Origin: Eubacteriales bacterium
Lineage (GTDB): Bacteria; Bacillota; Clostridia; Oscillospirales; CAG-272
NCBI GenBank assembly: GCA_045632225.1
Contig: JAZQWE010000001.1
Span: 1 to 26,650, forward strand
DNA: 26,650 nucleotides
Direction of reading: 5' to 3'
A model generated the notes under the pieces. It was not told the DNA's origin. It saw only the letters and a program-made list of their open reading frames with translations, and ran no database searches. Within the stretch, counting starts at the first letter, position 1; every line of letters starts with the position of its first letter. The translations under genes were made by a program, and so were the position numbers. Of this stretch, positions 1-26,650 are shown piece after piece.

Positions 1-906
1 ATGGCTACTGATGGCTCTACTATCCATATCATCGGAGCATACGAGTATAACAAGATTTATAACAGCAGCATCTCTTCCAGCTTGAACTATGGATTCCCGA
101 CACCTGTAAATGTTAAGGGACTTACCATCAAGGGTGAAGGAGAAGGTGCAACTCTTACTCTTGCTAACAAGCATCTCCATATCAAGAATGATACTACATT
201 CGACAATATCGGTGTTTACACCTCTGCTTCTGGCGCACTCCACATCGCTTGCGGTTACAACAATGTAACCTTTACCGAAACATTTAAGTGTTCAAAGGCT
301 CTCTTCGCTGCAGGTATGATTACATTCGGCGAGGATAAGACCTCTGGTTGGTATAACAGCCGTGAGTCCATCAGCTCAAACGATGACTGCGTAATTACCG
401 TAAACGGCGGTCAGTACGACTACTTCCTCGGCGGTAACTATCTCTTCAGTAACTATGCAACGGCAATCTACGGTACTTACAGCGGCAATATGACCGTTAA
501 TATCGGCCCCGGCGCAGTTATCAATAACCAGATTCGTAACGGCGCATGCGGACAGAACTACCTTACCGGCAACATTACATTTAATGTTGCATCATGGCCC
601 GCAGGTTATGTTGTCCGTCACTTTGGTTGGCTCGGCAACGCTAACGAATCCGCTTCCTACAACATTCTCAACAATACCGGTACTATCACCGTTAACATTC
701 TCGGCGACCTTACCAACGGCGTTGCAAAGGCAGAAGACCTTAACGCAGACGGTAATGTGGATGTAAAGGATGCACTTGAGGGTATTAAGTATGTTGTAAA
801 CGGCATGCCCGCAAGCATTAAGAATTCTTACTCTCCTTACTACTACGGTATTACAAACTTCGATTTGCTTCAGGCAATCCGTCTTCTCAAGAAACTTGTA
901 TTCTAA
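1..906 (+). CDS. C-terminal part of a probable cell-surface/secreted protein; beta-rich Gly/Asn/Thr repeats plus a C-terminal dockerin-like module (probably 5'-truncated by the window)
   Basis: ORF runs from base 1 with no signal peptide. Dockerin-type Ca-binding loop DLNADGNVDVKD-ALEGIKY at ~736-800; second repeat is degenerate. Stop TAA at 904-906, followed by a terminator. Confidence 0.7.
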   Translation: MATDGSTIHIIGAYEYNKIYNSSISSSLNYGFPTPVNVKGLTIKGEGEGATLTLANKHLHIKNDTTFDNIGVYTSASGALHIACGYNNVTFTETFKCSKALFAAGMITFGEDKTSGWYNSRESISSNDDCVITVNGGQYDYFLGGNYLFSNYATAIYGTYSGNMTVNIGPGAVINNQIRNGACGQNYLTGNITFNVASWPAGYVVRHFGWLGNANESASYNILNNTGTITVNILGDLTNGVAKAEDLNADGNVDVKDALEGIKYVVNGMPASIKNSYSPYYYGITNFDLLQAIRLLKKLVF

Positions 907-914
907 AGATAAAT

Positions 915-945
915 AAAAAATCCACCCGAGAGGGTGGATTTTTTT
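915..945. terminator. Bidirectional rho-independent terminator
   Basis: AAAAAA-TCCACCC-gaga-GGGTGGA-TTTTTTT between convergent ORF1 and yajC. Confidence 0.9.
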
Positions 946-954
946 GCTGTTTGA

Positions 955-1296
955 TTAGTCGTTGTTGCCTTCAGCAGCCTTTTTCTTATCCTCTGCGCTT
1001 ACATCAACACTTCTGATTGCGCTCTTGAGGAAACGGATTTTTGTGCCTGCACGGCTGGTTTCGATGGTGACGGTTTCGTCCTTGATGGAAACGATTTCGC
1101 CGATGATGCCGCCGATAGTGGTAACCTCATCACCAACTGCAAGGCCGTCGCGCATCTTCTTTGCTTCCTGCTCCTGCTTTTTCTGGGGACGAATCATAAG
1201 GAAGTACATTACCACGAACATAAGTACGATGAGAAGGATGGACATAAGGCCGCCGCCCTGTGCGCCGCCTTCAGCACTTAAAAGAAAATTAAACAT
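955..1296 (-). CDS. yajC: Preprotein translocase subunit YajC
   Basis: TM helix followed by YFLMIRPQKK...GDEVTTIGGIIGEIV, the YajC signature. RBS GGAGG lies upstream on the minus strand. Confidence 0.93.
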   Translation of the reverse strand: MFNFLLSAEGGAQGGGLMSILLIVLMFVVMYFLMIRPQKKQEQEAKKMRDGLAVGDEVTTIGGIIGEIVSIKDETVTIETSRAGTKIRFLKSAIRSVDVSAEDKKKAAEGNND

Positions 1297-1329
1297 TGTT
1301 TTCCTCCGAAATTTAAAGTAATCTCTAAC

Positions 1330-1358
1330 ATTATACTATACTAAAATTACAAATGCAA
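1330..1358 (-). promoter_or_regulatory. Sigma-A promoter for yajC
   Basis: Minus strand TTGCAT (1353-1358), 17 nt, TATAAT (1330-1335). Confidence 0.8.
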
Positions 1359-1368
1359 TACAGAACTA

Positions 1369-1397
1369 TTGAAAAAGTTGTGAAAGTATGGTAAAAT
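1369..1397 (+). promoter_or_regulatory. Sigma-A promoter for the D,D-carboxypeptidase gene, back-to-back with the yajC promoter
   Basis: TTGAAA (1369-1374), 17 nt, TGg-TAAAAT extended -10 (1392-1397). It overlaps the ORF-track ATG at 1388, which supports the later start at 1433. Confidence 0.75.
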
Positions 1398-1432
1398 TGT
1401 TCATAATGCTGATTTACCGAAGGGAATTTAAC

Positions 1433-2563
1433 ATGCAAGAACAAAATTCAAACGGACATTCGTCCGCCGATAAATCATATATAACTCCTTTTGAAGGGGG
1501 GAGTTTGATTTCGTTTAAAACGGTGCTTGTTGCGCTGCTTGCGCTTCTTTCCGTTTCTATTATCATCATGCTTTGTTTGCTTGGCGCGCTTCGCGGCAGA
1601 AACGATGCACTTGAAAACGAAATTTTTGAGCATGGGTATACCGAGCCGTCCGTGACGGAGGCTTTTGCAACTGTACAGTTGACAACGGAACATGCTGTGA
1701 CAAATGTTGCACCCGTGCCGCTTGTACCGCTTGAAGAACCCGATGTATATGCAATGTTTACAGATGATACTGCGCATCTTTCAAATATTCGCAGTGAATA
1801 TGCAATTCTCATTGACATGCAAAAGAATGAGATTGTTGCCGAAAAAAACGCCAACGAGCGCATGTATCCCGCCTCAATGACAAAGGTTATGACCCTTATC
1901 GTTGCATACGAGCACATTGAGGATTTAAGCGAAACTTTCACTTTTGACTACACAATCACCGACCCTGCATATAAAGCGGGCGCAAGCGTTGCGGGATTCC
2001 TTTCAAGCGAAGCGGTGTCAATGCTTGACATTTTGTACGGTGTCGCGCTCCCTTCGGGCGCTGATGCAACTACCGCCGTTGCGGTAAGAGTTGCGGGGAG
2101 TGAAGAGGCTTTTGCACAGTTGATGAACGAAAAAGCCGAGGCGCTCGGCCTTGAAAATACCCATTTTGAAAATGCAAGCGGATTGCACCACCAAAACCAC
2201 TATTCAACAGCGCACGAGATGGCGATTATCATGCGATATGCAATGAACATTCCGCTCCTTGCCGAGATTATGTCCACATACCAGCATGTTACAGCGTCAA
2301 CTCCACAACATCCCGACGGACTTTTGCTCGTGAGCACACTTTTCAGCCGCATGTACGGCACCGAGCCTGAAATTGCCGAAGTTATCGCGGGTAAAACGGG
2401 CTATACCCCCGAGGCGGGTTATTGCCTTGCATCGTGTGCCGAAACTCCGGATGAGAAGAAGTACATACTTGTAACGGGTTATGCTTCTCCCGCAGCACAG
2501 GACGGCAAATACGGCGCGATTTATGATGCGATTGACATTTATAAAAACTATATACCGCAGTAA
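1433..2563 (+). CDS. Membrane-anchored D-alanyl-D-alanine carboxypeptidase, peptidase S11 (low-MW PBP)
   Basis: SxxK motif (YPASMTK), SG[A]DA at the SxN position, KTG (AGKTGYT), N-terminal TM helix. Start taken at ATG 1433, downstream of the promoter and after AAGGGA. Confidence 0.88.
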   Translation: MQEQNSNGHSSADKSYITPFEGGSLISFKTVLVALLALLSVSIIIMLCLLGALRGRNDALENEIFEHGYTEPSVTEAFATVQLTTEHAVTNVAPVPLVPLEEPDVYAMFTDDTAHLSNIRSEYAILIDMQKNEIVAEKNANERMYPASMTKVMTLIVAYEHIEDLSETFTFDYTITDPAYKAGASVAGFLSSEAVSMLDILYGVALPSGADATTAVAVRVAGSEEAFAQLMNEKAEALGLENTHFENASGLHHQNHYSTAHEMAIIMRYAMNIPLLAEIMSTYQHVTASTPQHPDGLLLVSTLFSRMYGTEPEIAEVIAGKTGYTPEAGYCLASCAETPDEKKYILVTGYASPAAQDGKYGAIYDAIDIYKNYIPQ

Positions 2564-2594
2564 ATTAACCCCGTGCATAGCACGGGGCTAATTT
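2562..2594. terminator. Hairpin terminator after the carboxypeptidase gene
   Basis: AAATTAaCCCCGTGC-ata-GCACGGGGcTAATTT, followed by a T-rich tract. Confidence 0.75.
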
Positions 2595-2596
2595 TA

Positions 2597-2610
2597 TGTA
2601 GCCGTTTACA
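2597..2610. promoter_or_regulatory. cre-like / LacI-family operator candidate
   Basis: TGTAGCCGTTTACA has one mismatch to the cre consensus TGWAANCGNTNWCA and lies upstream of a putative glycosidase operon. Confidence 0.35.
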
Positions 2611-2753
2611 TTGATTTTAGTATTGTTAATTTTGCGCCGCTATTATAATATTATGTGTGTAAAATATTTTTGCAGTGGCGGTTTTTTCACGGTTTTTTGA
2701 TGATTTGCACAGTTTTTGCGTGATATTTTCTACACCACGGTAGGGAGTTTTTG

Positions 2754-2762
2754 TGATATAAT
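2754..2762 (+). promoter_or_regulatory. Extended -10 promoter element for the 2798-8167 operon
   Basis: TGa-TATAAT (TATAAT at 2757-2762). RBS GGAGG at 2789-2793. No convincing -35. Confidence 0.6.
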
Positions 2763-2797
2763 GTATTGTAAAGTTTTTGTGTATTTTTGGAGGCTAC

Positions 2798-5629
2798 ATG
2801 AAAAATTTCATTTCGATTTTGCTTAGCCTTTCACTTGCTTTGATTTTTGCAATAAGCACATTTGCGCTTATGGGCGAGAACTATGCGTTGTTTGATGAAA
2901 TGTCGGATGTGACAATTCCTAAAAATGAGCATCTTGCAGGTGATGCCAACGGCGACGGCTATGTTAATTTGTTGGATGCTGTTGCGATTCTTCGCTACAG
3001 CGTCGGAAATTGCAAAAACACATTGCGCGACGGCGTTGATGCAAATTGTGACGGCACAGTTAATACAATGGATGTTTTGCTTTCAATCCGCCATGTTGTC
3101 GGCAATGATGTCGGTCTTGATGTTGTTGTAAACGCTGACGGAAGTGCAAAAGAAGAAGCACTCACAGAAGAGAGCATTCCTGCTTTTGAAATTACAGTAA
3201 AAAGAGATGTTTCAAACGGTGACCTTTCTGTACTTGATGTAAATGGCGGCCTTTTCCTTGGTTGGTATAAAAACGAGGATGCGGCAAAAGTGCTTGATGC
3301 AACAAATGCCGCTGAAAATGACTTTGTAGGCGATGTTTACGGCGCATTCCTCGCACTTGATTTTGAAATTGCGGGCGTTGATATGTTTGCTGTGGCGCCT
3401 TACGGCATTAGATTTGTTTCTAAAATCAACGAAAATGCACTTGTTGCGATTGAAACGGTTAATGCGGCCAACCGCTTTGGCAAAAATGCCACTTTCACCC
3501 CTGCAAACGAGTGGAAAACCGGTGTCGGTTTTGGCACAGCCCTTGCAATTGATGTAGAGGTTGACGGAAGTGCCGAAAAGGCTGACGGAAGTGCTGTATG
3601 TGACAAAATGACCGTGCCCGCCGTATATTTTTACGGTAGAGAAGACGGTACCGTTTCGTTTACTGCAACCGTAATCGGCGTAACAACCGCGCAAATGGCG
3701 GATAAAATCGCCGCACGCCCCTATATTACATATATTGACGCAAACGGCAACGAGCGCACCGTTTATGCAAACGGTGATAGCGAAAGTTTTTACAATGTGC
3801 TCCTTGCAACTGTAAACGGTGACAATACCGAGGAAGAAAAGGCGGCGGCAAACGCTTGCCTTGCACAGTACTTTGACATCGGTGAGCAGAGTGTTTCGGG
3901 CATTGCGCTTTTCAACCTTTCTTCAGAAGAGGGAAGTGCGGATAATGACAATGCATATATCGAACTTGACAAAACCACTTTGGTTGCACTCACCGAGGAC
4001 GACCATTCAAGATACCGCAATGCATTCTATCCCCGTATAACAAGAGTTTGTGAAGACCTCTATCTTATGACCTTTAACTACAGTCAGAACGGTCAGCATA
4101 TTTACTTCACTACAAGCGTTGACGGTGTAAACTGGGAAAAACCGGGTGTTCTTTACGGTTCAACCTCCCATAAGTTTACATACGAGTTTGGCTCACTTAT
4201 GGGTACAACGGATATGTACTACGGTGCTACCGCAGACCACTTGGTGCTTGATGACGGCAGAATAATGTGCGTATACTCACGCCGCCCCTGCAAGGGTTAT
4301 TCCATGGCAGAATACGCATCGATTAACTCAATTGATATGGTTATCGGTACTGTCGAAAACGGAAAAATCACATGGTCCGAGCCTACCGCGATTTATTACG
4401 GTCAGAACTGGGAGCCTGAGATTATCAAGCGTTCAAACGGTGATATAGAGGTTTATTGGTCACACGCGGCGCCCATGATTCAAAAATACGGCTTCCATGA
4501 AGAAAGGCGCTCAAGCGGCGTTGCAATGATTTCTTCAAGCGACGGCGGAAATACATGGACACCTAATGTTACCGCAGATGATACAAATCTTTATGCGGGC
4601 AAGAGAATTTATCAGTACAGCGCGGGCAAGTTTACTGTTAACAGCGGTGAAGTTGTTAACTTCTACCACGGACAAATGCCCGGTGTTGTAGAACTTGTTG
4701 ACGGCAGAATGATGGTTGTTGGCGAAACAAGACCCATCAGCCGTTCATATCACATGATAAGTATGGCACGCTCAAATGCTGACGGCACATGGACAGAACT
4801 CGGTATTGACGAGGCAGGTCCTACAGATGTTGTTGAGGACATGTTTGACGGTGCAGGCCCCACACTTATGCGCTTTGATTCGGGCGAACTTCTTTTGACA
4901 TACAATGACGACAGCGCCCTTTTTGCAAGAGTTCTTGATAAGACCGGCAGTAATGCACTTAGTGCATTTGCATACAATGCTTTTGGCACAGATCTTAAAG
5001 CGGACGGAGGTTTCTGGAGTGCCTCCGCTCCCGTTGATTCACATACCGCGATACTTTCGATGTCATACAAAAAGTACAACGGCCGTGTACCTGTAATCGT
5101 TGAAAACGAGGATGGAACTCAAACCACCACTCTTCACAATACAACTCTTGTCGGCAAGGTAAGACTCAATCACACGCTTGACGCTGTAAACAAGAATATG
5201 GTTGCAGACGGCAATATTTGGGAGTGGGACAACATTACCGATGCACTCTTTGTAGGTAGCGACAGCGCCGTTCAGGCGACATACCGCTTTGCATACGACA
5301 ATGAGTATATCTATGTTGCAATCGACCGTACCGACGATACTTTAAATGCAGATGATAGCGCTTATATATCCGTTGCTACTGAAAACGGATATGTAACAGC
5401 CGAAATCGGCGGCATAGGCGTGCTCCAAAGCGGTGTCTTTGGCGCATCAAAGGCTGCTGAAGGCGGCACACTTTACGAACTTTGCTTTGACCGCGCGGCG
5501 CTTGGACTTATGGGCGATAGCATTCGCGTATTCCCCGGCTTTACCGATGCTGATATGGGTGTTAATGACACCGTTGACGGCACAGATGTTGAAAACACAT
5601 CAACTTGGATTAAGATTAACCTCAAATAA
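2798..5629 (+). CDS. Secreted modular protein: signal peptide, dockerin, uncharacterised GIRF...ARPY domain, Asp-box beta-propeller (sialidase-fold, GH93-like motifs), C-terminal CBM9/DOMON-like domain
   Basis: Signal peptide MKNFISILLSLSLALIFAISTFA. Two dockerin loops DANGDGYVNLLD and DANCDGTVNTMD (~2939-3110). Asp-boxes TSVDGVNW and SSDGGNTW. Motifs FYPRI, NWEPE, GQMPGVVELVDGRMMVVGE. C-terminal YRFAYDNEYIYVAIDRTD. Start ATG 2798 after GGAGG. Confidence 0.8.
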   Translation: MKNFISILLSLSLALIFAISTFALMGENYALFDEMSDVTIPKNEHLAGDANGDGYVNLLDAVAILRYSVGNCKNTLRDGVDANCDGTVNTMDVLLSIRHVVGNDVGLDVVVNADGSAKEEALTEESIPAFEITVKRDVSNGDLSVLDVNGGLFLGWYKNEDAAKVLDATNAAENDFVGDVYGAFLALDFEIAGVDMFAVAPYGIRFVSKINENALVAIETVNAANRFGKNATFTPANEWKTGVGFGTALAIDVEVDGSAEKADGSAVCDKMTVPAVYFYGREDGTVSFTATVIGVTTAQMADKIAARPYITYIDANGNERTVYANGDSESFYNVLLATVNGDNTEEEKAAANACLAQYFDIGEQSVSGIALFNLSSEEGSADNDNAYIELDKTTLVALTEDDHSRYRNAFYPRITRVCEDLYLMTFNYSQNGQHIYFTTSVDGVNWEKPGVLYGSTSHKFTYEFGSLMGTTDMYYGATADHLVLDDGRIMCVYSRRPCKGYSMAEYASINSIDMVIGTVENGKITWSEPTAIYYGQNWEPEIIKRSNGDIEVYWSHAAPMIQKYGFHEERRSSGVAMISSSDGGNTWTPNVTADDTNLYAGKRIYQYSAGKFTVNSGEVVNFYHGQMPGVVELVDGRMMVVGETRPISRSYHMISMARSNADGTWTELGIDEAGPTDVVEDMFDGAGPTLMRFDSGELLLTYNDDSALFARVLDKTGSNALSAFAYNAFGTDLKADGGFWSASAPVDSHTAILSMSYKKYNGRVPVIVENEDGTQTTTLHNTTLVGKVRLNHTLDAVNKNMVADGNIWEWDNITDALFVGSDSAVQATYRFAYDNEYIYVAIDRTDDTLNADDSAYISVATENGYVTAEIGGIGVLQSGVFGASKAAEGGTLYELCFDRAALGLMGDSIRVFPGFTDADMGVNDTVDGTDVENTSTWIKINLK

Positions 5630-5641
5630 AAGGAGAACCCA

Positions 5642-8167
5642 ATGAAAAAAATTCTTTGTTTAGTACTTGCGGCAGTAATGCTTCTTTCCACTACCGCTTT
5701 TGCGGCAGATGTACTGCTTATTGCACCTAATCCCAATGCTGTAAAGGCGACAACCGTTACCGCTGACAATGCGGCAAATGCGCTTCATGCGCTTGGACTT
5801 TTGGCGGGCGTTGGCAACAATGCAGACGGCACAGTAAACTTTGCAACCGAAGGTAGCCTTACCCGTGCACAGTCAATCACTCAGGTTGTGCGTTTCCTCG
5901 GCGCTGAAAAGGATGCAACTTCCACCACAAATGCGCATCCCTTTACCGACCTTGCTTCTTGGGCTGTTCCCTACATCAGCTACGCCTATGCAAACGGCAT
6001 TACCGCAGGTGTAAGCGCAACCAAGTTTGACGGCGACAGCGCAATGAGCGATTTTGCATTCCTCACTGCAATTCTCCGTGTGCTCGGTTACAAGGATGCA
6101 GAGGGCGATTTCGTTTGGAACAACCCCTATGACCTTGCAAAGAGTGTTGGTCTTATCAACACCACAACCGCTGATACCACCTTTACCCGCGGCGATGCAT
6201 TTGTTATTTGCTACAATGCGCTCACCGCTAAAGTTAAGAGCGGCGATGATGTTGCAACACAGCTTATCGCAAAGGGACTTTTCACAAAGTCACAGTTTAA
6301 CACCGTTATGGGAATTGAAGAAGAGGTTCTTACTCCCGTTGTTCCCGAAAATCCCGAAACCAAACTTTTGACCATTGATAAACTTGTGCAAAAGAGCACA
6401 AACGGTGACCACAAGGATGACGATATCACTACCGCATCCCTTGAAATTAATTACCGTGAAAATGTTGAACTCAACTCCGCGCTCACCGGTAGCAACCGTT
6501 ATGACAATGCGTGGTATCCCCGTATCAAGCAGGTAAAGGATGACCTTTACATTATGTTCTGGATGTACGGTCAGCTTGGCAGACATCTCTATGTTTCATA
6601 TTCAAATGACGGCAAAGAGTGGACAGCACCCGAAGTTTTCTGGGGCGCTGATAACTCAAAGAAAATTACTCATACATACGGCCCGCTTGAGGGTAAAGAG
6701 GACCAGATGCTTGCAGTAAATGCAGATGCATGTGTACTTGATAACGGTGACATCCTCTGCGTTTATGCACTTCGTCCCAGCTCCGGCTACAACTACGCGG
6801 AATATGCAGAACTTAACGGTATCTTCATGCGTCGCGGTACTGTTGGCGCTGACAATAAGATAACATGGTCCGAGGAAACACAGGTTACCAAGGGGCAGGT
6901 TTGGGAGCCTTTCATCTATCAGAGAGAAGACGGACAGATTGAACTTTATTGGTCTTGCGCAATTGCATACATTGATATGTACGGCTTTGACTCCATTAAG
7001 CGCTCCACTTGTACTTCTATGGTAGTTTCCAATGACAACGGTTATACATGGTCGCCCGCAACTGTTAAGGAAAACCATTATGTAGCAACACGCGTATATC
7101 AGGAATATGTAGGCGACAAGATTCCTTACGGCACAAATGAGGATGGTACCCCCAAGTATACCGAGGCAGTTCCGTACTTTGGCGGTCAGATGCCTTCTGT
7201 AACTCAGCTTTACAACGGCAAGGCACTCCTTGCTGTAGAAGTTCACTTGGTTAAGTATAGCAAGGACGAGTCCGATGTATATCATCTCTCCCTTGCGCGC
7301 AGTGACGAAAACGGCAATTGGAAGCCGCTGGAACTTCTTGAAGAAAAGAAAGACGATGTACTTGTTGCCCCCTTCGCAGGTGAGGCTGCCGCTCCCTATC
7401 TTGCCCGTTTTAAGTCCGGTGAAGTAGTGCTTAGCTACACCGCAAAGGGACTCCATGCAAGAATGGTTAGTCCCGATGGCACAAAGGTAGACTCAAAGCA
7501 ATTTTCTATAGTGCCCGATGCAAAGGGTTCTTGGGGCTCAACAGAAATGCTTAACAGCCACAAAATCGCGGCGACCAATATTAAAACCGGCGATAAGCGT
7601 GCAATTTGCATCACCTATTCCTACCTCAACCATCGCACAAATGCACCTAAAGTTGCGGTAAATGTTGACGGCTATACCAATGATTGGGACAACAATACCG
7701 ATGCATACTTTGTAGGTAGCGAAACTCAGGCGCAGATCAATGTGCGCACCGCTCATGACAATGACAATGTATACTTCCTTATCACCCGCGCAGATACATA
7801 CCTTACCGAGGGTGATACCGCTTCTGTAAGCGTTGCAACAAGTGCGGCAAGTTATTACCGCATTACAACTGCTGTTGACGGCACTCTTACCATTGAATAT
7901 CTTGAAAACGGTTCTGTAAAGAAAACCGTTAGCGGCGGAAGTGCTGTTGCAAAGGTATTCGGTACAGTTGGCAACAACGAGGATAAGGACGAGGGCGTTG
8001 TAATTGAGATTTCCGTTCCCAAGGCGCTTGTGGGTCTTGACGGTGTATCCTCATACAAGATTTGTCCTTCGCTTTCAAATCAGGACGGTGTTGGTTCCAC
8101 AAACGATACTCTTACCGGTGTGAGCGTGTTCACAACCAACCGTTGGCCAAGCGTAGTTCTTGACTAA
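5642..8167 (+). CDS. Secreted modular paralog: signal peptide, SLH-like domains, Asp-box beta-propeller (GH93-like motifs), C-terminal CBM9/DOMON-like domain
   Basis: Signal peptide MKKILCLVLAAVMLLSTTAFA. SLH-like motifs LTRAQ, FTDLASWAVPYISYAYANGITAGV and FTRGDA. Asp-boxes YSNDGKEW and SNDNGYTW. Motifs WYPRI, VWEPF, GQMPSVTQLYNGKALLAVE. RBS AAGGAG; starts 12 nt after the upstream stop. Confidence 0.82.
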   Translation: MKKILCLVLAAVMLLSTTAFAADVLLIAPNPNAVKATTVTADNAANALHALGLLAGVGNNADGTVNFATEGSLTRAQSITQVVRFLGAEKDATSTTNAHPFTDLASWAVPYISYAYANGITAGVSATKFDGDSAMSDFAFLTAILRVLGYKDAEGDFVWNNPYDLAKSVGLINTTTADTTFTRGDAFVICYNALTAKVKSGDDVATQLIAKGLFTKSQFNTVMGIEEEVLTPVVPENPETKLLTIDKLVQKSTNGDHKDDDITTASLEINYRENVELNSALTGSNRYDNAWYPRIKQVKDDLYIMFWMYGQLGRHLYVSYSNDGKEWTAPEVFWGADNSKKITHTYGPLEGKEDQMLAVNADACVLDNGDILCVYALRPSSGYNYAEYAELNGIFMRRGTVGADNKITWSEETQVTKGQVWEPFIYQREDGQIELYWSCAIAYIDMYGFDSIKRSTCTSMVVSNDNGYTWSPATVKENHYVATRVYQEYVGDKIPYGTNEDGTPKYTEAVPYFGGQMPSVTQLYNGKALLAVEVHLVKYSKDESDVYHLSLARSDENGNWKPLELLEEKKDDVLVAPFAGEAAAPYLARFKSGEVVLSYTAKGLHARMVSPDGTKVDSKQFSIVPDAKGSWGSTEMLNSHKIAATNIKTGDKRAICITYSYLNHRTNAPKVAVNVDGYTNDWDNNTDAYFVGSETQAQINVRTAHDNDNVYFLITRADTYLTEGDTASVSVATSAASYYRITTAVDGTLTIEYLENGSVKKTVSGGSAVAKVFGTVGNNEDKDEGVVIEISVPKALVGLDGVSSYKICPSLSNQDGVGSTNDTLTGVSVFTTNRWPSVVLD

Positions 8168-8171
8168 CAGC

Positions 8172-8206
8172 AAAAAAGGATGGCAAAAAATTGCCATCCT
8201 TTTTTT
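8172..8206. terminator. Rho-independent terminator (bidirectional-looking)
   Basis: AAAAAAGGATGGCAA-aaaa-TTGCCATCCTTTTTTT. Confidence 0.9.
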
Positions 8207-8207
8207 A

Positions 8208-8236
8208 TTGCGTTTTTTGTCTATATATGATATAAT
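8208..8236 (+). promoter_or_regulatory. Sigma-A promoter for the APC permease
   Basis: TTGCGT (8208-8213), 17 nt, TGa-TATAAT (8231-8236). Confidence 0.75.
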
Positions 8237-8266
8237 GAACACATTATTAAGAAAGGTAGTCAGTTT

Positions 8267-9643
8267 ATGGAACCTAAACTCAACAAAAAATATGGGTTGT
8301 TTACTGCTATCGCCATGGTCGTTGGCATAGTAATAGGCAGCGGCATATTCTTCAAAGCACAGGACATTTTGACTAAAACAGGCGGCGACCTTGTTCCCGC
8401 AATTCTCGCATGGGCGGCAGGCGGCCTTATCATGATGGTTTGCTGTCTTGCATTCTCTTTTATGGCAACCAAATACGAAAAAGTCGGCGGCGTGGTTGAC
8501 TATGCAGAGGCAACCGTTGGCTCGGGTTACTCCTATTTTGTTGGCTGGTTTCTTGCAATGATTTACATGCCTGCAATCACCGGCGTGCTTGCATGGGTAA
8601 GTGCAAGATATGCAGTTGTATTTATCAACTCCGTTTATCCCGGCTTTGCCGAAAATCCCGTTACAGGTCCTGAGTGTATGGTGCTTACGCTTGTTTTCAT
8701 GGTCGGCGCGTATGCGCTAAACACCCTCGCTCCCCGTATCGCGGGCAAATTTCAGGTAGCGGTAACCGTTATCAAGCTCATTCCCCTTGTTCTCATGGCT
8801 GTTGTCGGCGTTATCGTCGGTATTGCAAACGGAACTCTTTCTGAAAATCTTGCGGTGTCTGCAAATGTTTCTGCAGGCGGCGACCGTCCGCTTCTTTTCT
8901 TTACTGCGCTTGTTTCAACCGCTTTTGCGTATGACGGATGGATAATTTCCACAAGTATCAATGCAGAACTCAAGGATGCAAAGCGCAATCTCCCCATCGC
9001 ACTTTCAATCGGTTCTCTCATTGTTGTACTGATTTGCGTTTTCTACAATATCGGACTTGCGGGTGGTGCAAGCGTTGCAGACCTTGCAAATGATGCAAGC
9101 AAGGCATTTGCAAACATCTTTGGCGGTAGCGTTGGTGCTATTCTCAATCTCTTTGTTGCGCTTTCTTGTCTTGGTACGCTCAACGGTCTTATGCTTGCCT
9201 CCACAAGAACAACTTATGCGCTTGCGGCAAGAAATATGGGCATGAAGCCGCAGATGTTTAAGACTATTGACGAAAAGACCAACATACCTTCAAATTCCTC
9301 TATTGTGGGACTTTTGCTTGCAATGTTCTGGTTCCTCTATTTCTATGCGGGCTCGCTTGCGGGATGGTGCGGTAGTTACGGCTTTGATGCTTCCGAGCTT
9401 CCCATTATCACCCTTTATGCGCTCTACATTCCGATTTTCATTATGTTTATGAAAAAGGGCAAGGAATTTGGCGTTTTCAAGCGTTTTATAGTTCCCTTGC
9501 TTGCAACTCTTGCAAGTTTGTTTATGATTTATGCAACCGCTATTTCACACGGTATAACAGTTGTTTATTATCTCATTGTGTTTGTGATAATCATGATAGC
9601 AGGCTTTGCGGTAAATGCCAAAAATAAAAAGTCGACTCTTTAG
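8267..9643 (+). CDS. APC-family amino acid permease
   Basis: TM1 motif GIVIGSGIF, TM6 motif FAYDGW, about 12 hydrophobic segments, RBS AAAGG. Confidence 0.9.
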   Translation: MEPKLNKKYGLFTAIAMVVGIVIGSGIFFKAQDILTKTGGDLVPAILAWAAGGLIMMVCCLAFSFMATKYEKVGGVVDYAEATVGSGYSYFVGWFLAMIYMPAITGVLAWVSARYAVVFINSVYPGFAENPVTGPECMVLTLVFMVGAYALNTLAPRIAGKFQVAVTVIKLIPLVLMAVVGVIVGIANGTLSENLAVSANVSAGGDRPLLFFTALVSTAFAYDGWIISTSINAELKDAKRNLPIALSIGSLIVVLICVFYNIGLAGGASVADLANDASKAFANIFGGSVGAILNLFVALSCLGTLNGLMLASTRTTYALAARNMGMKPQMFKTIDEKTNIPSNSSIVGLLLAMFWFLYFYAGSLAGWCGSYGFDASELPIITLYALYIPIFIMFMKKGKEFGVFKRFIVPLLATLASLFMIYATAISHGITVVYYLIVFVIIMIAGFAVNAKNKKSTL

Positions 9644-9880
9644 CGTTGCCGCGCAACGCAGTGAAGTCTAACGCTTTGCGTTAGGTGAAGTCGCTTTGCG
9701 GTCAAGTATTTGATACTCAAATGTGAAGTATCCGTGTCCCACGGATATAAAAGAAAAGAACGGTTCGCAATTTGCGAACCGTTCTTTTCATTCATGTTCA
9801 TTTATTAACACTTCACTCGTTACTTGTAACGAACTTCACATGCCCCAAGGCATACTTCACACACCGAAGGTGTACTTCGT
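9643..9880. repeat. Mirrored array of GTGAAGT heptamers separated by unrelated short hairpins, flanking a central terminator
   Basis: + strand heptamers at 9661, 9685, 9701 (GTCAAGT) and 9723. Reverse-complement ACTTCAC at 9810, 9833 and 9854, partial ACTTC at 9874. Every inter-heptamer spacer is a perfect palindromic stem (see findings). Confidence 0.85.
9753..9789. terminator. Bidirectional terminator (perfect 18-bp inverted repeat)
   Basis: GAAAAGAACGGTTCGCAA-t-TTGCGAACCGTTCTTTTC between convergent genes. Confidence 0.85.
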
Positions 9881-9909
9881 TGGAACAGCGACAATCAGGC
9901 GCGGTTCCT

Positions 9910-10638
9910 TTATATAAACTTCATTACCAAATCAAAAATTATCGGCATAAATATTGCGGGGAGCATGTTGCCCACTTTGATTTTGATAAAACCGAGCATA
10001 TTTACGCCGATTGCGAAAATCAAAATCGAGCCGGTGAATGACATTTGAGAGATTACAGCGCTTGTGAGAAATGGCTCAATGTAAACGCCGAGGAGGGCGA
10101 TGGCGCCCTGATATAAAAAGACTGGGACAGCGGAGAACATAACGCCGATGCCGAGAGTTGATGCAAGCACCACCGATGTAATACAGTCGATTACGCCCTT
10201 TGCAACAAGGGTGGAGTCATCGCCGCGAATACCGTTGTCAAGAGAGCCGACAACAGCCATTGCGCCAACCACAAAAATCAGCGATGCTGTTACCATGCCT
10301 TCGGCAAATGTTGATTTTGAGTCTTTTTTTACAAGTTTGCTTTGGCAGAATGCACCGAAACGGTCAAGCTGTTTTTCAATGTTGATGAGTTCGCCCACCG
10401 TGGTACCAAACACCATTGCCAAAATCATAATAAGAGTGTCGCGCGTGCCAAATGCGCCGTTTTCGTATGTAAGGGTGGCGCTGACAGCACCGCCGATACC
10501 CACAAACATAACTATCAGTCCCACGGCTTGGAGCAAGGTGTCTTTAAGTCGCTCGGGCAATATTTTTTTAAACAAAAGTCCGCAAAGAGAGCCGACTACA
10601 ACTAAAATCGCGTTGATTATTGTTCCTGAAAGTGCCAT
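9910..10638 (-). CDS. DUF554 family membrane protein (YdfK-like)
   Basis: GTIINAILVVVGSLCG, GTTVGELINIE, FVVGAMAVVGSL, KGVIDCITS, LGIGVMFSAVP. Start moved to ATG 10638 (RBS AGAGG) because a promoter lies inside the longer ORF-track version. Confidence 0.85.
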   Translation of the reverse strand: MALSGTIINAILVVVGSLCGLLFKKILPERLKDTLLQAVGLIVMFVGIGGAVSATLTYENGAFGTRDTLIMILAMVFGTTVGELINIEKQLDRFGAFCQSKLVKKDSKSTFAEGMVTASLIFVVGAMAVVGSLDNGIRGDDSTLVAKGVIDCITSVVLASTLGIGVMFSAVPVFLYQGAIALLGVYIEPFLTSAVISQMSFTGSILIFAIGVNMLGFIKIKVGNMLPAIFMPIIFDLVMKFI

Positions 10639-10669
10639 AAAACCTCTAAAAATATATAAAGATAGAAAG

Positions 10670-10698
10670 ATTATACCACCGCGATGGCGCAAAGTAAA
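10670..10698 (-). promoter_or_regulatory. Sigma-A promoter for the DUF554 gene
   Basis: Minus strand TTTACT (10693-10698), 17 nt, TGg-TATAAT (10670-10675). Confidence 0.65.
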
Positions 10699-10767
10699 TA
10701 AGAAAAGAGAATTTTAAGGCTTTGCTTTTTCATATAATTCTGTAAGCGTTAATAAAAGGAGGAGTAT

Positions 10768-11583
10768 ATGAAACTGACAAAGATACACACAGCGGGAAGT
10801 GACTATCTTGTTTGCAAGGAGCATGTTTTTGAAAACGCTGTGGCAAAGAGAATGCTTGACCGCCGCATGGGGATAGGGGCTGACGGTTTTATCTCTGTTT
10901 TTGATACTGATGGGTGCGATGCAAAAATAAAATTGATTTTGCCAAGCGGGGAAGAGTGTCACTCATGCGCAACGGCGGTGATTTCTGCGGCTAAATTTTT
11001 ATACGATACGGTGGAGCGAAAGCGTAGTTATAAAATCGCTTTCGGCGAGCGCGTTTATCGTGTTAAAATGTCAATCATGGGGCAAAGAGTGCTTTGCGCA
11101 TGGGTCGAAATGCCAAAACTTTTGCCGCGGCCGATGGAGCAGTTAAAGTATTATCACGGCATTCGCGGCGAGGTGCTACGCGCATGTATTCCACATCCGC
11201 GCGTGAGTGTTTACGAACTGTGCGGGGCGCATGCCGTTTTCATGCTTGAGAGCGCGGCGGCACTTCGCGCGCTCAATATTCAAAGTGTATGCCGCCGCCT
11301 TGAGGAGGTGCTTTTCTTTGGTGAAAACATTGACTTGCATTTTGCGGCAATTGCGGGCGATAATGTGCTTGCAATGCGCTCGTGGCGTTGCCGCAAGGGT
11401 GAGATGGGCGCGCTTGGAGAGGGCGCGGTGCTTGCGGCTTATGCCGCGGTTGAATATGAAACCGTTGACTCACACCGCGTGTTGGTAAAGGGCGCAAGCG
11501 GCAATTTCTGCGTTGAACTTGCGGGCAATCTTGCCTCGCTTTGCGCTAAATGTGAAACGGTTTTTTGCGGCGAGGCGATATAA
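10768..11583 (+). CDS. Diaminopimelate epimerase (DapF)-fold protein with a degenerate active site
   Basis: MKLTKIHTAGSDY resembles the DapF MxFxKMHGLGNDF start. DRRMGIGADG is conserved. Length ~270 aa matches DapF. The CGNG and ACGTG catalytic motifs are replaced by SCATA and ALGEG. Strong RBS AAGGAGGAG. Confidence 0.75.
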   Translation: MKLTKIHTAGSDYLVCKEHVFENAVAKRMLDRRMGIGADGFISVFDTDGCDAKIKLILPSGEECHSCATAVISAAKFLYDTVERKRSYKIAFGERVYRVKMSIMGQRVLCAWVEMPKLLPRPMEQLKYYHGIRGEVLRACIPHPRVSVYELCGAHAVFMLESAAALRALNIQSVCRRLEEVLFFGENIDLHFAAIAGDNVLAMRSWRCRKGEMGALGEGAVLAAYAAVEYETVDSHRVLVKGASGNFCVELAGNLASLCAKCETVFCGEAI

Positions 11584-11607
11584 AAAAGAGGCAGTAGCCT
11601 CTTTTTT
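11582..11607. terminator. Bidirectional terminator overlapping both stop codons
   Basis: AAAAAAGAGGC-agta-GCCTCTTTTTT. Confidence 0.88.
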
Positions 11608-12028
11608 ATATCCAGATATTAACTTTAAAACTTTTGCCGCAACGGGGGCATTTAACCGAGTTTCTGCCCTTTTTAATCGGTAAGCGGAGCGCGGCATGGC
11701 AATATGGACACTTGCGATAGCGGCATACTTTTCTGTCGCGGTATTTGTCGCGAAGGAAAGAGAAAAAGTTTTTAAAGGCGCTCCAAAATGCAAGAAATTT
11801 TCTGTTTTCTTCGCGGCGCTTGTAGATGTTTTTTGAAAGATAGCGATATACAGCAAAGATAAAAACTGCATTTGCAAGCACTAAAATAATCGGGGAAAAA
11901 ATAAATCTATTGACAACCGACAAAACAAAAAATATAATTAAAAGAGCAAAGTATAGTTGGTCGCCGCCATATCTGCCGTACATAAAACGGTTTATGGCAT
12001 CAATCATTTTGCGAAACATTAAAGACAC
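11606..12028 (-). CDS. Conserved hypothetical membrane protein with C-terminal Zn-ribbon
   Basis: FMYGRYGGDQL, two TM helices, CPYC-x17-CPRCG. Start is GTG 12028 or ATG 12019. Extended -10 TGcTAAAAT on the minus strand at 12044-12052. Confidence 0.75.
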   Translation of the reverse strand: MSLMFRKMIDAINRFMYGRYGGDQLYFALLIIFFVLSVVNRFIFSPIILVLANAVFIFAVYRYLSKNIYKRREENRKFLAFWSAFKNFFSFLRDKYRDRKVCRYRKCPYCHAALRLPIKKGRNSVKCPRCGKSFKVNIWI

Positions 12029-12112
12029 ATCCCTTCACCGTATATTTTAGCACATAATAATGGTGAAAGTACATGTTTTTTCTGAAAATATTGTGAAAAA
12101 ACGAGGAAAACT

Positions 12113-12685
12113 ATGGCAAAACAAGTTTGGAAAGGCGGCGCGTTGCTTGCCCCGCTCCCCGCGGTGCTCATCACCTCGGGCGATATGGAAAACAGCAATA
12201 TTGCAACCGTTGCATGGACGGGAATTGTAAATACTATCCCGCCAAAGACATATATTTCATTGCGCAAAAGCCGCTACAGTTATGAAATCATTGAAAAAAC
12301 GGGCGAGTTTGCGATAAATCTCACCACCGCCGAAATGGTGAAAAATGTTGACTATTGCGGCATTTTCACGGGGCGCAAGGTGGATAAATTTAAAAAATGT
12401 AATTTTACTAAAGAACAGGCATCGCAGATTTCCGCACCCATCATTGGCGAGAGTCCGCTTTCGCTTGAGTGCCGCGTTATCGAAACCCATGACCTTGGTA
12501 CCCATGTAATGATGCTTGCCGATATTCTTGCGACCAATGTGGATGAGAAGTTGCTTGATAAAAACGGCAAAATGGACCTTGGCAAGGCAAATTTGATGGC
12601 GTTTGCACACGGTGAATATTTTGCACTTGGCAAAAAGCTCTCCGGCTTTGGCGACAGCGCAAAAAAGAAAAACAAAAGAAAATAA
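12113..12685 (+). CDS. Flavin reductase family protein (flavoredoxin / DIM6-NTAB-like)
   Basis: LAPLPAVLITSGD, NIATVAWTG, ISLRKSRYSY...IEKTGEFAINL, SGR-like TGRKVDKF, LECRV...LGTHVM. Confidence 0.88.
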   Translation: MAKQVWKGGALLAPLPAVLITSGDMENSNIATVAWTGIVNTIPPKTYISLRKSRYSYEIIEKTGEFAINLTTAEMVKNVDYCGIFTGRKVDKFKKCNFTKEQASQISAPIIGESPLSLECRVIETHDLGTHVMMLADILATNVDEKLLDKNGKMDLGKANLMAFAHGEYFALGKKLSGFGDSAKKKNKRK

Positions 12686-12710
12686 AAGGAGCGCTCCGCG
12701 CTCCTTTTTT
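12684..12710 (+). terminator. Rho-independent terminator
   Basis: AAAAGGAGCGC-tcc-GCGCTCCTTTTTT. Confidence 0.9.
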
Positions 12711-12754
12711 GCACGGTAAATATAATTTAGCGGAATAAGCAAAAATGATTATCG

Positions 12755-12839
12755 AACCTATAGGGGCGATTATAACTCGCCCAAAAAGCCACCGTTAGAT
12801 GTTTTACAAACGGGCGAATGATATTCGCCCCTACGGGTT
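12755..12839. repeat. REP-like inverted doublet (GTAG-type)
   Basis: + strand (A)TAGGGGCGA-ttataac-TCGCCC at 12760-12782. Minus strand GTAGGGGCGA-atatcat-TCGCCC at 12812-12834. The two units are inverted, 29 nt apart. Confidence 0.7.
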
Positions 12840-13021
12840 TGTGGGTTCCGATTATGCTCCCATAAACTATTATTTAACCAAAATCTCTTTGCAAAAATAA
12901 ACTGTTAAAGGAGTCCTATCAAACAGTGTCACAAATTTCCACACAAAAAAGAGCAAAGCATGATTAAAATGTACGCTCCAAAGGGAAAATAGTGACAAAC
13001 CACTTGAAAGGAGGCACTTTA

Positions 13022-13375
13022 ATGAGCGTTAGGCGAGGAGATATTTTTTACGCTGATTTAAGCCCCGTCGTCGGCTCGGAACAGGGAGGACTCAGACCTG
13101 TATTGATAGTGCAAAACGATGTGGGCAACAAATACAGTCCCACCGTTATTGCCGCGGCGATTACAAGTAAGATGAGCAAAACACACCTTCCGACACATAT
13201 TGATATATACGCGGACAAGGTTGGACTTGGAAAAGATTCGGTTATATTGCTTGAGCAAATCCGTACAATAGACAAACAACGCCTGAAAGAAAAAATGGGT
13301 CACCTTGACGATACCCAAATGCGAGCGGTGGATAACGCTATTTCCATAAGCTTTGGGCTTTCGGGCACGGTATAA
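13022..13375 (+). CDS. mazF: MazF/PemK-family endoribonuclease toxin, NdoA (EndoA) type
   Basis: [38 protein letters not shown]...AAIT...LPTH...[17 protein letters not shown] is very close to B. subtilis NdoA as I recall it. RBS AAAGGAGG; start ATG 13022. Confidence 0.93.
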
Positions 13376-13407
13376 AATATGCTTGAAATATTCCTAAATA
13401 AATACAC

Positions 13408-13436
13408 TTGCATTTTGGCTTGATTTGTTGTACAAT
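13408..13436 (+). promoter_or_regulatory. Sigma-A promoter for fba
   Basis: TTGCAT (13408-13413), 17 nt, TACAAT (13431-13436). Confidence 0.75.
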
Positions 13437-13479
13437 GATGTTAAAATAAAAACAAATTAAAATCATAGGAGATAAACTT

Positions 13480-14439
13480 ATGGCACTTGTAACAACAAAG
13501 GAAATGTTCAAGAAAGCATACGAAGGCGGCTACGCTATCGGTGCTTTCAACATCAACAACATGGAAATCATTCAGGCTATCGCTGAGGCGGCCGGTGAAG
13601 CAAAGTCCCCCGTTATCCTTCAGGTTTCCGCAGGCGCAAGAAAGTATGCAAAGCAGGAGTACCTCCTCGCACTTGCAAAGGCTGCTATCGCTGACAGCGG
13701 CATTGACCTTGCACTTCACCTTGACCACGGCGCAGATTTTGAAATCTGCAAGGCTTGTATCGACGGCGGTTTCACCTCCGTTATGATCGACGGTTCTCAC
13801 CACTCTTTCGAAGATAACATCGCTGTTACCAAGAAGGTTGTTGAATATGCACACGCAAACGGCGTAGTTGTTGAAGGCGAACTCGGCGTGCTCGCAGGCG
13901 TTGAAGACGATGTAGTAGCAGAAGAGTCCTCCTACACCAAGCCCGAAGAAGTTGAAGAGTTTGTTGGCCGCACCGGCGTTGACTCTCTTGCAATTTCCAT
14001 CGGTACTTCCCACGGCGCATACAAGTTCACCCCTGCACAGTGCACTCGCAATGCTGAGGGTATCCTTGTTCCCCCTCCGCTTCGTTTTGACATTCTTGAA
14101 GAGGTTGGCAAGCGTCTTCCCGGCTTCCCGATCGTTCTCCACGGCGCTTCTTCCGTACCCCAGCACTATGTAAACGAAATCAATGCAATCGGCGGCAAGC
14201 TCCCCGATGCTGTTGGTATTCCCGAAGAACAGCTCCGCAAGGCTGCTACCATGGCTGTATGTAAGATCAATATCGACTCCGATATCCGTCTTGCACTCAC
14301 CGCAGGTATCCGTCGCGTAATGCACAACTCTCCCGATGTATTTGACCCCCGCGGCTACCTCTCTGTTGCTCGTGAGGAAGTTAAGAAGGCCGTTTACCAC
14401 AAGATCGTAAACGTTCTCGGTTCTGCAAACACACTTTAA
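13480..14439 (+). CDS. fba: Fructose-1,6-bisphosphate aldolase, class II
   Basis: AIGAFNINNME, HLDHG, SVMIDGS, VEGELG, GTSHGAYKF, VLHGASS, KINIDSD. Strong NNC codon bias of a highly expressed gene. Confidence 0.96.
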   Translation: MALVTTKEMFKKAYEGGYAIGAFNINNMEIIQAIAEAAGEAKSPVILQVSAGARKYAKQEYLLALAKAAIADSGIDLALHLDHGADFEICKACIDGGFTSVMIDGSHHSFEDNIAVTKKVVEYAHANGVVVEGELGVLAGVEDDVVAEESSYTKPEEVEEFVGRTGVDSLAISIGTSHGAYKFTPAQCTRNAEGILVPPPLRFDILEEVGKRLPGFPIVLHGASSVPQHYVNEINAIGGKLPDAVGIPEEQLRKAATMAVCKINIDSDIRLALTAGIRRVMHNSPDVFDPRGYLSVAREEVKKAVYHKIVNVLGSANTL

Positions 14440-14517
14440 TAGAATCATTTGAAAGTCTTCGACTTTCAAACGGTTGGAGGCGCATGTCCGCCTTGAAAAC
14501 GGTATTTTAATATAATA

Positions 14518-14546
14518 TAAGGGCTGACTTTCGTCAGCCCTTATTT
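14518..14546 (+). terminator. Terminator-like hairpin after fba
   Basis: TAAGGGCTGAC-tttc-GTCAGCCCTTA-TTT. A second hairpin TTTGAAAGTC-ttc-GACTTTCAAA lies at 14448-14470. Confidence 0.7.
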
Positions 14547-14557
14547 AAAATGGTAAT

Positions 14558-15274
14558 ATGAAATATACGGAAAAAGTAGAAATTAACAATTACGATGTCG
14601 ATATGAACGGCGCCGTGCGCCCCACATCGCTTCTTGCAAAACTTGAGGAAATCGGCTCGCATCAGATGATGGAATATCCTCCGTCAAATGACGACCTTAG
14701 AAAAGAGGGCAAGGGCTTTATTTTAAGCCGCCTTGTAATGGAGATACATAAGGAAGTCACCGAGGGGGATTTTGAAGGGCAGACATGGGCAACCGACAGT
14801 CGCGGACTCTCGTTTAACCGCTGTTACAGATTGATGAAAAACGGCGAAGTTTTTGCACAGATTTACACTGTTTGGGCGTTTCTTGATTTTAACGCGGGCA
14901 GACTTATCCGTTATGAGGATGCTGCAAGTCAAAACATTGGCGGCGAGGGGGATGCCCCATTTGAACTCACTTTGCCGCTTCGCGTGAGAATGCCAAAGAC
15001 AGAGGAGATGAGCGAGGTTGCAAAGCGCGAGGTTTATTACAGCGACACCGATATAAACGGCCACATGAACAACACAAAATACCTCAATATGCTCTGCGAT
15101 TTTGTGCCCGATTTCAAGGACAAAAAACTTCTCGGCGCAAATATCAGTTATGTTTCGGAGGCGCCGCTTGGCGATGTTTTGAGCGTGCTTTCAAAGGTTG
15201 AGGGCGACACAGTTTACTTTAGAACCGTACGCTCCGACAAAAAAGTTAACTGTGAAGCGGTGTTGTATTTTTAA
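14558..15274 (+). CDS. Acyl-ACP thioesterase (double hot-dog)
   Basis: N-terminal YDVDMNG and C-terminal YYSDTDINGHMNNTKY catalytic motif. Confidence 0.88.
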   Translation: MKYTEKVEINNYDVDMNGAVRPTSLLAKLEEIGSHQMMEYPPSNDDLRKEGKGFILSRLVMEIHKEVTEGDFEGQTWATDSRGLSFNRCYRLMKNGEVFAQIYTVWAFLDFNAGRLIRYEDAASQNIGGEGDAPFELTLPLRVRMPKTEEMSEVAKREVYYSDTDINGHMNNTKYLNMLCDFVPDFKDKKLLGANISYVSEAPLGDVLSVLSKVEGDTVYFRTVRSDKKVNCEAVLYF

Positions 15275-15275
15275 T

Positions 15276-16001
15276 ATGAATGCTAACAAATTAAAACTTA
15301 TAGCCTGCATAAGCATGCTTTTGGACCATGCGGGACTTTTGCTTTTTCCCCACCTTTTATGGATGCGTTTTGTGGGCAGACTTGCAATGCCGATATTCGG
15401 ATTTTTTATTGCTGAAGGGGCAAGGTATACATCGTGTCGCACACGCTATTTTTTGCGCACTTTTTCGCTTGGTGTTGCATGCCAACTGATATATTCGGCA
15501 GAGGAAATTCTAAGCGGCGGAATGCGCGAAATATACCTGAATATTTTATTCACGCTGTCAATTGCAATGCTTGTGTGCTTTGCATATATTGATTTTGAAA
15601 AATCGCTTGTAAAGCGTGATACAGCAAAGATTTTTTTGCATTGCGCGATTTTTGTTTTATCTGTAACGCTTGTGATTTTGTTTGATATTTTTTGTACACA
15701 TTCACGCTCGCTTTGCGGCATTAAAATCACCCTTGATTACGGTGCGGCGGGAGCGCTTTTGCCGCTCTTTGCCATCATTGGTAAAACGCCCCGTGCAAGG
15801 CTTGTTTCATTTTGCGTTGGACTTGTACTTTTTATACTTGCGTTGCAAAGTTCAATGTGGTTTATAGGGTTTGCAATTTTTGTAATTCCGCTGTTATTTT
15901 TGTACAATGGACAGCGCGGAAACAGTAAATTCAAGTACGCATTCTATATCTTTTATCCCCTCCACCTCGGAGTTTTGTATTTAATTGACATAATAATTTA
16001 A
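15276..16001 (+). CDS. TraX-family membrane protein (putative acyltransferase)
   Basis: LKLIACISMLLDH, GRLAMPIFGFFIAEG, DYG, LYNGQRG...KYAFYIFYPLHL. ATG 15276 lies 1 nt after the thioesterase stop. Confidence 0.82.
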   Translation: MNANKLKLIACISMLLDHAGLLLFPHLLWMRFVGRLAMPIFGFFIAEGARYTSCRTRYFLRTFSLGVACQLIYSAEEILSGGMREIYLNILFTLSIAMLVCFAYIDFEKSLVKRDTAKIFLHCAIFVLSVTLVILFDIFCTHSRSLCGIKITLDYGAAGALLPLFAIIGKTPRARLVSFCVGLVLFILALQSSMWFIGFAIFVIPLLFLYNGQRGNSKFKYAFYIFYPLHLGVLYLIDIII

Positions 16002-16004
16002 CCG

Positions 16005-16031
16005 ATACCGTCCGATTTGGGCGGTATTTTT
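16005..16031 (+). terminator. Rho-independent terminator
   Basis: ATACCGTCC-gattt-GGGCGGTAT-TTTT. Confidence 0.75.
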
Positions 16032-16032
16032 C

Positions 16033-16061
16033 TTGACATCGCGCGCGAAATTATATATAAT
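16033..16061 (+). promoter_or_regulatory. Consensus sigma-A promoter for the yicC-prkC operon
   Basis: TTGACA (16033-16038), 17 nt, TATAAT (16056-16061), a perfect consensus. Confidence 0.9.
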
Positions 16062-16126
16062 ATATTATTATATTATACTAATATGGGCGAGTTATGCAAA
16101 AAAGTATAATGACGGAGGATTAAAAG

Positions 16127-17014
16127 ATGATCAGAAGTATGACGGCATTTGGCCGAGCAAGAGTAACCACCGAGGAAAAGGACATCACCGTTGAGATTAA
16201 AAGCGTTAACAGCCGCTATCTTGACGCCAGCGTCCGCATGCCCCGCCGTTACGGATTTCTTGAGGACAAAGTAAAGACTTACGCGCAACAGAACGGAATC
16301 AGCCGCGGCAAGGTTGAAATTTATGTCGGCGTTGATACACTCAGCGATACCGAGGTTGAGATTTTGCTTGATGATGCTTATGCAAGCGGTTACATCAAGG
16401 CGCTTGAAGCACTTCGCGACAAGTTCTCGCTTCGCGATGACATCAGCGTTATGGCAGTCGCGCAAAACCGCGAGGTTTTCACAACCAAGCGCGCCGAGGA
16501 TGACGAAGAGGGCGATTGGCAAATGATTAAGGAAGTGCTTGACAAGGCACTTGCCGAGTTTGTAAGCGCAAGAGTGAGCGAGGGCGAGAAGATTGAAAAA
16601 GACATCGCCGCAAAGATTGAGTTCATTCGCGAAAAGGCGGCAAAGATTGCAGAGTATTCCGAAGAGGAAATCAGAACATACAATGCAAAACTTACCGAAA
16701 GAATAAAGGGCTTCCTTGATGACAACAATATTGCCATTGACGAGGCGAGAATTCTTACAGAGAGTGCAATATATGCCGACCGCGTAGCCATTGACGAGGA
16801 ACTTACCCGTCTTAATTGCCACTTCGGCGCATTTTATGACATTCTCGCAAGCGGCGAACCCTGCGGCAGAAAGCTTGACTTCCTTCTTCAGGAAATCAAC
16901 CGCGAAACAAACACCATCGGCTCAAAGGCGCAATGCCTTGATATTGCAAAACTCGTTGTGGATATCAAAGCCGAGCTTGAGAAGATTAGAGAACAGATTC
17001 AAAACATAGAGTAA
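16127..17014 (+). CDS. yicC: YicC/YloC family endoribonuclease
   Basis: MIRSMTAFGR, EIKSVNSRYLD, ISRGKVE, EELTRLNCH, GRKLDFLLQEINRETNTIGSK, ELEKIREQIQNIE. Confidence 0.95.
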   Translation: MIRSMTAFGRARVTTEEKDITVEIKSVNSRYLDASVRMPRRYGFLEDKVKTYAQQNGISRGKVEIYVGVDTLSDTEVEILLDDAYASGYIKALEALRDKFSLRDDISVMAVAQNREVFTTKRAEDDEEGDWQMIKEVLDKALAEFVSARVSEGEKIEKDIAAKIEFIREKAAKIAEYSEEEIRTYNAKLTERIKGFLDDNNIAIDEARILTESAIYADRVAIDEELTRLNCHFGAFYDILASGEPCGRKLDFLLQEINRETNTIGSKAQCLDIAKLVVDIKAELEKIREQIQNIE

Positions 17015-17029
17015 ACCAAGGAGAAAGCA

Positions 17030-17299
17030 ATGAAATTTATCAATGTAGGTTTCGGCAACATGGTTGCGGCAGACCGCGTAGTTGCGCTTGTCAGCCCCGA
17101 TTCGGCACCGATGAAGCGACTTGTCAGCGAGGCGCGCGAGGGCGGACGGATTATTGATGTTACTTGCGGCCGTCGCACAAGAGCGATTATCATTACCGAC
17201 AGCGACCATGTAATTCTCAGCGCAACCCAGCCTGAAACCATTTCAAACCGTCTTGCTGACGAAATTGACGAAACCGAAGTGACCGAGGAGGAAGAATAA
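17030..17299 (+). CDS. remA: DUF370 / RemA (YlzA) extracellular matrix regulator family
   Basis: INVGFGNMV...[11 protein letters not shown]...[24 protein letters not shown]; canonical position between yicC and gmk. Confidence 0.93.
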
Positions 17300-17913
17300 T
17301 GGTATTCATCATTTCAGGCCCTGCGGGTAGCGGAAAGGGAACGGTTGTTTCCGAGATTTTGGGCAGAAGCAATTCCTATATGTGCGCTGTCAGCGCTACA
17401 TCGCGCCCGATTTTAAAGGGAGAAGTTGACGGCGTTAACTATCACTACATAAGCCGCGAGGCGTTTGAAGAAAAAATCAAAAACGGCGGTGTGCTTGAGT
17501 ACACCGAGTATTGCGGCAATTACTACGGCACCCTTGTTTCCGAGTTTGAGCGCGCCGAAAAAGAAGGCAAGCATCTTATTTTGGAAATCGAGGTTGACGG
17601 TGCAACACAGATTAAAAAGAAGTATCCGAGTGCGGTGCTTGTAATGGTTACACCCCCCGATGCCGCAGAACAAAGCCGCAGACTTTTCAGCCGCGGCAGA
17701 GATACCGAGGAGTCGATTGCAAAGCGTCTTCGCCGTGCAAAAGAGGAACTTGAGTACCTTTCCTCGTATGATTATCTCATCATCAACGAAAACGGCAAGA
17801 TAAATGAAGCCGTTGATGATTTCTTTGCACTTGCACGCGCCGAGGAACTTGCGGCGGTATGCAATATTGAATTTAAAAATAAATATTTCGGTGTAACCGA
17901 AAAAGGAGAATAA
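17299..17913 (+). CDS. gmk: Guanylate kinase
   Basis: P-loop ISGPAGSGKGT, SATSR...GEVDGVNYHY, YCGNYYGT, LEIEVDGA. TAATG overlap with remA. Confidence 0.93.
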   Translation: MVFIISGPAGSGKGTVVSEILGRSNSYMCAVSATSRPILKGEVDGVNYHYISREAFEEKIKNGGVLEYTEYCGNYYGTLVSEFERAEKEGKHLILEIEVDGATQIKKKYPSAVLVMVTPPDAAEQSRRLFSRGRDTEESIAKRLRRAKEELEYLSSYDYLIINENGKINEAVDDFFALARAEELAAVCNIEFKNKYFGVTEKGE

Positions 17914-17915
17914 TT

Positions 17916-18191
17916 ATGATTAACAAGCCTTCTGTAGAAGCAATGACCAACGACAACCTCAACCGTTACGAACTCGTTATCGCAACCGCAAAATGCGCGC
18001 GTATCATCACCGATGAATATGTTGAGCAGAGAGCGTACGCTGAAAAGCTTATCGAGCGTAAGGAAACCGACAAGCCAATCAGCGCACTCATTGACAAGGA
18101 CATCCGCGATGAAAAGGCTGTAAAGAACGCAGTTGCAAAACTTTATGCGGGCGAGTACAAGGTAGTACACCTTGAAGAAAACAACGACTAA
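17916..18191 (+). CDS. rpoZ: RNA polymerase omega subunit
   Basis: KPS...NRYELVIATAKCAR...AVAKLYAG; directly after gmk. Confidence 0.8.
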   Translation: MINKPSVEAMTNDNLNRYELVIATAKCARIITDEYVEQRAYAEKLIERKETDKPISALIDKDIRDEKAVKNAVAKLYAGEYKVVHLEENND

Positions 18192-18219
18192 AGCAATTTT
18201 AAGGTAAGGAGCGAAAACG

Positions 18220-20445
18220 ATGAAAGGTGCGGTGTATGCAAAGGTATATCTGCTCGATGCGCCAAGCGCGCTTGACAGACCTTTTGACTATCGTGTTCCC
18301 GAACATTTGTCGGGACTTGTTTGCCGCGGCTCACTTGTTTTTGTTCCGTTTTCCGCCTCCAACAAAAAGCGCATGGGCCTTGTCACGGATGTGTCGGATT
18401 TTACCGAAAGTGAGCGCGTAAAGGACATTATTGATGTAAATTTGCGCGTTACTTTTTCCGAGGAGCAACTTGCCGTTTGCGACTTTTTAAAGGAGTACAC
18501 GCTTTGCACCACGGGTGACGCGGTGAGAACCGTTGCGCCCCCGCTTGCGGCGCTGAAAAGTGCCACGGGCGAAAAAAGTGTGGTTTATGCCCGCCGTACC
18601 GATATTGCTTTTTCACCTCGCGGTGAAAAGCAAAGGGCGCTTTATGAGGCGCTTGGGGATGACTTTTTACCCGTCAGCGACATTTATGAGCGCACGGGTG
18701 CAGGCTCTTTGCAACTCAAGGCGCTGAAAGCGGCGGGGGCTGTGGAGGTTAAACTTGAAAGTGTGTGGAGAAATCCGTATGCCGACATTAAGATTGACCA
18801 AAGCAAACAGAATGTGTTAAGCGCACATCAAAAAAAGGCTTTTGACACGCTTTGCTCACTCTATGACACCGATGCGGCGCGATGCGCCTTGCTTTACGGT
18901 GTAACGGGGAGCGGCAAAACCCGCGTGATGAAAGCGATGATTGACCATGCGGTAAAGGGCGGCAAGGGGGTAATTGTTCTTGTCCCTGAAATATCGCTTA
19001 CCCCGCAAACGGTTGGACTTTTTTGCTCGTTTTACGGCGAGCGCGTTGCGGTGCTTCATTCCTCACTCTCCGCGGGTGAGCGATATGATGCATACCGCCG
19101 AATTGAAGCGGGCGAGGTTGGCCTTGTTATAGGTACTCGCAGCGCGGTGTTTGCTCCGATGAAAAACCTTGGCATGATTATAATTGACGAGGAGCAGGAG
19201 CATACATACAAATCCGATATGAGCCCAAAGTATCACGCCCGCGATGTTGCGGCGTTTCGCCTTGGGCGCGCCAAGGGACTTTTGCTGATTGCATCGGCAA
19301 CCCCCTCGGTTGAAAGTTATTACAAAGCAAAAAGCGGTGTTTATGAACTTGTTGAACTTACCGAGCGTTACGGCACAGCAAGACTGCCAGAGGTGTATAT
19401 TGATGACATCCGAAAAAATGCACTCGGTGGCAATCTTTCTCCATACGGCAATTTGCTTGCAGAAAAACTCCGCGAAACTCTATTTTGCGGTGACCAGGCG
19501 ATTTTATTTTTAAACCGCCGCGGTTACAACGCTTTTCTCACATGCCGCGATTGCGGCGAGGCGGTGCTTTGCCCGCATTGCTCCGTTTCGCTCACGCGCC
19601 ACAAGCATGGGAGAAGTGATACGCTTCTTTGCCACTATTGCGGCTACCGTTCATCCATCCCCTCTGTGTGCCCTTCATGCAAGGGAGAGCATCTTGCATT
19701 CATGGGTTACGGTACACAAAAGGTGGAGGAGGAGTTTTACGAAAAATTTGACGGCTCCATCATGCGAATGGATGCCGACACCACCACCAAAAAGAGCGCC
19801 TATGATGAAATGCTCACAAAATTCCGCGCCCACGGCGCAGATGTCTTGCTTGGCACACAGATGGTTGCAAAGGGGCATGATTTCCCCGATGTAACGCTTG
19901 TCGGTGTGCTGAATGCCGATTCCACGCTTTATATGGATGATTTCCGTGCGGGTGAGCGCACATTTTCAATGCTCACTCAGGTTATCGGGCGCGCGGGGCG
20001 TGCCGAAAAGCATGGCACAGCGGTTATTCAGACGATGAACCCCACTCACGAGGTTATAAGACTTGCCGCCGCGCAGGATTACAAGGCGTTTTATGAGCGA
20101 GATATTAAGCTCCGAAAGGCGTTTACCTTTCCGCCGTTTTGCGACATTGCGGTGCTTTCGGTTACATCTTCAAGTGAAACCGATTGCTCAAAGTGCGCGG
20201 TGGAAATATTTGAATTTTTGAAAAAGAAAACTGCAAACGAGTACAAAAATGTGCCAATAATTTCATTTGGCCCGTTTGAGGCAACCGTTTATAAGATAGA
20301 CGAGCGGTACCGAATGCGAATTGTGCTTAAATGCCGTCGGTCAAAGCAACTTTTAAAGTTGCTCTCCGAGGTTATATGCACTTTCGGTACTGCAAAATAT
20401 AAAAATGTCACCTGCGGCGTTGACATCAACCCCACGGGTATATAG
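18220..20445 (+). CDS. priA: Primosomal protein N' (replication restart helicase)
   Basis: FDYRVP, GVTGSGKT, LVPEISLTPQ, IIDEEQE, SATPS, CRDC..CPHC..CHYC..CPSC, GTQMVAKGHDFP, QVIGRAGR. Confidence 0.97.
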   Translation: MKGAVYAKVYLLDAPSALDRPFDYRVPEHLSGLVCRGSLVFVPFSASNKKRMGLVTDVSDFTESERVKDIIDVNLRVTFSEEQLAVCDFLKEYTLCTTGDAVRTVAPPLAALKSATGEKSVVYARRTDIAFSPRGEKQRALYEALGDDFLPVSDIYERTGAGSLQLKALKAAGAVEVKLESVWRNPYADIKIDQSKQNVLSAHQKKAFDTLCSLYDTDAARCALLYGVTGSGKTRVMKAMIDHAVKGGKGVIVLVPEISLTPQTVGLFCSFYGERVAVLHSSLSAGERYDAYRRIEAGEVGLVIGTRSAVFAPMKNLGMIIIDEEQEHTYKSDMSPKYHARDVAAFRLGRAKGLLLIASATPSVESYYKAKSGVYELVELTERYGTARLPEVYIDDIRKNALGGNLSPYGNLLAEKLRETLFCGDQAILFLNRRGYNAFLTCRDCGEAVLCPHCSVSLTRHKHGRSDTLLCHYCGYRSSIPSVCPSCKGEHLAFMGYGTQKVEEEFYEKFDGSIMRMDADTTTKKSAYDEMLTKFRAHGADVLLGTQMVAKGHDFPDVTLVGVLNADSTLYMDDFRAGERTFSMLTQVIGRAGRAEKHGTAVIQTMNPTHEVIRLAAAQDYKAFYERDIKLRKAFTFPPFCDIAVLSVTSSSETDCSKCAVEIFEFLKKKTANEYKNVPIISFGPFEATVYKIDERYRMRIVLKCRRSKQLLKLLSEVICTFGTAKYKNVTCGVDINPTGI

Positions 20446-20457
20446 AAAGGGTTTGTT

Positions 20458-20931
20458 ATGGCTAAATTACAAATCATTAAAGAGGGCGATGAAACCTTGC
20501 GCAAGGCAAGCCGCCCCGTTACAGAGATTACACCGAGAATTCTCACATTGCTTGACGATATGACCGAAACCATGCGTGCGGCAAACGGTTGCGGACTTGC
20601 CGCTGTTCAGGTTGGCATTCTCCGCAGAGTTGTTGTTATCGAAACCGAGGAGTCGGGACTTATCGAACTTATCAATCCCGAAATCGTTAAGGAAATCGGC
20701 GTGCAGGAGGAGGCAGAGGGTTGCCTTTCCGTTCCCGGCAAGTGGGGCGTTACACGCCGCCCTGCAAAGGTTGTTGTGCGCGCGCTCAACCGTAAGGGTG
20801 AAACCGTTGAGTATAAGGGTTCGGGACTTCTTGCAAGAGCGTTTTGCCATGAGATTGACCACCTTGACGGTAAACTCTTTATCGACAAGGGCAATCTTGT
20901 GAGATATCTTGACGCGGACGAGGTTGGCTGA
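20458..20931 (+). CDS. def: Peptide deformylase
   Basis: GCGLAAVQVG, EGCLS, HEIDHLDG. Confidence 0.97.
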   Translation: MAKLQIIKEGDETLRKASRPVTEITPRILTLLDDMTETMRAANGCGLAAVQVGILRRVVVIETEESGLIELINPEIVKEIGVQEEAEGCLSVPGKWGVTRRPAKVVVRALNRKGETVEYKGSGLLARAFCHEIDHLDGKLFIDKGNLVRYLDADEVG

Positions 20932-20932
20932 T

Positions 20933-21868
20933 ATGAGAATACTTTTCATGGGTACGCCCGATTTTGCACTTTTCTCGCTTGAGGCACTTGTTAAAAGCGG
21001 CGAAGAAGTAGTGGGCGTTGTTACCCAACCCGATAAACCCAAGGGCAGAGGATATACACTCACTCCTCCCCCCGTTAAGGTGTATGCTTTGGAGCACGGC
21101 ATTGAAGTTTTTCAGCCGCAGACACTTAAAGACGGCGCATTTCTTGAAACACTTGAAAAACTCAACCCCGAAATGATTGTTGTTGTTGCATACGGCAAGA
21201 TTTTGCCAAAGTATGTGCTCGACTTTCCCAAGTACGGATGCATTAACATTCACGGCTCACTCCTCCCGAAATATCGCGGAGCTTCTCCCATGCAACGCGC
21301 GATTATGGATGGCGAAAAGGTCAGCGGTGTTACCTCCATGTACATGGCAGAGGGACTTGACACGGGCGACATGCTCATCAAAGAAGAGGTTGAAATTGCC
21401 GAGGATGACAATTTTGAGAGCGTGCACGATAAGCTCGGCGCCGCAGGCGCAAGAGTTTTGCTTTTGACTGTTGAGGCGGCAAAGGCAGGCACTCTCAAAC
21501 CCGAAAAGCAGGATGACAGCCTTGCAACACATACAGCAAAGATTGAAAAGGCCGAATGCCTGATAGATTTTACCGAAGATGCACATACTATCCATAATAA
21601 AATCCGCGGACTTTCTCCGTTCCCACTTGCATTTACACATTTGCCAAACGGCAAGATTTTAAAGATTGTAAAGGCGCATTTTGAGGCGGGCAAGAGTGGC
21701 GAGTGCGGCAAGGTTGTACGCGCCGACAAAAACGGTATTGCCGTTTGCGCCAAGGACGGTCTTGTTGTTATTGAAATTGCAACTCCCGAGGGTAAGAAGG
21801 CACAAGGTGCCGCCGATCTTGTAAACGGCAGACAGTTGTCCGTGGGCGATGTTTTAGGAGTAAAATAA
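20933..21868 (+). CDS. fmt: Methionyl-tRNA formyltransferase
   Basis: MRILFMGTPDFA, VVTQPDKPKGRG, VVAYGKIL, NIHGSLLPKYRGASP, LDTGD. ATG at 20933. Confidence 0.97.
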   Translation: MRILFMGTPDFALFSLEALVKSGEEVVGVVTQPDKPKGRGYTLTPPPVKVYALEHGIEVFQPQTLKDGAFLETLEKLNPEMIVVVAYGKILPKYVLDFPKYGCINIHGSLLPKYRGASPMQRAIMDGEKVSGVTSMYMAEGLDTGDMLIKEEVEIAEDDNFESVHDKLGAAGARVLLLTVEAAKAGTLKPEKQDDSLATHTAKIEKAECLIDFTEDAHTIHNKIRGLSPFPLAFTHLPNGKILKIVKAHFEAGKSGECGKVVRADKNGIAVCAKDGLVVIEIATPEGKKAQGAADLVNGRQLSVGDVLGVK

Positions 21869-21869
21869 T

Positions 21870-22556
21870 ATGTTTATTGACCAGTGGTATGTAATTTTGG
21901 TTTTGCCTGCGATAATTCTTTCGCTCTTTGCAAGTGCAAATGTTAATTCCACATTCAAAAAGTATTCGCGCGTAATGTCGCGCCGTGGAATCACGGGCGC
22001 GGAGAGCGCACGGAGAGTTCTTAGCGCAAATGGGGTTTTCGGCGTGCAGATTGAGCATGTAAGCGGCAACCTCACCGACCATTTTGACCCCCGCACAAAC
22101 ACAATTCGCCTTTCCGACGCGGTTTATTCTTCCACAAGCGTTGCGGCAATAGGTGTTGCCGCGCATGAGGCGGGGCACGCCGTGCAGTATGCAAAGGGCT
22201 ATGCACCAATGAAAATGCGCTCGGCAATTATCCCGATTACACAGATTGGCTCAAACCTTGCAATGCCCCTTATTTTGATTGGTATTATTTTAAGCATGCC
22301 CGCTTTGGCAGAACTCGGCATTATAGCGTTCAGTTTTTCAACGCTGTTTCAGCTTATAACCGTACCTGTTGAGTTTAATGCTTCCTCCCGCGCCATTGAG
22401 GCGAGTACAAATGCCTCCGCTGACGCGGCGGAAGTAAACGGCGCTAAAAAAGTTTTGCGAGCCGCCGCTCTTACCTATGTTGCGGCACTTGCTGTATCAA
22501 TTGCAAACCTGCTCCGCCTTATTATGATTGTTGGCGGCGGCAGAAGAAGAGATTGA
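21870..22556 (+). CDS. Putative neutral zinc metallopeptidase (YugP-like, Zn_peptidase_2)
   Basis: LTDHFDPR, AAHEAGHAVQ (HExxH), PVEFNASSRA, AAALTYVAA. Confidence 0.92.
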   Translation: MFIDQWYVILVLPAIILSLFASANVNSTFKKYSRVMSRRGITGAESARRVLSANGVFGVQIEHVSGNLTDHFDPRTNTIRLSDAVYSSTSVAAIGVAAHEAGHAVQYAKGYAPMKMRSAIIPITQIGSNLAMPLILIGIILSMPALAELGIIAFSFSTLFQLITVPVEFNASSRAIEASTNASADAAEVNGAKKVLRAAALTYVAALAVSIANLLRLIMIVGGGRRRD

Positions 22557-22557
22557 C

Positions 22558-23853
22558 ATGGATGTTAGAAAAACAGCGCTTGCATTGCTTCGTGATGCAT
22601 CGCAAAATGACAAATATGTGTCGCTTTCGCTTTCTGCGCTTCTTGAAAATGCAGAGTGCGATGAGCGCGACCGCGCACTCCTTACAACGCTGGTTTACGG
22701 CGTTACCGAGCGCCGCGTGACACTTGATTATTATATTGAAAAATTTGCGGGGCGTCCGCTTGACAAAATAGGTGCAAGAGTGCTTATGACTCTTCGCCTT
22801 GGTCTTTATCAACTCATGTTTTTGGACCGCATACCGCCCCACGCCGCCGTCAGCGAAACTGTTCGCCTTGGCAAAAGTCAGGGCGAGCGCGCGTTTTTAA
22901 ACGGCGTTATGCGCACATATCTGCGCGATAAGGATAAGGTTTTGTTACCGAGTGATGGCGACATGCTTCTTTCGGTAAAATATTCTTTCCCGCTTGATAT
23001 GGTAAAACTCATGCGCGAAAACCTCGGCGATAAAACCGAGGAGGTTCTTTTTGCACTCTCAAAAAATCCGCCGATTACAATTTGCATAAATACACTTGTA
23101 ATGAGCGTTGACAATGCACTTGAAAAACTTTTGGCGTCGGGACTTGCGGCAGAAAAATGCACCGCTCCCCGCGCTGTAAGAATAAAAGGAAATGTGAGTT
23201 TTGCACGCCTTTGCGAAATTCTTGGCGAAAGCGGATTTTTCGTTCAGGACGAGGCATCGCAAATTGCAATCAGCGTGCTTGCACCAAAGAAAGGTGCAAC
23301 ACTTGCAGATGCATGTGCATGCCCCGGCTCAAAGAGTTTCCATGCGGCACTTTTTATGGAAAACACGGGCAGTATAAATTGCTATGATTTGCATGAAAGC
23401 AAACTCTCGCTTATTGAAAGCGGCGCCGCAAGACTTGGCATTGACATAATAAGCGCCGCGTCGCGCGACTCGCGCGAGTGTGACGAAAAACTCATTGGTA
23501 AATGCGACTTTGTGATATGCGATGTACCTTGCACGGGTCTTGGCGTAATGGCAAAAAAGCCCGAGATTCGCTATCACGCGGCAGATTTGTATAAAGAACT
23601 TGCCCCGCTTGGATATGACATACTTTTGGCAAGTGCAAAATATCTTAAAAGCGGCGGGCGCATGCTTTATTCCACCTGCACGCTAACAAAGGCTGAAAAC
23701 GAAGAAAATTTCTACCGTTTTCTAAAAAACAATAAAGAATTTCATTTTGTGGATTTTTCGCTTGGCGAGCATAAAAGCAATGACGGTTGCCTTACGCTTT
23801 TGCCAAACGGCGAACATGACGGATTTTTCATCGGACTTATAGAAAAGGAATAG
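22558..23853 (+). CDS. rsmB: 16S rRNA m5C967 methyltransferase RsmB/Sun
   Basis: NusB-like N-terminus (LRLGLYQL...IPPHAAVSETV), VQDEASQ, DACACPGSK, DVPCTGLG, YSTCT. ATG at 22558. Confidence 0.94.
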   Translation: MDVRKTALALLRDASQNDKYVSLSLSALLENAECDERDRALLTTLVYGVTERRVTLDYYIEKFAGRPLDKIGARVLMTLRLGLYQLMFLDRIPPHAAVSETVRLGKSQGERAFLNGVMRTYLRDKDKVLLPSDGDMLLSVKYSFPLDMVKLMRENLGDKTEEVLFALSKNPPITICINTLVMSVDNALEKLLASGLAAEKCTAPRAVRIKGNVSFARLCEILGESGFFVQDEASQIAISVLAPKKGATLADACACPGSKSFHAALFMENTGSINCYDLHESKLSLIESGAARLGIDIISAASRDSRECDEKLIGKCDFVICDVPCTGLGVMAKKPEIRYHAADLYKELAPLGYDILLASAKYLKSGGRMLYSTCTLTKAENEENFYRFLKNNKEFHFVDFSLGEHKSNDGCLTLLPNGEHDGFFIGLIEKE

Positions 23854-23856
23854 GAT

Positions 23857-24906
23857 ATGGCTAAAATCGACATCGGCTCAATGACACTTAAAGAGCTTGA
23901 AGAATATATAGTTTCAATAGGCGAAAGCCGTTTTCGTGCAAAGCAGATTTACTCATGGCTTTGTCGCGGTGTTGATTTTGGCGAAATGTCAAACCTTTCA
24001 AAGTCCCTTCGACAAAAACTTATTGATGAGTGCTACAGCGGCATTCCGAGTATAGAGCAAAAACTTGTCAGCAAGGTTGACGGCACGGTTAAATACCTAT
24101 TTTCGTTCCCCGATGGGGAGTGCGTTGAGTCGGTAGTTATGTTCTACAAGCACGGCACAACTATCTGTATTTCTTCGCAGGTCGGTTGCCGCATGGGGTG
24201 CAAATTCTGCGCTTCCACAATCGGTGGTAAGGTGCGCGACCTTACTGCGGGCGAAATGCTCGGGCAGATAGCTAAGGCACAGCGCGATGTTGGCGAGCGT
24301 ATCGACGGCATTGTGATGATGGGTATTGGCGAGCCGCTTGACAACTACAATAACGCGATTAAATTTTTAAAACTTGTCACAAGTGAGGATGGACTTAACA
24401 TCGGCGCAAGACATATTTCGCTTTCGACCTCGGGACTTGTTGACAAGATAGCCGAACTTGAAAAAGAGAACTTTCAAATCACGCTTTCAATATCGCTTCA
24501 CGCTTCAAATGATGAGCGTCGCTCATCACTTATGCCCGTAAATAAAAAATGGGGTGTTGACGAGTTGCTTTCAGCGGTAAAACACTATTTTGATGCAACG
24601 GGCAGGCGTGTTTCGATTGAATATACACTCATTGCAGGGCAAAATGACAGCGAGAGAGATGCAAGGGAACTTGGCACATTGCTCCGCAGATATTTTACAA
24701 AGCAGGATGCTCTGCATATAAATCTTATTCCCGTAAACCCCGTAAAGGAAAGCGGATTTTCGCAAGGGGACAGACGGAGTATTGAGCATTTTCAAAAAAC
24801 ACTTTCAGACATGGGACTTACAGCAACGGTGCGCCGCACTCTCGGTCCCGATATAAATGCCTCCTGCGGACAGCTTCGCAGAAAGGCTTCTTCAGCCTCG
24901 GTTTAA
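23857..24906 (+). CDS. rlmN: Radical SAM rRNA methyltransferase RlmN
   Basis: CISSQVGCRMGCKFC, VMMGIGEP, SLSTSG, ISLHA, IEYTLI, NLIPVN, DINASCGQL. Confidence 0.96.
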   Translation: MAKIDIGSMTLKELEEYIVSIGESRFRAKQIYSWLCRGVDFGEMSNLSKSLRQKLIDECYSGIPSIEQKLVSKVDGTVKYLFSFPDGECVESVVMFYKHGTTICISSQVGCRMGCKFCASTIGGKVRDLTAGEMLGQIAKAQRDVGERIDGIVMMGIGEPLDNYNNAIKFLKLVTSEDGLNIGARHISLSTSGLVDKIAELEKENFQITLSISLHASNDERRSSLMPVNKKWGVDELLSAVKHYFDATGRRVSIEYTLIAGQNDSERDARELGTLLRRYFTKQDALHINLIPVNPVKESGFSQGDRRSIEHFQKTLSDMGLTATVRRTLGPDINASCGQLRRKASSASV

Positions 24907-24927
24907 ACCAAGGGGAAAGGAGAGAAG

Positions 24928-25671
24928 ATGGAATATTTTGCAATAACCGATGTAGGTATGGTTCGCGAGATTAACGAGGATACCTACCTTGTAAAAAAAT
25001 ACGGTGATGCAACGCTTTATGCCGTGTTTGATGGCATGGGCGGCGCAAATGCGGGCGAAATGGCGTCTGCAATTGCGCGCGAAGAAGTGGAGAAGTATTT
25101 TTCCGTCTTTTTTGAAAACTTTGGCAGAACCGAGCCCGCCGCTATTCAAGCGGCGCTTGCAAGTGCCGCCGACCGCGCAAATTTCAAGATTTTTTCGCTT
25201 GCCCGTGCGGATAAAAACTATGAGGGCATGGGCACTACGATGGTTGCCGCACTTTGTATTTCCGATAAAGTGTATGTTGCAAATGTGGGTGACAGCCGCG
25301 CTTATATGATAGATAAGGACGGAGCATATCAAATCACCCGCGACCATTCGTTTGTGCAATACCTTGTTGATATCGGCAAACTCACACCCGAGGAGGCTAA
25401 AAACAGCACACAAAAGAATATCATCACCCGCGCTATCGGCGTTGATAAAGAGGTGAGTGTGGATGTTTCGGTCATTGAGCAAAAACAGTATAAGGGCAAA
25501 ACTTTGCTCCTTTGTTCCGACGGTCTTTCAAACTATGTAGAAAATCGCATGCTTTGCGACCTTTGCAATACACATAAAACTCCCGAGGATTTTTGCAAAG
25601 TGCTTGTTGCCACTGCAAATGATGCGGGTGGACGGGATAACATAACTGCGGTTGTCGCAAAACTTAAATAA
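24928..25671 (+). CDS. prpC: PP2C-type Ser/Thr protein phosphatase (PrpC/Stp1)
   Basis: TDVGMVREINED, VFDGMGG, GMGTT, NVGDSRAY, TRDHS, ITRAIG, LLCSDGL, GGRDNIT. Confidence 0.95.
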   Translation: MEYFAITDVGMVREINEDTYLVKKYGDATLYAVFDGMGGANAGEMASAIAREEVEKYFSVFFENFGRTEPAAIQAALASAADRANFKIFSLARADKNYEGMGTTMVAALCISDKVYVANVGDSRAYMIDKDGAYQITRDHSFVQYLVDIGKLTPEEAKNSTQKNIITRAIGVDKEVSVDVSVIEQKQYKGKTLLLCSDGLSNYVENRMLCDLCNTHKTPEDFCKVLVATANDAGGRDNITAVVAKLK

Positions 25672-25682
25672 CGGAGAAAAAG

Positions 25683-26650
25683 ATGGATCAGTATAATAAT
25701 TACATTGGTCTTACGCTTGACGGGCGATATACAATAAAAAGACTTGTCGGCTATGGCGGCATGGCAATGGTGTTTGAAGCGGATGACGCATTCCGCAAAA
25801 CCGTTGTCGCAGTTAAAATACTCAAAGAAGAGTTTGCCAATGACGAAGTATCCGTTCAGCGTTTTATAAATGAGTCAAAAGCGGTACTTATGCTCTCGCA
25901 CACAAATATCGTAAAGATTTTTGATGTTTCGGTAAAGGGTGAGCACAAGTATATCGTTATGGAATATATCGACGGTATAACATTAAAGAGTTATATCGAG
26001 CGCAAGGGCGCACTTTCGGTAAAGGAAACAATTTCATACACAATTCAGATTTTGCGCGCGCTTGAGCATGCGCATATTGGCGGCGTTATTCACCGCGACA
26101 TCAAGCCGCAAAATATCATGCTTCTTAAAACAGGGCAGATAAAGGTTACCGACTTTGGCATTGCCAAACTTCCCGATGCCAAAACTCTCACCGCAACGGA
26201 CAAGGCAATCGGCACGGTTTATTATATCAGTCCCGAGCAGGCGGCAGGTGAAAAGGGAATTGACCGCAGAACCGACCTTTATTCCGTTGGCGTTATGATG
26301 TACGAAATGCTCACGGGCAAGTTGCCTTTTGACGGTGAAAACCCCGTCAGCATTGCACTAAAACAGATAAATGAGCAACCCAAGGCACCCACCGAGGTGT
26401 TAAACACCATACCAAAGGGACTTGAGCAGATTATCCTTTTTGCAATGGAAAAGGATAAGGACAAGCGTTTCCAGACCGCAACACAGATGATTGAACTTTT
26501 GCAAAAGGTGAGAGAAAACCCCATGGTTGTCTTTCGCCAGAAGAATCAGTCAAACAATGTGAGAAAAAAGAAAAAGGCATCTATGATGCCGATTATTGTA
26601 GGCGTTGTCAGCGCGTTTTTGCTTGTGTTTGTCATAAGCGGCGTTGTACT
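25683..26650 (+). CDS. prkC: Hanks-type Ser/Thr kinase PrkC/Stk1 (3'-truncated by the window; absent from the ORF track)
   Basis: Translated by hand from ATG 25683: VGYGGMAMVF, VAVKIL, HTNIVKIFD, VMEYIDG, IHRDIKPQN, KVTDFGIA, GTVYYISPEQ, DLYSVG, GKLPF, then KKKK plus a TM helix at the window end. PASTA domains are not visible. Confidence 0.95.
   Translation, partial: MDQYNNYIGLTLDGRYTIKRLVGYGGMAMVFEADDAFRKTVVAVKILKEEFANDEVSVQRFINESKAVLMLSHTNIVKIFDVSVKGEHKYIVMEYIDGITLKSYIERKGALSVKETISYTIQILRALEHAHIGGVIHRDIKPQNIMLLKTGQIKVTDFGIAKLPDAKTLTATDKAIGTVYYISPEQAAGEKGIDRRTDLYSVGVMMYEMLTGKLPFDGENPVSIALKQINEQPKAPTEVLNTIPKGLEQIILFAMEKDKDKRFQTATQMIELLQKVRENPMVVFRQKNQSNNVRKKKKASMMPIIVGVVSAFLLVFVISGVV

What the first reader, a model, noticed from the sequence alone, without database searches (positions are those of the whole stretch)
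9643..9880. Mirrored heptamer-plus-variable-hairpin array around a bidirectional terminator
Seen: after the permease stop the + strand reads hairpin GCGTTGC-cgc-GCAACGC, then GTGAAGT (9661), CTAACGC-ttt-GCGTTAG, GTGAAGT (9685), CGC-ttt-GCG, GTCAAGT (9701), ATTTGA-tac-TCAAAT, GTGAAGT (9723), ATCCGTG-tcc-CACGGAT. A 37-bp palindrome follows (9753-9789), then the mirror arm: ACTTCAC (9810), TCGTTAC-tt-GTAACGA, ACTTCAC (9833), ATGCC-ccaa-GGCAT, ACTTCAC (9854), ACACC-gaa-GGTGT, ACTTC (9874). The linker is conserved while the stems are mostly unrelated in sequence yet all perfectly paired, which points to selection on structure plus a fixed motif. Both arms point inward, so each convergent mRNA would carry GUGAAGU-hairpin repeats in its 3' UTR. 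On the ACTTCAC strand three loops are GNA triloops (GGA, GTA, GAA) and two are AAA. Established: GNA triloops form unusually stable ssDNA mini-hairpins, and REP/IS200-IS605 ends are short motif-plus-hairpin units read by HUH nucleases. Inference: an unnamed REP/BIME-like repeat family or a multivalent protein-binding RNA/ssDNA scaffold. It is not CRISPR, since the repeat is only 7 nt and the spacers are palindromic.
Basis: partly seen in the sequence, partly recalled or inferred. Interest (0 to 1): 0.8.

Follow-up and report, generated by a model that had tools for sequence, protein, structure and literature searches.

The report
Orphan Gut-1 hairpin-array element
The mirrored rows of small hairpins joined by the word GTGAAGT are real; they form a diverged, inserted copy of the catalogued but unexplained 'Gut-1' repeat of gut Clostridia, and my comparisons suggest it is a mobile binding platform for a small Avd-like protein, not a REP element or a classical small RNA.

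Summary
Window 9640-9909 holds nine flush, perfect hairpins joined by GTGAAGT on the left and by its complement ACTTCAC on the right, around a 17-bp-stem bidirectional terminator. Strict arrays of this kind occur 6 times in the genome and 0 times in each of three shuffles.

It is not unnamed. The right arm aligns end to end with Rfam Gut-1 (RF01706) at 36.7 bits, below the 50-bit cut-off. Relatives carry up to 37 arms, most of the listed matches above the cut-off. This scan has met the family before on other DNA.

- **Layout:** arms are always convergent, and the heptamer type always matches between the two arms of an element.
- **Strand:** loops are C-GNA-G or GNNA on the ACTTCAC-reading strand (142 to 3), which is opposite to Rfam's orientation. 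G.U pairs are nearly absent.
- **Insertion:** ten congeners have only a plain terminator at the orthologous permease-DUF554 site, so this copy was inserted.
- **Homologue:** a unit-by-unit homologue in a congener has all eight heptamers switched to ATGAAAT, with compensatory stem changes.
- **Transposase and RT:** Y1/RAYT and reverse-transcriptase genes do not co-distribute with the arrays.
- **Avd-like protein:** PF05635 genes do co-distribute. 21 of 60 have an array just upstream, and heptamer type tracks the protein clade.

The leading model, a protein-binding scaffold that disperses like a MITE, is inferred and not shown.

The parts
9640..9909 (.). The whole inserted element, about 270 bp. 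It fills the entire space between the permease stop codon and the DUF554 stop codon. Its first four bases, TTAG, supply the permease stop codon.
   Evidence: Ten congeners have only a short plain terminator at the orthologous site. The element aligns unit by unit with C322 and with G002 L024 over this span, and both homologues that reach the left end begin with TTAG.
9643..9746 (+). Left arm. It has five flush perfect hairpins (9643-9659, 9668-9684, 9692-9700, 9708-9722, 9730-9746). They are joined by GTGAAGT at 9661, 9685 and 9723, and by the variant GTCAAGT at 9701.
   Evidence: The variant heptamer reads GTGAAGT in the C322 copy.
9753..9789 (.). Central bidirectional intrinsic terminator, with a 17-bp stem and a 3-nt loop.
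   Evidence: One search reports it as terminator-like on both strands, with the clearer T-run on the - strand. Compensatory G-C to A-T changes are seen in C322.
9790..9809 (.). Unpaired linker, CATTCATGTTCATTTATTAAC-like, conserved between homologous copies.
   Evidence: conserved with few changes in C322 and G002 L024.
9810..9880 (-). Right arm. On the + strand it reads ACTTCAC at 9810, 9833 and 9854, and the variant ACTTCGT at 9874. Between them lie hairpins 9817-9832, 9840-9853 and 9861-9873. Read on the - strand it is the Gut-1-like array.
   Evidence: Rfam Gut-1 match at 9805-9882 (-): 36.7 bits, E 8e-6, model positions 1-77 of 77.
9882..9908 (.). Terminal hairpin, GGAACAGCG-acaatcagg-CGCGGTTCC, with one A.G mismatch. 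It marks the right end of the element.
   Evidence: The hairpin is perfect in C322 and carries a compensatory A-T to C-G change in G002. Similarity between the window and C322 ends just after it.
8267..9643 (+). Flanking amino-acid permease gene. It is not part of the element, but the element supplies its stop codon.
   Evidence: Pfam AA_permease_2, E 4e-43. The C-terminus differs from that of the orthologues.
9910..10692 (-). Flanking DUF554 gene, convergent with the permease. It is not part of the element.
   Evidence: Pfam DUF554, E 1e-74. Orthologues were found in 17 of 18 congeners.

Best explanation
**What it is (shown).** This is a two-armed, roughly 270-bp copy of the Gut-1 hairpin-array element, in a GTGAAGT variant. 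It was inserted in this lineage between the convergent permease and DUF554 genes. It brings its own bidirectional terminator, which now takes the place of the plain terminator found at this site in relatives.

**How it most likely works (inferred).** The heptamers are recognition words for a small pentameric Avd-like protein of family PF05635. In this genome that protein is encoded on contig C79, next to an array with the same GTGAAGT word.
- The flush hairpins fold on the strand that reads ACTTCAC, as C-GNA-G or GNNA mini-hairpins. They space and present the heptamers.
- Each arm therefore offers 4 to 5 sites on its own strand, and the two arms form a two-fold symmetric pair.
- Next to the protein's own gene, the array abuts the promoter or the ribosome-binding site and probably autoregulates it.
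- Copies such as this one are orphans that spread like MITEs into terminator regions. There they are tolerated because they carry hairpins or a terminator.

Whether the bound nucleic acid is extruded or single-stranded DNA, or RNA read opposite to Rfam's orientation, is not resolved.
For: **Identity**
- The right arm aligns full-length to RF01706.
- 27 of 41 relatives have matches and 19 score above the cut-off.

**Insertion and mobility**
- 10 of 10 congeners that keep the permease-DUF554 pair have only a plain terminator there.
- A second copy, C322, has a different right flank.
- Contigs often break at arrays.
- Two related copies lie inside split terminator stems.
- Near-identical PF05635 proteins occur in different taxonomic families.

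**The heptamer as a recognition word**
- Arm heptamer types were concordant in 19 of 19 detected pairs, across 5 heptamer types; a sixth type (ATGATTT/AAATCAT) was seen by eye.
- All 8 heptamers are switched from GTGAAGT to ATGAAAT in the unit-by-unit homologue of G002, while the stems change compensatorily.
- Deviant heptamers are not compensated across arms (64 uncompensated against 5 compensated). Concordance is therefore not explained by pairing between the arms.

**Strand**
- Loops are G..A on the AYWTCAY-reading strand 142 times and T..C 3 times, and the closing pair is C-G.
- Wobble pairs number 16 on that strand against 6 on the other.

**Protein link**
- The C79 ORF scores 82 bits against PF05635. 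It matches PDB 2RLD, which has 5 chains, at E 2e-22. It lies 19 nt downstream of a GTGAAGT/ACTTCAC array.
- Co-distribution across the 41 genomes: both present 22, arrays only 5, protein only 3, neither 11. Among the 16 genomes that each represent a separate family, 6 of 8 array-positive and 0 of 8 array-negative genomes have the protein.
- 21 of 60 PF05635 genes have an array within 450 nt upstream, against a rough background estimate of 1% (order of magnitude only, not computed).
- The -35 box often abuts the last heptamer.
- Heptamer type needs 11 changes on the protein tree. The minimum possible is 10, and shuffled labels need 12 to 15.
Against: - No binding or expression data exist. The one possibly-RNA run gave only fragmented contigs that break in the array.
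- Only 4 of 53 GTGAAGT arrays in reference genomes have a PF05635 gene within 8 kb.
- The commonest orphan type, GTGAAAT, often lacks a same-type protein-linked array in its own genome, for example in G006, G020 and G036. G006 has 37 arms but only one PF05635 gene was found, in a genome 84% complete.
- Five array-positive genomes lack the protein and three array-negative genomes have it.
- The match between protein clade and heptamer type could reflect co-inheritance of linked DNA and not recognition.
- The C79 protein does not cluster with the other GTGAAGT-linked proteins; it sits on a long branch.
- No target-site duplication and no mobilising enzyme were identified.
- Four protein-linked copies have the opposite arm orientation or flank the gene.
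Confidence: 0.45

Rival explanations
1. Sense-strand RNA element, which is Rfam's reading. On this view the GUGAAGU-hairpin arrays are transcribed as the 3' UTRs of the two convergent genes, or as small RNAs. They would either shield the mRNAs from 3'-exonucleases or titrate an RNA-binding protein.
For: - In the window and in G002 L024, each arm lies between a stop codon and the shared terminator in the GUGAAGU sense.
- Solo arms in G006 follow stop codons in the sense orientation and end in a hairpin.
- Weinberg et al. 2010 rated Gut-1 as a likely RNA.
Against: - Loop asymmetry of 142 to 3 places the stable G..A loops on the opposite strand.
- Internal G.U pairs on the sense strand number only 6 in about 420 hairpins, which is atypical for an RNA helix family.
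- 24 of 58 two-armed copies lie behind the strong terminator of a tRNA or tmRNA gene.
- Next to PF05635 genes, the gene-proximal arm reads antisense on the coding strand in 16 of 20 cases.
Confidence: 0.2
2. A purely selfish MITE-like repeat with no host function. On this view the heptamers are binding sites for an unidentified mobilising enzyme, and the PF05635 gene is passenger cargo.
For: - Presence/absence polymorphism at the orthologous site.
- Copies with different flanks.
- Up to 37 arms per genome, and contig breaks at arrays.
- Horizontal spread of linked units.
- Some copies lie on viral contigs, 9 of 119 pattern hits.
Against: - No transposase lies in or beside the elements.
- Y1_Tnp and RVT_1 do not co-distribute.
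- No target-site duplication was found.
- Split-terminator flanks occur in only 2 of 61 elements.
- Strict maintenance of flush Watson-Crick stems and G..A loops across families argues for selection on the fold.
Confidence: 0.2
3. Ladder of multi-way junctions. On this view one strand carrying both arms pairs GTGAAGT with ACTTCAC, and the hairpins become branches of a long rod, for example an RNase III substrate.
For: The minimum-free-energy fold of 9640-9912 is exactly this ladder, with z -12.3 as DNA and -8.4 as RNA. The arms always carry complementary heptamers.
Against: - Deviant heptamers are uncompensated 64 times and compensated 5 times.
- The arms usually have unequal numbers of heptamers.
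- About a third of arrays are solo arms.
- In this copy a strong terminator lies between the arms.
- In some copies a gene separates the arms.
Confidence: 0.07
4. REP/REPIN-type element mobilised by a RAYT (Y1 HUH) transposase.
For: It consists of short motif-plus-hairpin units in inverted doublets, lies in intergenic DNA, and is multi-copy.
Against: - PF01797 was not found in the high-copy genomes G005, G006, G010, G027 and G036. It is present in the zero-copy genomes G007, G011, G016 and G019.
- The palindromes differ from unit to unit, unlike REPs.
- This genome has only about 5 loci.
Confidence: 0.03

Closest known systems
Gut-1 RNA motif (Rfam RF01706; Weinberg et al. 2010, Genome Biol 11:R31, PMC2864571)
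   Same: Both consist of consecutive small hairpins joined by a 7-nt RUGAWRU word. The right arm aligns to the model over positions 1-77. Both come from gut Clostridia. The flanks of the authors' own alignment show the same mirrored second arm.
   Different: - The score is 36.7 bits against a cut-off of 50.
- The heptamer is GTGAAGT, not GTGAAAT.
- This copy has a central terminator and lies between protein genes, not behind a tRNA.
- Rfam models one arm as a small RNA. The loop bias found here points to the other strand and to a two-armed element roughly 180-270 bp long.
REP / BIME / REPIN elements with RAYT transposases
   Same: Both are intergenic, multi-copy, hairpin-forming units, often in inverted doublets near terminators.
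   Different: - In REPs the palindrome is conserved and the linkers vary. Here the linker is conserved and the palindromes vary.
- There is no co-distribution with Y1 HUH genes.
Bacterial MITEs that carry hairpins or terminators (Correia, BOX, RUP, ERIC; from general knowledge)
   Same: Both are small and non-coding, show presence/absence polymorphism, occur as several copies with different flanks, have inverted-repeat architecture, and can provide terminators.
   Different: - No terminal inverted repeat of conserved sequence, no target-site duplication and no cognate transposase were found.
- The arms are arrays of a 7-nt word plus unrelated hairpins.
Avd of diversity-generating retroelements, and the PF05635 '23S rRNA intervening-sequence protein' family (PDB 2RLD)
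   Same: The linked protein belongs to this family. From general knowledge, Avd is a basic pentameric four-helix-bundle protein that binds nucleic acid.
   Different: - No reverse transcriptase accompanies it here.
- No nucleic-acid ligand is known for stand-alone PF05635 proteins.
Heptad-repeat operators of ribbon-helix-helix regulators such as omega of pSM19035 (WATCACW; recalled from memory, not tested)
   Same: Both are arrays of a 7-bp word in direct and inverted orientation next to promoters. Some Gut-1 types read ATATCAC.
   Different: The omega heptads are contiguous, with no hairpin spacers, and the protein family is different.

Membership tests
Gut-1 RNA motif (RF01706) | Covariance-model score at or above the curated gathering threshold of 50 bits | tested here: not met
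   The right arm scores 36.7 bits and the left arm 15.3 bits. The other loci of this genome score 46.3, 42.3 and 30.3 bits. Congeners reach 95 bits.
Gut-1 RNA motif (RF01706) | Three consecutive hairpins separated by a conserved 7-nt linker, aligned over the full model | tested here: met
   The alignment covers model positions 1-77 of 77, with all three stems and all linkers placed.
Gut-1 RNA motif (RF01706) | Functions as an RNA transcribed in the GUGAAAU sense | tested here: inconclusive
   No usable RNA data were available. Loop bias of 142 to 3 and wobble bias of 16 to 6 favour the opposite strand.
REP/REPIN with RAYT | Co-occurrence with a Y1 HUH (RAYT) gene | tested here: not met
   PF01797 was not found in 5 of the 8 high-copy genomes and is present in 4 zero-copy genomes.
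REP/REPIN with RAYT | A conserved palindrome sequence shared by the copies in a genome | tested here: not met
   There are 314 distinct spacers among about 420 hairpins. The stems within one arm are unrelated to each other.
MITE | Filled and empty orthologous sites, and copies with different flanks | tested here: met
   10 of 10 congeners have an empty site. C322 has a different right flank.
MITE | Target-site duplication and a cognate transposase | tested here: inconclusive
   No duplication could be read at the window junctions. Y1_Tnp and RVT_1 are not co-distributed. Other transposase families were not tested.
CRISPR array | Repeats of about 23-50 nt with non-palindromic spacers of similar length | tested here: not met
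   The repeat is 7 nt and the spacers are 9-23 nt flush palindromes.
Intrinsic terminator (central palindrome only) | A G+C-rich stem followed by a T-run | tested here: met
   The stem has 17 pairs, 8 of them G-C. It is reported on both strands, and the T-run is clear on the - strand.

The most novel reading that the evidence does not exclude
The heptamer-hairpin arrays are the specific nucleic-acid ligands of stand-alone PF05635 (Avd-like, '23S rRNA IVS protein') pentamers. On this reading:
- Each protein clade reads its own 7-nt word, presented between C-GNA-G mini-hairpins on one strand of extruded or single-stranded DNA.
- Protein gene and array form a horizontally mobile unit that seeds orphan copies into terminator regions.
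- Rfam's Gut-1 would be annotated on the wrong strand and as the wrong molecule.
- A large protein family with no assigned function would gain one.
Probability: 0.3. Interest if true: 0.75.

Novelty: new variant of a known kind. Interest (0 to 1): 0.5.

Why it matters
Gut-1 has stood in Rfam since 2010 with no known function. PF05635 proteins are widespread and also have no assigned function.

This report adds several points:
- Gut-1 arms are halves of a larger, two-fold symmetric element that is prone to insertion.
- The folded strand is probably the one opposite to Rfam's annotation.
- The 7-nt word changes in concert across a whole element.
- The word tracks the clade of a neighbouring Avd-like protein.

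Together these give a direct bench test: protein against array, strand by strand. The test could assign a function to both the motif and the protein family.

For this particular window, the practical meaning is modest. The permease and DUF554 genes are terminated by an acquired repeat element in place of the ancestral terminator.

Tried and rejected
- **RAYT/Y1 HUH co-distribution:** rejected.
- **Reverse-transcriptase co-distribution, to test a retro-mobility idea:** rejected. There is none in G000, G005, G006, G027 or G036.
- **Inter-arm heptamer pairing ladder:** it folds well, but deviations are not compensated.
- **Insertion into terminator loops as a general rule:** only 2 of 61 two-armed elements have clearly complementary terminator-like flanks, which is not above mismatched-flank controls.
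- **Strict 'cognate protein gene in every genome' rule:** it holds in G000, G001, G010, G013, G014 and G015 but fails in G006, G020, G031 and G036.
- **RNA evidence:** no confirmed RNA run held the stretch. The Logan contigs of four runs are fragmented and drop out across the left arm.
- **Generic scans:** a scan for chains of any 4-bp hairpins, and a scan for any hexamer repeated three times, were too noisy to use.
- **Bare pattern scans of public collections:** they are unspecific. Only 53 of 120 genome hits and 9 of 119 viral hits pass the hairpin criterion.
- **Literature searches:** searches for Gut-1 and PF05635 found no functional study.
Full report
**Observation.**
- After the permease stop codon (TAG, 9641-9643) come five flush, perfect hairpins. 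They are joined by GTGAAGT at 9661, 9685 and 9723, and by GTCAAGT at 9701.
- A palindrome with a 17-bp stem follows at 9753-9789. It scores as an intrinsic terminator on both strands.
- The mirror arm follows, with ACTTCAC at 9810, 9833 and 9854 and ACTTCGT at 9874, separated by three more hairpins.
- One further 9-bp-stem hairpin lies at 9882-9908, directly against the DUF554 stop codon at 9910.

The element therefore fills the whole 266-nt intergenic space between two convergent genes, which one search identifies as AA_permease_2 and DUF554.

The pattern is far from chance:
- GTGAAGT occurs 10 times in the window against 2.55 expected.
- Arrays of at least three heptamers in which every spacer is a flush hairpin occur 6 times in the 1.9-Mb genome. 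Each of three dinucleotide-preserving shuffles of the whole genome gave none.

**It is a described family.** A scan against Rfam aligns 9805-9882 (- strand) end to end with Gut-1 (RF01706). Its consensus is hairpin-GUGAAAU-hairpin-GUGAAAU-hairpin. The score is 36.7 bits (E 8e-6), below the curated 50 bits.
- Weinberg et al. 2010 found Gut-1 only in human-gut metagenomes, rated it a likely RNA, and gave it no function.
- The flanks in their raw alignment already show the mirrored second arm, for example GUGAUAU units followed by AUAUCAC units.
- In 41 relatives, 27 genomes have matches and 19 score above the cut-off, with up to 37 arms per genome. Many matches lie at contig ends.
- Notes from this scan show that other agents met the same family in at least 22 other genomes. 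I took leads from those notes and tested them myself.
- The window's genome is a 359-contig assembly. Its DNA is held by bovine, sheep and other animal gut metagenomes.
- Its other array loci are C322 (a near copy of the window element), C79, C176 (ATGAAAT type) and C224 (ATGAATT type). Three of these touch contig ends.

**Anatomy of the family.** I fetched about 100 loci from relatives and parsed 108 unique arrays.
- Every detected arm pair is convergent, 19 of 19.
- 67 of 96 arrays have reverse-complement heptamers within 230 nt downstream, and 0 of 96 have them upstream.
- The heptamer differs between elements: GTGAAAT, GTGATAT, ATGATAT, ATGAAAT, GTGAAGT, ATGATTT and others. It always matches between the two arms of one element. 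Several types coexist in one genome.

Three layouts recur:
- Two arms directly behind the terminator of a tRNA or tmRNA gene. 24 of 58 two-armed elements are of this kind, after 14 different RNA genes.
- Solo arms of four units behind a stop codon.
- Two arms around their own bidirectional terminator between protein genes. This is the window's layout, also seen in G002 L024 and G005 L115.

**Which strand folds.**
- Of 314 unique spacers, 270 are end-to-end perfect hairpins. Triloops dominate and are closed by C-G.
- On the strand that reads GTGAAAT, loops run T..C 142 times and G..A 3 times. The complementary strand, which reads ATTTCAC, therefore carries C-GNA-G triloops and GNNA tetraloops.
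- From general knowledge, these are the classes known to be unusually stable, notably as DNA mini-hairpins.
- Internal wobble pairs are rare, 22 in about 420 hairpins. They favour the same strand 16 to 6.
- This asymmetry shows that the hairpins matter as a folded single strand. That strand is the opposite of Rfam's orientation.
- The near-absence of G.U pairs is unlike a typical RNA helix family.

**This copy is an insertion.** The DUF554 orthologue was found in 17 of 18 congeners. In the ten that keep the permease neighbour, the intergenic space is a plain terminator and holds no array.
- C322 carries the same element with a different right flank.
- G002 L024 is homologous unit by unit. Against these copies the stems show compensatory changes:
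  - ATTTGA/TCAAAT to ATTTGC/GCAAAT
  - CTAACGC/GCGTTAG to CTGCCGC/GCGGCAG
  - GGAAC.GCG/CGCGGTTCC to GGCACCGCG/CGCGGTGCC
- All eight heptamers are switched together from GTGAAGT to ATGAAAT. A concerted change of this kind points to a shared reader or to homogenisation, not to independent drift.
- L024 and L115 lie between the two halves of a terminator-like stem (15 and 10 nt). This is not general.

**What reads it.**
- Y1 HUH (RAYT) genes do not co-distribute with arrays.
- Reverse transcriptases do not co-distribute either.
- PF05635 genes do. Counts across the 41 genomes are: both present 22, arrays only 5, protein only 3, neither 11. Among the 16 genomes that each stand for a separate family, 6 of 8 array-positive and 0 of 8 array-negative genomes have the protein.
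- In the window's own genome, the single PF05635 gene (C79:10204-10563; 82 bits; PDB 2RLD with five chains) starts 19 nt after a GTGAAGT/ACTTCAC array.
- Of 60 PF05635 genes in relatives, 21 have an array within 450 nt upstream and 8 have one downstream. The gene-proximal arm reads AYWTCAY on the coding strand in 16 cases and the sense type in 4.
- In several cases a TTGAAA-17-TATAAT promoter abuts the last heptamer. In others only a ribosome-binding site follows.
- On the protein tree, heptamer type needs 11 changes. The minimum possible is 10, and shuffled labels need 12 to 15. Near-identical proteins occur in different taxonomic families.

**Limits of that link.**
- Most arrays are orphans. 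Only 4 of 53 GTGAAGT arrays in reference genomes, all of them Clostridia, have the gene within 8 kb.
- The commonest orphan type often has no same-type protein-linked array in its genome.
- Linked inheritance could explain the match between protein clade and heptamer type.
- Pairing between arms is not the explanation for concordance. The ladder fold is the computed optimum, but deviant heptamers are uncompensated 64 to 5 and arm sizes differ.

**Verdict.** The finding is real and well described. It is a diverged, orphan, inserted member-like variant of the known Gut-1 family, not a new family and not a REP/RAYT system. The best-supported mechanism is a multivalent, strand-specific binding scaffold for an Avd-like PF05635 protein that disperses like a MITE and supplies terminators. 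That mechanism is inferred from comparative evidence only. It needs the binding and transcript experiments listed under next steps.

Noticed in passing
G000 contig C79:10021-10563 (outside the window): A GTGAAGT x3 / ACTTCAC x4 array lies between a 423-aa ORF and a 120-aa PF05635 (Avd-like) gene, all on one strand. No promoter or terminator lies between them, so here both arms would sit in a single transcript.
   Followed up: yes
window 9620-9643: The element's first bases (TTAG) provide the permease stop codon. The last residues of the permease (…KNKKSTL*) differ from those of the orthologues (…KNKKAA*), so the insertion remodelled the 3' end of the gene.
   Followed up: partly
G000 contigs C224:2470-2518, C176:2076-2239, C322:1-251: Three further array loci (ATGAATT, ATGAAAT and GTGAAGT types) lie at or run into contig ends, so the assembly breaks at these repeats. 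The true copy number in this genome is probably higher than 5.
   Followed up: partly
L009 (G013:C17), about 260 nt before the array: The 3' end of the tmRNA gene (CCGCCTCCACCAGAAA) is duplicated about 130 nt apart just upstream of a Gut-1 element. This looks like the attachment-site scar of an integrated or excised island.
   Followed up: no
L091, L133, L130, L127, L119 (upstream of PF05635 genes): A -35-like TTGAAA or TTGACA box starts 0-8 nt after the last heptamer and is followed 17 nt later by a -10 box. A factor bound at the last heptamer would therefore touch RNA polymerase.
   Followed up: partly
L130 (G026) and L131 (G013): Nearly identical PF05635 proteins (branch lengths 0.04-0.06), each with a GTGAAGT-type array, occur in genomes of different taxonomic families. 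This suggests recent horizontal transfer of the gene-array unit.
   Followed up: no
L139, L151, L157, L122, L124: In some loci the two arms flank the PF05635 gene instead of preceding it. Further heptamer types occur there (ATGAATT, GGTAAAT, GCGATAT, GCTAAAT), and Rfam's model would probably miss them.
   Followed up: no
IMG/VR loci L316, L331, L334, L359, L396, L411, L417, L422, L425: Nine viral or proviral contigs carry true GTGAAAT hairpin arrays, two of them mirrored. The element therefore sometimes travels on phage-like DNA.
   Followed up: no
window 5642-8167: A large ORF (841 aa) upstream of the permease has weak SLH and BNR-repeat matches. It is probably a cell-surface protein.
   Followed up: no
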